Origin: Candidatus Uhrbacteria bacterium
GTDB lineage: Bacteria > Patescibacteriota > Patescibacteriia > UBA9934 > GWF2-40-263
DNA: 64,000 bases
Direction of reading: 5' to 3'
Assembly: GCA_013204385.1 (NCBI GenBank)
Contig: JABMNY010000003.1
Location: 14,270 to 78,269 of the forward strand
Shown here: positions 1 through 64,000 of the stretch, one piece after another
Layout: each line of letters begins with the position of its first letter
How positions within the stretch are numbered: the first letter of the stretch is position 1
Made by a program: the position numbers and the translations under genes
The notes under the pieces: generated by a model
What the model was told of the DNA's origin: nothing
The model's database searches: none
Seen by the model: the letters and a program-made list of their open reading frames with translations, nothing else

Positions 1-326
1 GTGGAGGTAATTCCACCAGGAACAGCCACCATCACCTCCGGACGGAACAATCGAACGCCTCCAAGGGCTTTGTTAATAAAATATCGGAGCATCGCCTCCG
101 TTGTGCGATAGTCTGCAATCACTCCGTCTTTGAGCGGACGTCTGGCCACAATCGAGTCTGGCGTTCGACCAATCATGTCTTTTGCCTCTTTTCCAACCGC
201 TAGGACTTTTTTATCAATGTATGAGACAGCCACCACGGAAGGTTCATGAATAATAATCCCTCGTTTAGGAACATAAACGAGGACAGTGGTGGTCCCAAGG
301 TCGATACCAATTTTTCTTTGAAACAT
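1..326 (-). CDS. mreB: Rod shape-determining protein MreB (N-terminal part, gene continues beyond window start)
   Basis: Reverse-complement translation from ATG at ~326: MFQRKIGIDLGTTTVLVYVPKRGIIIHEPSVVAVS... actin-like ATPase phosphate-1 motif DLGTT; not in ORF track because truncated by window edge. Confidence 0.9.
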   Translation of the reverse strand, partial: MFQRKIGIDLGTTTVLVYVPKRGIIIHEPSVVAVSYIDKKVLAVGKEAKDMIGRTPDSIVARRPLKDGVIADYRTTEAMLRYFINKALGGVRLFRPEVMVAVPGGITS

Positions 327-328
327 AC

Positions 329-2386
329 CTATAAAGCAACGTGAATCTGAAGGTCTTGATCTAAAATCGTATTCAAACGGTAGTACGCATCTCCCCACTG
401 TCCAGCCTCTTCTGAAGGGCTTGCGTGTGTCACATTCTTACCAAAATCAAGGTTGAGCGTCAACGCATTATTTTGTGCTCCAGCCTGTTTCAAAAAAGTT
501 AAGTCATATTCTCCTGATTCAATGGAAGAAACCACCTCAGGAGAAAGCATGAACTCAAACATGAGCGTACTCTCCTGCCCAGGCTCAACAGAGGTAAACG
601 TTCCAAAAGAGACCAGCCCTAATTCTTCTACCACATCCACAGGACCTTCTGCCTTTGTGGGATTTTGCGTCTTGTCATTCAACCAAGATCCATCCACGCT
701 GAGTAATTCCGTTCCCTCAGGAAGATATACGCGTGTATAGGTACGGTACCGTGTCGTCTTCCAGTCAAACACGCCGGTATGCATGTACTCAATGGACACA
801 CGGGCAAGCCATTGATCCGCAGAGTTCTGATACACCTCATACGTCACGTGGCGTGCAACTGCTGGATCTGATTTCAAACTAGCAAGGTTCGCATCCACAA
901 CAAGGAGAGTGTCTACCGTCGAACTCTCAACAGAACCAGCCCAACCTGTACGCACCAAAACTTCTTCGACCGATTCCTCTGTGCTATACAATAAAAGTTG
1001 TTTCTCTTGAAGTGCTTGTTTCATGACGAAAAATACCTGTGGCCACTCTTGCGAAGAAAGCGCATAGAGCCGTGATTTCATTTCGTTTACAAGATCCGCT
1101 AAAATTTCTTTTCTTTGGGCTTCTAAAAGCCCGTCATTCACATATCCATACTGCACTTGATACTCGAGGAGGTCCGCCACATTCTCTGAGGTAAATGTCT
1201 GTCCAGCGACGGTAATGGGCCCCGTAATATTCAGAAGATCCGCGGCGAATGTTGCTGTAAGCCCTATGACATGATCGACGTGATCAACAGCTGGAACCGA
1301 AGATCCCTCAGGAAGAAGGGCAACTTCTTCTAGAAAAAGCTCTATTCCTTGTCTAGAAGACTCGGCAAAATCTGGAGACCAGTTACTGTCTCGAAAGAAC
1401 CAATTCGATGTTGCATTATAGCGACCGAGTGGTTCAGGGGCTGTTCGCGTGATCAATTCTTCAACCGCTCGATCCAAAGTATAGACGTCTGTTGTCTCAA
1501 GATGCGCAATATCTCCTCCATACATTTCAAGAACCCCATAGGAACCAATAAACCCTCCCCCCGGTCGCAACTCATTATTATTCAAAAACAGTAACAGGAT
1601 GGAGGACGGATCCTCAAGACCCGCAAACGCTGGCAAAATTCTCGCGGCAATTGAAAGCAGATATAACGGCTCCTGCATCTCTTCCAAATCTTGTGCAAGC
1701 GGATTCAACACAGAGAGGAGCGGTCCGACTTGAACAGATTGCGAGAGGAACACAATCTCCTCCTGCAAAATATCCATCTGTGCAACCAGAAGGTCTAGGT
1801 TATCAACCGAGGCTTCCAATCGTTGAAGAATAGATCGCTTTGTTTCAGTCGAAAGATCTTCAAACGTAACCTCTGGCTTCAGGCCTTCACGCATCTGTTT
1901 AAGATAAGAGGCACTTAATCCTGAAAGTTGCACAAGATCAGACCCTAAATCCACAAGTGGAATAAAGCTTGCGATCAAGCTTTCACTTGAATCAATGATA
2001 TCTGCAAATGACTCAATGGAACTCCCAATAACCGGCACCCATTGCATGGTACGAACGATTGGCATGACACGTGTGGCGGAAGTGAGAGAAACGGAGGCAT
2101 TCTCAAGCGCCACCTCTGCTGTATCAAATTCAAATTGTTCAACAGCGTCCTTTGCATTCAAAATATCGTCACGCGCATCAAAAAGAGTGGTCGTGAGATA
2201 AACGGCAGCCGCTGCACATCCACTAATCCACACAATTAGAACAACAACCATGAACACGAAAAAAACACGGAATGTTCGTGCGCGTGACTGTCGAACCTGA
2301 ACCTCTTTAGGTTCGGTCGTGTGAAGATAATTCGGTGCGTGTGTCATGCCCCCTATGAGAATATTTCTTATAGTAGTATAGCGCAC
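329..2386 (-). CDS. DUF4012-like membrane-anchored envelope protein (N-terminal TM helix, NNNELRPGGGFIGSYG motif)
   Basis: 685-aa ORF; TM segment FFVFMVVVLIVWI; motif recalled from DUF4012 family that typically precedes glycosyltransferases; true start may be an internal Met (overlaps next gene by ~80 nt). Confidence 0.6.
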   Translation of the reverse strand: MRYTTIRNILIGGMTHAPNYLHTTEPKEVQVRQSRARTFRVFFVFMVVVLIVWISGCAAAAVYLTTTLFDARDDILNAKDAVEQFEFDTAEVALENASVSLTSATRVMPIVRTMQWVPVIGSSIESFADIIDSSESLIASFIPLVDLGSDLVQLSGLSASYLKQMREGLKPEVTFEDLSTETKRSILQRLEASVDNLDLLVAQMDILQEEIVFLSQSVQVGPLLSVLNPLAQDLEEMQEPLYLLSIAARILPAFAGLEDPSSILLLFLNNNELRPGGGFIGSYGVLEMYGGDIAHLETTDVYTLDRAVEELITRTAPEPLGRYNATSNWFFRDSNWSPDFAESSRQGIELFLEEVALLPEGSSVPAVDHVDHVIGLTATFAADLLNITGPITVAGQTFTSENVADLLEYQVQYGYVNDGLLEAQRKEILADLVNEMKSRLYALSSQEWPQVFFVMKQALQEKQLLLYSTEESVEEVLVRTGWAGSVESSTVDTLLVVDANLASLKSDPAVARHVTYEVYQNSADQWLARVSIEYMHTGVFDWKTTRYRTYTRVYLPEGTELLSVDGSWLNDKTQNPTKAEGPVDVVEELGLVSFGTFTSVEPGQESTLMFEFMLSPEVVSSIESGEYDLTFLKQAGAQNNALTLNLDFGKNVTHASPSEEAGQWGDAYYRLNTILDQDLQIHVAL

Positions 2387-3152
2387 TTTTGATTTGAATT
2401 CTGGTGAGGGGGTTCAAAAGCTGTTTAAAAAATCCACCTTGCGCTGTTTCACGACGATGATAGTGAATGAGTTTGACAGGCGGATAATAGACGACGCGCC
2501 ATCCACGTTCCCAAAATCGACGGCACCAATCTTGATCCTCAAAATACACGAAAAAATTTGGATCAAATCCCCCCACCTCCTCCAATGCGCGTCTGCGAAC
2601 AAACATCGCCGCACCAAGGATATAATCGACATCTCGAATCTTCGCACGATCTTCCCCTACCATCAGATAGGAGTCCACGGAACGTTTGGCAAATGGGAGT
2701 GATCGCAAAAATGGCACGCGACGATACAAAATGACACGTGGATCCATAAACCGATACGCACTATGTTGTAGTGATCCATCAGGGTTTTGAAGTTGTGGTC
2801 CAACCATTCCAACGGTTGGATGTGAATCCATAAACGCCAGCAACTGTTCTACTGCCTGAGGCAGTAGAATCATGTCTGGATTGAATACAAAAAGATATCG
2901 ACCAACGGCCGTTTCCATCGCCTTGTTCATTCCGCCCCCAAATCCGATATTGCGGTCACTCACAAGACATTTCACTTCTGGAAATTCCGCTTCAACCATT
3001 GCTTGGACTCGCATGTTGGGATTATTGTCTACAACAATAATCTCATACGAAACAGATGGAGCTGCACGATAAATCCCCTTCAATGTTTGTCGAAGAAGTC
3101 CAGGAGTATTGTAGTGCACGATCAAGAGTGAAACATCTATCATACAAACCAT
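2307..3152 (-). CDS. Glycosyltransferase family 2
   Basis: 281 aa; N-terminal VSLLIVHYNTPGLL...IIVVDNNP typical GT-A fold start, DxD-like region. Confidence 0.75.
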   Translation of the reverse strand: MVCMIDVSLLIVHYNTPGLLRQTLKGIYRAAPSVSYEIIVVDNNPNMRVQAMVEAEFPEVKCLVSDRNIGFGGGMNKAMETAVGRYLFVFNPDMILLPQAVEQLLAFMDSHPTVGMVGPQLQNPDGSLQHSAYRFMDPRVILYRRVPFLRSLPFAKRSVDSYLMVGEDRAKIRDVDYILGAAMFVRRRALEEVGGFDPNFFVYFEDQDWCRRFWERGWRVVYYPPVKLIHYHRRETAQGGFFKQLLNPLTRIQIKSALYYYKKYSHRGHDTRTELSSHDRT

Positions 3153-4192
3153 TTACGAAGATCTTTTGCCGAACGTTTAACGTGACTCATGGTCGCACAC
3201 CGTTTTTTCCACATCGTTGGCAAAAGCCCCACTGCTTCTTTAAACGCACGCCACCCAGTCCGTTCAAATACCAGAACGTATCCCAGTCGACCGATCTCAG
3301 TAACCAAGATGAGAGGAAATGAAAAAAGAAAATTGACGAATCGAAGATTTTTAAAAAGCATCAACCAATGATTCCGTGTTGAAAAAAAGTTTCTCAATGA
3401 CGATTTGTCTCGACGATTACGAAGACGTTCTCTGAATCCACTCTTTTCAGGTCCATACATGCCACGATAATGATACGCAATCGCTTGAGGCACATACAAT
3501 GCATCCCAGCCAGCATGCTGAAGACGCCAAGCGAGATCAACATCTTCTTTGTACGCAAAAAAGTGGTGGTCGAGAATTTCATCCTCATAGCGCACACCCT
3601 CAAGGGCAGATGCTCGATAGAGGGCAAGAGCCCCTGAAATCCCAAACACCTGTTCAACTTGTTCAAATTGTCCTTCATCCAATTCCCCTGCTCCACGATC
3701 TGTCACTGTGCGGTTTTTATGAGGGTTGAGTCCAACAGAATCAATCCGATCTGAACGAATAATCTCTTTGAACAGTTCGTCTCCCAAATTCTCTCCAAAT
3801 GCGCGGAGAAGCTTTCCTCCAAAACTTCCAACCTCTGGATGAGCTTTTGTCACTGCGACAATTTCTGCAAGAAATGTCTCTGACAACAAAACGTCCGGAT
3901 TTGTCAGTAGCACAAATCGATCTTGAACTTCTTCCTTTGGCCAATGCTCCAGAGCATAGCGAATCCCCTGATTATGTGCCGCTGAAAATCCAAGATTTCG
4001 TGCATTTCTTAAAAACGTAATTTCAGGATAGTTTTCACGTAAAAATGACTCAATTCCATCTGTTGAAGCATTATCAATAATAAGCACATTGAAATCCCGG
4101 TAGGTCTGCCCCATAATGGATTCTAAGAGATCTGGAAGGAACCGCATGGAGTTCCAAGTCACAATATGAATGCTGATAGATGGATACGTCAT
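3140..4192 (-). CDS. Glycosyltransferase family 2
   Basis: 350 aa; ISIHIVTWNSMRFLPDLLESIMGQTYRDFNVLIIDNASTDG GT2 signature. Confidence 0.75.
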   Translation of the reverse strand: MTYPSISIHIVTWNSMRFLPDLLESIMGQTYRDFNVLIIDNASTDGIESFLRENYPEITFLRNARNLGFSAAHNQGIRYALEHWPKEEVQDRFVLLTNPDVLLSETFLAEIVAVTKAHPEVGSFGGKLLRAFGENLGDELFKEIIRSDRIDSVGLNPHKNRTVTDRGAGELDEGQFEQVEQVFGISGALALYRASALEGVRYEDEILDHHFFAYKEDVDLAWRLQHAGWDALYVPQAIAYHYRGMYGPEKSGFRERLRNRRDKSSLRNFFSTRNHWLMLFKNLRFVNFLFSFPLILVTEIGRLGYVLVFERTGWRAFKEAVGLLPTMWKKRCATMSHVKRSAKDLRKWFV

Positions 4193-4947
4193 ATGATGCC
4201 CCTATGGTAGACAACAACGCCCAACAAAACAACTCCCCAGACATTCGACCAAAAGTTGGAGTCGGCGTTCTTATTGTAAAAGAAGGAAAAGTACTTCTTG
4301 GGAAGCGAATCGGATCTGATGGAGCAAGGACTTGGAGTACGCCTGGAGGACATCTAGAATATAGAGAACGTTGGGACGAATGTGCTCAACGAGAAACACG
4401 AGAAGAAACAGGTCTTGAGATAAAAAACCTACGGTTCTTTGCGGTAACGAATGACCACTATCCTCAAAGTAAAAAGCACTACATCACAATCATCATGTTA
4501 AGCGATTGGAGTGAAGGGGTAATTGAAAATCGAGAACCAGAAAAATGTGAACAGTGGGAATGGTTTCAATGGGAAGAACTCCCCAGACCTCTGTTCACAC
4601 CCATGAACACGATCGTTCGCCAAGGCCTGCACCCACTCGTAGTCAGGCATGACAAACTCGTTCGAGATCGAATGGCAGAGATTATCGAGTCTCATGGAGA
4701 CACAGCGATTACCTCCACGGCTGATGACCATGAATTTAAACACCGCCTTCGATTGAAGCTGATTGAGGAAGTAGAAGAGTACCTTGAGAGCGAATCACCT
4801 GAAGAACTCGCAGACATCCTGGAAGTCATTCATTCACTCACTGCCCTTCATGGAGTGAACCGCGAACATCTCCATCTGATTCAAACTAAAAAACGCGACG
4901 AGCGCGGAGGGTTTGATAATCGGATTGTCCTAAAAGAGACGAGGTAA
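4180..4947 (+). CDS. NUDIX hydrolase fused to MazG/HisE-like all-alpha NTP pyrophosphohydrolase domain
   Basis: 255 aa; Nudix box GGHLEYRERWDECAQRETREETGL; C-terminal EE-rich helical domain (LIEEVEEYLESESPEELADILEVIHSL). Confidence 0.7.
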   Translation: MDTSYDAPMVDNNAQQNNSPDIRPKVGVGVLIVKEGKVLLGKRIGSDGARTWSTPGGHLEYRERWDECAQRETREETGLEIKNLRFFAVTNDHYPQSKKHYITIIMLSDWSEGVIENREPEKCEQWEWFQWEELPRPLFTPMNTIVRQGLHPLVVRHDKLVRDRMAEIIESHGDTAITSTADDHEFKHRLRLKLIEEVEEYLESESPEELADILEVIHSLTALHGVNREHLHLIQTKKRDERGGFDNRIVLKETR

Positions 4948-6432
4948 TTACCTCGCCTTTTTTGTTACTTGAAATCCAAGGTATTTTCCAATCATGAGTC
5001 TTGTTTGTGCATCGATTGCTGGGAAGGATCCAAATACGATAAATGTGACGGGAAGCAAAAGCCATTGCAATCCCATTACAAGCCACGTATGTCTGCGCAC
5101 TTGTGAAGGACGTGCTGGAAGCAACGTAAGCGACATCATAGCTGAAACAAAAATTCCAACCATCGCGAACTGCATGAGCTGTTCGAGCGTAAACGGGGCA
5201 GCTTGAATCAAGGCGTTTGTCTCCCCTTTTGCCACCCATAACGGCAACCATCCTAAAACGAACATGATGATGGGCGCGGTCGCCCATGTAAACATTCCTT
5301 CGATGTGATTAAACACATATTGAAACTTCTTTCTTTTTGAAATGAGTGGATCGCGTTTAAATCCATCAATCACATACGGAAGATGCTCCACTCCCCAAGC
5401 CCATCGACGCATTTGAATGTATAGCGCCTTCATCGACTCCCAATACGTCTTCCCTGTTACGGCGTCCATGGAGACAGGCAGGAACATTGGGGTCACACGA
5501 TAATCCCCGTGATAATGAAGGAACGCCTGCATGAATATTCGTGAGTCCTCACTCACGATATCTTTCTGCCAAAACCTGACATCCTTCAACATCTTCCAAG
5601 GCATGGAGTGTGAAGAAAACGTCCAAAGACGTTCAGACCGCGTAAGCTCTCCAAACAACCAAAAGGTTGTTCCAAACGCCCCAATACGGACCGGTGCAGA
5701 AGCAGACCAAATATTGTTTGAGAAAAGCGCGATAGGCTGATAGGAAGAATGTGTAGGGTCCTCCACAGTACAGTAGAGATAAGTGAGATACGAAAAATAC
5801 TGGGGATGTGCAATTGTATCGATATCAAACGCCGACACAACAACATCCTCATCTTGAACCTCAGGAAACTGCGTTGCCAAAATCTTCTCCATGGTATGGC
5901 CCATCCAGCTCAAATTTGATCCCTTCCCAGGAATTTCATCCGGAAGCCCCTTTGGATGCACTGTTGAACCAAAATACTTAAACACCGAACCAAATTCTTG
6001 TTCAGCACGACGAACTATTTTTTGAAAAGCCTCCTGATCCGCTTCTTCTCCCCCTAGCACAACCATCATGCGACTGTTTGAAAATCGATTATCTTTGAGA
6101 GAGCGAAGTGTAGAGCGAATAATCTCATACCCCTCCTTATATGTCGGCAGAAGAATCATGTGCACAATCCGATCAGAACCCTCAATCGATGAAAGTTTTG
6201 ATTGCCAATCTGTTTTATTCGCCTGACGATATCGATTCCACGAGATCACCACAAAAATATTGAAGTACAGCACACGAAACAACCACAACAAATCAAACAC
6301 GATGATAAAAATGATCACCCACAGAGGTTGGAAGAAACTCAGAATAAGCGCAATAGAAAAAGTTCCCCAAACCAAGAGGCCGGGGAACATTTCCCAAAAA
6401 CGCATCGATCCGTAGGTGTAAGGTTCTCGCAT
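4948..6432 (-). CDS. Processive family-2 glycosyltransferase (cellulose/chitin-synthase-like), multi-TM
   Basis: 494 aa; N-terminal TM helices, central GT domain, QxxRW motif (IQMRRWAWG); start ATG overlaps upstream stop by 1 nt (TAATG). Confidence 0.7.
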   Translation of the reverse strand: MREPYTYGSMRFWEMFPGLLVWGTFSIALILSFFQPLWVIIFIIVFDLLWLFRVLYFNIFVVISWNRYRQANKTDWQSKLSSIEGSDRIVHMILLPTYKEGYEIIRSTLRSLKDNRFSNSRMMVVLGGEEADQEAFQKIVRRAEQEFGSVFKYFGSTVHPKGLPDEIPGKGSNLSWMGHTMEKILATQFPEVQDEDVVVSAFDIDTIAHPQYFSYLTYLYCTVEDPTHSSYQPIALFSNNIWSASAPVRIGAFGTTFWLFGELTRSERLWTFSSHSMPWKMLKDVRFWQKDIVSEDSRIFMQAFLHYHGDYRVTPMFLPVSMDAVTGKTYWESMKALYIQMRRWAWGVEHLPYVIDGFKRDPLISKRKKFQYVFNHIEGMFTWATAPIIMFVLGWLPLWVAKGETNALIQAAPFTLEQLMQFAMVGIFVSAMMSLTLLPARPSQVRRHTWLVMGLQWLLLPVTFIVFGSFPAIDAQTRLMIGKYLGFQVTKKAR

Positions 6433-7112
6433 TAACGTTCTGATGAAATATCTTTCTTTAATCGAGTCAAGAAACGAGACGCATGTTCTTGTCCCCCAAG
6501 CCCAAATGCCAACCCACCTGAGAGCGCAAGCATTGCAATAAGTCCGGTAAAGAGAACACGAATGAGCTCAGGGGCAATTTGCAACTGCACGAGTGCTGCC
6601 ATGAATGTAAAGATCAAAATCGCCCACTTAGCAATTCCTGAGAGAAAATCTGCAGAAGAAAGTTTTGCTGCTTCTACAGCTGTTTTTACAACGTTCTGAA
6701 CAAAATTTCCAAGCAAGATTCCTGCAAGGAGAATAATAACTGAAATAATGACATTTGGAACAAAGAGAACAACTTGCTGGAGATAATCAGTCACCTGATC
6801 CCAACCAAGAATATCTGTTGCGGCAATCAGGGCAATAATAATCACAAACCACTTTACGATCCATCCAAGAAGGGCTCCGATATGAAGCCGAAGACCAGCT
6901 CGCTCAAACTGAGAAGTAATGTCCAAACGTTTTGCAAGTTCATCAACTCGCAAAAGAGCAATCACCTTAATTACAACGCTTTGCAAGACATGAGCAACGA
7001 TCGCTCCAATAATGAAGACAATAATCGCTCCTAGTAAGTTCGGAAGATACGCAACGATCGTATCCCAAAGTTGCAACAACGGACCTTGAAAAATATCTTG
7101 TGAGAAATACAT
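6432..7112 (-). CDS. Membrane protein with conserved TM-helix repeats (mechanosensitive-channel-like small membrane protein)
   Basis: 226 aa, repeated hydrophobic helices with A/I/L-rich periodicity. Confidence 0.5.
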   Translation of the reverse strand: MYFSQDIFQGPLLQLWDTIVAYLPNLLGAIIVFIIGAIVAHVLQSVVIKVIALLRVDELAKRLDITSQFERAGLRLHIGALLGWIVKWFVIIIALIAATDILGWDQVTDYLQQVVLFVPNVIISVIILLAGILLGNFVQNVVKTAVEAAKLSSADFLSGIAKWAILIFTFMAALVQLQIAPELIRVLFTGLIAMLALSGGLAFGLGGQEHASRFLTRLKKDISSER

Positions 7113-7168
7113 AGGGTATGGATGTTAAAAATTACACGAATGATACGTATACAGTATCACTTTCCTCT

Positions 7169-7603
7169 TTATTCGGGCATGCTCGTTATCCCCATTACTT
7201 GATTACTCTGTGTGATAAGCGGAGGTCGATCATAGGAGGAGTTCACAGACGCACCCCCTTCAAACGTTCGTCCTGCCAACAATTGAGCAAGATCCAGACG
7301 ATCTGGATTTTCTAATCCAAAAATGGGAATAGATTGTGTAAATGCAATCCCATTCGCGATCGTCGTACTTATACGACTCGCCGTAAACGATCCCGGGCCT
7401 GTCACAACAATCACCCCTTTAAGTTGTTCAAGGTTCACTGATTGCTCATGAAGGAACCGATTCAGAGCAGAAAGAAACCCTTCAGGTGACTCAACTAATG
7501 TCACTTCAAATTGAATCTCCATCCCTTCAGACAACCCAAGCGTAAGAGAATGAATGTCTTGTGAGGCAATGAGTAGATACATATTACCCCTTGATATTAT
7601 CAA
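7169..7603 (-). CDS. tsaB: tRNA threonylcarbamoyladenosine biosynthesis protein TsaB (short, N-terminal domain only)
   Basis: 144 aa; VIVVTGPGSFTASRISTTIANGIAF matches YeaZ/TsaB core; likely start at MYLL (~7582) to avoid overlap. Confidence 0.65.
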   Translation of the reverse strand: MIISRGNMYLLIASQDIHSLTLGLSEGMEIQFEVTLVESPEGFLSALNRFLHEQSVNLEQLKGVIVVTGPGSFTASRISTTIANGIAFTQSIPIFGLENPDRLDLAQLLAGRTFEGGASVNSSYDRPPLITQSNQVMGITSMPE

Positions 7604-8189
7604 TCATCACGACACGTTCTCCGTTCAAAATAGAAGAAAGAAATCGATCTGATACTTGACGGCGATCAAGAAACTCATCCTTTGGCATCAATGTATAGTT
7701 AATCTCGTACGGAATTTCATCTTCAAACTTCCCAATCACCTTTTCTAGATCTTCCTGCTTAATTGAACCAACAATCAATATATCTGTGGCAATATCCGTT
7801 GCGTCCACAAAACGTCCCGTAAAGGCAAAATAGTCTATTTTCCCTTTTTCTTGGATTTCTTGAACAAGATTCTGTTTCAGGAGAATTTGTACTTTTTGAA
7901 ATAATGATCGAAGATCCTCAAACAGGATAAAATCTTTATCCACCCCATAATACTTCTTTCTATCGGACAATCGCTTCGCATCCTTCTTTTCGCCTACTTT
8001 TTCATACAAAAGACCAAGTTCTACAAGGTTTTTTAACTCTCTCCTAACAGAATTCAACTGTGCATCGATTCTTCGAGTGAGCTCGCGAACAAAAAAAGTA
8101 TCGCCAGGTTGTTGCAGAAACAAGGCAATAAGCCTTGCTCTGGTCTTAGAACCAAACATCTGCTCAAGTTTAAAAGGTTTTTTCATCAT
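7584..8189 (-). CDS. Winged-helix (ArsR-like) transcriptional regulator domain protein
   Basis: Start chosen at MMKKPF; N-terminal RARLIALFLQQPGDTFFVRELTRRIDAQLNSVRRELKNLVELGLL wHTH pattern. Confidence 0.5.
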   Translation of the reverse strand: MMKKPFKLEQMFGSKTRARLIALFLQQPGDTFFVRELTRRIDAQLNSVRRELKNLVELGLLYEKVGEKKDAKRLSDRKKYYGVDKDFILFEDLRSLFQKVQILLKQNLVQEIQEKGKIDYFAFTGRFVDATDIATDILIVGSIKQEDLEKVIGKFEDEIPYEINYTLMPKDEFLDRRQVSDRFLSSILNGERVVMIDNIKG

Positions 8190-8259
8190 ACATGATTCAT
8201 TTGCGCCCCCAGAGCATCTAGGTATAATGTACACAAATGACCATATCCGGGCAAATTAT

Positions 8260-10470
8260 ATGAGCGTCGAGATTAAAGGAGCTTCCTACGAACCTCAAAC
8301 ACCTGATGAACACATCCGGGGTATCTCTCTCCTCCTTCCGATCCAGGAACGAGGTGGATTTATTTTTTTAACTGCCTACACAAAAAAAGAAAATGCCGAT
8401 TCGGAGTTTCTTCTTCAAGTGTTGATGGATCAGACAAGACGTCTCGCTGATACGTTTGGCAAGGAGGCAAATCCACAACATCGTTTTGAACAATTTCTTG
8501 GTGCGCTAAACGAAACGCTTGCAGAACATGTTCGTGAAGGTCATTGGAATCTTCCCATCGATCAATTTCATGCGTTGATCGGGATTGCTTCCACGACACA
8601 GATGTATCTCTCAGGAACAGGTGAACTCGTCGCACTCTTTCTTCACAAAAAACCATCTCAACGCTACCAGGTCTTCAATTTATTTCGTGGCCTGCAAACA
8701 GAACAGTCATTGTTGACATGGGAAAAAGCCTTCGCGATCGTGTTGGATGGTGATCTCCATCCAGGGGACGTTTTTTGTGTCACAGACAAAGATATTCAGC
8801 AGATGATTCCAACAGATGAACTGAATCATATTCTCTCTTCCCTCCCCCCCATTGGGGCCGTAGAAAAAGTGCGTCAATATTTCTCTCATAAAGAAGGACT
8901 ACTTTTGACGATTCTAAAAACAACGGATGATGCCATCCCCTCAAGCTCTCATCAGAGTCGTTCTGCTGTCCTACAATCCAACCTTTCTGTTGAAGAACTC
9001 AACTCCACAGAAACCACTACTGATCGACTTCTTGATGACCAACGACCAAGTATTTCAATCATCATTAAGAAAATAACGGCGTTCATTCAGTCAAAAACGG
9101 ACCAACGATCACGTCTCTTAAAAGATCTTCAGACGCAAGGTAGTCTGCAACATAGCATTAAGAAAATTGGAAGAATCGTTTGGAAAGGAGGAGTGTTCTT
9201 TGGAAAATACAGTCTAAAGAAAGCCACGAATACAGCACATCTTCTTAACAATAAGGAAGAACGCACAAAGATAAAGGAACACCTTCAAATCAAACAGAGA
9301 GATGCTCATGGAAGTGTTCTCTCACTGGTATCGCGTGTACGTGGTGTTCAAACATCTACAAAATACCTCATAGGAGGAATCGCCGTTGCTCTTCTTGTGT
9401 TAACGATTGGAATTTCTGTCATCTCAAAATCTCAATCTCAAGCCACAGACGAACGCGTCTACCAAGAACATCTCACAGAGATTGAAGATATTATGGAGCG
9501 CGCAGCAGGAGCTGTTATCTACAAAGATGAAAATCAAGCTCGTAGTCTGTATGTGAATGCACAAACACTCATCGAAGAACTTTCTGTAAGCACACCAGAG
9601 CGAGAAGAAATCTCTCAAGGATTGAATAATGATCTTCAGGCAGCACTCAATGAGATTCGCCATCTGGTCACCATTCCGAACCCACCATTGCTTGCAGATC
9701 TTGCACTTCTCACAGATGGAGTCTTTGGAAACACCCTTCTCTTCAACGGAAATTCAGTCTATGTCGCAGGATCTGATGGAAGAGTCTATCTGTATAACAA
9801 TACAGAAAAACGATTCGAGAGCGTCACAGCCACACCCGAAGAAGCAATCTCATCCATTGCGTCGACAGAGGAAGATGGAAGAATGTACCTCCTAAATAGC
9901 TCAGGATCTGTTTCAAGCATCTCTCTTGAAAATACTTCCGTAAGCGCACTTGGGATCGCAGATGCGTATTGGATTGATTTTGAAGCATATGCGAATCGTC
10001 TCTACTTTCTCCGTCCGAGTGGAAATGGAGTAGAAGGCCAAATTATTCGATTCAACAGAAGTGGATCCTCATTCACAGACGAATCAGAATGGATTACTTC
10101 ACGGACAGTTTCATTCGATCATGCAGTTTCAATCGCCGTAGATGGAAATGCTTATGTTCTTATGCAGGATGGATCTATCTCCCGTTTTGCCAGCGGAGCA
10201 GAAGAGGGATGGGATACAGGAATTGTTGATCCACGTATCACGCAAGCGACAAAACTTTGGACAGACACAGAAAGTGAGTATCTCTACATTCTCGAACCCA
10301 CCACCCAACGTCTGATTGTGTTTAAAAAAGATACTGGAGAGTTTGTTGTTCAATATCGATCTGATGCCTTCTCAGGTATCACCGACTTCATTATTGACGA
10401 AGCAGGTTATACCATTTATCTTTTAGCTGGATCAAAACTTTATTCAATCGCCCCAAGTCATCTTGAATAA
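8260..10470 (+). CDS. Large single-pass membrane protein: cytoplasmic N-terminal domain, TM helix, extracytoplasmic beta-rich (propeller-like) C-terminal domain
   Basis: ORF track start 8077 overlaps divergent gene; chose ATG at ~8260 (MSVEIKG) downstream of TATAAT box at ~8223; TM YLIGGIAVALLVLTIGISVI. Confidence 0.5.
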   Translation: MSVEIKGASYEPQTPDEHIRGISLLLPIQERGGFIFLTAYTKKENADSEFLLQVLMDQTRRLADTFGKEANPQHRFEQFLGALNETLAEHVREGHWNLPIDQFHALIGIASTTQMYLSGTGELVALFLHKKPSQRYQVFNLFRGLQTEQSLLTWEKAFAIVLDGDLHPGDVFCVTDKDIQQMIPTDELNHILSSLPPIGAVEKVRQYFSHKEGLLLTILKTTDDAIPSSSHQSRSAVLQSNLSVEELNSTETTTDRLLDDQRPSISIIIKKITAFIQSKTDQRSRLLKDLQTQGSLQHSIKKIGRIVWKGGVFFGKYSLKKATNTAHLLNNKEERTKIKEHLQIKQRDAHGSVLSLVSRVRGVQTSTKYLIGGIAVALLVLTIGISVISKSQSQATDERVYQEHLTEIEDIMERAAGAVIYKDENQARSLYVNAQTLIEELSVSTPEREEISQGLNNDLQAALNEIRHLVTIPNPPLLADLALLTDGVFGNTLLFNGNSVYVAGSDGRVYLYNNTEKRFESVTATPEEAISSIASTEEDGRMYLLNSSGSVSSISLENTSVSALGIADAYWIDFEAYANRLYFLRPSGNGVEGQIIRFNRSGSSFTDESEWITSRTVSFDHAVSIAVDGNAYVLMQDGSISRFASGAEEGWDTGIVDPRITQATKLWTDTESEYLYILEPTTQRLIVFKKDTGEFVVQYRSDAFSGITDFIIDEAGYTIYLLAGSKLYSIAPSHLE

Positions 10471-10472
10471 CT

Positions 10473-10850
10473 ATGAAAAAACATCACTGGATCGTACTCA
10501 CTCTCTCCATCGCCGTCATAGGAACACTCCTTTTATGGCCCAAAACACACACGGAAGACATTGCGATAAATGAACTCGTTGGTCAGTGGCATGCAGGGGG
10601 AGTAAATGCAGACGGATTCGAATGGTTCATGGAATACACGTTTAAAAAAGACGGGACGTATGAGCTTGTCACAGGAACAGACTACACAGAAGAAGGGGTC
10701 TACGAAATTACCAATCGCTACTTAGACGGATCAATTGAAATAAAGAAAGTATTTAGTGAAGGAACAAAAGACTACACAATGGTCATTGTCACTCAAGAAG
10801 ATCCAGATATCGTAATGCTTGAAGGCACACAACTCAATCGAATCAAGTAA
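10473..10850 (+). CDS. Small secreted/lipoprotein-like hypothetical protein
   Basis: 125 aa, N-terminal signal/TM MKKHHWIVLTLSIAVIGTLLLW. Confidence 0.5.
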   Translation: MKKHHWIVLTLSIAVIGTLLLWPKTHTEDIAINELVGQWHAGGVNADGFEWFMEYTFKKDGTYELVTGTDYTEEGVYEITNRYLDGSIEIKKVFSEGTKDYTMVIVTQEDPDIVMLEGTQLNRIK

Positions 10851-10856
10851 CAAAAA

Positions 10857-10886
10857 CACCGCTCAGACATCTGAGCGGTGTTTTTT
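10857..10886. terminator. Bidirectional intrinsic terminator between convergent genes
   Basis: caccgctcagacatctgagcggtg hairpin followed by TTTTTT; A-run on the other side. Confidence 0.7.
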
Positions 10887-10898
10887 AACGAAGAATAA

Positions 10899-11306
10899 TT
10901 ACTTGAGTGAAACAGCTCCACCAGCATCTTCGATCTGCTTCTTCATCTCTTCTGCTTGTTCTTTTGAAACACCTTCTTTTACCATTGTTGGCGCAGCGTC
11001 AACAATATCTTTTGCCTCTTTGAGTCCAAGACCTGTGATCGCTCGAACGGCCTTAATCACATTGATCTTGTTGTCTCCACAGCTTGTAAGCTCAACATCA
11101 AATGATGTTTGTTCTTCTGCAGCAGGTCCAGCAGCAGGTCCAGCAGCCATCATCATTGCTGGAGCAGACGCGCTCACACCAAACTTGTCTTCGAGAACTT
11201 TTACGAGATCTGCAAGGTCCAATACAGACATCTTTTCAACAGACTCTACAAGCGCTTTAAACTTTTCTGGCACCACAACTTCTTCCTTGGTTGTTTCTTC
11301 TGACAT
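10899..11306 (-). CDS. rplL: 50S ribosomal protein L7/L12
   Basis: 135 aa [11 protein letters not shown]...[19 protein letters not shown]...[17 protein letters not shown]. Confidence 0.95.
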
Positions 11307-11336
11307 AATTGATTGAATAAGTGAATAATATATTGA

Positions 11337-11465
11337 GAGACTTCTGAAAAAGTGATGGATTTTCGTTAAACGGGCTGCTGAGATCGTGAACCCTACTCAA
11401 ATGTAGGGAGAACGGAATCAGCGGGTGCCCGTGAGACGAAAAGACGCGCTTTTACAGAGGTCTCT
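11337..11465 (-). repeat. 129-nt element with ~10-15 nt terminal inverted repeats (copy A), filling rplJ-rplL intergenic space and abutting rplJ stop codon
   Basis: ~90% identical (as reverse complement) to 59843-59969; ends AGAGACYTCTG...CAGARGTCTC; internal hairpin CCCTAC-N6-GTAGGG. Confidence 0.6.
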
Positions 11466-11987
11466 TTACGCCTTTGCTTCTTTGATCGCACTAAGAACGT
11501 AAACGAATTTACGGAGATTTCCTGCAAGAACATTAACGAATCCAGAGATTGGTGCGTTGAGTGTTCCAACGAGCTGTCCAAGTAATTGTTCTCTGCTTGG
11601 TAAGGTTGCAAGTTGTTGAATGGCCTCTTTTGAGACAAACTGTCCCTCGAGAATTCCTCCAACAATGGAGATTGTGTCACGACCTTTTGAAAACTCAGCC
11701 ATGAGTTTTGCGGCTGCGACTTCATCATCGAACCCGAATGTGGTGAGAATACTGCCTTCCAAATCATCTCTTGTGATTGGGAATCCATTTTTCTCAAGCG
11801 CACGTACGAGAAGAGATTTTTTTGCGATGAGAAGTTCTACTCCAACGGAGCGACCTTTTTCACGCAGAGTGTTTGCATCTTCCATGGTATATCCAGCGAC
11901 GCTGGTAAACACCACAGATTTCATGCTTGTGAGCTTCTCCGCAAGCCCATCAACAATCTCTGACTTCTGTACACGTGTTTTTGGCAT
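11466..11987 (-). CDS. rplJ: 50S ribosomal protein L10
   Basis: 173 aa MPKTRVQKSEIVDGLAEKL... Confidence 0.95.
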   Translation of the reverse strand: MPKTRVQKSEIVDGLAEKLTSMKSVVFTSVAGYTMEDANTLREKGRSVGVELLIAKKSLLVRALEKNGFPITRDDLEGSILTTFGFDDEVAAAKLMAEFSKGRDTISIVGGILEGQFVSKEAIQQLATLPSREQLLGQLVGTLNAPISGFVNVLAGNLRKFVYVLSAIKEAKA

Positions 11988-12002
11988 AATTTGTTCGACC
12001 TT

Positions 12003-12140
12003 TAAAAATAAAAAACTACGGATTCACGCCGTAGAACAAGGTCGAAAAGACATCTTTTCGCTGTTCACCTCGACGAGACTTGTGGCACGTGCCTGCTCGT
12101 GGTCTACGGTAAATCTTCAGTTCGATAAGAGCATACAAGA
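12003..12140 (-). promoter_or_regulatory. rplJ promoter (TTGACA-N17-TATGCT) and structured leader with hairpin+U-tract attenuator immediately upstream of rplJ start
   Basis: On minus strand: ttgacacacatcccgtcttcttgtatgct; leader contains ggcacgtgcc palindrome and cuacggcgugaauccguag followed by UUUUUUAUUUUU just before the ATG. Confidence 0.4.
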
Positions 12141-12164
12141 AGACGGGATGTGTGTCAATAAAAA

Positions 12165-12195
12165 AGCCGCTCTGAAACAGAGACGGCCGTGCCCA
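12165..12195 (-). terminator. Intrinsic terminator downstream of PP2C gene
   Basis: minus-strand gccgtctctgtttcagagcggc + TTTTTT. Confidence 0.65.
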
Positions 12196-12202
12196 TGCGG
12201 GA

Positions 12203-13096
12203 TCAAGAGGTTTGGCGAAAGAAAACGATCGTCACGTCATCTGTCGCCTGAGGGAGCAGGCTTCGAGCGTAGTCGTGAACTTCGCTCAGAGAAACCGTCT
12301 GCGTACGTCCCTGAAAGTGCCTGAGCGTACTCTCCACGATCCTGTTGCCTCCGTCCGAGCAAAGAGCGAACAGTTCACCCCTGGCAAACTCCGCCAGCTG
12401 GATCGTGGAACAGCTTGGTGTATGAATGACTGCTGGGTGGTAATCCCAATTTCCAAACGTCCGAGTAGGTTCAAGTCCACCAACCCACCGTCCGTTTACA
12501 GATCGATACAGTCGATCAACCGATCCTGGTGGCAGAGGTGGCAAACCATTTCCACTTGGGTTCGGAAACACGTTGAATTGACCAGATCGCAGAAATGATC
12601 GCAGGCGAGCAATCTCATCGGGATGATCGACATTGTGATCCTGCGTGAGACAGGCGAACCCTCGATTCCACCTAGGCAAACTCACATAGAGTCGGCAGTC
12701 ACCGGTTTGCGCCAGGCGGATTTGCGTCTCTTCCACCACGATCGCCGTGGCAACGGCTCCGACGGTAAGAAATCGATTCTTGTTTATCTCCGCAATTCGC
12801 GGGAGATACACCGAGCCCAGAACCTGCGCGACTTCATCGAACTGATCAGGAAAACAACTCGGATCCGGATACTGCTGAAACAGCACATTCAAACCCACAG
12901 CCACATCACCAGCAAATGTCGCGATGACGTATGACTTGTTTTTCCAGTGTCCTATGACATCTGTTTCGTTCCCATGTCCATCAACGACCACCGCAAAGAA
13001 CGGTCGACCGCCTCCAGCTGGAGTCACAAGAACAGCATCCTCACTTGGCCCACCGATGTACAGTGGGGCCGAGATAACTGTATATTCAACATGCAT
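12203..13096 (-). CDS. PP2C-family (PPM) serine/threonine protein phosphatase
   Basis: 297 aa; AVVVDGHGN, DHNVDHPDEIARL, GRWVGGLEPTRTFGNWDYH, LCSDG, ATDDVTIVFF motifs; GC higher than neighbours. Confidence 0.85.
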   Translation of the reverse strand: MHVEYTVISAPLYIGGPSEDAVLVTPAGGGRPFFAVVVDGHGNETDVIGHWKNKSYVIATFAGDVAVGLNVLFQQYPDPSCFPDQFDEVAQVLGSVYLPRIAEINKNRFLTVGAVATAIVVEETQIRLAQTGDCRLYVSLPRWNRGFACLTQDHNVDHPDEIARLRSFLRSGQFNVFPNPSGNGLPPLPPGSVDRLYRSVNGRWVGGLEPTRTFGNWDYHPAVIHTPSCSTIQLAEFARGELFALCSDGGNRIVESTLRHFQGRTQTVSLSEVHDYARSLLPQATDDVTIVFFRQTS

Positions 13097-13138
13097 GGCA
13101 CCCTCCTGATAGGTTGTCGCCCAGAATTGGGACAGCTA

Positions 13139-13168
13139 AACCTATCCCAATTCCTCCACTTTGTCAAC
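13139..13168 (-). promoter_or_regulatory. Candidate sigma70-type promoter (TTGACA-N18-TAGGTT) plus AGGAGG RBS for PP2C gene
   Basis: minus strand ttgacaaagtggaggaattgggataggtt; AGGAGG 5 nt before ATG. Confidence 0.45.
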
Positions 13169-13202
13169 CAAAAAGAGAGCGTACAGCTCTCTTTTTTTCA
13201 TC

Positions 13203-13913
13203 CTAATTTCCAATCACGGTTCCGATAAACCGCTTTCCTTTCAAGAGTCCCTCAAGATTCTTTAAATTCTTTCCGTTCAAAATCGCAACCTTCATGCCAC
13301 TATGATGTGCGAGTCGGGACGCAACAGGATCAAATGGAACATTCATTCCAGGGTCCCACTCGTTTCCAACCATCTTGCGAAAATCTTTCCAAGTAATATC
13401 GCAAATGACTTCCGCGTCTGAATACTTGTTTGGATCTTTATCGTAGACGTAATCGATATTTGAAAGATTGATGACCACCTTACTTCCCAATCGCTTTGCA
13501 AGGCGCGTTGCCACGTAATCCGTTGACCAGCCTGGTTTCCACCCTGCCGCAACAAGCACAGGCTGTTTTGGATGCTTTGGGGCGCGCGTTGGATCCTTGA
13601 TCATGACAGGATGGGCAATGTCACGAAACGCTGTTCTCATGAGATGTCCGTTCAATCGTGTTGCGTGGATGCCGAGCCAATCTAAATCCTCTCGAGTCAG
13701 CTCCCCTACTTTTCGTGCTGCCTCTTGATATTGCCGTGCGGTCCCCCCACCTCCGACAACAATCACAAATTTCCATCCTTTCTTGACGGATGCACTAATG
13801 AGTTTTTTAAAATCTTTTAAGAATTGAGAATCGATTCCTCCGTTTGGAACGACGAGTGAGCCTCCAACAGAAATGACAAGTGTACTTGGTTTGAGTGAAT
13901 TGGAATGAGTCAT
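13203..13913 (-). CDS. pyrH: Uridylate (UMP) kinase, amino-acid-kinase family
   Basis: 236 aa; VISVGGSLV...VIVVGGGGTARQY... typical PyrH glycine-rich motifs. Confidence 0.8.
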   Translation of the reverse strand: MTHSNSLKPSTLVISVGGSLVVPNGGIDSQFLKDFKKLISASVKKGWKFVIVVGGGGTARQYQEAARKVGELTREDLDWLGIHATRLNGHLMRTAFRDIAHPVMIKDPTRAPKHPKQPVLVAAGWKPGWSTDYVATRLAKRLGSKVVINLSNIDYVYDKDPNKYSDAEVICDITWKDFRKMVGNEWDPGMNVPFDPVASRLAHHSGMKVAILNGKNLKNLEGLLKGKRFIGTVIGN

Positions 13914-13958
13914 AGGCGAAAAAAAGACGCCCCCATCACATTGAGGAGGGCGGCTTTT

Positions 13959-14312
13959 TTAACTTTCTTTTGATTGTTTAATTAACCAGTTCGTTGCGAG
14001 TGAGATCACCCACAAAAGAAGTGCTGCCAATAATGCAGGAACGAATCCTTCTACATTGAACCCTTTCACAATGGTTGAAACCAGCCAAATCATCAAGGCA
14101 TTGATCACAAACGAGAATAATCCGAGCGTGATGATTGTGACAGGAAGTGTCAGAATGAAGAGGAGCGGTCGAATAAGTGCATTCACAAGCCCTAAGACAA
14201 GCGCGGCAATAAGTGCACTGTAGAATGTGTCCACACCAAACCCAGGAACCACATTCGCGACCACAAGGAGTGTAACTGCATTAATCACCCATCGAAATAA
14301 GATCTGTGCCAT
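13959..14312 (-). CDS. Phage-holin-4-like / DUF360-type small multi-TM membrane protein
   Basis: Start chosen at MAQILFRWVINAVTLLVVANVVPGF (4 nt after xseB stop); 3-4 TM helices. Confidence 0.5.
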   Translation of the reverse strand: MAQILFRWVINAVTLLVVANVVPGFGVDTFYSALIAALVLGLVNALIRPLLFILTLPVTIITLGLFSFVINALMIWLVSTIVKGFNVEGFVPALLAALLLWVISLATNWLIKQSKES

Positions 14313-14316
14313 AGGA

Positions 14317-14526
14317 TTATTGTGAAAACTTTTCTTTAATCTCTTCGACTTTGTTCTCAACCTGGGCAAGTTTCTTTTTGAGTTCACTTGCAAGCTCTAA
14401 GCCTCGCTCAAACTTTTTCAAACCCGCATCCAGATCAAGTTGGTCTTCTGAATCAAACCATTTTGTGATCTCTTCGAGTTCTGAAAAGGCTTCTGTAAAA
14501 TTTACCTCTTGTTTTTTTGCGCTCAT
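14317..14526 (-). CDS. xseB: Exodeoxyribonuclease VII small subunit
   Basis: 69 aa coiled-coil MSAKKQEVNFTEAFSELEEITKWFDSEDQLDLDAGLKKFERGLELA. Confidence 0.85.
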   Translation of the reverse strand: MSAKKQEVNFTEAFSELEEITKWFDSEDQLDLDAGLKKFERGLELASELKKKLAQVENKVEEIKEKFSQ

Positions 14527-15731
14527 ACGAGTTTTTGCTGACCTTTATCTTTTAATCGCAGGATTCGTGCCTGAGCTGAACTTGTGGCGAATTGTACCGT
14601 AATCTCCCCTCCTACTTCAAGTTGCCCTGCGTCGCGCACCACAGCCCCTCCTGCCATGACAAGACTGTACCCTCGCGCGAGAATACGTTTTGGGTCTACC
14701 TGACGCAGGAATCGCTCTGATCCAGACAACCGATCACTCAGTCGTGGAAGCCAGGCATTCACACGAGAAAGGATTCCTTCTTGTGCACGTGACAGGCGAT
14801 CTTTCTGTCGCTCTAAAATAAATCCAATCAGATTTGTCACACGCTCAATACTGAATTGTTGATCCTGAATCGTGTCACGCAGGCGCGATTCCATATGTTG
14901 CTCAAGCGTCCCAATCTCATACAACACATCCTGCCTGCTCGGCACAATACGCTCGGCAGCGTTCGAAGGCGTCGACGCACGAATGTCTGCCACAAAATCT
15001 GCCAATGATTCATCTCGCTCATGCCCCACCGCACACACAACGGGAATCTCAGACGCATATACAGCGCGTGCCACAGCTTCGTCGTTAAATGCATGCAAAT
15101 CCTCAAGTCCTCCTCCCCCCCGCGTAAGCACAAGAACCTCTGGACGCTTCTCCGCAGGGAGCGCATTAAAAAACTGGAATGCGCCCACAATATCTCCCAC
15201 CGCTTCTCTTCCTTGTACATGGACATGTGCATGTAACACTTGCACACCTCCCCATCGATTATTTAGAATCCTCAAAAAATCTCCGTATGCAGCCGCGTCC
15301 CTTGAAGTTAAAAGTCCAATGCGTTCAGGAAATCGCGGGAGTTCACGCTTACGCCCCTCTCCAAAAAGTCCTTCATCCTGAAGTTTCTTTTTGAGTAATT
15401 CATACGATCGTCGCAATGCTCCTTCTCCTACAGCGGCAACCTCCGTTACATTCATCTTAAACGTCCCAAAGCGCTCGTAGATTTTTGGTGCGCCCTTGAG
15501 TTGCACCCGCATGCCATCTTCAATCGGAGATTTCAGTTGCCAGGTGGTCATAAAACATTTCAGAACGGCTTGCGCTTCTTCATCTTTCAAATCAAAACTG
15601 ACCCACTTTCCTTGGGCGACACGATAATCAGAAACTTCCCCCTCCACAATAACTTCATGGGAAGGAATACACTGCAATGTTTGATTGACGAGCGTTAAAT
15701 ACTCGCCAACAGAAAGCGCTTTTTCAGGCAT
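14523..15731 (-). CDS. xseA: Exodeoxyribonuclease VII large subunit
   Basis: 402 aa; OB-fold N-terminus and catalytic core LLTSRDAAAYGDFLRIL...LTRGGGGLEDLHAFNDE; 4-nt overlap with xseB. Confidence 0.9.
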   Translation of the reverse strand: MPEKALSVGEYLTLVNQTLQCIPSHEVIVEGEVSDYRVAQGKWVSFDLKDEEAQAVLKCFMTTWQLKSPIEDGMRVQLKGAPKIYERFGTFKMNVTEVAAVGEGALRRSYELLKKKLQDEGLFGEGRKRELPRFPERIGLLTSRDAAAYGDFLRILNNRWGGVQVLHAHVHVQGREAVGDIVGAFQFFNALPAEKRPEVLVLTRGGGGLEDLHAFNDEAVARAVYASEIPVVCAVGHERDESLADFVADIRASTPSNAAERIVPSRQDVLYEIGTLEQHMESRLRDTIQDQQFSIERVTNLIGFILERQKDRLSRAQEGILSRVNAWLPRLSDRLSGSERFLRQVDPKRILARGYSLVMAGGAVVRDAGQLEVGGEITVQFATSSAQARILRLKDKGQQKLV

Positions 15732-15732
15732 G

Positions 15733-16215
15733 TTAAAAGACAGGATTAAAGAAGACTGGCTGAAAATATTGAACCAAAAGCCACAAGCTGATTCCGAGAA
15801 TCAAATGGGAAACAATGGTCTCCATCCAGACATGACGCCCTTCTTTGAGACCAAATACCCCGAACCCAAGAAGTGGGTAGACCAGCAAACCTACTATGAC
15901 CCAACTCAGAATTGCATAAACGAGAAGTGAAATGAAGGAATAGGGCTCATGCAATCCCATCAACCACTCTAATTGAACCAACGCAACATAACAGAACCCA
16001 AACAAAAACCCCATCACCACATGAATCAGAAGTCCGATAAAAAAAACTTCATGTTTATGACGAATCTTCAGACCAAAAATGGTTTTGACATCAATAAGAA
16101 GCGGAACTTCCTTCACACGACCCTTCTCTGTAATTTCAAGCAAAATTGCTGGGAGCGCAAAGACAAATGCAACTAACCCCCCAAGTGATCCGCCTAATAA
16201 ATAATCGATCGACAT
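15733..16215 (-). CDS. Hypothetical multi-TM membrane protein
   Basis: 160 aa, 4-5 hydrophobic helices. Confidence 0.45.
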   Translation of the reverse strand: MSIDYLLGGSLGGLVAFVFALPAILLEITEKGRVKEVPLLIDVKTIFGLKIRHKHEVFFIGLLIHVVMGFLFGFCYVALVQLEWLMGLHEPYSFISLLVYAILSWVIVGLLVYPLLGFGVFGLKEGRHVWMETIVSHLILGISLWLLVQYFQPVFFNPVF

Positions 16216-16218
16216 ATA

Positions 16219-17148
16219 TTATGGATAGAGAACAAGAACAACTTTTCTTCCCTGGGTAATTTCCCCCCCATCATTCCAGTCGTGCATTGCGTACAAAACA
16301 GTCTCTGCGTCATAGACGAATGCTTCCCCGCGCGAAGTTCCTGGATCATTCACAATAAACTGGCCATCCGTTGTATATCCACGAATCACAAGCATATGGT
16401 ACAGCGGACCTGGAGCGGTAAAATAGGGGTTTCCCAACAATCGTCCAGCCGCTGGAAGAAGGACGGGGTGCCCTGCAGCAAGTTCTGTTTGAATGTCTTC
16501 AATCGTTGGATTCTCGATAAGTTTATAGGTATGTCCAAACTTGAGTTCTGCTAAGACGCCTGTTTTTTCTGCGGTTGTGTCTTCATAATAGCCAAACGTC
16601 TCTTTTTCAAATGCAACAATATTCAACAGATCAAGATCGGCTGTATCTGGAGGAATAGGTCCTGCAGACACCCCTTCATAGTAAGAATGGACCATATACA
16701 CGCTCGCCTCCTCACAAGACTCTTGATAGGGCTCATCCCAATTCCCATGTGGGGCTTGAGACGTAAATGGAACCGCAAGATTCACAGACTCAGGAAGTGT
16801 TTCTACCACTTCTTCAGGCAATTCTTGTTCAACGGGAACTTCTGGATCATTCACTTCAGCTTCGACAACAACTTCTAAATCTGGTTCTGTTGAATCCTGA
16901 GGAACCTCGGAGTCTATGACTGCCTCCTCTTCTACCTCCGCTTCTGTCACATCTTCACCCGTTGTCGACTTCACTTCCTGTTGTTCTGTCATTTCTTCAT
17001 ATCCGATCGCGTCCGGAAGAACAGGTGCCCCCATCTTGAGATACCACTCCATGACCTCCACACGTTGAGAATAGACTCCTGCAGAAAAAGCAATGAGGAG
17101 AATGAACAATGTGAAAATTCTTTTTATGTGCCTTGCTCTCATAAACAA
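16219..17148 (-). CDS. Secreted papain-like (C39-like) peptidase domain protein with acidic Glu/Val-rich linker
   Basis: 309 aa; N-terminal signal/TM; putative catalytic Q/C (SQAPHGNWDEPYQESCEEASVYMV) and H (YHMLVIRGY) arrangement. Confidence 0.5.
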   Translation of the reverse strand: MFMRARHIKRIFTLFILLIAFSAGVYSQRVEVMEWYLKMGAPVLPDAIGYEEMTEQQEVKSTTGEDVTEAEVEEEAVIDSEVPQDSTEPDLEVVVEAEVNDPEVPVEQELPEEVVETLPESVNLAVPFTSQAPHGNWDEPYQESCEEASVYMVHSYYEGVSAGPIPPDTADLDLLNIVAFEKETFGYYEDTTAEKTGVLAELKFGHTYKLIENPTIEDIQTELAAGHPVLLPAAGRLLGNPYFTAPGPLYHMLVIRGYTTDGQFIVNDPGTSRGEAFVYDAETVLYAMHDWNDGGEITQGRKVVLVLYP

Positions 17149-17468
17149 ATTCCCTTACCTTCGACAAATTCTCCGCAAGTAAATCCTGTTGGGCACTGGG
17201 CGTCACTCTCACACTCACAGTATTCGAAGCACAGATCAATACAAACCTCTCCAGGATTCAGTCGACACGCAGATCCGCACGCGTTCCATGTCCCTCCCGA
17301 ACTCGCACAACTTGTCTGATTCAATACACTCTCCTCAGATAGTTCTTCTTGTGCCTGCTCTGTACTGGTTGGAACTTCTTGCATTTCACGCTCTCCCCTT
17401 GGCATAAGCCAATACAACGCAATCAAGAGGGCTCCAAAGAACAGTATGGTGAATATCCCTTTTTTCAT
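17139..17468 (-). CDS. Small secreted cysteine-rich protein (12 Cys in C-terminal 55 aa)
   Basis: Start at MKKGIFTILFFGALLIAL (3 nt after upstream stop); CASSGGTWNACGSACRLNPGEVCIDLCFEYCECESDAQCPTGFTCGEFVEGKGICL. Confidence 0.5.
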   Translation of the reverse strand: MKKGIFTILFFGALLIALYWLMPRGEREMQEVPTSTEQAQEELSEESVLNQTSCASSGGTWNACGSACRLNPGEVCIDLCFEYCECESDAQCPTGFTCGEFVEGKGICL

Positions 17469-18865
17469 AAAATGGCATTTTCTCGCACCCAACGCTGAAG
17501 GACATATGTTGCACGTACATCATCCTCATTATATTCCAAAATTTTCTGCAACACTTTAGGTTTCTTTTTTTGTAGCCATTCTTCAAACCAAAGGACAGAA
17601 TTGGCTCCGCCTGCATCCTCTGCCCGCCAAGAAAAACCGATATAGGCAGCAATATCTTTTAACGAATAGGACGAGAGAGGGAAAATAACGGTTGGACGGA
17701 TAATGGAAAGCAAATCAATCATATTCGTCTCAAGTGCCTCACGCGCAATCTCTCCAATTCCATATTTCGCCCCAAAGCGACGGACGACCTCTTCTTCAAA
17801 CCATCCGTAATGATAGATTGGGGAATCAATATGACGTTCAATAAAATGGACAAACTCTGCCCACATCTCCCCTTCTTTTTCTGGAGACTCTGCAAAAAAT
17901 GAATGATAAACCTCCTCTTTCTCACTTACCTCCAACACCCCAAACAAGTAATCAAAATCCCGAAGCGGATCACTTTCAATATCAAAATAAAGTTCCGTTC
18001 CGGCTTCTGGTAAATGCGCAGTTCCTCGAATGATGTGGCGACGCTCTGTAAGTGCAATGGCTTGATCACGCATCATTTCAAGTCGCGATGAACTAACGTC
18101 TGGAGCAAGCGATTCTAGCTGCGTCACAGACATCAACGAGAGCTTGGCGATAGTGGTCACCCCCGCTTCTGCAAGCCGATGAACTTCCTCTCGCCAGACA
18201 CGATTCAGCAACGATAAATCATCACAACTCTCTGATTCATTTTTACATTCCTTCTGCCAAGGAGATTGCTTACACCCACTTGTCATAAAATGAGCTGGAC
18301 GCGCCCCAGAAATGATCTTCTCAATCTCTGTAAGCGTGAGCTCATACTCTGCCTCAAACTCTTCAATGAGATACGGAAATGTTTCGTTGTCCGGGGAGAC
18401 CACATACCCTTGAACAGGTCTCACTCCCTGAAGAGACTCGAGAAGCTCCGCATAAAAACAACCTTGAAACTTAAACTCATCTCGCAGAAAGCGCGAGCGC
18501 TTCATGTCTGCAGCCACGTAGTAAAAATTTCCAAGTCGTGAACGACCTTCAACTTTCTCAAGCACGTCCGGATGCCCTACCCAATGCTTATCAATCAGCA
18601 CACCATGATAAATGGTTTGACGCCCCTCTCGCATAAATGCGAGCGTTTGTTTGAAAGCTTCCTCTGGATCCTCTGCCGTTACTTCTACGAGATCTTGTTT
18701 ATCTGAAAGTAAATCACGCTCCTTTTCCTCAATAAGGCCATCGTCTTGAAGTTTTGCCATCAGCACCTCATGCGGTCTTGGCTCTCCAGAATGTGTATCA
18801 AAATACACCCAATTTGGACATTTGAGATATTGATAAAACGTCTTTTCCGTAATTGATCCATGCAT
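17465..18865 (-). CDS. TM0106-family RecB-like nuclease with C-terminal RNase-H-like exonuclease domain
   Basis: Start chosen at MHGSITEKTFYQYLKCPNWVYF (alternative 18916); YHGVLID..HPDVL..YYVAADMK nuclease core; C-terminal LYFDIESDP exonuclease-like motif. Confidence 0.65.
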   Translation of the reverse strand: MHGSITEKTFYQYLKCPNWVYFDTHSGEPRPHEVLMAKLQDDGLIEEKERDLLSDKQDLVEVTAEDPEEAFKQTLAFMREGRQTIYHGVLIDKHWVGHPDVLEKVEGRSRLGNFYYVAADMKRSRFLRDEFKFQGCFYAELLESLQGVRPVQGYVVSPDNETFPYLIEEFEAEYELTLTEIEKIISGARPAHFMTSGCKQSPWQKECKNESESCDDLSLLNRVWREEVHRLAEAGVTTIAKLSLMSVTQLESLAPDVSSSRLEMMRDQAIALTERRHIIRGTAHLPEAGTELYFDIESDPLRDFDYLFGVLEVSEKEEVYHSFFAESPEKEGEMWAEFVHFIERHIDSPIYHYGWFEEEVVRRFGAKYGIGEIAREALETNMIDLLSIIRPTVIFPLSSYSLKDIAAYIGFSWRAEDAGGANSVLWFEEWLQKKKPKVLQKILEYNEDDVRATYVLQRWVRENAIL

Positions 18866-18909
18866 ACACGCATTATAGCAGAGTCTTCTAAAATTTGGAG
18901 CATGTTGAG

Positions 18910-18939
18910 TTGACAATTTTGGCTATTTTCCCTAGATTA
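18910..18939 (+). promoter_or_regulatory. Near-consensus sigma70 promoter TTGACA-N17/18-TAGATT driving the E2/E1/Ubl operon
   Basis: ttgacaattttggctattttccctagatt; GGAG RBS ~6 nt before ATG at ~18985. Confidence 0.5.
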
Positions 18940-18984
18940 TGGAGTCCGAGTGAAATCGGAACGTTCTTTTACAACGGAGAACCC

Positions 18985-20406
18985 ATGCCCCAAAATACCG
19001 AGATCGATCAATTTCTCACGAGACCGCTTCACAAAGCGTTTCTTGTTCCAGAAGTCTATGGACTTGAACAAAGAGAAGCTCTCATCACAGCTGGATTCAA
19101 AACCAGCTTGAAGACTGCGCGCAGTGGTCACTTCGCTTTTCGTGCACTGTGCATTTACATCGGTCGTCGAGGAAACGCACGACTGCAACGATTGCAATCA
19201 GCCATCAAGATCATATTCGACTCGACCGATAAGCTCGCAAGCTTTGAAGGACGCATCGTTGATCAGATTCTGCCCATCATCGCTCCGAGCGATGTTACGG
19301 TCCATATTGATCAGACACAACGAAATGATTCGACTGGAAACGATCCGACGGAAAAAGCGCTAAACGCTTATCTTCCGATCCTGACACGATTGGCTCAGAT
19401 TTCCGGGCTCAGTGTGGAATTCCATGTTCCACAAAAAGAACGGCTTCACTCACCCCATGCATCCGACGGTGTGATCCATATCTACGCCAACGCCTGCCCA
19501 CCTGGAGAATATCAATCTTGGTATGTCGATACGGCATTTGGACTCACGATTGCTCCTGCATCAAAAGACCGGCCTGTCGGCTATGGCCCAACACAAGGAA
19601 GAGGAATTGTTCTGAAGGATGCAGATGAAAAAAATCTTGTTCAAATTCTCGAAGACACTTGGTACCTTCTCATTCCAACGCTTGGAATCTTCAATCCTTT
19701 GACGAGTGTCCAGATCTTCGAGCAATTGCTCGCGCTCGGTTGGGATGCGAAGCGCACGGGAAAGCCTACTGCCCAAAAACCTCTTCCGTGCACGAAATTT
19801 CTCCGAAAAGCTCGTACATGGATCGAACCGTTTGCGGATGGCGCTACGGAAAATGCACGCAACTGCGAAGAAGAGATCAAGCGATTGCATGCAAGGCTCG
19901 CAGAGAAAACGCGCGAACTCGTTCTCTGGAGAGGTATGGAAGAAGCTCTGAAAAAGACATCGTATTCTCGCGCAACCAAAAAACGGCTTCCAAAGGATCT
20001 TCAGATCATTCTCAATCTTCCGGATGTTGATCGCCTGGAACTCTTCGAGGATGCCATGCATGTGTGGACACGTCCTCTTGTCATCATTCATGAACTCGAG
20101 GCGTATCTCGCAGGAACTTTTGTTATTCGTCTCAACAAGGAAGGTGGTGTAACCGTGTGGAGTGAAGACTCCACCCATCCAGACGGGGTTCCTCATCCGC
20201 ATATCGCCAAGCATGGCGGTCCTTGCTTTGGAAACGCTGGAACAGCCATAGCTAAAGCTGGAGGAGAGGCGCGTTACGCAGATGCTGTAAAGCATGTCCT
20301 CACCTGGCTGATACTTGGTTACACACCAAATCTGGCAACAGTGAAAATTGAAGCATGGCCGAAAGTCCCAAGCATGGAGAACTCCGATGCAACCTCCCCC
20401 TCCTGA
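18985..20406 (+). CDS. 473-aa protein: uncharacterised N-terminal ~380 aa fused to C-terminal UBC/E2-like domain (HPH-x4-G-x-C)
   Basis: Start at MPQNTEIDQF (ORF track start 18895 is upstream alternative); C-terminal HPHIAKHGGPCFGNAG...LTWLILGYTPN resembles E2 catalytic core; GC above flanks. Confidence 0.6.
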   Translation: MPQNTEIDQFLTRPLHKAFLVPEVYGLEQREALITAGFKTSLKTARSGHFAFRALCIYIGRRGNARLQRLQSAIKIIFDSTDKLASFEGRIVDQILPIIAPSDVTVHIDQTQRNDSTGNDPTEKALNAYLPILTRLAQISGLSVEFHVPQKERLHSPHASDGVIHIYANACPPGEYQSWYVDTAFGLTIAPASKDRPVGYGPTQGRGIVLKDADEKNLVQILEDTWYLLIPTLGIFNPLTSVQIFEQLLALGWDAKRTGKPTAQKPLPCTKFLRKARTWIEPFADGATENARNCEEEIKRLHARLAEKTRELVLWRGMEEALKKTSYSRATKKRLPKDLQIILNLPDVDRLELFEDAMHVWTRPLVIIHELEAYLAGTFVIRLNKEGGVTVWSEDSTHPDGVPHPHIAKHGGPCFGNAGTAIAKAGGEARYADAVKHVLTWLILGYTPNLATVKIEAWPKVPSMENSDATSPS

Positions 20407-21052
20407 CCGTTCCATGAACTTTGATCAACAAGATGAGCTCTTTGATCCCGCACTTGCACGACCTGTTACCGTCATTGGTGCAGGGTCTGTTGGTGGTGAA
20501 GTGGTGGTCAAACTCTCTCAAATCGGAGCAGTGAATATCCAAGTTTGGGACAATGATGATGTAGCTTCACACAATATTCCTATGAGCGTCTATCGGATCA
20601 AGGACCTCGGTCGTTATAAAGTCGATGCTCTCAAGGAGATTGTAAGAGAAAAAAGTGGAATAGAGATCAGAACTCACCTGAAAAATTGGACGAGACAGCC
20701 CCTCAGGGATTCCGTCATTTGTTGTGTTGATTCCATGGATGTTCGTTGCGATGTCTGGGGGATCGTACGAGACAATCCACTCATCGATGTCTTCATTGAC
20801 ACACGGATCGCAAAAGAATTCGTCGTGGTCTATGCCATCAACCCCACAGACCCAGTACAGATCGCGTTTTACGAATCGCGATTGTACTCCTCAAGCGAAG
20901 CGGTAACGCCAACATGTGGAGACCATGGCATAACCTATGTCAGTAGTATCGCCGCCAGTGCAGCTATTGCACGATTGACGAATTCGTGGAAAGGCGGTAC
21001 AAATTCCCCACTATTTGAGATGTTGGTGGGTAACCTCCTTCAAATCACCTAG
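20387..21052 (+). CDS. ThiF/MoeB-type E1-like adenylyltransferase (short, no rhodanese domain)
   Basis: VTVIGAGSVGGEVVVKL (GxGxxG), VWDNDDVASHNIPMSVY, D..ICCVDS ThiF pattern; ATG at ~20387 has GGAG RBS and overlaps upstream gene by ~20 nt. Confidence 0.75.
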   Translation: MQPPPPDRSMNFDQQDELFDPALARPVTVIGAGSVGGEVVVKLSQIGAVNIQVWDNDDVASHNIPMSVYRIKDLGRYKVDALKEIVREKSGIEIRTHLKNWTRQPLRDSVICCVDSMDVRCDVWGIVRDNPLIDVFIDTRIAKEFVVVYAINPTDPVQIAFYESRLYSSSEAVTPTCGDHGITYVSSIAASAAIARLTNSWKGGTNSPLFEMLVGNLLQIT

Positions 21053-21090
21053 TTCATCATGAATCGATCAAAAAGTTGCAAGGAGCCCTA

Positions 21091-21339
21091 ATGTCAGCCA
21101 CAGTCACCGTACGAGTGGTTCCGCTAAGCGGAACCCCGACCGAAGTCACCGTACCATTCAAGAAGGGAATGACCGTCAATTCGGCGCTCACCGCCGCGGG
21201 GGTCTCGAGCGACAAGCGCGACCTCTCTGTCGAAGCGGCTCCGGGCCAGACCCTCAAGTCGGGTCAGACCGTCGTCGTCACGGATAAGGTCAAGGCCGGC
21301 GGGCAGGTCACTGTCCGCGAACGTCCACAGGGGTCCTGA
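21091..21339 (+). CDS. Small beta-grasp-sized protein (candidate ubiquitin-like/ThiS-like carrier) with internal GG followed by 11-aa C-terminal tail
   Basis: MSATVTVRVVPLSGTPTEVTVPFKKGMTVNSALTAAGV...TVVVTDKVKAGG|QVTVRERPQGS; AAGGAG RBS 5 nt upstream; ~60% GC. Confidence 0.5.
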   Translation: MSATVTVRVVPLSGTPTEVTVPFKKGMTVNSALTAAGVSSDKRDLSVEAAPGQTLKSGQTVVVTDKVKAGGQVTVRERPQGS

Positions 21340-21450
21340 CCCTACAACAACAAGAGTGCCGTCTCCGACACTCCGCTACGCCCCGACCCCTCATTGAGCG
21401 GTCGGTTTTATTTTTCCTTATTTGTCGGCGGCTCAGCCCCCGACCTGGTT
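21340..21450 (+). terminator. Intrinsic terminator (ccgacc-N11-ggtcgg + TTTTATTTTT) followed by conserved 34-nt module TTATTTGTCGGCGGCTCAGCCCCCGACCTGGTTG
   Basis: Module recurs as reverse complement at 35405-35452 downstream of the other high-GC orphan gene. Confidence 0.55.
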
Positions 21451-21464
21451 GGCTAAAACGTGTG

Positions 21465-22610
21465 TCATGGAAGATAGTTTGCGGGCTCGTACACATTTCG
21501 GGCATTCCACAGAATCCACCCACTTGCCCCGGCGTCACGTGCCGCTTGGATCTGTGCCTCGATCAATGTACTTGTGTACACTGCGCCAATGTCAAAATCT
21601 TGAAGCCATGGTCGCCAATGCGATCGCAGCTCCTCTTCGGTTCCCGAATACATTCCAAGCATCAAGTGTGTTCCTGAATCCAATGCCATTTTCACGATCT
21701 CATACGGATACAAAGCTGGATTTCCAAGTCCTTTAAATCCGTCTGGATAATGCGAGGGATACACCATGGGTGAAACCCAATCAGCAAAGGGAAAGACATC
21801 CGCTAAACGCTGACCGATATTATAATCATGATGGGACTCAAACGTCATGCCAAACACATCAAACGAAACAGGAATCCCTTCATCATGCATCGTCCCTCCC
21901 ACGGTTTGAAAAAATCTCTGCATCACTTCCACTTTTGTCTCGCGGTGATCATACACAGGATAGACAGTCGCGTTCACGGCGCCATCTGAAGCAAATCGCA
22001 CATAGTCATACTGAATCTCATCGAATCCCGCTTCGTAAAATCGTCGACCAAGTTCGATAGCGTAGTCTGAGACTTCTTGTGCGGAAGGATCCACCCAAAC
22101 CGATCCGATCGAATCAGTCCAATACCCTCCTCCTAACGAGCGCAGTGCCACACTTGGATGATCCCAAGCAAATGCTCCATCACGCATCACCGCGATGCGT
22201 GCGATCCGATAGATTCCTGCGTCCGCAAGACGCACCAATACTTCCCTAAAATCCTCGACCTCAAGCAGTTGTCCATTATCCATCTTCACATCAATCACTA
22301 CCGCGTTCAGCCCCGTCTCCAACATGTACTCAATCAATTGATCTGCACGTGCATTCGTTGCTGTCACAGCGGTCCAATAGATTCCACGCACTTCTTCTGG
22401 AAGAAGTACGTGCGAAGTAACTTCAACAGGGAATTCTTCTTCTACTCCCTCTTTTTCCTCAACCAGCAGTTCTTCAGGCTCTGTTTGTATCACGAGCTCA
22501 ACTTCTTTCTTTTGTTCCTGATGCATCAACATCCCGATACCCAACACAATCAAAAGCGCAGAAAACAAAAACACAGGGACGAGAAACTCGACCCTGTGTT
22601 TGGTATCCAT
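21465..22610 (-). CDS. Membrane-anchored TIM-barrel glycoside-hydrolase-like (GHL10/DUF4015-like) protein
   Basis: 381 aa; N-terminal TM; weak family recollection only. Confidence 0.45.
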   Translation of the reverse strand: MDTKHRVEFLVPVFLFSALLIVLGIGMLMHQEQKKEVELVIQTEPEELLVEEKEGVEEEFPVEVTSHVLLPEEVRGIYWTAVTATNARADQLIEYMLETGLNAVVIDVKMDNGQLLEVEDFREVLVRLADAGIYRIARIAVMRDGAFAWDHPSVALRSLGGGYWTDSIGSVWVDPSAQEVSDYAIELGRRFYEAGFDEIQYDYVRFASDGAVNATVYPVYDHRETKVEVMQRFFQTVGGTMHDEGIPVSFDVFGMTFESHHDYNIGQRLADVFPFADWVSPMVYPSHYPDGFKGLGNPALYPYEIVKMALDSGTHLMLGMYSGTEEELRSHWRPWLQDFDIGAVYTSTLIEAQIQAARDAGASGWILWNARNVYEPANYLP

Positions 22611-22611
22611 A

Positions 22612-23238
22612 TTATTGTGCGCGCTCTTCGACCGTAACGGTTGTCATGACATCTCCGACCATAATGGCATCCACGACATCCATTCCTTCAAGTACACGTC
22701 CAAAAATGGAGTAAGACTTTGGAAGTGGCACATCTCCTAACATGACAAAAAATTGCGAGCCATTTGTACTGGGTCCACGGTTTGCCATGGCGACAATTCC
22801 GCGCTCATACGTGTAATCATCTGTAAGCTCATCAGAGAATTCATAGCCTGGACCACCCGTCCCATTTCCAGCAGGATCTCCTCCTTGAATCACAAACCCC
22901 TCTTCACGTCGATGAAATTTCAGTCCAGTGTAGTATCCTCCTTCCGTTAAATATACAAAGTTAGAAACGGTCATTGGAGCCGTATCTGCAAAGAGTTCAA
23001 AAACGATATCTCCCTTTTCTGTTGAGATACGAATCTGTTTATTGGCAATCTGTTCTTCTGGAAGGGTTCCAGGAAAACTCCACGTTTGAGTTGATGTTTC
23101 GTCTTGCACAGAGTCTGGATAGCTAAAGGTGAGTGAAGATTCTTCTTGGGCAACTGGGGCACACCCAGCCCCCATTAACACGAGCGCGCTCAGAGAAATG
23201 AGTCCTAGATATTTCATAGAGTATATCCGCTGATCCAA
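22612..23238 (-). CDS. ppiB: Peptidyl-prolyl cis-trans isomerase, cyclophilin type, with signal/lipobox-like N-terminus
   Basis: FHRREEGFVIQGGDP...GIVAMANRGPSTNGSQFFVML cyclophilin signature. Confidence 0.9.
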   Translation of the reverse strand: MDQRIYSMKYLGLISLSALVLMGAGCAPVAQEESSLTFSYPDSVQDETSTQTWSFPGTLPEEQIANKQIRISTEKGDIVFELFADTAPMTVSNFVYLTEGGYYTGLKFHRREEGFVIQGGDPAGNGTGGPGYEFSDELTDDYTYERGIVAMANRGPSTNGSQFFVMLGDVPLPKSYSIFGRVLEGMDVVDAIMVGDVMTTVTVEERAQ

Positions 23239-23693
23239 TCTGTAAAACCACTCACAGAAAGAGATGGCATTTCGAAATTTCCGGGGAGTGCTGTTGAGAG
23301 CAAGAGACCAGAGAGAATCGCGATAGAGATAGAGAGGACTCCGATCAACTTATTTACCCCCATTGGCATGTGATCACAATTGCGACACGTTCCAAGAAAA
23401 ACGATTTTATGATGCACTTCTAATTTTGAACGAGATCCTGGTGCAGATTTTTCTATGATAGTCACTACAGGAACGGTCTCTTCTTCCACTTGAAATACCA
23501 GTTCAGGAGTTTTAGCTACGGGAGTTTTTTTTGCAACAGACTTTTTTGCAACAGGTTTCTTTTTTGCTCCTGCTTTTTTTGTTGTTGTTTTCTTGACGGC
23601 TGTTTTCTTTGAAACCGTTTTCTTTTTTGCAACAGGTTTCTTTACCTCCTTTGTGTTTGAAGCAGAGGAGGATGTTTTTGTTTTTGTTGGCAT
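23214..23693 (-). CDS. Lys/Ala/Pro-rich histone-H1-like N-terminal repeats fused to C-terminal TM helix
   Basis: KKPVAKKKTVSKKTAVKKTTTKKAGAKKKPVAKKSVAKK repeats; C-terminal LIGVLSISIAILSGLLL. Confidence 0.45.
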   Translation of the reverse strand: MPTKTKTSSSASNTKEVKKPVAKKKTVSKKTAVKKTTTKKAGAKKKPVAKKSVAKKTPVAKTPELVFQVEEETVPVVTIIEKSAPGSRSKLEVHHKIVFLGTCRNCDHMPMGVNKLIGVLSISIAILSGLLLSTALPGNFEMPSLSVSGFTDWISGYTL

Positions 23694-23788
23694 AGACTTC
23701 TCTCCTCACCGCTTGCACGGGAAGAATAAAGAACGTTAAGAAATTTTATTACTCACAGTATAACACACGTAAATACAGGATACCAAAC

Positions 23789-24268
23789 TTACTCAACAAG
23801 AACCCGTTCTCCCAATCCCACAAGAAGATTTCCCGCAAAACTTACCGGAGCAAAAAGTGTTTGTGTCTCAAGTACAAAAGATGTTGGGAGTGCCTCCCAA
23901 GAAAGTGTAGAACGATCAAATTGATAGACCACGACATCTTGAATCATGAGTCCTTCTTCTGTGAATTGATCGAATTCAAATGTGAGCTCCCCCTCCTGAA
24001 GGATCCCTCTCTGTGTAAACGCAAGTTCATACACGGGACTCACTGCGTGTTCAATATCTGTTGTCACTCCATCAAGACGTTCGATCACAATCACTCCTGA
24101 TTCACTTGTGACTCCTTCAAGTGAGACGATCCCGTCTTCTGAGCGTGCCTTTACTTCTTCAGGAGCAGGTCGTAGAAAAAGAAATGTACTTGCAATTAAA
24201 ACAATCGCGACCACCATCGCGACTGAAAAATTTGATTCTTTTTTTGAATTCTTACTTCCCATACCCAT
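23789..24268 (-). CDS. Hypothetical N-terminally anchored protein
   Basis: 159 aa; single TM near N-terminus. Confidence 0.4.
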   Translation of the reverse strand: MGMGSKNSKKESNFSVAMVVAIVLIASTFLFLRPAPEEVKARSEDGIVSLEGVTSESGVIVIERLDGVTTDIEHAVSPVYELAFTQRGILQEGELTFEFDQFTEEGLMIQDVVVYQFDRSTLSWEALPTSFVLETQTLFAPVSFAGNLLVGLGERVLVE

Positions 24269-24271
24269 TTA

Positions 24272-25327
24272 CTATATCACAAACGTTTCCTCCCACGGGA
24301 ACCCTTCTCGTCCAAAATGTCCGTAGGCAGCGGTTGCTCGATATACAGGCTGAAACAGATTTAACCGCTCTGTAATGGCTTCTGGTCGAAAATCAAATGT
24401 CTGCAAGAGTAGGTTTGTCAGATCTGTCTTGCTTCCTCGAGACTTCACTCCCATCCCAACTGCCTGAACATGCACAGGCTCTGCCCGACCCATCGAATAC
24501 ACAAGTGTAACCATCGCAGAGGCTACCAACCCCTGCTCCACCAAATAACGCGCCGCGTAGCGCGCCATGTACGCACCTGCACGGTCCACCTTACTTGGAT
24601 CCTTTCCAGAAAGAGATCTGTCTCCTTGTGGAATGAGCCCCCCATAGGTATCAACGGTAAGTTTGCGTCCAGACGCTCCTGAATCTGCACGGAATCCTGC
24701 ATCAATAAAAGATCCAATCGGATTGATAAAAATTTGCACGCCATCTTCTCCTACAATCGGAATCAAGAGACGCTCGAGCAACGCAGTCTTTACCTCTTTT
24801 TCTTCTATGCTCACTTGATGCGACGCAAGAACCGTCACAGAACTCACCTGTGCCCCATCCATGGTCAACTGAATTTTTCCGTCTGGTTTGAGCCAAGAAA
24901 ACATCGGATCACTTTTGCGTAGATCGTCCAGTCGTCTGGCAAGATTCTGTGCGTATACGACAGCGCGTGGCATGAGCTCGCGTGTTTCATTTGTGGCATA
25001 CCCGTTTACAACCATGTTGTCCGTCACGCCATTTGAGACGCGCTTCATTTCATCAGATTGCGTTTCGATATTCACGAACACTTCAATATCATCCTTATAC
25101 CCAATCTCTGCGTACACCTGGCGAGCAAGTGCTCCGATATCAAAGTCAGCCGTACTCGTCACCTCTCCACCAACCATCACCATCCCATGACTTCCTAATA
25201 CATTTACGTCCACGCGTGCCTGCGCGTCACGACGTAAATATTCATCCACAATGGCGTCTGCGATTTGATCACAGACTTTATCAGGCTGACCTTGAGTGAC
25301 AGATTCGACCGTTTTTTTCATACGCAA
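24272..25327 (-). CDS. metK: S-adenosylmethionine synthetase
   Basis: GQPDKVCDQIADAIVDEYL, GGGAFSGKD-like and C-terminal GHFGR motifs. Confidence 0.95.
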   Translation of the reverse strand: MRMKKTVESVTQGQPDKVCDQIADAIVDEYLRRDAQARVDVNVLGSHGMVMVGGEVTSTADFDIGALARQVYAEIGYKDDIEVFVNIETQSDEMKRVSNGVTDNMVVNGYATNETRELMPRAVVYAQNLARRLDDLRKSDPMFSWLKPDGKIQLTMDGAQVSSVTVLASHQVSIEEKEVKTALLERLLIPIVGEDGVQIFINPIGSFIDAGFRADSGASGRKLTVDTYGGLIPQGDRSLSGKDPSKVDRAGAYMARYAARYLVEQGLVASAMVTLVYSMGRAEPVHVQAVGMGVKSRGSKTDLTNLLLQTFDFRPEAITERLNLFQPVYRATAAYGHFGREGFPWEETFVI

Positions 25328-25459
25328 TGTTGCCTCAGGTTAACAAAATTTTGACCGCTTGTCATCGCATAGAGTGGGGATGAGTTCGGGATAATTGCCT
25401 GAACCCTTGATCTTTTTGTATTTCTAAGCTATGTTCTAGCGTTCTTTGGAGGATGGAAC

Positions 25460-26008
25460 ATGTTAGACACAGGAACTCTGCGACTTAAATTCATCGCTCT
25501 CATCAACCGAGGGTCTGATGGACTCGACTTGGGTGCAGGTGATGGCCGTTGGGCATTCGTCGCCTCAAGTAAACAAGCTCGTGTCACAGCCATTGACCGC
25601 CAACCATCACCAGATTCGCTTCCAATCGGAATGCGATGGATTCAAGCAGATGTGTGTAATGGTCTCTCAAGCTTCTTGGAATCAAACCATTCAGGTTTTG
25701 ACTTCATGATGTGCTGGAACCTCATTCAGTTCCTTCCCCACGACTACGTGACAGACAATCTGCTTCCAAGCCTCGCTCAGTACGCACGACCCAACTGTGT
25801 GCTGGGTCTACGGACATTCTGGCGCAACCCAATTCCCGGTTTTGCAAATCCTGTCCCCTCACTCTATAGAACCAATGAACTTGTCAGGAGTCTGAAGGGT
25901 TGGGACATCATTCACAAGGAAGAAATCGAAGGTGATGGCCCAAGTCTCGATGGGACAACCATGCGTCACTGGTATTTCACCGACATCATCGCTCGCTTCC
26001 CCTCATAG
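25460..26008 (+). CDS. Class I SAM-dependent methyltransferase
   Basis: motif I LDLGAGDGRWAFV; 182 aa; slightly elevated GC. Confidence 0.6.
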   Translation: MLDTGTLRLKFIALINRGSDGLDLGAGDGRWAFVASSKQARVTAIDRQPSPDSLPIGMRWIQADVCNGLSSFLESNHSGFDFMMCWNLIQFLPHDYVTDNLLPSLAQYARPNCVLGLRTFWRNPIPGFANPVPSLYRTNELVRSLKGWDIIHKEEIEGDGPSLDGTTMRHWYFTDIIARFPS

Positions 26009-26118
26009 AGATACTCTCCTCTCACACCTACCACTTGGTAGGTTTTTATATTGACAATCTCCTTCAAAATGTGTACCGTCAGCCTCCACTCCCTCCCCCA
26101 TCCTTATGGAGTTGAAAC

Positions 26119-26943
26119 ATGTTTGCTCTTCTCACACTTGCTTCACGAGCTGCTCAGATGGGTGGAAGATCTCTTGTAGACTTCCGTACGCGTGGTCTCT
26201 CCCTAGAGACCACGAAAAAGCCTGATGGCACGCTCGTCACAGAGGCAGACGCTCGAGCGTCTCGAATCATTCAACGGGTCTTGAAGGCTGGCGATCCTTA
26301 TGCATTCATCCTTGATGAGGAGGCTGTAAACACACATGACCTCGAGCGCCCTAAGTACTTCTGGATCGTGGATCCACTCGATGGAACAAGTGCGTTTATC
26401 GAAGGAGCCGACACCTTCTGTACAATGATCGCACGCATGCAAGGGAATATCCCTGTATTGGGAGTGATCTACTTCCCTGTGAGCAACACGCTCTTCTGGG
26501 GTGGGTACCGACAAGGTGCGTGGATGAAAGTCGGTGATCAACCAGCGAGAGAACTTTCTGGTCGACGCATCCAGCTCATGGAGCAGGTGCGTATGACCAC
26601 CCCCACAAAAGTTGTGACGCGCGCCCTTTTCATGCGCATCGCTCAATCGCTCAATGTTCAAGCGGTTGAGATCGACCAACCGTCTGGTGGTCTCTATACC
26701 GGCATACTCAACAATGGACATGACCTTGTTATCACTCGACCTGGTAGACCAGCCGTCTGGGATACCGCTGCAGGCCACGCCATCCTCCTTGCTGCTGGCG
26801 GGAAGATCGTCGATTTGCATGGCGACCCACTCAACTACCAAGAAGGCACTCACTTGAAATACGGATCCGTCGCCGTGATCGATCCGAGTCTTCTTCCTGT
26901 GATCCTGCACCAACTTCCTCCTCGCAACGAACTCATCCCTTGA
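26119..26943 (+). CDS. Inositol monophosphatase / CysQ-family 3'(2'),5'-bisphosphate nucleotidase
   Basis: WIVDPLDGTSAF, DEEAV.. metal-binding motifs. Confidence 0.8.
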   Translation: MFALLTLASRAAQMGGRSLVDFRTRGLSLETTKKPDGTLVTEADARASRIIQRVLKAGDPYAFILDEEAVNTHDLERPKYFWIVDPLDGTSAFIEGADTFCTMIARMQGNIPVLGVIYFPVSNTLFWGGYRQGAWMKVGDQPARELSGRRIQLMEQVRMTTPTKVVTRALFMRIAQSLNVQAVEIDQPSGGLYTGILNNGHDLVITRPGRPAVWDTAAGHAILLAAGGKIVDLHGDPLNYQEGTHLKYGSVAVIDPSLLPVILHQLPPRNELIP

Positions 26944-26947
26944 TGAA

Positions 26948-26985
26948 ACGCTCGCTCAGCCCACTTGGACTGAGCGTTTTTTATT
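26948..26985 (+). terminator. Intrinsic terminator after IMPase-family gene
   Basis: cgctcagcccacttggactgagcg + TTTTTTATT. Confidence 0.7.
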
Positions 26986-27042
26986 ATCCATCTTTGTCTC
27001 CCAACAACGATACAAAACGTGTGTGTGAAATTTTGGAGAAAT

Positions 27043-27224
27043 GGTGGTGGTCAAGGTATTGCAAGACTTGGCCTGGCTCCACCATTCGTCAGTAAATTCT
27101 CTCTCTTCTAGCAACACTCAACAGGGTGGAAATAAATTTAGGTGTGCCGGTGGTAGTCAAGATATTGTAAGACTTGGCCCGGTTCCGCCGAAGCACCTCA
27201 ATTTATTTCCACCCTGTTGAGTTA
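27043..27224. repeat. Two related ~41-nt hairpins (conserved loops TATTGYAAGA) with the second embedded in a 22-bp long-range inverted repeat
   Basis: ggtggtggtcaaggtattgcaagacttggcctggctccacc vs ggtggtagtcaagatattgtaagacttggcccggttccgcc; actcaacagggtggaaataaatt / aatttatttccaccctgttgagt. Confidence 0.5.
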
Positions 27225-27244
27225 TCCCCACCCCACCCCTTGCG

Positions 27245-27288
27245 TTCGGTTTTTGTTCGGTTCATAATACGAACATAAAGCGAACACC
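27245..27288. promoter_or_regulatory. 44-nt imperfect dyad (GTTCGG-N5-GTTCGG...CGAACA-N5-CGAACA) 15-55 nt upstream of lexA: candidate LexA autoregulatory operator(s)
   Basis: gttcggtttttgttcggttcataatacgaacataaagcgaaca; inner GTTC-N7-GAAC. Confidence 0.4.
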
Positions 27289-27302
27289 TAACGAGATACT
27301 GT

Positions 27303-27917
27303 ATGCCACAACTCACAAAAAAACAGTCAGCTGTGCTCGCGTTCATTCGCACACACATTGAAGAGAACGGGTATGCCCCCTCCTACAGAGAAATCGCTGA
27401 CGCATTCGGACTCTCTTCCCCCGCAACCATTCATGGCCATGTCCAGTCTCTCGTTGAAAAAGGACTTATCGTAAATGGAGATGATGGTGAAGCACGTTCA
27501 ATTGAACTCGTTCAAGAAGCCGCATCAGGATCCTCTATCCTTCTCCCCTTCATCGGACTCATTACCGCAGGAGAACCAATAGAAGCTGTCCAAGATAATG
27601 AAACGATGGCTGTCCCTGTAGACTTTGTTCTCGATGGTGCCAACTCATTTGTCTTACGTGTAAAAGGACGCTCCATGATTGAAGACGGAATTCTTGATGG
27701 AGACTATGTTGTCATCGAACGTAATCCTTCCCCACGTAACGGAGAGGTTGTCGTCGCACTTCTGGACAATGCCTTTGCAACGCTCAAGCGTTTTTACCGA
27801 GAGACAAATCGTATTCGTCTTCAACCAGCCAACAGCTCAATGGATCCAATCTACGTCCAAGACTGCATTATCCAAGGGGTGGTCCGAGCCGTCATCAGAA
27901 AGTTCCAACCCATCTAA
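27303..27917 (+). CDS. lexA: LexA repressor
   Basis: N-terminal wHTH; C-terminal S24 peptidase with Ala-Gly cleavage site region and Ser...Lys dyad (VKGRSM...ATLKR). Confidence 0.9.
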   Translation: MPQLTKKQSAVLAFIRTHIEENGYAPSYREIADAFGLSSPATIHGHVQSLVEKGLIVNGDDGEARSIELVQEAASGSSILLPFIGLITAGEPIEAVQDNETMAVPVDFVLDGANSFVLRVKGRSMIEDGILDGDYVVIERNPSPRNGEVVVALLDNAFATLKRFYRETNRIRLQPANSSMDPIYVQDCIIQGVVRAVIRKFQPI

Positions 27918-28380
27918 TAATAACATCCAACCGTCCTTAGACTCGCGAAGCTAAGGACGGTCACCAGCTGACAATTTGAGATCCCATGATGAGACGCGTA
28001 AGGGATCACGCGTCTGACCGTGGGATTTTAGTTTGCCAATTTTCAGAATCATCGAGGCTAAAGGTCTCGCTACAATACGCGGTAACAGAGAAGACGTTAT
28101 TCTGCTTCGCTCAGAATCGTCACGCTCGTGAAACCCTCATTGTGGCCTGACCTTCATCCTTTGATGAACCTGATCCCTTAATTCACTTACTCTTTACGTT
28201 CTATGTCTACCGCCACTACACTACGCCACCACTCCAACACATTCGCCTTCCTTCCACGACAACGGGATCAACGTTTCATCAAGAGTCTTCGTGCGATCAA
28301 AATCCGAACGAGTCGCCGAAAAATCAGACAAGTCATTCGTCAAATGATCGACCACCGATCACTTAGCACCATCTAATCCT

Positions 28381-28629
28381 ATGCACGAAATGCTTAACGA
28401 TCCTATAGACGTCACTGTCGCATTCAAAGATAATCGCGTCTTTCCACGCACCATGAGATGGAACGAACGTGACTACAAAATCGAAACCGTAAACCTTGTG
28501 CATACCGCTCGCGAAGGTCAAAAACGTATATTCTATTTCTCTGTGTCAGACACAACAAATTATTTCAAACTCAAACTCGACCCAGAAATGCTCGAATGGC
28601 GATTAGTCGAACTCTATACAGATGGATAA
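28381..28629 (+). CDS. Hypothetical 82-aa protein in SOS neighbourhood
   Basis: ORF only; no motif recognised. Confidence 0.4.
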   Translation: MHEMLNDPIDVTVAFKDNRVFPRTMRWNERDYKIETVNLVHTAREGQKRIFYFSVSDTTNYFKLKLDPEMLEWRLVELYTDG

Positions 28630-28650
28630 GAAAAAAGCACCTGATAGGTG

Positions 28651-29133
28651 CTAGCTGAGCGTATGTTCGAAATGAATGTTCGAACCTTTGACGGGTCTGA
28701 ACCCAAGCTTCTCGTAGAGGATTCGTGCCCCCTCACGTTCCTCCTCGGAAACGAGCTTGAGCAGAGAGATCTTTGGACGCACCTCCCCTGCCTGTTCGAT
28801 CAAATGTTCCATGACAGCGCGACCAAGCCCGCGACCTTCTCCGCGAAACTCAGGGTGCACCAGAACATATTCAACGTCCCCAACCCCCTTGCGCCAGTCG
28901 TAGCTGATCTTGAGCAAAGCAACAGCAACAATCTGTCGCGCACCTTTCTCTCGAATAATGCTAATGCGCGTTCGATTTGGATCCATGAGACGCGCCTGAA
29001 ACAGCGCGTCTTTGTAGTCGAGTGGACCCGACCGAAGCAGATCTTGCCCATGCTCATTCAGGAACGTTATGCAGTCTCGATAATCCCAGAGTTGAGCTTT
29101 CGAGTGAACAAATCGTTCTGGATCAAATGCCAT
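28651..29133 (-). CDS. GNAT-family N-acetyltransferase
   Basis: Start at MAFDPERF with GGAGGTG RBS; VHPEFRGEGRGLGRAVMEHLIE acetyl-CoA motif A. Confidence 0.75.
   Translation of the reverse strand: MAFDPERFVHSKAQLWDYRDCITFLNEHGQDLLRSGPLDYKDALFQARLMDPNRTRISIIREKGARQIVAVALLKISYDWRKGVGDVEYVLVHPEFRGEGRGLGRAVMEHLIEQAGEVRPKISLLKLVSEEEREGARILYEKLGFRPVKGSNIHFEHTLS
29106..29118. promoter_or_regulatory. GAAC-N5-GTTC palindrome ~65 nt upstream of dinB start: candidate Cheo-like SOS box
   Basis: gaacaaatcgttc. Confidence 0.35.
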
Positions 29134-29182
29134 GAGACACCTCCGTATACAAACCCTAACATTCCAGAGCACATCGTCAACT

Positions 29183-30388
29183 ATGCATCGCATCATCCTT
29201 CACATTGACATGAACTCGTACTTTGCCTCTGTAGAGCAACAGGCGAACCCTTTTTTGCGTGGAAAACCGATTGGGATTACAGGAAAAGACCAAGAGCGCT
29301 CCGTCGTCGCAACCGCCTCTATTGAAGCTAAGAAACTTGGGGTGAAGACCGCTATGTCTACCTGGGAAGCAAAGAAGATTTGCCCTTCACTTATTCTCTA
29401 TGCCGGCGACCCAGAAAAGTACTCAGACATCATGCATCGCTTCAACGCAATTTACCAGGAGTTCACTCCACATGTGGAACCATTCAGTGTAGATGAAAGT
29501 TTTTTAGATATAACAGAAGAGGCGGAAGATTTTTTTGGAGCGACGTATATGGCTCAAATGATCCGTACACGTCTTAAAGAAGAACTCGGGAATCACATCA
29601 CCGCCTCCATCGGTATTGCCCCAAACAAACTCATGGCAAAGCTTGCGTGTGAGACTGTGAAACCAAGTGGACTCACTGTTGTTCAACCAGAAGAACTTAT
29701 CGACTTGTTGAACCGTTGTAAACTTGATGACCTCTGCGGAATCGGTCCCCGTATTCTTAAACGTTTACACGCACTTGATATTAAAACATTCGCAGAACTA
29801 CGTGCATGCCCACTTGAGGATCTTCAACGTGAATTTAAGAGCTACGGTCTTTGGCTTCACGAAGCCGCTTACGGACGAGACTCTTCACAAGGAGTGAATG
29901 CGAATTCTTCAGACGCAAAATCTTACGGACATTCCTATACACTGCCAGAGAATACTCAAGATCAAACAGTACTCAAACGTTATCTCTTTGGACTCGCCGA
30001 CAAAGTTGGTTGGCGCATGCGTCGAGATGGAGTTGTTGCGCGTCGCATTACCGCCCATGTGCGGTTTGGAGATTTTACAAGTCATAGTGAACAACGAACG
30101 GTGAATACTCCAACAGCAGACGGCATGGATCTTTTTAAAATTTCCTGGAACATCGTAAAACCCCTACTCACAAGCGATGTACGTCTTGTCGGTCTCTCCG
30201 CCTCTATGCTTACAAAAAATCCTAGCCAACCGTCCCTATTCAAAAAAGAACGGAACATGCAGTCCGTCCTATGTGCGCTCGATTCTCTCCAACACCGCTA
30301 TGGCACAGGTGTCTGGAAACGAGGTGCAACACTCCCCCTCAACCTCAAACAACGCTCAAGCGGCTTCCATTTTGATCATGAAGTGTAG
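29183..30388 (+). CDS. dinB: DNA polymerase IV (Y-family)
   Basis: Start at MHRIILHIDMNSYFASVEQ; SVDESFLD catalytic motif. Confidence 0.9.
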   Translation: MHRIILHIDMNSYFASVEQQANPFLRGKPIGITGKDQERSVVATASIEAKKLGVKTAMSTWEAKKICPSLILYAGDPEKYSDIMHRFNAIYQEFTPHVEPFSVDESFLDITEEAEDFFGATYMAQMIRTRLKEELGNHITASIGIAPNKLMAKLACETVKPSGLTVVQPEELIDLLNRCKLDDLCGIGPRILKRLHALDIKTFAELRACPLEDLQREFKSYGLWLHEAAYGRDSSQGVNANSSDAKSYGHSYTLPENTQDQTVLKRYLFGLADKVGWRMRRDGVVARRITAHVRFGDFTSHSEQRTVNTPTADGMDLFKISWNIVKPLLTSDVRLVGLSASMLTKNPSQPSLFKKERNMQSVLCALDSLQHRYGTGVWKRGATLPLNLKQRSSGFHFDHEV

Positions 30389-30542
30389 AGAGTGAACTTA
30401 AGAAGTTCCTCTTCTTAAGTTCCGAACGAAGCGAAGTGATCTGTTCTACAGATCATGAAGTGTAGTGAGCGAGTTCATAAAGTTCCTCTTTATGAATTCC
30501 GAACGGAACGCCATGACTTGTTCTACAGATCATGAACTCTAG
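30374..30542. repeat. 2.2 tandem copies of a 77-bp unit beginning with the last 5 codons+stop of dinB (gatcatgaagtgtag), each unit carrying a 12-bp-stem hairpin with conserved TTCCTC loop
   Basis: Units at 30374, 30451, partial at 30528; stems gaacttaagaag/cttcttaagttc vs gagttcataaag/ctttatgaattc differ but stay complementary. Confidence 0.7.
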
Positions 30543-31093
30543 CCTCCAAACTCACCAATCACTTTATGCGTTCCTGGACCCGCGTCTCCGTCGTAGGCAT
30601 TTACCGTCACAATAATATGTCCATACCCCGAATAATCCTCTGTGTCTGGCGCCTGCCACTCAATCACAAAATATCCATCCTCGTCCGTGGTCATTTCCCC
30701 AAGAGAAAAGAACTCATACGGGAGTCGACGTAATAACCATACTTGATAATAATGCACCTCCCGATCAATCTCTGGGAGTGTCATTTTCATTTCCACGTAA
30801 TACTTGCCATCTTTTTCTCCTCGGCTCGCCGAGCCAACACGCGCATTTGATGATTTCCAATACAACTCCGCATCCCGACTCACTGTATCAATGGCTCCAT
30901 CAATCACCGCTTGCGAAATTGGATCTGGTTTCAACACGTCGACAATCGACGACACAACCTCTTCCTCAGGAATCGGCTCCGCCCGAAACCATTTCACCGC
31001 AATAATAAACACCAAAAACAACACGATCACAACGCCCACAGAACCAACTGCGGAGCTGACGCGGACTATTTTCTTATGCTGTTTTTGTCCCAT
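30539..31093 (-). CDS. Hypothetical N-terminally anchored protein
   Basis: 184 aa; TM VGSVGVVIVLFLVFIIAV. Confidence 0.45.
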   Translation of the reverse strand: MGQKQHKKIVRVSSAVGSVGVVIVLFLVFIIAVKWFRAEPIPEEEVVSSIVDVLKPDPISQAVIDGAIDTVSRDAELYWKSSNARVGSASRGEKDGKYYVEMKMTLPEIDREVHYYQVWLLRRLPYEFFSLGEMTTDEDGYFVIEWQAPDTEDYSGYGHIIVTVNAYDGDAGPGTHKVIGEFGG

Positions 31094-31096
31094 ATT

Positions 31097-32245
31097 CTAA
31101 GCTGCCTTCTTCACCGCTTCTGCCACAACGTCCGCAAGTCCAGGAACAAATGGAGAAGGCATAATTGTCTCGGCTGTTGGATCTGGAACCAGACCAGCTA
31201 ATGCATGCGCGGCAGCAACACGCATGGCGGGTGTAATCTTTCGTAGCCGTCCTTCAAGCGCCCCTTTGAAAATTCCAGGAAATGCTAAGACGTTATTTAC
31301 CTGATTTGGGAAATCTGATCGTCCTGTCGCAATAACAAACGCTCCCCCCTCCTTTGCAATGTCCGGCATAATCTCAGGAATAGGGTTCGAGAGCGCAAAG
31401 ATGATCGCTCTCGGTGCCATTGTTTGTACCATTTGTGCAGTGACAAGTCCTGGCTGGCTCACCCCAATAAAAACGTCTGCCCCAAGAAGCGCATCCTCTA
31501 ACGTTCCTGTGCGTCCTTCTGGATTAATCCGAGCAGCAAGCTCTTCTTTGTACGTGTTCATTCCTTCTCGACCAGGGGCAATGATTCCTTTTGAATCCAA
31601 CATAGCTAACTTCTGCATCCCTGCTTCAAACAATAAATGCGCGATCCCCATCCCTCCTGCACCAGCTCCAGAAATAACAACAGAAATATCTTCGATGTTC
31701 TTCCCAACCACTTTGAGTGCATTCAAAAGCCCAGCCAAAACCACCACAGCCGTTCCATGCTGATCGTCATGCATCACCGGAATATCAAGTTCTTCAATCA
31801 ACCGTCGCTCAACTTCAAAGCACGCCGGTGCAGCGATATCTTCAAGATTAATTCCTCCAAAACCTGGAGCAATGCGCTTTACCGTCTCGACAATCTCATC
31901 GACATCTTGTGTATTCAAACAAATGGGAAACGCATCGAGTCCTGCAAAGCGCTTAAACAAAATAGCTTTCCCTTCCATGACAGGAAGACCAGCTTCTGGT
32001 CCAATATTCCCAAGCCCAAGCACGGCAGACCCATCAGTTACAATGGCAACCGTATGTCCTTTCATGGTGAGATCCCAGGCACGCTCCTTATCTGCGGCGA
32101 TTACGCGACAAGGTTCCGCCACACCAGGGGTATAGGCGATTGAAAGATCCTCTTTCGTCTCAAGCGGAACACTCGACTTAATTTCAAGCTTTCCTCCATA
32201 CCGCTTATGCATGTCCAATGACGCAATATCGTAATTCATAATCAA
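31097..32245 (-). CDS. NAD(P)-dependent malic enzyme (short form)
   Basis: YTPGVAEPC, GAGAGGMGIA Rossmann motif. Confidence 0.9.
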   Translation of the reverse strand: MIMNYDIASLDMHKRYGGKLEIKSSVPLETKEDLSIAYTPGVAEPCRVIAADKERAWDLTMKGHTVAIVTDGSAVLGLGNIGPEAGLPVMEGKAILFKRFAGLDAFPICLNTQDVDEIVETVKRIAPGFGGINLEDIAAPACFEVERRLIEELDIPVMHDDQHGTAVVVLAGLLNALKVVGKNIEDISVVISGAGAGGMGIAHLLFEAGMQKLAMLDSKGIIAPGREGMNTYKEELAARINPEGRTGTLEDALLGADVFIGVSQPGLVTAQMVQTMAPRAIIFALSNPIPEIMPDIAKEGGAFVIATGRSDFPNQVNNVLAFPGIFKGALEGRLRKITPAMRVAAAHALAGLVPDPTAETIMPSPFVPGLADVVAEAVKKAA

Positions 32246-32251
32246 TAAGTG

Positions 32252-32815
32252 CTAATTGAAAATATCTGGTGGAAGTTTGTCTGGCCATCTTTTTGTCTCT
32301 CGAGCAATCGCAAATGCCCAAACGAGATGTCCAATGCGCACATTTCCTTTTTCAAACGGACAAATTTCCTGAAACTCTCTGCAAAACTCAGTCGGAGTCA
32401 TGCGATGAAGATTATTCTGATCAAGAGGCCCAGCCAATTCCTTTAAAAACCTCTTCATTAAGCGAGGAACTTCCTGAGCAGATGCTCTTCGATTTCCATT
32501 TGTAGCCTTGATTTCGCTTGTCCGATACCCTTTATTTTGTTTCTCAATGAATTCAGCCCACTTCAAAAGACATTCTTCCAGTTGATCCTTTGTGAGAGGA
32601 GCCCCTTCAATATACCCTGTCGCTAACTGTTTCGCCTCAAGATACGCTTGCGCGAACGCTTCTATTCTCGCACGTTCTACTGTGTCTTGATTTTCTGATT
32701 GCACAAGAATCAATTCTCTATCACACAGATCTAATCCGTCTGGAAAATGGACTGTGGAGTGCTGTTCGGCAGTTGAAACCGGTCCTTTATGATCATGCAT
32801 ATCAAAGTTCATCAA
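32252..32815 (-). CDS. Fic/DOC-family protein with degenerate Fic motif
   Basis: CPFEKGNVRIGHLV resembles HPFx[DE]GNGR. Confidence 0.55.
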   Translation of the reverse strand: MMNFDMHDHKGPVSTAEQHSTVHFPDGLDLCDRELILVQSENQDTVERARIEAFAQAYLEAKQLATGYIEGAPLTKDQLEECLLKWAEFIEKQNKGYRTSEIKATNGNRRASAQEVPRLMKRFLKELAGPLDQNNLHRMTPTEFCREFQEICPFEKGNVRIGHLVWAFAIARETKRWPDKLPPDIFN

Positions 32816-34904
32816 TATCTCTTAAAAAACTCATTCCGGTGGTTGGTTTCTTTTTCACGCGTTCTCCTAAATCATCAAACACAATCGTGGGTCCCTCATC
32901 GACCCACTCATCGTTTGAGAACGATCCGTACGAAGGCTTTGACACACTCGCCTTTAATTTAATCTCTTCTAAAAGCTCCCTTGGAAGCTCTTGTAAGAAC
33001 ATCGAAGGCTGACTAAGCATGAGTGTATCGTATCCAGAGGTAATCGGATAGGTATAAAACAAATGCTTTTTGGCTCGTGTTGTGGCGACATAAAAGAGTC
33101 GTCGCTCTTCCTCAAGTCCTCCTTTTTCATCAAGTGCCGCTCCAATTGGGAACTTTCCGTCAACGAGATGCATGATAAAGACCGCAGACCACTCCAATCC
33201 TTTTGACTGATGAATTGTAGAAAGCACCATCTTCTCTTCTTCAAACACGCTCCCATCCTCACGGAGTGCTCCATACTCCCCTGTGAGCGCGACCTCATCT
33301 AGGAATTTCTGCAAACTTGTATATCCTTCCGCAAACAGGGCAAACTGTTCGATATCCTCAAGACGATCCATAAAATCAGGATACTCCGCCTCGATGTAGT
33401 CTCGATAGTCTCCCGTGACAACAGCGCGAATGAGCTCCGAAGGTCGTTCTTCATCCCTCATGAGTACAAGGGTCTTTGCAAGATTATTCCATCCAATCTG
33501 TGCACGCTTTGGAACACGCGGCTGTGAATGCAAAATTTCATCAAGAGTCGTGAATTGTTTGAACACGGATGCCATTTTTTCCGCAGTCACAAGTCCGACA
33601 CCTGGAATCAATGAGAGAACGCGCATCCACGCCATCTCGTCTTTTGGATTCATTTTCACCCGCAAATGCGCAACCAGATCTTTCACATGCGCGCGCTCAA
33701 AGAACTTGAGTCCCCCGCGATACTCATACGGAATATCTCTACGCATCAATTCAAACTCCAACTGCTGAGAATGAAATGCTGCACGAAACAACACGGCTGT
33801 TTCTGAAAGCGGAACCCCCTCGTCCCGCAGGGCTAAAATGCGCTGTGCAATAAACTGTGCTTCTTGTGCCGCATTCTGTGCTGGCACAATGTTTGGTTTC
33901 TCAAAAGACGCCAGAACGGCCCCAAGTTCTTTTTTAAACTGTTCTCGATTTTGAAGAATCGTATTGTTTGCGACCGCCAAAATCTCAGGGGTGGAACGAT
34001 AGTTCGTAACAAGTCGAAATGTTTTTGTATTGTTGTAGGTTTGCGGAAACCCAAGAATATTCTTGATCTCTGCCGCACGAAAAGAATAAATCGACTGTGC
34101 ATCGTCTCCGACCACTAATACATTTCCATGTACACTCGCAAGCTGTCGAATAATATCCGCTTGAATGACATTCGTATCCTGATACTCATCCACCAAGATA
34201 TACTCAAACTGCTGTCCGAGTCTTTGACGCACCCCCTCGTTTGTAAACAACAGCTCTCGCAACTTCAAAAGCAGATCATCAAAATCCATCGAATCTGACT
34301 CACGCTTGCGAGACGCATACAGTTCCGCAATACGCTCAATCGTCGAACTCATCTCAATAAAACTTGGATAGCGCGTCTCAAGCACATCGATCATCGGTTG
34401 CCCAGAGTTTTTCGCGTAACTAATAATTCCATTGAGCTTAGCTGGCGATGGAAATCGTCGTGAAGTGGTATCGATCTTAAGCGCCTTGATACAGACCTTC
34501 ACTAGTGCCTTTGCGTCTTCCTGATCGAGAATTGTGAAGTTCGATGTGTGCCCAATCTCAGGAGCGTAAATCCGAAGCAGTCTGTTCGCAATCGAATGGA
34601 ACGTTCCACCCCACAATCCTTTGGGTTTACGACCAAGCAAACTCTCCACGCGCTCCATCATTTCTTTTGCCGCCTTGTTCGTAAACGTCACAAGCAAAAT
34701 ACTCTCTGGACTCACCCCTCGCTCAAGCAAATACGCCACACGATAGGTAATGGTCCGAGTCTTTCCGGACCCTGCCCCTGCCAACACGAGAGCTGGCCCA
34801 TCCCCATGCAAAACCACCTCTAATTGCTCCGCATTCAATTCCTTTTGATAATCAATGTTTGCCTTCGATAGGTCAAAATCATCATGTAACACGAATTCTT
34901 TCAT
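32802..34904 (-). CDS. uvrD: ATP-dependent DNA helicase UvrD/PcrA
   Basis: Walker A GAGSGKTRTITYRVAYLL, helicase motifs; ORF-track start is a TTG; chose ATG (MKEFVLH). Confidence 0.9.
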   Translation of the reverse strand: MKEFVLHDDFDLSKANIDYQKELNAEQLEVVLHGDGPALVLAGAGSGKTRTITYRVAYLLERGVSPESILLVTFTNKAAKEMMERVESLLGRKPKGLWGGTFHSIANRLLRIYAPEIGHTSNFTILDQEDAKALVKVCIKALKIDTTSRRFPSPAKLNGIISYAKNSGQPMIDVLETRYPSFIEMSSTIERIAELYASRKRESDSMDFDDLLLKLRELLFTNEGVRQRLGQQFEYILVDEYQDTNVIQADIIRQLASVHGNVLVVGDDAQSIYSFRAAEIKNILGFPQTYNNTKTFRLVTNYRSTPEILAVANNTILQNREQFKKELGAVLASFEKPNIVPAQNAAQEAQFIAQRILALRDEGVPLSETAVLFRAAFHSQQLEFELMRRDIPYEYRGGLKFFERAHVKDLVAHLRVKMNPKDEMAWMRVLSLIPGVGLVTAEKMASVFKQFTTLDEILHSQPRVPKRAQIGWNNLAKTLVLMRDEERPSELIRAVVTGDYRDYIEAEYPDFMDRLEDIEQFALFAEGYTSLQKFLDEVALTGEYGALREDGSVFEEEKMVLSTIHQSKGLEWSAVFIMHLVDGKFPIGAALDEKGGLEEERRLFYVATTRAKKHLFYTYPITSGYDTLMLSQPSMFLQELPRELLEEIKLKASVSKPSYGSFSNDEWVDEGPTIVFDDLGERVKKKPTTGMSFLRDIDEL

Positions 34905-34912
34905 ACCCAGCA

Positions 34913-34985
34913 AGACAACTTTTTAGATAACAATCCGAATGCCCATTTGCAAGATATCTTTCTTTAAATAAAGAAAAAGTTGTCT
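34913..34985. promoter_or_regulatory. 12-bp perfect inverted repeat (agacaacttttt / aaaaagttgtct) separated by 49 nt, ending 9 nt upstream of uvrD start
   Basis: seen directly in divergent uvrD / small-peptide intergenic region. Confidence 0.4.
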
Positions 34986-35030
34986 TACTGAGCATAGCCG
35001 TGCCATTTTAGCATACAACCCTGTTTGGAT

Positions 35031-35059
35031 TGACAAAATCAAGATTTTCAGGTATAAAA
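35031..35059 (+). promoter_or_regulatory. Consensus-like promoter TTGACA-N17-TATAAA for small peptide gene
   Basis: ttgacaaaatcaagattttcaggtataaa; GGAG RBS upstream of ATG 35113. Confidence 0.5.
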
Positions 35060-35112
35060 TCGTCTCGATTCTGGAAAATCCTCACCCCCCCAGTAAATCG
35101 AGTGGAGACCTC

Positions 35113-35253
35113 ATGAACGGATGGACCGCAGCAACAGTGATCACTCTCACGATCGTGGTCGGAATGGTCGCATGGTTGACCAACGAACCCTGGGTCGCAT
35201 TGGCATTCCTCCTGCCCGCAGGAATTGCCTGGCAAGCAGTCTTTAGTCGCTGA
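35113..35253 (+). CDS. 46-aa hydrophobic (two-helix) membrane peptide, below ORF-track threshold
   Basis: MNGWTAATVITLTIVVGMVAWLTNEPWVALAFLLPAGIAWQAVFSR; own promoter, RBS and terminator; ~56% GC. Confidence 0.45.
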   Translation: MNGWTAATVITLTIVVGMVAWLTNEPWVALAFLLPAGIAWQAVFSR

Positions 35254-35255
35254 CC

Positions 35256-35336
35256 TGACTGCACACTCCCAGCGACCAACGGCAACCTGCCCACCTTAGC
35301 TTTTCGAGCAACGGTGGGTTTTTTCTTTTTCAAAAA
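35256..35336 (+). terminator. Tandem hairpins + U-tract terminator module (ACCTGCCCACC..AGCT.TTCGAGC.ACGGTGGGTTTT) plus duplicated dcd-leader-like segment ending in ATG
   Basis: ~70 nt similar to 61650-61746. Confidence 0.55.
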
Positions 35337-35398
35337 ATTCCTGGCTACCATAAATATGGACTCAATAAAGTTGTAATTTCGACTAACGACTTATCAAG

Positions 35399-35500
35399 AA
35401 AACTCAACCAGGTCGGGGGCTGAGCCGCCGACAAATTAGGGAAAATAAAAACCCTTCGCCAGAGCGAGGGGTGTGCGTTTAGTCCTGTATAGAGTCGGAT
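35399..35500 (-). terminator. Terminator (cccttcgcc-agag-cgaggg + U-tract) and conserved 34-nt module downstream of 441-aa gene
   Basis: reverse complement of module at 21404-21450. Confidence 0.5.
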
Positions 35501-35516
35501 GTGGTGACCTTGTTGG

Positions 35517-36842
35517 TCACAGTGGAGCGCAGGCGAGTTTGAGCTCGGTCTGCATGGTCTTGAGATCAGGTCCCCCGTCGATGAGTTTCCTCATGAGTGC
35601 CTCGACGGCGAGGTGAATGCGCGGAAGGACACGTGGAAGGACGGGACGTTTGAACCCGTGTTCGAGCTTTCTCGCCGTACGTGGATCAACATGCGCAAGA
35701 CGGCGATGGATCGCGAGAAGTTCTTCTTTGTACATCAGTTGCTCGGATGCCCCGATGTCTTGTTTGCGATCTTCCAGAATTCCCACTTGGAGCAGGACCT
35801 CTTCAAGACGTCGGTGACAATCCATCTGAATCATCGCGCGATAGACGCGTCCGATGACATCCTTGGACTGGTCCACATATTGACCATCACTCGCAGTCGC
35901 AGCCTGACGCAGAAGTTGTGCCGCTTCATCGAGATCGTCCGCACAGCGATTGAACGAACGCGAGAACGGTCGGGAGACGATTGCTCGCAAGCGCTGTGCT
36001 TCGAACTCTATTTGACCAGCTTCCTTTCGAACAGAATTGGGAGTCCGTTTCAGAGGAACCAACCACTCCCCACGCAGACGATGCTCTTGACTTCGAGACA
36101 CATCACGCGAGATCTCGTGCAAGCGATCGATGTAGTGCTCAAGCACCACCTCGCGGAAACTCATCCGACGACCGATACCACGTACTGCTTGGATGCGCGA
36201 GGCAACCTTGTTCTCACCCGCAAAGCAGATGAGTGGAATCCGTCCTGGATTGAAACGACCGATTGAGTCGATCACAGAACCAGCTTGGAGCGTTCGCTGT
36301 TGAGCCATGACTTTCGTCTCGTCGATTGGCTTCCCGTATGCCTTGGCAGCACGCACCGCGATGAGCACGAACGACGATTGTCCTTCCTCATCGACCTTGC
36401 GCAATTCCCACGAGTATTTCATCAGCTCATCGAGTGTCCCCGCGAGCTTCTTGTTCGCCGGAATCTCGCGTGAGCGATATCGTCGATCAATCTTCCCAAG
36501 ACCACGACGCGCCTTGAAGACCCCATCGAATGACTGAAAGCACTGATCGACCTGGCTCTCGATAGGTCCGCCACTGAGACGTTCACTGACTTTCATATTT
36601 CGACTCAGGATACTTCCCGGCCGAAGTTCTCGAACATCTTTCGCCAACTCGTGACAGTCCATTGGGACTTCGTACAAGCAATGCGGAATAAGTTCGATGA
36701 GCTTGGCACCCGTAAGCACCAACGGCTCAATCTTGGGTTCGCCCTTTTTGCGACGACGACGATTCCGCAGAACCGTCAGGTCCCGGACGATGATTCTTGG
36801 CTCTTGTGGATCTGGCCACACGAACGAAAAAGGAACGGTCAC
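35517..36842 (-). CDS. 441-aa Arg-rich orphan protein, GTG start, no recognisable catalytic motif
   Basis: Longest ORF in a ~58% GC segment; AGGAGG-N5-GTG; own TTGACA-N17/18-TAATTT promoter and structured ~75-nt 5' UTR. Confidence 0.6.
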   Translation of the reverse strand: MTVPFSFVWPDPQEPRIIVRDLTVLRNRRRRKKGEPKIEPLVLTGAKLIELIPHCLYEVPMDCHELAKDVRELRPGSILSRNMKVSERLSGGPIESQVDQCFQSFDGVFKARRGLGKIDRRYRSREIPANKKLAGTLDELMKYSWELRKVDEEGQSSFVLIAVRAAKAYGKPIDETKVMAQQRTLQAGSVIDSIGRFNPGRIPLICFAGENKVASRIQAVRGIGRRMSFREVVLEHYIDRLHEISRDVSRSQEHRLRGEWLVPLKRTPNSVRKEAGQIEFEAQRLRAIVSRPFSRSFNRCADDLDEAAQLLRQAATASDGQYVDQSKDVIGRVYRAMIQMDCHRRLEEVLLQVGILEDRKQDIGASEQLMYKEELLAIHRRLAHVDPRTARKLEHGFKRPVLPRVLPRIHLAVEALMRKLIDGGPDLKTMQTELKLACAPL

Positions 36843-36939
36843 GATAGCCTCCTAGGTGATTGGATCTTCCGATGTCTGAATTCAAAAGCTGAAACTCAGA
36901 AAACGAAAGACCCTCCAGAACCAAGGTCACCGAAGGGTC

Positions 36940-36969
36940 AAATTACGGATAAAACATCTTTTTGTCAAT
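36940..36969 (-). promoter_or_regulatory. Promoter TTGACA-N17/18-TAATTT for 441-aa gene
   Basis: minus strand ttgacaaaaagatgttttatccgtaattt. Confidence 0.5.
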
Positions 36970-36972
36970 CCA

Positions 36973-37995
36973 TTACTTTAAGTACTTATACTTATTGTCA
37001 ATATGTTGATCAAAGGTTTTTGCATAGATTACTTCTCCTTCTGGAGAGGTAAGAAAGAACACGTAATCTGAATCCACTGGATTCAAGACGGCCAAAATCG
37101 CATTCATCCCAGGATTACTGATTGGTCCAGGAGGGAGTCCAAGGTTTCGATAGGTATTGTATGGTGAACTGATCTGACTATCATCAAGGGAGATAGATGG
37201 GGTATCCTTGCCCGTCACATAATTGACCGTAGAGTCAGCCTGAAGTGCCATGCCAATTTGCATGCGCGTGTAAAAGATTCCCGCAACAATTTTCATCTCA
37301 TCCGCCTGACGCACTTCGCGTTCTACAATCGACGCAAGTGTCATCATTTCATGAAACGTGAGCCCTCCTTCAAAAATAAGATTGCGAGGAATGACAATAT
37401 CATTTTCTGCCAACCTTCGCTTTAAGGTTAACACCATTGTCTCTACAACTGTCTCTGCCGTCGCATCTGCTCGGAATCGATACGTGTCGGGAAAAAGGTA
37501 TCCCTCCAGTCCTTGTCCAACTGGAATTCCAGAAAGGATTTCAGACTCGGCCACCATCCACTTGCCATTTGGTCCCGCTACCTCCTCCCATTCCTCTTGA
37601 GTGATCTCTGGTAATACACTCATGACAGCCTCCCCAATCTGCTTGAGTGTGTATCCTTCAGGAATGGTTACTTGCACTTCTGATACACGTGCATCTCCAA
37701 GCACAGAAACGATTGCTCGAAGACTCATTCCCGGTTTCAGTTCAAATATTCCTGCCTGAAGAATTGACCCTGATACCCTAGTGTACAATCGAAAAAAAAG
37801 CTGGCTTGTGATGATCCCTTCCGCTTCAAGTTGCTCTGCTATTCCAACTCCTCGAGACCCCTCTTCGATCGTAATCGATATAGCTTCCGCATCATCGTCA
37901 GGAGAAATCAGATAGGCATCAAACAGATAGGAGCCAGACAATACAACCCCGACTAAGAGCACGATTCCAATAATCAATCCAAGAAATTTCATCAT
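36973..37995 (-). CDS. mltG: Endolytic murein transglycosylase MltG (YceG-like)
   Basis: N-terminal TM, YceG domain pattern. Confidence 0.8.
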   Translation of the reverse strand: MMKFLGLIIGIVLLVGVVLSGSYLFDAYLISPDDDAEAISITIEEGSRGVGIAEQLEAEGIITSQLFFRLYTRVSGSILQAGIFELKPGMSLRAIVSVLGDARVSEVQVTIPEGYTLKQIGEAVMSVLPEITQEEWEEVAGPNGKWMVAESEILSGIPVGQGLEGYLFPDTYRFRADATAETVVETMVLTLKRRLAENDIVIPRNLIFEGGLTFHEMMTLASIVEREVRQADEMKIVAGIFYTRMQIGMALQADSTVNYVTGKDTPSISLDDSQISSPYNTYRNLGLPPGPISNPGMNAILAVLNPVDSDYVFFLTSPEGEVIYAKTFDQHIDNKYKYLK

Positions 37996-37998
37996 AGA

Positions 37999-38481
37999 TT
38001 ACTTCCCATGACAGGCATTATATTTAGAACCTGACTCACAAAAACAATCACGTTCCTCTCGATCCTCCGCAGTTAACCATGAACTTGATTGCATCTTTCC
38101 GCCTTGCCCCACATTAAACACGGCTTCAATCCCAAGCTCACGACACACAATCGCCTCAGGAATATTGTCTGCAAATCTGTCCCCACCGTTCGCAAAAATC
38201 TGTGGCTCAATCATCCGCAATTCTCGACAAACAGATCGATCTTCATCATCAGGCTCATGCGCCGTAAACACCACACGTGTCACCCCCTTAATCGCCTCCA
38301 CGATTTCTCTCCGCTGATCCTGAGGCATGAACACATGTCCTTTCTTTTTTCTGAGCCAATGATCATTATTAATAATCACCACCAACTCATCTCCAAGAGC
38401 CGCCGCCTCCTGGATCATACGAATATGTCCAACATGAATTGGATCAAACCCCCCAGAAACAGTTACGATTTTTTTTGTCAT
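37999..38481 (-). CDS. Cytidylyltransferase-like nucleotidyltransferase (HxGH) with C-terminal SEC-C zinc motif
   Basis: VSGGFDPIHVGHIRMI; C-terminal CFCESGSKYNACHGK. Confidence 0.7.
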   Translation of the reverse strand: MTKKIVTVSGGFDPIHVGHIRMIQEAAALGDELVVIINNDHWLRKKKGHVFMPQDQRREIVEAIKGVTRVVFTAHEPDDEDRSVCRELRMIEPQIFANGGDRFADNIPEAIVCRELGIEAVFNVGQGGKMQSSSWLTAEDREERDCFCESGSKYNACHGK

Positions 38482-39011
38482 AGTCTCTCTAAAATCATAA
38501 TTACGCCGACGGTCGCATACGGTGTGACAAGAAGTCCGATGAATGCTCCTGCAAGAATATCTGAAAAAAAGTGGACTCCTGTGGCTACTCGACCAAGTGC
38601 AACCACAATACCAGCCGCAAGCATATACGGCAAAAGGGCTGTATAAAATAAGAAACTCAAAGAAATAATCGTGAATGCAAAGGTCGCATGTGCGCTTGGA
38701 AACGACGCTGTATGAACAAATGGATCAATAAGTGGTTTCTGTTTCGTTTCAAGATACGGACGCTTTCGATTAACCAATTTTGAAATAATTCCTGTCACCC
38801 CCCATGCAGGAAGCAGAAGTGCAAGTACGAACAACGTGTCGGCCCCAGGAACAAAAACGATTGTTTCGGAATTCCATGCCGTAACCGTCACGAGCACCCC
38901 AATCATCAACCAGATAAGATGGGTCGATGCGGCAACAGCAATATGTCGAGAAAGCCAGTGCTGACGCGTCTTGTTAAAAAAGGCGTGAGAGAATTTATGA
39001 TCGATGTTCAT
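38478..39011 (-). CDS. PAP2-family phosphatase (undecaprenyl-diphosphatase-like)
   Basis: SFPSAHA and SRxxxxxHxxxD-like motifs; multi-TM. Confidence 0.75.
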   Translation of the reverse strand: MNIDHKFSHAFFNKTRQHWLSRHIAVAASTHLIWLMIGVLVTVTAWNSETIVFVPGADTLFVLALLLPAWGVTGIISKLVNRKRPYLETKQKPLIDPFVHTASFPSAHATFAFTIISLSFLFYTALLPYMLAAGIVVALGRVATGVHFFSDILAGAFIGLLVTPYATVGVIMILERL

Positions 39012-39012
39012 A

Positions 39013-40134
39013 TTACACAGCTTGTTCTCTTAATTGTTCGAGCTCGAGCTCTCGTCGCTTAATATCAGTAAGCATCTCTTCTGCATTCTTTGGTATGGCA
39101 AGATTCTTCTGTTTGAATGCACACTGTTCGCGCACAGGGCAGGCCCAGCATCGGGGTTTACTAATACAGATGTACCGCCCATGCTTCACAAATACCTGAT
39201 TCACCGTTTTCTTCATCTTGTCTGGCACAATCTTCAACAACGCTTCTTCTGTTTTTTCTGGCGTCTTCGTCTTTACCCATCCTAATCGATTTGTGACGCG
39301 GTGAACATGGGTATCCACCGCAATCGCAGGTGTATCAAACGAGGCAACGAGAACGACACTTGCAGTCTTACGTCCCACCCCAGCAAGACTCACGAGCTCT
39401 TCCATGGTATCAGGAATCTCAGCATCAAACTTTTCCACGACATCAACAGCCATCGACTTTAGATTCTTCGCCTTCTGTCGAAACATGCCAATCGTGTTGA
39501 TCTTTTGTTCGATCTGTTTCGTTGTTGCTTTTGCAAGTTTTTGAGGAGTAGGAAACGCTTTGAAAAAACCTGGCATCAACTTCAACACCTGTTCATCTCG
39601 TGTCCGTGCACTCAACAACACCCCTACCAAATTCTGATAGGGATTCCCAATCTCCATCGCCCCAGGGTTCGGCCATCGTTTTTTAAGAAGTTGAAGTATG
39701 GAAAAAATTTCTTGAGAACGAAACCAGACACTTTTTTCAATTTTTTTCTGATACCTTCGATCTACATCATTTTTATGAGAACGTACTATAGCGAATGCTG
39801 CTGAAGTTTCCGTCCTTACTAATTGGAGTAATATAGATCCTTGTTGATCGGGATCAAGGGCATACCATTGACGATATAAAACGTTTACAGCCGCAAGAGA
39901 ACCTGATGACGCAAGATCAAACAGTAAATCATTTTGCTTCCAATCCTGATAAAAGCCCATGTGTTTCTCAACAAAATCAACATGAGATGCCTTTCCACTT
40001 CTCGCACACAACGAAAGCAAAAGATACCTCTCATCCATAGAAAGTATCTGCCAACATTTTTCAAGAGAGCGTGTCGCAGTCAATTCTGGCCAACGCTCCT
40101 TGAGCAGTTTTAAAAACACCGCATCTGTCTTCAT
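39013..40134 (-). CDS. nth: Endonuclease III (HhH-GPD, 4Fe-4S) with ~140-aa N-terminal extension
   Basis: LVSLAGVGRKTASVVL, C-x6-C-x2-C-x5-C cluster (CISKPRCWACPVREQC). Confidence 0.85.
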   Translation of the reverse strand: MKTDAVFLKLLKERWPELTATRSLEKCWQILSMDERYLLLSLCARSGKASHVDFVEKHMGFYQDWKQNDLLFDLASSGSLAAVNVLYRQWYALDPDQQGSILLQLVRTETSAAFAIVRSHKNDVDRRYQKKIEKSVWFRSQEIFSILQLLKKRWPNPGAMEIGNPYQNLVGVLLSARTRDEQVLKLMPGFFKAFPTPQKLAKATTKQIEQKINTIGMFRQKAKNLKSMAVDVVEKFDAEIPDTMEELVSLAGVGRKTASVVLVASFDTPAIAVDTHVHRVTNRLGWVKTKTPEKTEEALLKIVPDKMKKTVNQVFVKHGRYICISKPRCWACPVREQCAFKQKNLAIPKNAEEMLTDIKRRELELEQLREQAV

Positions 40135-40136
40135 AT

Positions 40137-41717
40137 CTACAAGAGTGACTGCCCCGTCATGTCAGGAGGTTGCTCAATTCCCATCACTGCAAGAATGGTC
40201 GGTGCAACATCAGCCAGCATTCCCACAGGCGACATCAGTGAGAGATCTCCCTCTGGAACCTCTCCGGCAATCGACGGCTGACCTTCATATTCTTTTCCGA
40301 TAATAAGGAATGGCACAGGATTGGTCGCATGCTCTTTGTAGTTCTCTCCCGTGCGCAGGTTTTTCATTTCTTCTGCGTTGCCGTGATCCGCCGTGATAAA
40401 CACATGTCCTTCTCGCGCAAGCGTCTCATCCACAATTTTCCCAATGCACTCATCCACGACCGCAATCCCTTTCATCGCGGCTGCTTGATCTCCGGTATGT
40501 CCTACCATATCAGGATTGGCAAAGTTCGTGACGATGAAATCAAATTTATTTTCACGCATTTCTTTCACGACACGATCTGCAATAAGTCGTGCACTCATCT
40601 CCGGAGCCTCATTATAATTTGCGACCTTTGGACTTGGGATGATAATGCGTTCTTCACCTGGAAACGCCTCTTCCTTTGTTCCATTCAAGAAGAATGTGAC
40701 ATGCGCATACTTTTCCGTCTCTGCAATATGAAGTTGCTTAAGCCCCTTCTCAGATAATATTTGTGCCAAGGTGTGCTCAATAACTTCTGGAGCAAACGCG
40801 ACTTCTACAGGAAGTCCTTTCTCATACTCTGCCATGGTCACAGAAAAGACATTCTTCACTTGCGTACGAACGAACCCATCAAAATCCGGTAATACAAATG
40901 CCTTACAAAGTTCCCGCATACGGTCTGGACGAAAATTGAAAAAAATGACCGCATCATTCTCTTCCACGCGACCAACTGGCGCCCCATCTTTCACAATCAC
41001 TGTCGGCAAAAACTCCTCGTCATACACTTCCTTTTGATACGATGCACGAATTGCTTCAAGTGGATCTTCAGCGGTTTCTCCAACTCCCGTCACCATTGCG
41101 TTATACGCTTTTTCTACTCGATCCCATCTTGTATCACGATCCATCGCATAATAACGCCCTGACAAAGAAGCAATCTTCCCGATCTTCAATTCAGCCATCT
41201 TTGCTTGTAAGTTCGTTAAAAAATCGATTCCTGCATTATAAACAGTGTCACGACCGTCGAGAATGGCTTGCACACAAACCTCTTTCACGCCGGCCATTTT
41301 TGCCGCTTCCAAGAGAGCGTGACAATGTAAATCCATTGAATGCACACGGCCCTGCGAGACCATTCCAATGAGATGCAGTTTACTTCCCTGTTTTTTGACA
41401 TGCTCAAACGCATGAACAAACCCTTCAATCCCCGCGAACTCCCCTGCTTCCATTGTACGATTGATGCGTGGAAAGGTTTGATAGTACACACGCCCCGCAC
41501 CGATTGCCAAGTGTCCGACTTCTGAATTTCCCATCTCCCCCCAACTCAATCCAACCTCCTCTCCAGAGGCTCGAAGGGTCATCGTTGGATAGGTGCGAAC
41601 AAATCGATCGTACTGAGGAGTCTTTGCTCGTACAATGGCATTTCCCTCTCCATCAGGCGCCACACCAAACCCATCAATAATGATAAGCACGTTCGGTTTT
41701 TTTAGGGGGTCAGACAT
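40137..41717 (-). CDS. gpmI: 2,3-bisphosphoglycerate-independent phosphoglycerate mutase
   Basis: 526 aa; full-length iPGM. Confidence 0.95.
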   Translation of the reverse strand: MSDPLKKPNVLIIIDGFGVAPDGEGNAIVRAKTPQYDRFVRTYPTMTLRASGEEVGLSWGEMGNSEVGHLAIGAGRVYYQTFPRINRTMEAGEFAGIEGFVHAFEHVKKQGSKLHLIGMVSQGRVHSMDLHCHALLEAAKMAGVKEVCVQAILDGRDTVYNAGIDFLTNLQAKMAELKIGKIASLSGRYYAMDRDTRWDRVEKAYNAMVTGVGETAEDPLEAIRASYQKEVYDEEFLPTVIVKDGAPVGRVEENDAVIFFNFRPDRMRELCKAFVLPDFDGFVRTQVKNVFSVTMAEYEKGLPVEVAFAPEVIEHTLAQILSEKGLKQLHIAETEKYAHVTFFLNGTKEEAFPGEERIIIPSPKVANYNEAPEMSARLIADRVVKEMRENKFDFIVTNFANPDMVGHTGDQAAAMKGIAVVDECIGKIVDETLAREGHVFITADHGNAEEMKNLRTGENYKEHATNPVPFLIIGKEYEGQPSIAGEVPEGDLSLMSPVGMLADVAPTILAVMGIEQPPDMTGQSLL

Positions 41718-41749
41718 ACAGGATTTAGTAACAGTTATTGATATTCTTC

Positions 41750-42619
41750 TTAGTTCGTCTGTTCATCTTTTCTACGCAAACGCTCTAAAAGTGGTCCACA
41801 AATTCGCTGGAACTCCTGAAATAAAACCTTCTTATTTGAACCGTATTGTTCGAAAATCGTTCTTGCAAGAAGCAAGTACTTTTCATCAGGATTGCTCGCA
41901 CTTAGTAAAAGGGCTTCCTCTCCTGTTTGCTTCACTTCCTCTTTATGCTCTGGCACTCTTCGAAATGCAGTCTCACTTAAAAAAAGGACGATTGTTTTTT
42001 CGTACGCACGACGTACAGATTCAAAATCTTTGTGATCCACCTCTGAAGCAATTTTCTCAAAAGCGACTTTGGCAACTTCCGGATGTTCATAATCACCAAC
42101 CGTCAAAACTTCCATGAGTGCGCTTGTAGATTCCGAATCTAAAAACGAAGCAAACAAAGGTCGTCCTTCGAAAATTTGTGAAAAGATGAGAGCAGGAAAT
42201 TCCTCGAGCATCACGTTCGGATCTGTGTACCCTTCTTCTAACGTTGCCGTAAGGAAGCTTGGCACCAAACTCTTTCCTTCGCTTTTATCATACATCGCAA
42301 TCGCATGAGCTGGGTCATGAAATGAAATGAATCCAAAGCGCTCTTTTGGATCGAATAAGCATTGCTTCGCTTTCTCCTTCGTTGAAATTTCGGCTCCAGG
42401 GCGATGCAGAGCCGCATTCACTAATCGTTTACTCACATGCTCGACAAAACGACCTACGTCTGCCTTCTCTTCCTCTGAAAGTTTTTCTCCCTCAAGCAGA
42501 AAGAAATTATCAATTGCTTCATCAGAAACTTCTCGTGAACCAAAAATTTCGCGTGACTTTCGGTAAATAGCCTCACGAATAATAGGATCTCGATAAAAGG
42601 AGGGTCGACGTTCAGTCAT
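41750..42619 (-). CDS. Hypothetical cytoplasmic protein
   Basis: 289 aa, no motif recognised. Confidence 0.45.
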   Translation of the reverse strand: MTERRPSFYRDPIIREAIYRKSREIFGSREVSDEAIDNFFLLEGEKLSEEEKADVGRFVEHVSKRLVNAALHRPGAEISTKEKAKQCLFDPKERFGFISFHDPAHAIAMYDKSEGKSLVPSFLTATLEEGYTDPNVMLEEFPALIFSQIFEGRPLFASFLDSESTSALMEVLTVGDYEHPEVAKVAFEKIASEVDHKDFESVRRAYEKTIVLFLSETAFRRVPEHKEEVKQTGEEALLLSASNPDEKYLLLARTIFEQYGSNKKVLFQEFQRICGPLLERLRRKDEQTN

Positions 42620-42623
42620 ATAC

Positions 42624-43877
42624 TTAACTCACTTCCTCTTCAATTTCCATTAACCGATTATACTTTGCAAGACGTTCTGAGCGTGACAAGGAGCCTGTCT
42701 TGATAAAGTCTGCGTTCACCGCAACCGCGAGATCTGCGATTGTTGTATCTGCTGTTTCTCCAGAGCGATGTGAAACACTCACTTTCCACCCATATTGTTT
42801 TGCCAGCATAATGGCATCCACAGACTCAGTGAGTGTTCCAATTTGGTTTACCTTAATCAAAATGGCATTCCCCGCTTTCAGTTCAATCGCTTTTGCTAGT
42901 CGAGCAACATTTGTCACAAGAAAATCGTCTCCCACAAGTGTCACTTTTTTCCCGAGACGTTTTGTAAGCTCCACCCAACCGTCCCAATCATCTTGATCAA
43001 GACCATCTTCCAAAGAAATGATTGGGTATTTTGCAAGCCATCCTTCCCATAAATCAATCATTTGCGCACTTGTCATCTTCTTTGCTTCTGTCTTCAATAT
43101 GTACCGTTTTGTCTTTTTATCATAGAGCTCTGAAACCGCAGGATCCATGGCAAGAAACACATTCTTTCCTGGGATATACCCAGCGTTCTTAATTGCCACA
43201 ATAATCAACTTAAACGCCTCTTCATTGTTTTTGAGCGGTACAGCGTATCCTCCTTCATCACCTTTGAGAGTTGAGTATCCCTTCTTCTTCAAAAGTAATC
43301 CAAGCTCTTCAAAAATCTCCGCCCCTGCTCGCACTCGTTCCTTAAACGTTGCTTGTTTTGGAACGATCATGAATTCCTGAAAATCTAAAATCCATCCTGC
43401 ATGCGCCCCACCATTCAAAACATTCATGGTTGGCACAGGAAGTTTGTACGTTGTAAACGGGAGTTCAAATGTCTCTCGAATATACGCATACAGTGGCATT
43501 TTCTTTGCTCGCGCCGCCGCATATGCACACGCAAGACTCACACCTAAAATGGCATTCGCCCCAAGATGGGCCTTATTAAGCGATCCATCAAGCTCCATCA
43601 TCACCGCATCAATATCCCGTTGATGCATTACGTTCATCCCTATAAGAGCTGGGGCAATTTTCTTATGCACATTCGCCACGGCCTTCAAAACCCCCTTCCC
43701 GTGGTAGCGTTTCGCGTCTCCATCACGTAACTCAAGAGCCTCGTGCACTCCTGTAGAAGCACCACTTGGAACGCTTGCGCTTCCTGATATCCCTCCTTTC
43801 AACAACACAGTTACATTCAAAGTCGGATTCCCACGAGAATCTAGGATTTCATGTGTGTGGATAGATTCAATTTTCAT
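42624..43877 (-). CDS. eno: Enolase
   Basis: 417 aa; canonical enolase sequence. Confidence 0.95.
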   Translation of the reverse strand: MKIESIHTHEILDSRGNPTLNVTVLLKGGISGSASVPSGASTGVHEALELRDGDAKRYHGKGVLKAVANVHKKIAPALIGMNVMHQRDIDAVMMELDGSLNKAHLGANAILGVSLACAYAAARAKKMPLYAYIRETFELPFTTYKLPVPTMNVLNGGAHAGWILDFQEFMIVPKQATFKERVRAGAEIFEELGLLLKKKGYSTLKGDEGGYAVPLKNNEEAFKLIIVAIKNAGYIPGKNVFLAMDPAVSELYDKKTKRYILKTEAKKMTSAQMIDLWEGWLAKYPIISLEDGLDQDDWDGWVELTKRLGKKVTLVGDDFLVTNVARLAKAIELKAGNAILIKVNQIGTLTESVDAIMLAKQYGWKVSVSHRSGETADTTIADLAVAVNADFIKTGSLSRSERLAKYNRLMEIEEEVS

Positions 43878-43880
43878 AGA

Positions 43881-45071
43881 CTACATGGTAAGTGCTTCAA
43901 TTCCAGGCAGAGACTCTCCCGCAAGAAATTGAAGGAGGGCCCCTCCTCCTGTTGAAAGAAGAGTATATTTATCCGCAAGTTTAAGTGCTTCGATGACCGG
44001 AAGTGTATCTCCCCCACCCACAATCGTTGTTGTACTTCCCGTCTGATGGGCGATCACCTTTGCGACATCACGCGTCCCTGCACAAAATGCTGCAATTTCA
44101 CAATAACCGAGCGGCCCATTCCAGACAATCGTCTTGGCAGTACTGAGAGTTTCTTGAAAGAGTTTTCGTGTGCGTGGCCCGATATCCACAATGCGATCTG
44201 TCTCGCCAATCTCTTCTACAGCAACCTCACGTTGTTTCGCATCTTTTCTAAGCGAACGCACAACAACGACGTCTAACGGAAGGAGGATTCTGTCTCCATG
44301 AGTTCGCAGGAGTGTGCGAGCTGATTCAACAGATGCTTCCTCATATACAGATCTCCCCACAGACAGACCTTTCGCTACTAAAAAGACATTCGCAAGTGCT
44401 CCTCCGACTAATAAGTTATCTAGATCAGAAATAAATCGTTCAATGATCGGAAGCTTCGTCGTCATTTTAAGCCCCCCGAGCATTAACACGAACGGCTTTT
44501 TTGCTTGTTTCTCAAGTCGACTGAGTACCGCCACCTCTTGAGCCAACAAAGGACCTGCGTACGAAGGAAGATGTGAGGTAATCGCCACAAGTGACGCATG
44601 CGCGCGATGCGAAACAGCAAACGCATCATTTACATAGACATCTGCTAATCGCGCGAGCTCTTGTGCAAATCCTTCATCGTTCTCAGATTCTCGCGCATCG
44701 AACCGCAAATTTTCTAATAACAAAACTTCTCCATTTTCCATTTTTTCAATCGCTCGCTCAACATCTTTCCCAATCACCGATCGCATCACTTGAATGCGTG
44801 TTCCCAACAAACCCGAAAGTCGCTTCGCAATTGGTTTCACAGAATACGCAGAAATATGCCGACCGTTTGGTCGACCAAGGTGCGTCATCACAATAACTTT
44901 TGCTCCACGTTGTGAAAGCCAATTAATATCCACAGCACTACGAGCGATCCGTCCATGAGGACCATCTTGTGCGCGTCCTTTAATCACAGGCACATTTCCA
45001 TCGATGCGAATCAAGACTCGTTTTCCTTTCAGATTCATCGTGTTCCCAAGTTTGCGTAATTTCATAATCAT
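43881..45071 (-). CDS. pgk: Phosphoglycerate kinase
   Basis: GKRVLIRIDGNVP N-terminal signature. Confidence 0.95.
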   Translation of the reverse strand: MIMKLRKLGNTMNLKGKRVLIRIDGNVPVIKGRAQDGPHGRIARSAVDINWLSQRGAKVIVMTHLGRPNGRHISAYSVKPIAKRLSGLLGTRIQVMRSVIGKDVERAIEKMENGEVLLLENLRFDARESENDEGFAQELARLADVYVNDAFAVSHRAHASLVAITSHLPSYAGPLLAQEVAVLSRLEKQAKKPFVLMLGGLKMTTKLPIIERFISDLDNLLVGGALANVFLVAKGLSVGRSVYEEASVESARTLLRTHGDRILLPLDVVVVRSLRKDAKQREVAVEEIGETDRIVDIGPRTRKLFQETLSTAKTIVWNGPLGYCEIAAFCAGTRDVAKVIAHQTGSTTTIVGGGDTLPVIEALKLADKYTLLSTGGGALLQFLAGESLPGIEALTM

Positions 45072-45090
45072 TCTCCCCCCTATTCCCCAA

Positions 45091-45591
45091 TTAACCCAAA
45101 AACAGACGAACCCACTTCATGCGAGGTGCAAGTCGGCGTTCGATAATTGAATCTACCCCCCACACATGACCGAATCCACCAAGAATAAAAAGTAAAAGGA
45201 CTGTTGCATAGACAACATGTTCATCTATGAACCCGTGTGCCGTATTCCCCACAAGATCTGCAAAGTAATACAGGACCATTATAACGATTCCAAACGCAGA
45301 AGCTGTTCGCACAAGCAGACCAATGATAAGCGCTACACCTATCAGTGTCAGTCCCCACATATTCAAGAAATCAATAAATCCATTGCCCGCAAGCGACTGA
45401 AACCAAGAGGCAAATGGACCAGTTGCATTTGCGAGATATCCTGCTGCACTCCAATCAGGAGAAACGAGTTTTGACCAACCTGCATAGAAGAATAAAAATC
45501 CGATCACGATCCGCAAAAGCACAACTCCCCATCCCATCGCTTCTTGATAGGTTCCTTCAATAAATGTATCAAATGATGTTGATTTTCTCAT
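45091..45591 (-). CDS. DoxX-family membrane protein
   Basis: LLRIVIGFLFFYAGWSKL DoxX pattern; start trimmed to avoid overlap with gap. Confidence 0.55.
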   Translation of the reverse strand: MRKSTSFDTFIEGTYQEAMGWGVVLLRIVIGFLFFYAGWSKLVSPDWSAAGYLANATGPFASWFQSLAGNGFIDFLNMWGLTLIGVALIIGLLVRTASAFGIVIMVLYYFADLVGNTAHGFIDEHVVYATVLLLFILGGFGHVWGVDSIIERRLAPRMKWVRLFLG

Positions 45592-45599
45592 ATATCTGA

Positions 45600-46604
45600 T
45601 TATTGCTTCGCAATATAAAGCGCCATGTCGACGAGGCGCTGAGTATACCCCCATTCGTTGTCATACCATGCAAGAATTTTCACAAGATCTCCATCCACAA
45701 CACGTGTCATCCCAAGATCCACAACCGCCCCAAATGGCGACCCAATAAAATCTGATGAAACGAGTGGTTCATTCGTCACATCAATAATCCCTTTCCATCG
45801 CTTTGAACGCGCAGCTGTTTTAAAAAGTGTATTCAGTTCTTCAACGCTCGTCTTGCGCTTCATCACGAATGTAAAGTCCGTAAGAGAAACATCAAGTGTT
45901 GGAACACGTACAGAGATTCCATCAAACTTATCTTTCAAGGATGGAATTACTTGTGTTGTTGCTTTTGCAGCTCCTGTGCTTGTAGGAATAATATTCACAA
46001 GCGCAGAACGACCAATTCTCAAGTCTGTCTTCTTACTCGGAAGTCCATCAACAATATTTTCACTCGCAGTCACAGAATGAATCGTGGTAAGCATTGCTTT
46101 TTGAATCCCAATCGCTTCTGTCAAAATCTGCGCAATAGGTGCTGCTGAATTTGTTGTGCATGAAGCATTGTTCACAACGTCCTGTGATTTTTTACATGTT
46201 GTATGATTCACCCCCATTAAAAATGTTGGAGCATCGTCCGACGGAGCAGAAATCACAACGCGCTTTGCCCCCGCTTCAATATGTTTGCGTGCATCCGCTT
46301 CTTTTCGAAAAAAGCCTGTAGACTCAATCACTACATCGATCTTGAGTTCTTTCCAGGGAAGTAGACTTGGATCTTTCTGTGCATAGATTGGAATCTTCAC
46401 TCCATCCACTTGAATAAAGTCCTTTCCGGCTTTGACCGTCTTCCCCCATGTACGAAACACCGAGTCATATTTTAAAAGATAAGAAAGTGTCTCTGGATCA
46501 GTAAGGTCGTTGATCGCAACGACTTGAACCCCTTTTCGCTCACTCATGGCACGGAGTGTTGATCGACCAATCCGACCAAACCCATTAATTGCAATTCGTA
46601 TCAT
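45600..46604 (-). CDS. gap: Glyceraldehyde-3-phosphate dehydrogenase
   Basis: INGFGRIGR, SCTTN motifs. Confidence 0.95.
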   Translation of the reverse strand: MIRIAINGFGRIGRSTLRAMSERKGVQVVAINDLTDPETLSYLLKYDSVFRTWGKTVKAGKDFIQVDGVKIPIYAQKDPSLLPWKELKIDVVIESTGFFRKEADARKHIEAGAKRVVISAPSDDAPTFLMGVNHTTCKKSQDVVNNASCTTNSAAPIAQILTEAIGIQKAMLTTIHSVTASENIVDGLPSKKTDLRIGRSALVNIIPTSTGAAKATTQVIPSLKDKFDGISVRVPTLDVSLTDFTFVMKRKTSVEELNTLFKTAARSKRWKGIIDVTNEPLVSSDFIGSPFGAVVDLGMTRVVDGDLVKILAWYDNEWGYTQRLVDMALYIAKQ

Positions 46605-46684
46605 AGAAAAATGAAATGATTATCGTCAGTATTTTATCACTCTTTGCTCGAAACAAAAAACAGGGTCGGAACCCTGTTTTTTGT

Positions 46685-47272
46685 TTAGATATTGAATCGG
46701 GCGAAACGACGAATTGAAATGTTTTCTCCGATACTCGCAATTTTGGATTTTACATACTCATCAATGGTCTGATCTTCATCTTTGATGAATGATTGTTCAA
46801 GAAGAACTATCTCAGAATACCATTTATTCAGCTTCCCTTCGACAATCTTTGCGATAACATCTGAAGGTTTTGCTTGATTCTCCATCTCCTTAGTAAAGAT
46901 CTCCATCTCTTTTTCAACGAGATCCATTGGAACATCTTCACGCTTGAGGTAGAGCGGTTCTGTAGCACTAATGTGCATCGCGACATCGTTACAGAAATCG
47001 ATGAATGCTTCATTGCGCGCAACAAAATCTGTTTCGCACAAGATTTCTACCATCGCTCCCAGTTTTCCATTCGAATGGATGTATGCATGCACACGACCTT
47101 CATTGGTTTCTCGTGAGGATTTCTTTGCTGCCTTCACCATCCCCTTCTCACGAAGAAGTTGGGAGGCTTTCTCTAAATCTCCTGTGGCTTCTTCCAAAGC
47201 TTTCTTGGCATCCATCATGCCAGCACCCGTCATAGATCGAAGCTCTGCGACGAGTTTTGCGTCAATACTCAT
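46685..47272 (-). CDS. tsf: Elongation factor Ts (short form)
   Basis: LRSMTGAGMMDAKKAL. Confidence 0.9.
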   Translation of the reverse strand: MSIDAKLVAELRSMTGAGMMDAKKALEEATGDLEKASQLLREKGMVKAAKKSSRETNEGRVHAYIHSNGKLGAMVEILCETDFVARNEAFIDFCNDVAMHISATEPLYLKREDVPMDLVEKEMEIFTKEMENQAKPSDVIAKIVEGKLNKWYSEIVLLEQSFIKDEDQTIDEYVKSKIASIGENISIRRFARFNI

Positions 47273-47293
47273 AGGCTAAAGAACAGTTAGATG

Positions 47294-48040
47294 TTAGGAA
47301 GTTGTTTCTACTTTTTTGATTGTTTTTGCACGTGTATCCGCTGCAACTTTTGCGGCAGATGCTTTTCCGTCCTTAATCGCGTCACATACAAGCTTCAAGA
47401 TGAGCTCAATAGATTTTACCGCATCATCATTCCCTGGAATGACTTTTGCAACACCGTCAGGATTAACGTTTGTGTCACACAACGCAATAACAGGAATCCC
47501 AGTCACGTTTGCTTCTTTCAGCGCTGTCTTTTCTGTTTTAATATCGATGATAAAAATAGCATCTGGAGTCCGGGTAATATTTTCAATTCCCCCAAACTTC
47601 TCTTCCATTTCAACAATCTCTCGAGAGATCATGAGACGCTCTTTCTTTGTGTATTTCTTGAGCTCTCCCTTATCGCGCTGATCTTTCAACATCTTCATGC
47701 GCTTCAATGTCTGTTTGATTTGCACGAAGTTTGTCAGGGTTCCCCCAAGCCATCGATTGATGACGAATGGCATTCCACATGCTTCTGCATATTTCTGCAC
47801 AGGAGCTTTTGCCTGAAGCTTTGTGCCAATAAACAAGATGACTCCCCCACGAGAAGCAATCCCTCTTAGTGTTTCAAGCGCATCCTCAAGATACACCTGA
47901 GTCTTTTCTAAATTGATAATGTGGACACCCTGTCGAGCCCCAAAAATGAACTGTCTCATCTTAGGATGCCAGCGGGATGTTGAGTGACCAAAGTGCATGC
48001 CGGATTTCAGCATGTCTGTGAGCGAAGGCATATTTGCCAT
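47294..48040 (-). CDS. rpsB: 30S ribosomal protein S2
   Basis: GVHFGHSTSRWHPKM. Confidence 0.95.
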   Translation of the reverse strand: MANMPSLTDMLKSGMHFGHSTSRWHPKMRQFIFGARQGVHIINLEKTQVYLEDALETLRGIASRGGVILFIGTKLQAKAPVQKYAEACGMPFVINRWLGGTLTNFVQIKQTLKRMKMLKDQRDKGELKKYTKKERLMISREIVEMEEKFGGIENITRTPDAIFIIDIKTEKTALKEANVTGIPVIALCDTNVNPDGVAKVIPGNDDAVKSIELILKLVCDAIKDGKASAAKVAADTRAKTIKKVETTS

Positions 48041-48299
48041 AGTTTTTCTCCTTTTTTACCCGCCATAACTCCAAAAGAGTGCTGGTAGGTTACGTCAATG
48101 GCGATTACCAGGCCCCAAAATCATTGGGGAGGATCTGGATCATCGTAATTCCATCTGTTGGGTTAATTACGGGCAGAAGTATAAACAATCACCTCTCGTA
48201 CGTCAATGTTTACCTCATCATTAATTGACAAATAATGGTCGAATTGCTATTCTCCAGCCGTCAAAACTAATCATGTACGTATACAAGCGTGCACCTACT

Positions 48300-48593
48300 A
48301 TGAAGAAAGATATCCACCCAAATTACACCGCTCAAGCAACGATCACCTGTGCGTGTGGACAAGAGTACACGATTGGATCAACACAAGCAGCCCTTCAAAC
48401 AGAGCTCTGTTCCGCTTGTCACCCATTCTACACAGGAAAGCAAAAGATCATGGATACGGCACGTCGCGTAGAAAAGTTCGAAGAACGAGCTTCTTTGCAA
48501 ACCGATGATAAGACTGGAAAAAAGGCAAAAGCAGAAAAGCGTAGTAAGCAGAAAATCACAAAGCGTGAAGAGAAAGAAAAGTCTGAAGCTTAA
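48300..48593 (+). CDS. rpmE: 50S ribosomal protein L31 with Lys/Glu-rich C-terminal tail
   Basis: [10 protein letters not shown]...CACGQ...[10 protein letters not shown]; TTGACA-N17-TATTCT promoter upstream. Confidence 0.9.
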
Positions 48594-48678
48594 CCGCAAT
48601 GAGAAAAGCGTTCTTCGAGTCTGGAAGAACGCTTTTTTATTAGCTACACTATTAAGAGCATAAAAAGGCTCTAACACT

Positions 48679-49752
48679 ATGAACCTCATCCAACAACTCA
48701 TCACCCGAAGGGAACACATGAGAGAACTTGAAACTCAGATGGCAAGTTCTGAGGTGCTTTCGGACCCACAAAAAATTCGTGAAGTCCACGAAACGTATGC
48801 ACGCGAAAAAGAAGTTGTTGAAATTGGCGACCGCTACGAAAAAGCCATGTCTAACCTAGAGCAATCAAAGGAGACGATCGCAACTTCCAAAGACGCTGAT
48901 TTGCTTACACTCGCCGAACAGGAGATTGAAGAGATTAAAATGGCCCTTCCCCTCCTCGAACACGAACTCACTGTCGCACTCATTCCACCAGACCCCATGG
49001 ATAAAAAGAATGTGATCATCGAAATTCGTGCGGGAGCAGGTGGAGATGAGTCATCTTTGTTTGCCGCTGAGCTCATGCGTTCATACATGATGTACGCAGA
49101 GACACACGGATGGAAGGCAGAACTTGTATCCGCAAGCAGAAGTGATGTTGGAGGATTCAAAGAAGCGATCATGGAAATCAAGGGGGCAAATGCCTATAGC
49201 CGACTTAAATTTGAAAGTGGCGTTCATCGTGTTCAGCGTGTTCCTGAAACGGAGAAGCAAGGACGAGTCCACACATCCACCATCACGGTCGCAATTATGC
49301 CTGAAGCAGAAGAAGTCGATATCCGGATTGAACCACAAGACCTGAAGATTGAAGCAACAACCTCCACAGGTGCAGGAGGACAAAGCGTAAATACCACCTA
49401 TTCAGCTGTGCGTATTACCCATCTTCCAACAGGAGTCATGGTGTACTGCCAAGAAGAGCGCTCTCAAAAACAAAACAAGGAGCGAGCCCTCTCTATTATT
49501 CGATCACGCGTATACGCAATGGAACAAGAACGCTTACGTAAAGAACGTGATGATAAACGCCGAGGACAGATTGGGACAGGAGACCGTTCAGAAAAAATTC
49601 GTACCTACAATTTTCCTCAAGACAGAATCACAGATCATCGCGTTAATGAAAACTTTCACAATATTCCAGGAATCATGAATGGAAATCTGGACGAGATTAT
49701 TGACTCTCTCAAGCGTACAGAAATTGAAGAACGTCTAAGTGAGCTTGTCTAA
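48679..49752 (+). CDS. prfA: Peptide chain release factor 1
   Basis: GGQ motif (GAGGQSVNTT), PxT-region consistent with RF1. Confidence 0.95.
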   Translation: MNLIQQLITRREHMRELETQMASSEVLSDPQKIREVHETYAREKEVVEIGDRYEKAMSNLEQSKETIATSKDADLLTLAEQEIEEIKMALPLLEHELTVALIPPDPMDKKNVIIEIRAGAGGDESSLFAAELMRSYMMYAETHGWKAELVSASRSDVGGFKEAIMEIKGANAYSRLKFESGVHRVQRVPETEKQGRVHTSTITVAIMPEAEEVDIRIEPQDLKIEATTSTGAGGQSVNTTYSAVRITHLPTGVMVYCQEERSQKQNKERALSIIRSRVYAMEQERLRKERDDKRRGQIGTGDRSEKIRTYNFPQDRITDHRVNENFHNIPGIMNGNLDEIIDSLKRTEIEERLSELV

Positions 49753-49757
49753 TCCGT

Positions 49758-50411
49758 ATGCAAGCCGTCATTCTCGCAGCAGGCAAAGGAGCTCGCCTTC
49801 GTCCGCTCACAGACACTGTTCCAAAACCATTGATTCTAATCGGACAAAAACCATTACTCCTGCATGTTCTTGAGGTACTTCCAGACGCGATCGATGAAAT
49901 TTTTATCGTCGTCAATCATTTACAACAACAGATCATAGAAACCATCGGGCCTGTATGGAAGAACATTCCTGTAACGTATATTTTTCAAGAATCCTTAGAC
50001 GGAACTGCAGGAGCGCTGACCCATGTAAAAGAGCATCTTTCAAACTCATTTCTCGTCTTGAATGCCGATAATCTTTACGCTAAGGCAGATCTTGAACAAC
50101 TCATCGACCACAAATGGTCGATCCTTGTTTCACCACTGAATCACACATTGAAGGCTGCAGCACAAGACCAAGAACAGAGATTCACAGGACTCGGGCCCGG
50201 CAATCTTGCTGTGTGTGGAGCATATGTTCTTGGAATGGATTTTTTTAATGCGCCTCTTGTGGAAATTCAAGTCCAAACGCATCATGAATTCGGATTACCA
50301 CAAACACTTGCAACGACAACAGATCAACATACAATACACACCATTCACGCAACATTCTGGCACCAAGTTGGTACCCATGAAGAGTTAGATCGCGCACGAT
50401 TACTCGTATGA
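49758..50411 (+). CDS. Sugar-phosphate nucleotidyltransferase
   Basis: MQAVILAAGKGARLRPLT. Confidence 0.7.
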   Translation: MQAVILAAGKGARLRPLTDTVPKPLILIGQKPLLLHVLEVLPDAIDEIFIVVNHLQQQIIETIGPVWKNIPVTYIFQESLDGTAGALTHVKEHLSNSFLVLNADNLYAKADLEQLIDHKWSILVSPLNHTLKAAAQDQEQRFTGLGPGNLAVCGAYVLGMDFFNAPLVEIQVQTHHEFGLPQTLATTTDQHTIHTIHATFWHQVGTHEELDRARLLV

Positions 50412-51319
50412 CCATCATGGAGGCTCTTCAATGGGCAAACAATAAACTCCGCAAAGCCGATGTCGACTCTCCTATGCTCGACGCGGAGATTTTACTTGCC
50501 CATACACTGGACACTTCGAAAGCATGGCTCTTCTCTCATTTTGCAGACACATTAAAAACCCATCAGCAAGAGCAATTTTCTGAACTGGTTGATCTACGAG
50601 AAAAACGAGAACCGATCGCGTATCTCGTAAAGAAAAAGGCATTTTACGGACGGGATTTTCATGTCAATAAAAACGTTCTCATTCCAAGACCAGAAACCGA
50701 AACACTGATTGAGCTTGCAATCACCCTCCTTGATGAGACGGACCCAGAACGCACACTGCTCGTAGACATCGGAACAGGTTCCGGAGCAATCGCTGTGACG
50801 CTCGCTGTGGAAACATCCCTTCCCGTCATCGCAATCGATATAGACGAAGCTGCGCTTCAAACCGCAAAGAAGAACGCAGAACTCCTTGCCCCAGATACGG
50901 CAGTGGATTTTCAACAAGGAAATCTCGCCGAACCACTTATCCGTATATTCAAAACCATTCGAGGGCAAACAAACGTACAAACCTCTTCCATTTATCCATT
51001 TAAAACGCTCCTCATCACTGCCAACCTTCCGTATATTCCAGAGTCTCGTATGGAACGCCTTCAACCAGAAGTCCGTGACTTTGAACCACGTCTGGCGCTC
51101 GCCGCCGGAGCAGATGGACTAGACGCGTACTGGGAACTCTTTCGTCAACTGCGTGCGGATAGAAAAATTCTTCCGCGTGAATGCACAGTCTTAATCGAAA
51201 TGGATCCAGAACAACGACACTCCTGCGAAAAACTCATCCTCCACAATTTCGCGCAAGCAACCCTCACCACCCACAAAGACCTCCGAGGCGACGACCGCGT
51301 CATCGAAGTACATATCTAA
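50408..51319 (+). CDS. prmC: Release factor glutamine N5-methyltransferase
   Basis: NLPYIP (NPPY) motif, DIGTGSGAIA motif I; 4-nt overlap with upstream gene. Confidence 0.85.
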   Translation: MTIMEALQWANNKLRKADVDSPMLDAEILLAHTLDTSKAWLFSHFADTLKTHQQEQFSELVDLREKREPIAYLVKKKAFYGRDFHVNKNVLIPRPETETLIELAITLLDETDPERTLLVDIGTGSGAIAVTLAVETSLPVIAIDIDEAALQTAKKNAELLAPDTAVDFQQGNLAEPLIRIFKTIRGQTNVQTSSIYPFKTLLITANLPYIPESRMERLQPEVRDFEPRLALAAGADGLDAYWELFRQLRADRKILPRECTVLIEMDPEQRHSCEKLILHNFAQATLTTHKDLRGDDRVIEVHI

Positions 51320-51345
51320 AAACTGACCACACGGTCAGTTTTTTG

Positions 51346-52416
51346 TTACTTGATAATCACATCCTCTTCATCTCCCACAATCTCGATCCAAGTCTTACCT
51401 GCGTTCATGATAATCTCTTCCCCAGTCTCTCGATCGTAGAACTTTAGACGTTCTGACTTGGAAGGTTTTCTCCATGTTGCTTCTATGACGTTCCCGTCTT
51501 GAAACACATACCCTTCTCCTTCCCCCGTTGTACGAATTGCCCGACGTCCTACAGCGTCGATTACACTCACATCCGTAAGCACAAGAGCAACGTTATCCGC
51601 TGTGAGTTGCGCTCCTGATTCTACAAGGTGTGGATCTAGATACTGTGAACGTTCATATTGGTTTGTTTCTGTGTTGTATACCCAATCAACGACATATACA
51701 GGCGGAAGAAAATCAATATGCAGTCCTAACCCCTCTGACCCAGATGGACTTGGATTCTTAAATTCCCAAAGATCATATAACCGCGTTGGAACAACTCCAG
51801 CTTCCGCTCGAACCGTATAAAATTCATTTAAATAGTCTGAAGAGGTATACACATTATGTGGAGCGTATCGATTGGTTGATCGCCAAAAATATTGCCCCCA
51901 CCAGTACTGGTTCATATCAAACGTGTCACCAGAAGCAATAAGATCAAGCGCCTCGTTTGATCCTCCCACATGCACGTACTGCGCATCAAATTCATTTGCC
52001 CAATCAAGAAAATACGGTCGTGCAGATCGGACAGGTCCAATTTTTTCTATTTCCACTTCCTGTGTAAAAAATGCTTCCATGCGAGACATTCCAGCCTCAA
52101 CAGGAGCCTCGATCACAAGAAAGGCCTGATCAATCCCAGCGGGTGGCCAAGCATCTGAATGATTATCAATCATCACGGCAAATACCTGAGGAAGATCCAT
52201 GGCTTCATTCAACGCCATTCCCGTAAGCGGATGACGATATAAAACTTCTTCGTATAACTCCTGTGAGAGCGTTTGTTGTTCTTGAGATCTATAAATAAAT
52301 CTTGGAAACACGGCGGCGACCAATACAACAAGACCCAAGATAACAAGAAGACCGACCAGCAACGGCTGATCGGTCTTTTTCATTCTAATCTGTTCTTTTT
52401 TTTGACTCTCTAACAT
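51346..52416 (-). CDS. DUF3048-like secreted/anchored hypothetical protein
   Basis: 356 aa; N-terminal TM; weak family recollection. Confidence 0.45.
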   Translation of the reverse strand: MLESQKKEQIRMKKTDQPLLVGLLVILGLVVLVAAVFPRFIYRSQEQQTLSQELYEEVLYRHPLTGMALNEAMDLPQVFAVMIDNHSDAWPPAGIDQAFLVIEAPVEAGMSRMEAFFTQEVEIEKIGPVRSARPYFLDWANEFDAQYVHVGGSNEALDLIASGDTFDMNQYWWGQYFWRSTNRYAPHNVYTSSDYLNEFYTVRAEAGVVPTRLYDLWEFKNPSPSGSEGLGLHIDFLPPVYVVDWVYNTETNQYERSQYLDPHLVESGAQLTADNVALVLTDVSVIDAVGRRAIRTTGEGEGYVFQDGNVIEATWRKPSKSERLKFYDRETGEEIIMNAGKTWIEIVGDEEDVIIK

Positions 52417-52428
52417 GCAGGATTGATG

Positions 52429-53106
52429 TTATTTTTTGGCTTCCTCTGTTGGTTCTTCTCCATCCTCTGATTCCTTCTTCTCTCCAACAGTCTCAACAGC
52501 AGTGACGTCTGCGTCTACCGCTGAATCAAGAGCTTCCATTTCCTCATCTGTTCGTGGAGCAGATACAGAGGCAATTGTCAGATCTCCTTCATCGAGCACC
52601 ATCACACCTTCTGGGATATCTAAGTCTGAAACACGAATCACATCATCGAGTGTTACCAGCTTACTAATATCTACAGATAATGAGCGTAACAACTTTGAAG
52701 GCAGACAACGCACAGAGATTGATGAATGTGTGAGAACAAGTGTTCCTCCCAATCCTTTGACGGCTGGTGACACTCCTTCGATCACAAGGTCCACTTCTGT
52801 TTCAATCTCCTTGTTCATATCAATAGAACGGAAATCCACATGTGTCACTTCATCTCGAAGAGGATCAACTTGATAATCTTGGATCAGAACATGCAACGCT
52901 GTTTCTCCGTCTACCTTCAACTCAACAATGGAGCTTTCTCCAGCTGCCTTATAGGTCTTTACGAACTGGATACGATCCAATGTAATCATTTGAGGCTCTG
53001 TTCCGATCCCATAGACAACAGCTGGGACAGCACCTTCCGCTCGTAAAACGTTTGTTTTACGCCCTTTTTCTGTTCGTGTTTTTGCTTCGAGGATATTCTC
53101 GCTCAT
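52429..53106 (-). CDS. rplY: 50S ribosomal protein L25 / general stress protein Ctc, acidic C-terminal tail
   Basis: EAKTRTEKGRKTNVLRAEGAVPAVVYG. Confidence 0.85.
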   Translation of the reverse strand: MSENILEAKTRTEKGRKTNVLRAEGAVPAVVYGIGTEPQMITLDRIQFVKTYKAAGESSIVELKVDGETALHVLIQDYQVDPLRDEVTHVDFRSIDMNKEIETEVDLVIEGVSPAVKGLGGTLVLTHSSISVRCLPSKLLRSLSVDISKLVTLDDVIRVSDLDIPEGVMVLDEGDLTIASVSAPRTDEEMEALDSAVDADVTAVETVGEKKESEDGEEPTEEAKK

Positions 53107-53171
53107 AAAAAATCAGGATAATTCGGGGATATTGTGCTCGACTCCTCTCAAAAAGTCAAGCGACTCGCATC

Positions 53172-53591
53172 TTAGCGGGTCGCTTGATTTTTTTGTTCCT
53201 TTTTTTCGCGCTGTTGTCGCTTTTTTTGTACGTGTTGGATTTGTTCTTGCGAGGCTCTTCCAAGCTGATCCTCCCAGTGATTGGTTTCAAACGCAGAATG
53301 AACGTCCATAACATCATCAATTGTCACAGATCGAGCAGTTTTCAGTCGAAGAACATCCTCATAGGAAAGATCTGTGAGTAAGCCCACAGAGCTGGCTCCC
53401 ACTCGATTTACCAGAACAAGCGCAAGGATAGAATGTTCACACTTACGGCATTGCACATGGAGGAGATGTGTCTCACCTTCTTGCTCGAGAATCCGAGCCT
53501 CCATTGGATTGTACCGCGTGTCACAAACGGGACAAAAAGAAACGAGCTTGAGTCCCTCGTTCCACAGCTCCGAACCGAGCGTTGAAGACAT
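53172..53591 (-). CDS. Zinc-ribbon-containing hypothetical protein
   Basis: CPVCDTRY...CRKCEH. Confidence 0.45.
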   Translation of the reverse strand: MSSTLGSELWNEGLKLVSFCPVCDTRYNPMEARILEQEGETHLLHVQCRKCEHSILALVLVNRVGASSVGLLTDLSYEDVLRLKTARSVTIDDVMDVHSAFETNHWEDQLGRASQEQIQHVQKKRQQREKKEQKNQATR

Positions 53592-53646
53592 ATGGTTGAT
53601 ATTATTTTCCCTTTACTGACACGATAACACACCTCTACCCCTGTGA

Positions 53647-54765
53647 CTACTTTCGTTGTCTCATCGCGATACTTTGCGAGAATGCAAATAACGCAAGCAT
53701 CACAACGAGAGACGATCCTCCATAACTCACAAAAGGAAGTCCAATCCCCGTCACTGGAAACAATCCTAAGTTCATTCCCACATTTACGAGAAATTGAAGG
53801 AAAAACACGGCAACAATTCCAAACGCAAGATACGCTGTAAAATCGTCGCTTGCCTGTGAACCTTGTTTAATCAGACGATAAAACACGAGACCAAATGCAA
53901 TACACAAAAAAATCGCTCCAAAAAAACCAAGTTCCTCTGCAATAACCGCAAAAATGAAATCCGTCTGACTTTCTGGAAGAAACTTTAATTGACTCTGTGT
54001 TCCAAATCCCAAACCACTTCCAAACCATCCTCCAGATCCTACCGCAATGATCGCTTGCGTCACGTTATACCCCTGCCCCAATGGATCAAGACTCGGATCC
54101 AAAAACGTCAAAATACGCGCACGTTGATAATCGGCAAAAAAGAAATTCCAACTGAGAACAAAAAACACCACTCCAGCAAAGATAAGCGAAATAATATAAC
54201 GCCAAGGAATTCCTGCGTACAGCATGGCAAACCCCCAGATCCCCATCAAAATCGAAGCCGATCCAAAGTCTGGTTGAAGCATGACGAGAAAAACGGGAAT
54301 ACCAGTAATACATCCACTTTCAATAAATGCACGCAAATCAAAGCGTCGTTTCCCACGCCTGGCAAAATAGGTCGCAAGCGCAATGAGAAGACCAATCTTC
54401 ATGAACTCCACTGGCTGAAAACTGACTGGTCCGATCACATACCATCCCGTTGCTCCTCGGATCGTCTCACCGAGCACGAGTACTCCAATAAGCAGTAGAC
54501 AACAGAGTGCGTACAAAATCAGTGCGTAATTTTGTAGCAGACGATAATTCGACGGAGCGAGAAACAAAAAGACACCGATTCCAATTATCAATGCGACAAG
54601 CTGTTTTTTAACATGTAAAAATTGGGCTGCATCTTGCGAAAGCTCAACAGAGTAAATTGCCGCAAGACCCAAGAGAATCAGTCCAAAAACAGCCAATAAA
54701 AGAATCCAATCCATTCCCCGCATCAGGCGAAAGAATCGAAAAACATAATTTTGAATACGAGCCAT
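53647..54765 (-). CDS. SEDS-family peptidoglycan glycosyltransferase (RodA/FtsW)
   Basis: 372 aa, 10 TM, conserved SEDS loops. Confidence 0.85.
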   Translation of the reverse strand: MARIQNYVFRFFRLMRGMDWILLLAVFGLILLGLAAIYSVELSQDAAQFLHVKKQLVALIIGIGVFLFLAPSNYRLLQNYALILYALCCLLLIGVLVLGETIRGATGWYVIGPVSFQPVEFMKIGLLIALATYFARRGKRRFDLRAFIESGCITGIPVFLVMLQPDFGSASILMGIWGFAMLYAGIPWRYIISLIFAGVVFFVLSWNFFFADYQRARILTFLDPSLDPLGQGYNVTQAIIAVGSGGWFGSGLGFGTQSQLKFLPESQTDFIFAVIAEELGFFGAIFLCIAFGLVFYRLIKQGSQASDDFTAYLAFGIVAVFFLQFLVNVGMNLGLFPVTGIGLPFVSYGGSSLVVMLALFAFSQSIAMRQRK

Positions 54766-54783
54766 GTCGATGAAGGTCTAATG

Positions 54784-55770
54784 TTAGCGAAATGCGCGAG
54801 TGCGCGTATCACGTGTCGTCTCCCCCACCAAAGGTTTATACACCCCCACATCAAAAATGTTGAGTTCTGGAATCACAACAACTTGTGTCGCCGAAGGAAG
54901 TGTTCCAAACCAATTAACTGTCACCTCCACTTCTTCCCCTGTCACAATCTGGGAAAGCGTTGTGCGATTCACCCCAACAACAGATGAACCACGCATTAAC
55001 AAAACATATAATCCAACATCGTAATAACTGAATGCCGTATCATTTGCCACGGTAAATGTTGTGCGACCGTACACCTCACCATCAAATCGGGTTTCTTTTT
55101 CAAACAAGGCGTCCTCAATCACAAGATTCAAACGATCTAAAGACCATGTTTCATAATTTGAAATCAAATGATGATCAACTCGATGCCACTGAATATTTTC
55201 AAGAACAAGCTTTGCTGAAGAAATAGGCACGCTGGATTCGATCGCAAGTTCTGAAAGTGGCTTTTCTTGACCTGGAAGAATGAATCCCTTTTGTGTTTGC
55301 GACTCTCCTTCTGAGAGCGTAAATGTATAGTCAAACTCTGCCCACCAATCTGCATTTGGATTCAAGAGTTCAGTATAAAGATCATATCGACTACTTCCAA
55401 TCGAAATGACACGCACATCATTTTGCTCAAGATCATCGGCGGCGTTCGCGACGGTGTACCCACGAAGATCTTCTTGCCCGAATGCAACCATCTGCATCAC
55501 AATTCTTTCCTCTGCCCCATACTTGATCGCAAACGCATTCAAAAGATGCCATCCAGCAAACAAAAGGAGTACTGCATCAAACGCAATGAACAATGCATAT
55601 CCAATCCGCCTTAACGAATCTCGATGTTCGACCCACCACAAGGATAAACGATACATCCGCTTAAATTCTTTTTCTTCCTCAAGAAGAAGCCCTCCTTCAT
55701 TCATATACAAAAAGTATACCATGATCAACTCATTGCGTGAGAGCTTGGCTTCTTCCAAATTCCTTCCCAT
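54784..55770 (-). CDS. Hypothetical membrane-anchored protein
   Basis: 328 aa. Confidence 0.45.
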   Translation of the reverse strand: MGRNLEEAKLSRNELIMVYFLYMNEGGLLLEEEKEFKRMYRLSLWWVEHRDSLRRIGYALFIAFDAVLLLFAGWHLLNAFAIKYGAEERIVMQMVAFGQEDLRGYTVANAADDLEQNDVRVISIGSSRYDLYTELLNPNADWWAEFDYTFTLSEGESQTQKGFILPGQEKPLSELAIESSVPISSAKLVLENIQWHRVDHHLISNYETWSLDRLNLVIEDALFEKETRFDGEVYGRTTFTVANDTAFSYYDVGLYVLLMRGSSVVGVNRTTLSQIVTGEEVEVTVNWFGTLPSATQVVVIPELNIFDVGVYKPLVGETTRDTRTRAFR

Positions 55771-55805
55771 TCCTGTAAGGTAGTACCGAAATTGATGACC
55801 TGTGA

Positions 55806-57911
<2,106 letters not shown>

Positions 57912-57979
57912 AAGAACAGGCCCATTTGGGTCTGTTTTACTTATCCCCTCTCTATATTTTGTTAAACAAGCATTGCCCA

Positions 57980-58038
57980 TTGCCAAACCCTCTAACATGG
58001 GGTATATTCTTCTCATCAGCCCCCACCAGGGGGTTTTA
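57980..58038 (+). promoter_or_regulatory. Promoter TTGCCA-N17-TATATT followed by GC hairpin + UUUU in the secE-nusG leader
   Basis: ttgccaaaccctctaacatggggtatatt ... cccccaccagggggtttt. Confidence 0.4.
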
Positions 58039-58054
58039 AGATACTTTATTCTCT

Positions 58055-58279
58055 ATGTCCACCACTACCAAAAAGAAAGAGAATCCTATTCAGTGGCTTT
58101 GGCGCTACTTGAATGAGTCTCGCGAAGAACTTCGTAAAGTCACCTGGCCAACTCAAAAAGAAACAACCAAATACTCGTTGATTGTGATTGTGTTGTGTCT
58201 CGCACTCGCCTTATTTTTTGGAGGTCTTGATTACCTCTTAAACTTAGGTCTCGAGTGGTTAATTAGTGTCACCAATTAA
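58055..58279 (+). CDS. secE: Preprotein translocase subunit SecE
   Basis: 74 aa single TM; WPTQKETTKYSLIVIV. Confidence 0.8.
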   Translation: MSTTTKKKENPIQWLWRYLNESREELRKVTWPTQKETTKYSLIVIVLCLALALFFGGLDYLLNLGLEWLISVTN

Positions 58280-58283
58280 TTCT

Positions 58284-58829
58284 ATGGCAAAACAGACAGC
58301 CAATTTTGGACGACGATGGTTTGCGATCCACACCTACTCAGGATACGAGGAAAACGTGATGGAAAACTTGAACCAGCGTATTGAAACAATGGACATGGAA
58401 GAAAAGATCTTCAGTGTTCTTGTTCCGAAAGAAAAGAAAATTAAAATCAAGAACGGAAAACGAAAAGTCATCGAAGAAAAGATTTTTCCTGGATATGTTC
58501 TTGTGGAGATGCTCGTAACCGATGATTCTTGGTACGTTGTTCGAAACACCCCAAACGTCACAGGTTTTATTGGAACAGGAACCACTCCAACACCAATCGC
58601 AGAGGAAGAAATGGAAGCGCTTAAAAAACGCATGGGAGTGGATGAGCCTGAATTTAAGATGGATGTCGAAAAAGGATCTTCTATTCAAATCACAGACGGA
58701 CCATTTAAAGGTCAAGAAGGAAAAGTATCTGAAGTTGACGAAGAACGTGGAAAAGTCAAAGTGCTTGTTAACCTCTTTGGTCGAGAAACACCTGTGGAAC
58801 TCGACTTCTTGCAAGTTAAGAAGATTTAA
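58284..58829 (+). CDS. nusG: Transcription antitermination factor NusG
   Basis: WFAIHTYSGYEENV NGN domain; KOW C-terminus. Confidence 0.9.
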   Translation: MAKQTANFGRRWFAIHTYSGYEENVMENLNQRIETMDMEEKIFSVLVPKEKKIKIKNGKRKVIEEKIFPGYVLVEMLVTDDSWYVVRNTPNVTGFIGTGTTPTPIAEEEMEALKKRMGVDEPEFKMDVEKGSSIQITDGPFKGQEGKVSEVDEERGKVKVLVNLFGRETPVELDFLQVKKI

Positions 58830-58834
58830 CCTCT

Positions 58835-59338
58835 ATGCCTCCTCGTCGCATTCTTGAAATTGGACCAGGACCCAGTCCTCTCCATCATCGAGGAATAGAA
58901 AACTCCCTGCAACTAAAGGACAATGAAGAGTATCACGGCATTGACTCACACGAAGGAATGTCTGAAAGAACCGTCTGGAAGCAAGCAAAGGAAGAATATG
59001 GAGATCGTGTGTTTCTGTATCAAGGGGATCGCACTGACCTCCATCAAATTGCAAACAACAGCATGGACGAACTTGTCGCTCTAGGAACCTATGGTCGAAA
59101 CGGAAAAGCCGTTCGCGAGTTTGATCGTGTTCTTAAAGAAGGTGGAAAACTTCTGTTGGGAACCAACACATCAAATGAACAGGCACTTCGTGAATCTTGG
59201 GGAGCCCGTCTTGAGCGACGTGGGTATCAAGAACTTCCCTCCAAAACAAAGCGATATACCCATAAAGGAAATACTTCTGCTGAATCTCCTTTTATCGTCC
59301 TGGTTTGGCAAAAAGGCTATTCTGAGGAATCGCATTGA
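58835..59338 (+). CDS. Small class I SAM-dependent methyltransferase inserted between nusG and rplK
   Basis: motif I ILEIGPGPSP. Confidence 0.55.
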   Translation: MPPRRILEIGPGPSPLHHRGIENSLQLKDNEEYHGIDSHEGMSERTVWKQAKEEYGDRVFLYQGDRTDLHQIANNSMDELVALGTYGRNGKAVREFDRVLKEGGKLLLGTNTSNEQALRESWGARLERRGYQELPSKTKRYTHKGNTSAESPFIVLVWQKGYSEESH

Positions 59339-59419
59339 CAAAAAACCCATTTCCATCAATAATCACCCCGTTAATCCTTAGCTGTGGTTGCCTGTAAAAT
59401 AGGAATCCACTTAAAAAGT

Positions 59420-59842
59420 ATGGCAAAAAAACTTGTTACTCAAATCAAATTGCAGGTTCCAGGTGGAGCAGCAACTCCAGCCCCTCCAATTGGACCAGCG
59501 CTTGGACAGCATGGTCTCCCTATTCAAGAGTTCGTTGTTCGTTTTAACAACGACACACAAGATCGACGTGGAGAAATTGTTCCAGTGGTCATCTCTGTGT
59601 ACGACGATCGAACATTCGACTTCATTTTAAAGACTGCCCCGGCGTCTGACATGATTTTGAAAGCAGCGGGCATCAAAAAAGGATCAGGAAATCCTTTGAC
59701 GACAAAAGTTGGATCTATCACCCAGGCGCAACTCAAAGAAATCGCAGAGAAGAAAATGCCTGACCTCAATACAAATGACACAGAAGCTGCCATGAAAATC
59801 ATTGCAGGGACCTGTCGTCAGATGGGAGTCGAAATCAAGTAG
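59420..59842 (+). CDS. rplK: 50S ribosomal protein L11
   Basis: [29 protein letters not shown]. Confidence 0.95.
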
Positions 59843-59969
59843 AGACCTCTACAAAAGCGCGTCTTTTCGTCTCACGGGCACCCGCTGACCCCGTTCTCCC
59901 TACGTTTTAGTAGGGTTCTCGGTTTCAGCAGCCCGTTCAACGAAAATCCATCACTTTTTCAGAGGTCTC
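59843..59969 (+). repeat. 129-nt terminal-inverted-repeat element (copy B) between rplK stop and rplA
   Basis: agagacctctacaaaag...ctttttcagaggtctc; ~90% identical to reverse complement of 11337-11465. Confidence 0.6.
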
Positions 59970-60036
59970 GTAAGTCTAATCATTCATTACTGTGGGAGGT
60001 GTGAGATACTCTCAGACCGACCGAACCACTACCTGT

Positions 60037-60720
60037 ATGCCAAGTAAACGTTTTCAAGCAGCCAAGACCCTTGTTGATAAAAACAAGGTCTACACAATCA
60101 CCGAAGCGATTGCCCTCACAAAGAAAGCGGCGACCGCCAAGTATGACGAAGCAATCGAACTTCACCTTCGTATCGGAATCGATCCAACAAAGTCAGACCA
60201 GCAAATTCGTGGAACCATTTCCCTTCCACATGGAACAGGAAAAACCAAGCGTGTTGCTGCGTTCGTAGAGGGAGACAAGGAAGCAGACGCAAAAGCTGCT
60301 GGGGCAGACATTGTTGGAGGAGAAGAACTCATCGCAACAATTGCTGCAAAGGGAACCATCGACTTTGATGTCGCAGTTGCCACACCAGCCATGATGCCAA
60401 AACTTGCAAAGCTTGCTCGACTCTTAGGACCTCGTGGTCTGATGCCAAACCCAAAAACAGACACTGTTTCTCCAAACGTCACCAAGATGATTGAGGAGCA
60501 AAAGGCGGGTAAGGAAAGTTTTAAGAACGACAACACTGCAAACATCCACCAGATCTTTGGACGGAAGTCTTTCACAGAAGCACAACTCGAAGAAAACCTT
60601 CGAGCGCTCCTAGAAACACTGAAACGCATGAAGCCACAGTCTTCAAAAGGAATTTATTTGAAGAGTGCAACCATTGCGTCAACCATTGGTCCTGGAATCA
60701 AAGTAGATATAAACTCATAA
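60037..60720 (+). CDS. rplA: 50S ribosomal protein L1
   Basis: Start at MPSKRFQAAK. Confidence 0.95.
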   Translation: MPSKRFQAAKTLVDKNKVYTITEAIALTKKAATAKYDEAIELHLRIGIDPTKSDQQIRGTISLPHGTGKTKRVAAFVEGDKEADAKAAGADIVGGEELIATIAAKGTIDFDVAVATPAMMPKLAKLARLLGPRGLMPNPKTDTVSPNVTKMIEEQKAGKESFKNDNTANIHQIFGRKSFTEAQLEENLRALLETLKRMKPQSSKGIYLKSATIASTIGPGIKVDINS

Positions 60721-60730
60721 TCTCCATAAA

Positions 60731-60758
60731 AACACCCGCCTTCTGGCGGGTGTTTTTT
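60731..60758. terminator. Bidirectional intrinsic terminator
   Basis: aacacccgccttctggcgggtgtt + TTTTT. Confidence 0.7.
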
Positions 60759-61068
60759 ATGAACGACGACCACCAAACATCCCACCAAACCATCCTCTTC
60801 CTGTTTCTGTTTTTGTTTCAACCTGAGACTCTTTTAACATATCCTCTAATGGAATTTCTTTGATCAGTTGAGCTATCTCTGCACCAGAGGGTGGATTTGC
60901 GTGATCAAGACGTGCTTGTATTTCTTCAAGCGCTTGAACAAGTGCAGGAACATTTTGAAGCTGATACTTGGAACCTTGCATCAAACGATGATGATCAATA
61001 ATTGCTGTCGTTCTTTGAAGTTGCGCCTTCAACTCAAAAAGAACATCTTCTATCTCATTTCTTTTCAT
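60757..61068 (-). CDS. Hypothetical 103-aa coiled-coil protein
   Basis: ORF only. Confidence 0.4.
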   Translation of the reverse strand: MKRNEIEDVLFELKAQLQRTTAIIDHHRLMQGSKYQLQNVPALVQALEEIQARLDHANPPSGAEIAQLIKEIPLEDMLKESQVETKTETGRGWFGGMFGGRRS

Positions 61069-61170
61069 ATGATCAAATTATATCATAGTGTTTTTGTAGA
61101 TAAAACCTGAAGGTACGTTGATTGACAGGATCACCTCATATTGCTAGCCTCACCCACAAGGAGGTGAACT

Positions 61171-61647
61171 GTGTTCAATTTACAAGATCCCCCACCACGT
61201 CGGTGGATCGAACCAACCATCAAGGAGTATACCGGTCCTGAACGGGTTGGAGTCCTTGCAATAAGTTTCATTGTCCAAGAACGCGACAAACATCCGGATC
61301 TGGCGCTGGCTCAGCGTATTGTCGGAGATCATCCCCACTTTCTCTACGGATCCAATGCTGGGAATCGCTACGCTCATGCAGGATGGGCTTATCTGACCCT
61401 TGGTCTGGACGATGAGGCTTGGCGAGTCCTTGTCACCATCGAGCGCACAGCCATGCACTTTCTCAAGATGAAAAGGTTCCCTGCTCCTACCCCTACTGCC
61501 CTCGTATTCATCTACACGGCACTGCGCATGGGAAAACTCGACTCCGCATATCTTGGAATCCAGCTCGCTCGCCTGCGCCGACTCACCTTCCAAGAAAAAG
61601 AAGATCTCTCAATGCTCGATCAAGCCTGCATCCAAGCAGCCATCTAG
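61171..61647 (+). CDS. 158-aa orphan protein, GTG start with AAGGAGGTG RBS, elevated GC
   Basis: ORF + RBS; no motif recognised. Confidence 0.5.
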   Translation: MFNLQDPPPRRWIEPTIKEYTGPERVGVLAISFIVQERDKHPDLALAQRIVGDHPHFLYGSNAGNRYAHAGWAYLTLGLDDEAWRVLVTIERTAMHFLKMKRFPAPTPTALVFIYTALRMGKLDSAYLGIQLARLRRLTFQEKEDLSMLDQACIQAAI

Positions 61648-61649
61648 CA

Positions 61650-61725
61650 CTGCCCCGTTCCAAACACGGGGACCTGCCCACCAAAGCTCTTCGAGCGACG
61701 GTGGGTTTTATTATTTTCAAATCTG
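61650..61725 (+). terminator. Tandem hairpins + U-tract terminator module (copy of 35256-35336)
   Basis: ccccgttccaaacacgggg; cccaccaaagctcttcgagcgacggtggg + TTTTATTATTTT. Confidence 0.55.
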
Positions 61726-61743
61726 TGGCAGGCTAGAGGTACT

Positions 61744-62400
61744 ATGTCCATCCTTACACGATCTGAAATCACAAAACACATTACAGACCAACAGCTGGTA
61801 TTCACCCCCGCATTGGATCAGTTTCAACTCCAGCCACATGCAGTCGATCTTCGACTTGGCTACAAATTTCTCATACCACGCAACTGGACCGTGGATGAAA
61901 AAGGACGTCGTGCCATCAACATGTCGATCGATGACATCGATGCGCATCGCGATCAGTTCGATGAAGTCCAGCTCCAACCAGGACAATACTTCGATCTCCT
62001 CCCAAACGAATTCGTGATTGGGACAAGTCTCGAACGCATCGAAATAAACGCGATGAACCTGATGGCGATTCTCTTCCCTCGCACGAGCACAAACCGTCGT
62101 GGGATCGACCTCTCCCTTTCAGGCATCATCGACACCGGCTACAAGGGACACCTGATCTTCCCAATGAAGAACGAAGCGGGCGACCAAGTCATTCGCATCT
62201 ATCCAGGCGAGCGCGTCTGCCAAGTCATTTTCCAAGAACTCAACCACCCCCTCACCCCAGAAGAAGCCAACCTCCACGGCCTCTCTGCTGCCAAGTACAG
62301 CGGATCAGGTTCGCAAGGCTTCAAACTCGACAAAGACGAAGAGCGACAGATGCTCATCTCAGGAAAACTCGACGATTTGAAAAAGGAATACGGACTTTAA
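61744..62400 (+). CDS. dcd: dCTP deaminase / dUTPase-fold protein
   Basis: 218 aa; MSILTRSEI...VDLRLG dCTP deaminase N-terminus. Confidence 0.8.
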   Translation: MSILTRSEITKHITDQQLVFTPALDQFQLQPHAVDLRLGYKFLIPRNWTVDEKGRRAINMSIDDIDAHRDQFDEVQLQPGQYFDLLPNEFVIGTSLERIEINAMNLMAILFPRTSTNRRGIDLSLSGIIDTGYKGHLIFPMKNEAGDQVIRIYPGERVCQVIFQELNHPLTPEEANLHGLSAAKYSGSGSQGFKLDKDEERQMLISGKLDDLKKEYGL

Positions 62401-62403
62401 ATA

Positions 62404-62431
62404 AAATCAGCCCAAAACGGGCTGATTTTTG
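62404..62431 (+). terminator. Intrinsic terminator after dcd
   Basis: aaatcagcccaaaacgggctgattttt. Confidence 0.65.
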
Positions 62432-62616
62432 TTTGGTTTGTCCCAAAATAGATTGACAAAAGACTGTTTTTATAGTACCTTTGCCTGTTCGCTTTTTTAT
62501 TCTGATCTTGTGAAACCAGCGCTCATTACGTTGATTTCGCCAGAGCAGAAAATGGCGGCGCAGGGAGGGTGGCGATAGCTTTCCCATGTGTATCCTTATC
62601 GCATTCGAGGTTTGTC

Positions 62617-64000
62617 ATGAAATTCAACACTTACGTTGGTTCCAACAACTGGAAGAAGGTTGAGATTCAGGTTCCAGACGGCAAATGGGCTCTGAGAATC
62701 AAGCTCTCGACTTCCCTGACTTCACACCCACAGGACAAGCGCTTCGGGATCAACCAAGAGGGACACTCGGACGCACGCCTGCGTCCACATACCCAGGTGG
62801 TCACTCGATTCGTACGAGTCCTAGGAGTGGCTGAAGATGCGGTCACGATCCACCAGATCAACGACCATCACGATCGAGAGTCCCACCACTGGATCAACGA
62901 TCTCGATCTCCTGCTCGTGTGTGATCAACCCTTCGCGGTTCTCACCATCAGTGACGACCAGGAATTCCCCAGCCAGAGTGGCTACCGACGAGCCAGCATC
63001 CGGGTCGCTCGGCAGGTCCACAAGGGTGAACTGTCGCAGACGTTCAGACCAGTCGTGCTCAGAAGCACCGAGAGCGACCTGCAGATCAATCATGCGCCGG
63101 TGCAATACGTTCAACTGAAGGATGTTGCACAAGCCATCAACATCGATCCCCTCGAATGTCTGCGCACCTTCGCTGTTGTCTCGCCCTCGAGCTACTACGA
63201 AGCGAATGCGTCGATCTCGCACCGGGGTGCACGGTATCGCATTTACGAGACTGTCCCACAGGGCGGTGACTGTACTGGTGCAAGTCAGTGGGGAGAGACA
63301 GCGATCAGCTGGGAAACCTTCCAGGCGAACATGAACACGAAGGGTTGGCATTCGGACCAGATCTTCATTCCCATGGCCTGGGCGCGCGACATTCTCATCC
63401 TCGCGCACTTCGGGTTCATCCCAGGAGTGAACGAGAAGCCGGAGCGTTCCTTCCTGATCAAGGCCGAACAGCCCGAACCCTACACTATCCTCGGACTCCT
63501 GCCTGTACTCCCGATCGACGAGATCCGAGAACTGCGGGGCTCCATCCAGAAGGCACGAACACCTGGAGAGTGGAACGCTCTGGTAAAAGCGACCCTGGGT
63601 CCCCAGAAACAGAGCGCGACGCACCCCAAAGACCGCCCCTTCACAGACAGAGACCGATCTGCCTTCGAGTGTTGGGTCGAGACCGTGACTGGTCATAGCA
63701 ACTGGGCTCAGGCGCAGGACCTCAACGACACCGGCAGTTTCGTCTACCACAACGACTTCCGTGTCCTGCGACTCTTCAACGATCGTCTCTCGATCGCAAC
63801 CAGCTTCTGGTCACGAGGTGGCGCAGATAAAGGACAGTACTGGGCCGGTTTCATCGCTGTACACCCAGAGATCGCTGTGGATCCCAGGCGTGAACCCGCG
63901 CTCTACAGGCTGATGATCTGGCCTGACCAGATCCTTCGCCAGACGCCAATCGGTGTGGAAGGAGGATTCTTCCCAGAGATCGAAGGCATCGAGCCCGAGA
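62617..64000 (+). CDS. Large (>460 aa) orphan protein, ~58% GC, open to window end
   Basis: Uninterrupted frame from ATG 62617 (GAGG RBS) to position 64000; MKFNTYVGSNNWKKVEIQVPDGKW...; absent from ORF track because it has no stop within window. Confidence 0.55.
   Translation, partial: MKFNTYVGSNNWKKVEIQVPDGKWALRIKLSTSLTSHPQDKRFGINQEGHSDARLRPHTQVVTRFVRVLGVAEDAVTIHQINDHHDRESHHWINDLDLLLVCDQPFAVLTISDDQEFPSQSGYRRASIRVARQVHKGELSQTFRPVVLRSTESDLQINHAPVQYVQLKDVAQAINIDPLECLRTFAVVSPSSYYEANASISHRGARYRIYETVPQGGDCTGASQWGETAISWETFQANMNTKGWHSDQIFIPMAWARDILILAHFGFIPGVNEKPERSFLIKAEQPEPYTILGLLPVLPIDEIRELRGSIQKARTPGEWNALVKATLGPQKQSATHPKDRPFTDRDRSAFECWVETVTGHSNWAQAQDLNDTGSFVYHNDFRVLRLFNDRLSIATSFWSRGGADKGQYWAGFIAVHPEIAVDPRREPALYRLMIWPDQILRQTPIGVEGGFFPEIEGIEPE

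Follow-up and report, generated by a model that had tools for sequence, protein, structure and literature searches.

The closest described systems for the element reported here are the ERIC sequences, the Correia elements, the REPINs and the REP sequences of E. coli. Correia elements have 26-bp terminal inverted repeats, a strict TA duplication, an IHF site and outward promoters, while REPINs are usually very numerous and are inherited vertically with their RAYT. REP sequences within ~15 nt of a stop codon stall terminating ribosomes in E. coli, and REP also stabilises upstream mRNA. [quoted passage not shown] ERIC sequences sit at 3′ gene ends and are reported to affect host transcript stability; the Correia/NEMIS element of Neisseria is a co-transcribed MITE of 204 bp whose ends form an RNA hairpin that is an RNase III substrate, with sites that vary between strains; and known MITEs insert into one another (PMC10969869). 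In published descriptions, REPINs are hairpins whose spacer shows compensatory changes (PMC3116915), and RNase R and PNPase are reported to act on REP-containing mRNAs (PMC12320835).

We analysed a stretch of 64,000 nt of Candidatus Uhrbacteria DNA (the window), an affiliation to which its L10 protein also points, in which two copies of a palindromic element, A and B, lie between ribosomal protein genes (Table 1). Over 129 nt the two share 91.5% identity (blastn E 1e-44). No third copy was detected in the window by blastn, nhmmer or two covariance models, and a 19-mer search of the same 64 kb, in which 0.02 chance matches are expected, turned up no further terminal-repeat-like 19-mer when up to 3 mismatches to the left end of copy B were allowed. 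The covariance-model match for copy B (156 bits with model R1, 141 bits with R2) and the 129-nt string originally quoted for it both span 59841-59969 (+), one base earlier than the GAGACC...GGTCTC form in the table. The original prediction had let the element begin at 59843, the first base after the rplK stop, a placement that we correct: the string starts at 59841 and overlaps the last two bases of the TAG (59840-59842), whose third base is the first G of the GAGACC... form. Other parts of that description hold, including a perfect 9-bp terminal inverted repeat, GAGACCTCT and AGAGGTCTC being fully complementary. Both copies stand just 3′ of a ribosomal protein stop and, as had been proposed, some 30-70 nt before the next start: the 159-nt rplJ-rplL spacer has copy A immediately after the rplJ TAA and another 30 nt up to the rplL ATG, and in the 194-nt rplK-rplA spacer 67 nt separate copy B from the rplA ATG (60037). 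The two loci are indeed separated pieces of the ancestral rplKAJL operon, with rplKA at 59.4-60.7 kb (+) and rplJL at 10.9-12.0 kb (-).

Table 1. Features of the window and of related loci (positions without a locus name refer to the window; L-numbers denote fetched loci)
Feature	Position	Strand	Basis or remark
Copy B, palindromic element	59842..59969	+	128 nt, taken as GAGACC...GGTCTC
Copy B left terminal inverted repeat, GAGACCTCT	59842..59850	+	pairs perfectly with 59961-59969 (sequence, fold)
Copy B right terminal inverted repeat, AGAGGTCTC	59961..59969	+	sequence, fold
GTA direct repeat, left copy	59839..59841	+	putative target-site duplication (sequence)
GTA direct repeat, right copy	59970..59972	+	with next A, putative displaced ancestral TAA (sequence)
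rplK (L11), 140 aa	59420..59842	+	ORF; Pfam Ribosomal_L11_N/L11 on identical product
rplA (L1), 227 aa	60037..60720	+	ORF; Pfam Ribosomal_L1; MPSKRF start common to relatives
GTGGGAG...GAC...ACCAC hairpin, putative L1-binding leader	59992..60030	+	outside the element, its downstream neighbour
Copy A of element	11337..11465	-	between rplJ stop and rplL; covariance models 148/134 bits
rplJ (L10)	11466..11987	-	TAA stop 11466-11468; ORF; Pfam Ribosomal_L10
rplL (L7/L12)	10899..11306	-	ORF; Pfam Ribosomal_L12 on orthologues
TCAA beside copy A right end	11333..11336	-	possible decayed copy of TAAA 11465-11468, 3/4 bases match; weak
Element end sequence, GAGACCTCTGCAAAAG			with variants among copies
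Copy C	L049 7539-7667, also L163		last codons of recJ, before rnhA; opposite orientation relative to transcription; found by two-arm pattern
L083, L084, L089 copies			at rplK stop
L097_1 copy			at nusG stop, reversed
L097_2 copy			4 nt after rplA stop
L107, L109 copies			6 nt before rplK ATG
L164 copy			11 nt before rplJ ATG
L114 copy			between gyrB and putative secE
L131 copy			25 nt upstream of putative dCMP-deaminase/thymidylate-synthase-like gene, assigned by eye
L166_1 copy			directly after TAA of uncharacterised gene
L166_2 copy			15 nt after recJ stop
CCGTGACACGTCGTTCGCGAACGACGTGTCACGG palindrome	L082 2903-2945; L091 999-1026, 2350-2380; L087 1567-1599; L113 3296-3320; L083 2315-2348		

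Copies A and B each fold into a single long imperfect rod hairpin, as does every family member tested. The predicted stability is -57.0 kcal/mol for copy B (z -9.2) and -50.2 kcal/mol for copy A (z -7.2), with none of 200 shuffles as stable in either case. The 11 differences between them fall mainly in loops and in the inner right arm, in keeping with the initial description of changes clustered in loops and one arm. In a MAFFT alignment of 6 sequences, 95% of cells are paired and 17 of 41 pairs show compensatory change (21 cells changed on both sides, 2 on one side); none of 500 shuffles reached the observed pattern, and sliding the partners left 36-49% paired. The 12-sequence alignment, which was fitted to a covariance model and therefore leans towards structure, gave 90% of cells paired, compensatory change in 29 of 41 pairs, and 92 cells changed on both sides against about 15 on one side (0/500 shuffles; 33-48% paired after sliding). 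Size and coding content are those of a MITE (50-800 bp): members measure 123-131 nt, or 160 and 193 nt with nested inserts, and contain no open reading frame of 50 aa or more. Terminal inverted repeats, likewise a MITE character, are present as ends that pair in 12 of 12 aligned members, with covariation at 14 of 14 outer-helix pairs. MITE terminal repeats are often quoted as 10-15 bp, a length that copy B's 9 bp fall short of unless the next, interrupted helix is counted (PMC11602168).

The rod is nevertheless not symmetrical: a conserved asymmetric internal loop (5′ GYGATCT-like, 3′ ATCYCATC) gives the element a polarity, and conserved mismatches read as A.C on one strand and as G.T-compatible on the other. 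The antisense strand is the better folder, at -71 and -74 kcal/mol for A and B versus -50 and -57 kcal/mol in the mRNA sense; for A, B and most copies beside ribosomal protein genes, the antisense has 5-6 more G.U pairs and is 17-21 kcal/mol more stable. The subfamily ends (GAGACCTCTG, GGGACCTCTG, AAGATCTTTC, GAGGACTTTC and AAAACTTATT) look like diverged versions of one end, and they differ even within what appears to be a single lineage (L083, L164, L166).

Rfam 15 gave no match at gathering threshold anywhere in the window, and a search at E <= 10 around the element returned only sub-threshold matches with E above 2. blastn of the element found nothing in PLSDB plasmids or in 5,426 complete E. 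coli genomes, which carry ERIC and REP, and an exact 21-mer from its core was absent from 185,579 species genomes. A scan for promoter and terminator consensus sequences detected nothing inside the element, and an intrinsic terminator was rejected; no U-tract follows the stem.

The window holds further small repeats and other features of separate interest. Two 56-nt terminator-like copies at 35279-35334 and 61666-61721 (84% identical; CCCACC...GGTGGG and then a run of T) possibly represent a further small dispersed repeat, and two tandem 77-nt units at 30374-30527 (77% identical), each with an internal palindrome, lie just downstream of a Y-family polymerase gene. That gene has a lexA-like repressor gene ~1.2 kb upstream (27303-30388), making a compact SOS-type pair of lexA-like and ImpB/DinB-type genes in a reduced genome. 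A low-complexity Lys/Ala-rich ORF at 23214-23693 (-) has a weak histone H1-like (HC2) match and overlaps a repeat family of 15-nt period, D1. Between nusG and rplK, a 167-aa ORF without a Pfam domain (58835-59338; also in L002-L004) interrupts the usual secE-nusG-rplK order. A tRNA/tmRNA scan of the 64 kb found none; positions 1-64000 hold no tRNA gene and no Rfam family at gathering, yet seven ribosomal protein genes, tsf, gyrB and glycolysis genes.

L1 autoregulation is established and is the source of the role that we propose for the hairpin following copy B. By analogy, this hairpin looks like an L1-binding mRNA mimic, standing before rplA instead of before rplK. It had no Rfam match, and it occurs in every Uhrbacteria rplK-rplA spacer examined (L081-L100), with or without the element; when copy B was folded together with its flanks, its own hairpin formed independently of the leader hairpin. 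At least six spacers carry unrelated long palindromes between the rplK stop and the L1 leader (L082 at 2903-2945, L088, L091, L095, L099 and L100), several of them made of the short motifs GGTAG/GGTGG, CAAGGG and GTTGAA. A second palindrome, short (~34 nt) and REP-like, CCGTGACACGTCGTTCGCGAACGACGTGTCACGG, recurs in five Uhrbacteria genomes. The rplJ leader (window 11988-12120 (-); L164 9700-9860), which reads ...CTACGGCGT.AATCCGTAG..., is well kept between distant Uhrbacteria; a TTGACA-type promoter and an upstream terminator precede it, and it had no match to an Rfam L10 leader.

We then searched more widely with R1 and R2, both built from copies of the element and run over ~600 kb of Uhrbacteria-clade loci around rplA, rplJ and recJ. 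The family comprises 15 members at 11 distinct insertion sites in ~10 sampled Uhrbacteria-clade lineages, with homologues in NCBI, ENA and JGI assemblies of lineages other than that of the window; the broader second model, run over 557 kb of these loci, added none. Because the search space had rplA and rplJ at its centre, part of the enrichment beside these genes is ascertainment. The source genome has two documented copies in the ~83 kb of it that were searched. Copy C came from a two-arm pattern that matched 66 loci in JGI metagenome contigs, of which L049 alone proved a true copy. The same relaxed pattern had one match in viral contigs, which we attribute to chance, and weak 31-nt nhmmer matches in L023, L042, L054, L075 and L076 were dismissed as belonging to a high-GC unrelated genome.

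The element tends to land at gene ends: 8 of the 15 lie against a stop codon or overlap it (0-4 nt). Three junctions, rplK-rplA, recJ-rnhA and nusG-rplK, have been occupied repeatedly, and the exact position differs slightly in at least one of them; recJ-rnhA was struck twice at different positions. Both orientations relative to the flanking genes occur, one in about seven independent events and the opposite one in three to five. L166, the only region of an element-rich lineage that was sampled at a distance from ribosomal protein genes, has two copies. The GWF2-like lineage has four within ~49 kb of sampled sequence and is therefore probably rich in the family. Hairpins nested in the right arms of the copies at L097 1883-2042 (~30 nt) and L084 2745-2937 (~63 nt) indicate that palindromes insert into palindromes. 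The sequence AGAAACAAGG adjoins, on the outside, one end of a copy in each of two genomes, at loci that are unrelated (L097 2043-2065 and L166 17647-17660). In L166 the letters after it, AGGTCTCT, are similar to an element end, and this may be a remnant of an adjacent copy or a longer form of the element.

Comparison with close relatives revealed empty orthologous sites. The closest have L10, L11 and L1 proteins ~91-92% identical to those of the window organism. Seven contigs of the 91%-identical lineage have an element-free rplJ-rplL spacer of 27 nt (33 nt for L013), and the spacer is likewise free of the element in L012, a 77% relative, with 17 nt, and in L164/GW2011_GWF2_39_13, with 27 nt; judged from gene positions only, it is also 17 nt in the P0020 contig. 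The site of copy A is empty in six related lineages. The nearest relative for rplK-rplA, Uhrbacteria CG10_48_16 (L081, L1 91%), has a spacer of 52 nt that likewise lacks the element. Since the relatives' orthologous spacers are without it, copies A and B are insertions, or copies lost elsewhere, on the scale of one genus-level lineage. At recJ-rnhA the situation appears to be reversed. The two genes are 3 nt apart, without the element, in L161/L162, contigs of the sequencing runs that also yielded the window organism, and a 139-nt spacer with copy C occurs in L049/L163, which belong to the sample and study series of the 91% relative. With L161 assigned to the window organism and L049 to that relative by shared samples rather than physical linkage, the relative probably carries copy C and the window organism's probable contig is empty there; if these assignments are right, sister lineages hold the element at mutually exclusive sites. 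The window also has the empty counterpart (aaaggtcgaac/aaattATG, slash at the insertion point) of the L164 insertion upstream of rplJ, and empty orthologous sites exist for the A, B, C and L164 copies. The original prediction had taken absence from close relatives, together with presence elsewhere, as the pattern that would count against it, and this is largely what we observed, with both sites empty and copies beside unrelated genes.

Several copies are flanked by exact direct repeats: GTA at copy B, AACA at copy C, TTC at L131 and TAAAT at L166_2. At copy A the flanks, TAAA and TCAA, match at three of four bases, and the 30 nt that follow the element compare with a 27-nt spacer in relatives, with 3-4 extra nucleotides adjoining it. 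At L097_1, L097_2, L164 and the L083 group, repeats are either missing or hard to make out; in the L083 group the palindrome runs through the last base of a Lys codon and the TAA (GTAAAAC...GTTTTAC). The pattern is suggestive of a 3-5-bp target-site duplication but is not uniform. A strict TA duplication of IS630/Correia type, suggested by the L083 group (TA/AAAC...GTTT/TA), was rejected for B and C. As a lead only, we name the IS5 family (IS1031/IS427) as a candidate origin, a family with 'GAG' ends and 2-4-bp duplications.

Taking out the inserts restores plausible ancestral junctions. Without copy B and one GTA, the sequence reads ATC AAG TAA GTC..., with the TAA at the same codon as in relatives and a spacer to the L1 leader of 18 nt, versus 16-17 nt in relatives with empty sites; the present rplK TAG consists of TA from the target and G from copy B. 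Without copy C and one AACA, the junction reads ...CAA CAC GCA TAA TTTT ATG, giving an ORF as long as that of the empty relative (...CAA TTG TTA TAA TAT ATG). From this equal length, copy C would have landed two codons inside recJ, whose stop is now supplied by the element's own end (G-TGA-CC).

Copies in distant hosts are far more alike than the genes of those hosts. Copy B is 91% identical to copy C and 90% identical to L097_1, whose host L1 protein is only 69% identical to that of the window, while the identity in coding DNA between the window and its nearest relative is 82-86%, and 58-69% at third positions. The copy at the same locus in L083, at 73%, is less similar to B than these copies from other loci in other hosts (90%). 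This pattern fits recent movement, including between lineages, and not vertical inheritance of a fixed operon feature. Two orthologous pairs, for their part, diverge more slowly than expected from synonymous sites: L083 and L084 are 88% identical, against 68-70% at third positions, and L107 and L109 78%, against 47-53%.

Could the element be something other than a MITE? Its source is a metagenome assembly, in which repeats can be misjoined, and short-read contigs of the same organism do break around it: L002 and L005 stop 42 nt into the element and L004 stops 22 nt beyond the rplK TAG, the behaviour expected if a repeat interrupts the assembly graph. Nevertheless, two independent JGI assemblies (L001 and L003) agree on the rplK-element-rplA join, identical L11 and L10 products are encoded by an 89.6-kb JGI contig (3300032736) as well as by short-read Logan contigs, and Logan contigs enter the element from both genes. 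Together with the homologues in other lineages' assemblies, and with similarity and fold statistics that exclude a chance palindrome, this makes an artefact or accident of sequence a practically negligible prospect. An unlikely reading is a REPIN-like element moved as single-stranded DNA by a tyrosine transposase (HUH/RAYT or IS200/IS605-type), with the whole hairpin as substrate and one active strand. The full-length palindrome with its compensatory changes, the asymmetric loop that defines a strand, the strand-specific mismatches, the nested small hairpins and the several copies that lack direct repeats would all suit it. IS200-type insertion, however, yields no direct repeats, and exact repeats of 3-5 bp stand on either side of B, C, L131 and L166_2; a REP unit of 20-40 nt with a conserved head was not seen; and no transposase, integrase or Y1 transposase was found in the window (Pfam on 40 ORFs, precomputed domains for the rest), no RAYT in the 64 kb, and neither a Y1 nor any cognate transposase in the gene lists of the fetched loci (L001-L013, L161-L167).

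The element might instead be a host cis-acting RNA of ribosomal protein operons, original or exapted, that insulates the L1/L12 control region, blocks 3′-5′ decay or serves as an RNase III site. Family members occupy rplK-rplA in the window, L083, L084 and L089, the same junction carries the unrelated long hairpins of at least six other loci, and further copies lie at nusG-rplK, after rplA and before rplJ. Both window copies follow ribosomal protein genes, which make up 7 of ~68 genes (a post hoc figure of ~0.01), the covariation is strong, orthologous copies diverge more slowly than synonymous sites, and the hairpin folds without disturbing the L1 leader. Against this stand the empty sites in nearest relatives with otherwise the same operons, the copies at recJ-rnhA and beside unrelated genes, the occurrence of both orientations, and the closer kinship of B to other-locus copies in distant hosts than to the same-locus copy in L083; the search space explains part of the enrichment. 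That the sense transcript is the weaker-folding strand of A, B and most copies beside ribosomal protein genes argues against tuning for mRNA. We therefore regard a host RNA as improbable, and the element as probably not a dedicated regulator of ribosomal operons. It is rather unlikely, too, that the secE-nusG-rplKA and rplJL copies were co-opted as RNA hairpins, as RNase III or exonuclease-stop sites or as insulators, that uncouple the upstream cistron from the L1- or L10-controlled one. Such co-option would explain both the hairpins at rplK-rplA in many lineages and the slower-than-synonymous divergence of orthologous copies and, if true, would amount to a lineage-specific layer of ribosomal gene regulation, which the present evidence does not require. 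If real, a previously undescribed hairpin-dependent way of transposing in the Candidate Phyla Radiation would be a second, independent novelty.

We favour, with a probability of about 0.68, the reading that A and B are resident copies of a non-autonomous palindromic MITE of ~125-130 bp, of ERIC/Correia type, that has spread within Candidatus Uhrbacteria. This reading rests on the multiple copies, the empty orthologous sites alongside other sites elsewhere, both orientations, the terminal inverted repeats, the direct repeats and the cross-host similarity. The original prediction had offered function or a strong insertion-site preference; preference is supported by the copies at stop codons and the repeated junctions, whereas function tied to rplKAJL is disfavoured by the empty relatives, the unrelated genes and the two orientations.

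In mechanistic terms, a transposase acting in trans would move the element through a short staggered cut with 3-5-bp duplication at A/T-rich, TA-containing targets. Stop codons (TAA/TAG) would offer such targets, and in compact genomes only insertions at gene ends would survive. At rplK, insertion into AAG/TAA would have duplicated GTA, with the element's first G making the new TAG and the old TAA moved to the far side. Copy B would then be co-transcribed with rplK-rplA as a self-contained hairpin of ~42 bp, leaving the L1 leader and the rplA start intact. The compensatory changes may reflect selection for an insert that stays folded away, perhaps together with side effects like a 3′ exonuclease block or an RNase III site. 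With spacers of 3-50 nt, an insertion would survive only at a gene end and while folded clear of a neighbouring start or leader, and survival on those terms would by itself select compensatory changes.

Some observations sit less easily with a MITE. Besides the lack of a transposase in the window and the fetched gene lists, no larger element sharing these ends was found, the flanking repeats vary between 3 and 5 bp and are absent or unclear at some copies, the terminal sequences differ between subfamilies, and the source genome has yielded only two copies in the part searched. The host assignments of L161 and L049 rest on shared samples, and the slow divergence of L083/L084 and L107/L109, like the repeated occupation of the same junctions, also fits host-level selection.

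A repeat that lands at stop codons, and sometimes itself supplies the new stop, suggests how mobile DNA can persist in tiny, gene-dense genomes under extreme streamlining. The element also has a practical consequence, as it breaks short-read assemblies at ribosomal protein genes that serve as phylogenetic and binning markers; the covariance model from this analysis could flag such breaks.

The family has not been described before, and lies outside ERIC, Correia and REPIN by sequence or by host. ERIC, also called IRU, is an imperfect palindrome of ~127 bp, against 129 bp here, and both are palindromic over their full length. ERIC too occupies transcribed intergenic spacers and 3′ gene ends in either orientation, has larger variants that arose by internal insertions, as in L097_1 and L084, and differs in copy number and sites between close relatives. 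The two share no sequence similarity (0 blastn matches in 5,426 E. coli genomes) and differ in host, Enterobacteriaceae and Vibrionaceae for ERIC and the phylum Patescibacteria here, so that the Uhrbacteria element is ERIC-like in its working and not a member; several Uhrbacteria copies, moreover, have 3-5-bp flanking repeats. As we know of no mode of transposition for ERIC, the mechanisms cannot be compared. With Correia the element shares the build of a MITE of ~100-200 bp with terminal inverted repeats, presumably co-transcribed with its neighbours, whereas its duplications are 3-5 bp and variable and it contains no promoter-like site. REPIN/RAYT systems resemble it as extragenic hairpins of ~100 nt with two inverted arms and compensatory stem changes that cluster and nest (PMC3116915); they differ in that no REP core or RAYT was found for the Uhrbacteria element (no RAYT in 64 kb), that direct repeats flank several copies and that copies in distant hosts are 90% identical. 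E. coli REP sequences after stop codons are alike by position only, as stable hairpins 0-4 nt past a stop inside an operon; by analogy, a terminating ribosome would have to open the hairpin base, and the hairpin could block 3′ exonucleases. REP, however, measures 35-40 nt against ~129 nt. Judged by these analogies, the element appears closest in form and behaviour to ERIC and Correia, and in the evolution of its hairpin to REPINs.

Follow-up and report, generated by a model that had tools for sequence, protein, structure and literature searches.

Autoregulatory operators built on mRNA pseudoknots are known from E. coli rpsO (S15), the alpha operon (S4) and rpmI-rplT (L20), and from gene 32 (gp32) of phage T4. 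Small H-type pseudoknots are also known among riboswitches (preQ1-I/II/III, SAM-II, SAM-V, guanidine-III and fluoride). The ultrasmall bacteria of the CPR (Patescibacteria) have small genomes that are full of proteins of unknown function, and to our knowledge almost nothing is known about their gene regulation and there are very few descriptions of natural cis-regulatory RNA from them. CPR bacteria also still lack an inducible-expression tool (PMC11665869).

Here we describe a gene with a structured leader at the end of a 64,000-nt stretch of a Candidatus Uhrbacteria chromosome (hereafter, the window). As in the autoregulatory operators, a pseudoknot of the 5´ leader overlaps or adjoins the ribosome-binding region, the RNA goes with one protein family only and binding by the gene product is proposed. 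Unlike the products of those operators, the protein is neither ribosomal nor single-strand-binding nor basic and contains no known RNA-binding domain, and no rRNA site was identified that the RNA would mimic. With the small pseudoknot riboswitches the leader pseudoknot shares its size (~45–55 nt), its H-type architecture and its position immediately 5´ of the Shine-Dalgarno (SD) sequence; it differs from them in having no Rfam match, in an SD that is not sequestered in P2 and in being linked to a single gene family. The encoded protein resembles other lineage-restricted CPR proteins in its annotation as “hypothetical protein” and its occurrence in CPR genomes only, but it is unusually rare (29 clusters), its gene is GC-richer than the hosts and it has a structured leader of its own. 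Neither the leader nor the GC excess is categorically new in kind.

The gene, its expression unit and its protein family

The plus-strand frame that opens at ATG 62617 continues to base 64000, the last of the window, for 461 codons without a stop, as a preliminary description of this DNA had indicated (>460 codons). The ORF listing omits this frame because only ORFs with a stop inside the window are listed. A 3.8-kb Logan contig (L001) contains the same DNA with the whole gene included, and its TGA stop (L001 3630–3632) corresponds to window positions 64060–64062, 62 nt past the window end. The coding sequence (62617–64000, plus strand) thus holds codons 1–461 of a 481-aa protein, and the translation is identical to the deposited HQ487_00500 (P0001), a 481-aa “hypothetical protein” on an 80,442-bp contig of Candidatus Uhrbacteria bacterium. 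Since the deposited product is an exact match and homologues at 25–66% identity share many invariant residues, the frame is coding beyond chance and is confirmed as a real gene. The gene had been described as large; with its stop only 62 nt past the window end, an outcome that the preliminary description had itself named as counting against it, the size is ordinary.

The window is core chromosome and includes gyrB (55818–57911), nusG, rplK, rplA, a RodA/FtsW-family gene (rodA), rplY and dcd. It contains no tRNA genes, and DNA and protein searches of phage records revealed no similarity to it. Upstream of the 481-aa gene lies dcd, encoding dCTP deaminase (61744–62400; Pfam DCD, E = 3e-26), followed by its intrinsic terminator (62403–62429, plus strand), which the terminator scan called as an 11-pair stem and a T run and which forms the 5´ boundary of the unit. 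A putative sigma-70-type promoter can be read from the sequence at 62453–62481 (plus strand), with a −35 element TTGACA (62453–62458), a 17-nt spacer and a −10 element TACCTT (62476–62481), and transcription would start near 62488. The form TTGACA-17-TAnnnT is equivalently placed in eight homologous loci (L002, L003, L006, L008, L012, L014, L015 and L017). A stricter consensus scan did not call the window promoter because its −10 element matches at only three of six positions. The −35 element, the ribosome-binding sequence GAGG (62607–62610) and the terminator hairpin, all of which had been pointed out previously, are present.

About 70–115 nt 3´ of the stop, L001 carries a CCCTCC...GGAGGG hairpin with a TATTTTGTTT tail, which is terminator-like. 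The sigma-70-type promoter, a structured leader of ~130 nt, the gene for the 481-aa soluble protein and this hairpin would together make up a self-contained monocistronic expression unit, from 62453 to about 64190, in the Uhrbacteria (CPR/Patescibacteria) chromosome. The weak −10 element (TACCTT) and the failure of the consensus scan to call the promoter count against this model, which we hold, jointly with the translational operator described below, with moderate confidence.

The gene had also been termed an orphan. A word-indexed search recovered seven further clusters at 47–66% identity, or eight clusters at 47–100% when its own is included. An exhaustive profile search of 1.84 billion representative proteins, in which the representatives stand for clusters at 50% identity, returned only 29 clusters at E ≤ 0.001. 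Thirteen of these 29 are further full-length members (P0009–P0021) with 25–31% identity. The family clusters are nearly all singletons and the hosts, wherever the source names one, are exclusively CPR (Uhrbacteria, “Patescibacteria group”, Doudnabacteria and Saccharimonas). A scan of genome contigs located the family at two loci only, and a protein-pattern scan of metagenome contigs gave no match. Orphan status, which would require that homologues be absent outside the genome or species, does not apply, as clusters occur in Uhrbacteria, Doudnabacteria, Saccharimonas and other Patescibacteria.

None of the Pfam (Pfam-A), PHROG, NCBIfam or PADLOC models matches the protein, which bears out the earlier remark that it contains no recognizable motif, and no PDB sequence matches it. 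Annotation of metagenome-assembled genomes (MAGs) gives the family genes as “hypothetical protein”. The 20-sequence family alignment contains invariant motifs, and the conserved blocks are ARQVHKGELG, FSPS(S/T)YYEPN, C-G-x-x-WGG, FG(F/Y)xPG, LPVLP, DPRR(D/E) and a C-terminal GY/GF. At the aligned ATG, the homologues share the N-terminal sequence MKF. The proteins are soluble and acidic to neutral (pI 5.0–8.3), and they are Trp-rich and strongly favor Arg over Lys, with R/K ratios of 1.2–7.4 versus 1.07 in the window proteome. The structure of the protein is predicted with confidence yet has no fold neighbor in the PDB or BFVD, which makes the family of interest in itself. By these comparisons, the 481-aa protein is a member of a rare, well conserved, CPR-restricted family that has no recognizable domain or fold. 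Were all else about the locus to prove ordinary, its annotation would still be corrected, from a large orphan cargo gene to a conserved hypothetical protein of 481 aa with a regulatory leader.

At every locus the family gene stands alone, with 140–690 nt of non-coding DNA 5´ of it. Downstream of the gene in L003, L010 and L011 are a fusion of dCMP deaminase and nucleoside deoxyribosyltransferase (NDT), DHFR, ThyA and Tmk. In L008 the order is dcd, an unrelated 521-aa gene and the homologue; the 521-aa gene was considered as a paralogue and rejected (hhalign probability of 0.3%). In L002, L006, L012, L014, L015, L017 and L020 the deoxynucleotide genes are absent and the neighbors are unrelated, among them IF3-L35-L20, RF1 with S2/EF-Ts, UvrB, glycosyltransferases and a P-type ATPase. 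The deoxynucleotide-gene neighborhood, limited to closely related Uhrbacteria-like genomes, is a weak functional lead at best.

A pseudoknot in the leader

The most informative feature of the locus, the structured leader at 62488–62616, was missed by the preliminary description. In an alignment of the window with L003, L008 and L010 this region is near-invariant, and between the window and L003 and L008 the leader is 86–87% identical compared to 68% for the coding sequence. The 3´ part of the leader was found before every full-length member for which upstream DNA was obtained, including those with 25–31% protein identity.

The leader is predicted to begin with a long imperfect stem-loop (62490–62557, plus strand), which appears when the leaders of the window, L002, L014 and L015 are folded for minimum free energy (MFE). 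Most homologous leaders have such a 5´ hairpin, which varies in sequence and length. The next element, P1 (62558–62591, plus strand), comprises a 5´ arm (62558–62570), the loop GGCGATA (62571–62577) and a 3´ arm (62578–62591); its cores are GGGAGGG (62563–62569) and CTTTCCC (62579–62585), with a bulged A at 62586. P2 (62572–62602, plus strand) would form when the loop nucleotides GCGATA (62572–62577) pair with TATCGC (62597–62602), 20 nt downstream. P1 is 8–13 bp long with a loop of 7 nt, and the connecting loops L1, L2 and L3 measure 1 nt, 0–1 nt and ~10–17 nt, respectively, lengths that are compatible with, and hence fit, a classic H-type pseudoknot. The SD sequence GAGG (62607–62610, plus strand) follows 4 nt 3´ of P2 and lies 6 nt 5´ of the ATG. 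An SD-like purine run is found 1–10 nt past the 3´ arm of P2 in 13 of the 14 aligned leaders, the exception being L015, which has no clear SD.

To assess covariation, the 3´-terminal 75 nt of 14 distinct leaders were aligned with MAFFT in a structure-blind way (alignment A5); the sample represents about four sub-lineages. In this alignment 87.4% of cells are paired, compared to 40–50% when the 3´ partners are slid by 1–3 columns. Both-sided changes are present in 9 of 16 pairs, a count equaled in 11 of 500 shuffles; the observed percentage paired and covariation score were reached by none of the 500. RNAalifold, applied to a MAFFT alignment of 14 leaders that was likewise blind to structure, independently predicts P1 with compensatory changes in five of eight pairs. 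Within P1, double changes affect 7 of 10 pairs, and its outer part has been replaced between lineages with complementarity kept (CCAGA/UCUGG, ACGCG/CGCGU, GCUGA/UCAGC and CCAGG/CCUGG). P2 is paired in 100% of cells across the 14 sequences and has two covarying positions, its pair-sets being GCGAUA/UAUCGC, GCGGUA/UACCGC (six sequences) and GCGAUC/GAUCGC (one sequence). The sequence UGGCG is invariant. At two positions of P1 a G.U pair is conserved; the opposite strand would have C-A mismatches there, and the structure can therefore be assigned to the mRNA-sense strand. With two helices, covariation in both and loop lengths suited to coaxial stacking, these data show support for both helices of a predicted H-type pseudoknot at the 3´ end of the leader.

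Conservation upstream of the gene might instead reflect coding, either by an upstream ORF from ATG 62552 (MAAQGGWR*) or by an in-frame N-terminal extension from GTG 62569. In the window neither frame is interrupted, and TGG-CGR-TAG is conserved in many leaders. The upstream start is unconserved, however, being ACG in L008 and L010, and L019, L039 and L063 lack a start codon in that frame; no SD is usably spaced from GTG 62569, and in L014 the equivalent frame meets a stop. Moreover, a coding explanation leaves the compensatory changes in both helices unaccounted for, and the MKF start of the homologues falls at the aligned ATG. Because the starts and frames are unconserved and the compensatory changes would go unexplained, we reject both coding versions, which we consider hardly probable at all.

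The pseudoknot appears to be previously uncatalogued. Rfam 15 gave no match, either for four whole homologous loci at E ≤ 1 or for the leader alone at E ≤ 10 (sense strand), and the motif thus matches none of the pseudoknot riboswitch classes in Rfam. Our literature searches retrieved no paper that joins Patescibacteria, riboswitch and pseudoknot, and the literature on CPR and riboswitches described no natural CPR motif. The leader would thus add a compact, covariation-supported RNA motif from outside Rfam, one that can be tested directly as an operator or a riboswitch.

The motif also keeps to its gene. An exact-pattern scan of metagenomes gave 43 loci, of which 39 were false positives; about half of these correspond to a stretch of conserved rpoC coding sequence (LDGGRFATSDLNDLYRRV), and in the others no SD and start codon follow. 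The four loci left represent three distinct sites (L030, L034 = L039, and L063), the only hits with an SD and start codon downstream, and each is followed by a family member as identified by hmmsearch. Searched with a covariance model of A5, each locus yields exactly one strong copy (43–71 bits), always before the family gene, and the 64-kb window has no second copy. A loose pattern produced 41 chance matches in viral contigs, none of which the covariance model confirmed. As far as scanned, therefore, these searches tie the predicted leader motif to this gene family alone; like the leaders of ribosomal protein genes, it is structured and confined to its own gene.

Possible functions of the leader

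The predicted pseudoknot falls in the region occupied by the 30S subunit (about −20 to −15 from the ATG), and because of this position its stabilization should reduce initiation. We propose that the pseudoknot is a translational operator within the self-contained unit, subject to autogenous or ligand control. The encoded protein, most plausibly, or alternatively a small ligand would stabilize the pseudoknot, and the stabilized structure, lying within the 30S footprint, would limit initiation at ATG 62617. Autogenous control by the encoded protein is favored since the motif is seen with no other gene. In this proposal the leader would be transcribed from the promoter described above; that it regulates translation, and that the protein or a ligand is its binding partner, is what we infer from sequence.

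Two observations temper the proposal. The SD lies outside both helices, which counts against an operator, as simple sequestration of the SD is then not an evident route to repression. With a pI of 5–8 and no known RNA-binding domain, the protein is also not a typical basic RNA binder, which counts against autogenous control. Among the candidate functions we nevertheless favor a ranking in which autogenous control comes first, a ligand-sensing riboswitch second and a constitutive stabilizer or standby element third.

The second of these, a metabolite or ion riboswitch whose gene acts on or responds to the ligand, is suggested by the architecture, as a small H-type pseudoknot directly 5´ of the SD is what preQ1, SAM-II/V and guanidine-III riboswitches have. 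Conservation is strong in both loop and stems, with the invariant UGGCG and the G.U pairs among the conserved nucleotides, and the Uhrbacteria gene is located amid dcd, the dCMP deaminase-NDT fusion, DHFR, ThyA and Tmk. This genomic context, however, is absent from L002, L006, L012, L014, L015, L017 and L020. The motif, moreover, was found before one protein family only, when most riboswitch classes control several, and it has neither a match among Rfam classes nor an SD inside its helices. We regard a riboswitch as unlikely, if still credible.

The leader could also be constitutive and not regulatory, with the 5´ hairpin as a stabilizer and the pseudoknot as a standby site, an enhancer or a protection of the mRNA of a strongly expressed gene. 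The near-consensus −35 element and the conserved promoters suggest strong expression, hairpins at the 5´ terminus are typical of mRNA stabilizers and the predicted fold leaves the SD free. But a pure stabilizer needs no invariant loop, no conserved G.U pairs and no pseudoknot that covaries across homologues with 25% identity, and this explanation appears to us distinctly unlikely.

A further reading goes beyond control by the operator that we prefer. The leader may be a dedicated RNA partner of the protein, the two forming a new, CPR-specific ribonucleoprotein with a new fold, in a unit that is GC-rich by constraint or semi-autonomy. The likeness would be to protein genes that carry a cognate non-coding RNA in their own 5´ UTR, and, if this were true, the pseudoknot would be a scaffold for protein binding and the lineage-variable 5´ hairpin a specificity element. 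We consider this quite improbable.

GC excess and the question of mobility

The high GC content noted earlier is borne out, as the ORF has a GC fraction of 0.573 versus 0.458 in the rest of the window. Its GC3 is 0.683, compared to 0.418 ± 0.067 in 56 long window ORFs (z = 4), a reference set that includes the antisense ORF discussed below. The excess is not confined to this genome. At each of the 13 distinct loci measured, the GC content of the gene exceeds that of the flanking DNA (gene, 0.55–0.66; flanks, 0.39–0.57), mostly at third codon positions, with GC3 of 0.64–0.90. Family genes lie 5–17 GC points above the host across 25–100% protein identity. The excess is kept in syntenic Uhrbacteria copies that are only 62–66% identical in protein and is also found in members with 25% identity from Doudnabacteria and Saccharimonas.

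Composition of this kind can mark recently acquired foreign cargo or a mobile cassette that retains a donor signature, and the preliminary description took the gene to be the first of another cargo unit. Indeed, its GC of 0.57 and GC3 of 0.68 against 0.42 (z = 4) are accompanied by differing codon usage and a higher R/K ratio, the distribution of the family is patchy and rare, its contexts vary and some copies are damaged. Direct repeats of 72 nt flank the unit in a single species. A donor signature, however, would not persist over the divergence seen here, for which reason simple recent transfer explains the data poorly: the excess recurs in 13 of 13 loci at host GC of 0.39–0.57, and syntenic Uhrbacteria copies retain it at ~35% protein divergence, over which amelioration is expected.

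The surroundings of the gene also argue against cargo. No integrase or transposase lies beside the gene across the homologous loci, and five loci contained no flanking or terminal inverted repeats. Searches of 2.9 million viral contigs and of phage records found neither the family nor its leader motif. Thus, of the hallmarks of mobile cargo or a genomic island, namely a recombinase, terminal repeats and presence in phages or plasmids, the 72-nt repeats of the one species are the sole exception to their absence. Promoter likeness between loci might be read as a sign of co-mobility, but such evidence is weakened because a promoter of this same form (TTGACAAAAGGnCTATTTT...TACATT) also belongs to the unrelated 521-aa gene of L008. 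The 481-aa gene has its stop 62 nt after the window end and opens no operon, and it is monocistronic, set in core chromosome and, at other loci, among unrelated neighbors. The idea of a cargo unit is thus abandoned, and recent acquisition in general seems to us improbable.

Expression-linked codon bias is also unlikely, because rplK and rplA of the window are not among its most GC3-rich ORFs (rplA, 0.42). The family-wide GC excess is an established property, for which selection on the mRNA, biased gene conversion and recurrent exchange among CPR are candidate causes. Its repeatability makes the family a tractable case for the study of gene-specific selection or biased conversion acting on base composition.

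The GC3-rich sense gene also bears on a 309-aa ORF listed on the minus strand (62821–63750), which had been described as an antisense shadow. The antisense frame is open for 329 codons, compared to a mean of 238 after synonymous codons of the sense gene had been shuffled (p = 0.10). Among eight homologues the longest open run on the antisense strand spans anything from 65 codons (L020) to the entire gene, and in none does it surpass the null for that gene. With this p value and an open stretch that is unconserved among homologues, the 309-aa ORF was rejected as a real gene; it is consistent with a non-coding, compositional shadow of the sense gene.

Promoter and leader of the family gene

The promoter of an unrelated 521-aa gene in L008, one of the homologous loci, is nearly identical to that of the family gene (L008 1625-1662 compared with window 62450-62481): CCGTTGACAAAAGGGCTATTTTTTGATACATT. 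Because this likeness extends to a gene with no relation to the family, TTGACAAAAGGnCTaTTTT-N-TAcATT may be a strong-promoter form in general use among these CPR genomes and not one peculiar to the unit of promoter, leader and gene.

In the pseudoknot that ends the leader, stem P1 retains two consecutive G.U wobble pairs that have not drifted to G-C or A-U. In A5, the alignment of the last 75 nt of 14 distinct leaders, the pair at columns 25-39 (window G62567-U62581) is conserved in 13/13 leaders and that at columns 26-38 (G62568-U62580) in 11/14. Such persistence in the alignment suggests that these pairs form a specific recognition surface in P1 for a protein, metal or ligand.

Truncated and frameshifted homologues

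The homologue in L003, L004, L005 and L011 encodes P0007, a 318-aa protein that lacks the family's C-terminal third (gene at 224-1180 in L003); the next gene begins 79 nt downstream. One NCBI MAG and two Logan assemblies carry this same truncated gene. As its GC3 is still 0.90 and its leader is intact, the N-terminal two-thirds of the family protein may be functional by itself.

The homologue of one Uhrbacteria species carries a frame-shifting 14-nt deletion at codons ~30-35 (L008 ~3620-3640; L010 ~320-340; equivalent to window ~62705-62720), which recurs in two assemblies made independently, one an ENA metagenome and the other a Crystal Geyser MAG. Both the leader and the other ~400 codons are intact and conserved. 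The gene could be a recent pseudogene, could be translated by internal restart (P0002, of 407 aa, is called from an internal ATG) or could be subject to recoding.

Also in one species, a ~72-nt bipartite hairpin/terminator-like element is present in two copies of the same orientation (L008 3270-3341 and 4998-5069; also in L009 and L010) that are 75-88% identical and exactly bracket the unit, with no further copies in the other DNA examined. L010 starts within the first copy and one contig terminates within a copy. The pair may be the footprint of an insertion or duplication, or a terminator reused locally.

Neighbouring genes

GC3 is raised in the two genes directly upstream of the family gene, an unannotated 158-aa ORF (window 61171-61647; 0.52) and dcd (61744-62400; 0.58), where the mean for the window is 0.42, and therefore the compositional anomaly may span a three-gene block. 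The same pair, with an ORF of 158/161 aa, also lies upstream of the L008 homologue.

In Uhrbacteria-like genomes the family gene is adjoined by a deoxynucleotide/thymidylate cluster (L003 1259-8037; L010 1775-10094) that includes a fused dCMP-deaminase/nucleoside 2-deoxyribosyltransferase, DHFR, ThyA and Tmk, together with two ORFs of ~106 aa and an unannotated protein of ~950-1058 aa; the L010 cluster additionally has a glutamine-synthetase-like gene. Past 64062, the window's own contig probably resembles these clusters.

Farther upstream, a 167-aa ORF (window 58835-59338) that weakly matches class-I methyltransferases (Methyltransf_11, E = 5e-5) lies between nusG and rplK, which are usually neighbours in bacteria.
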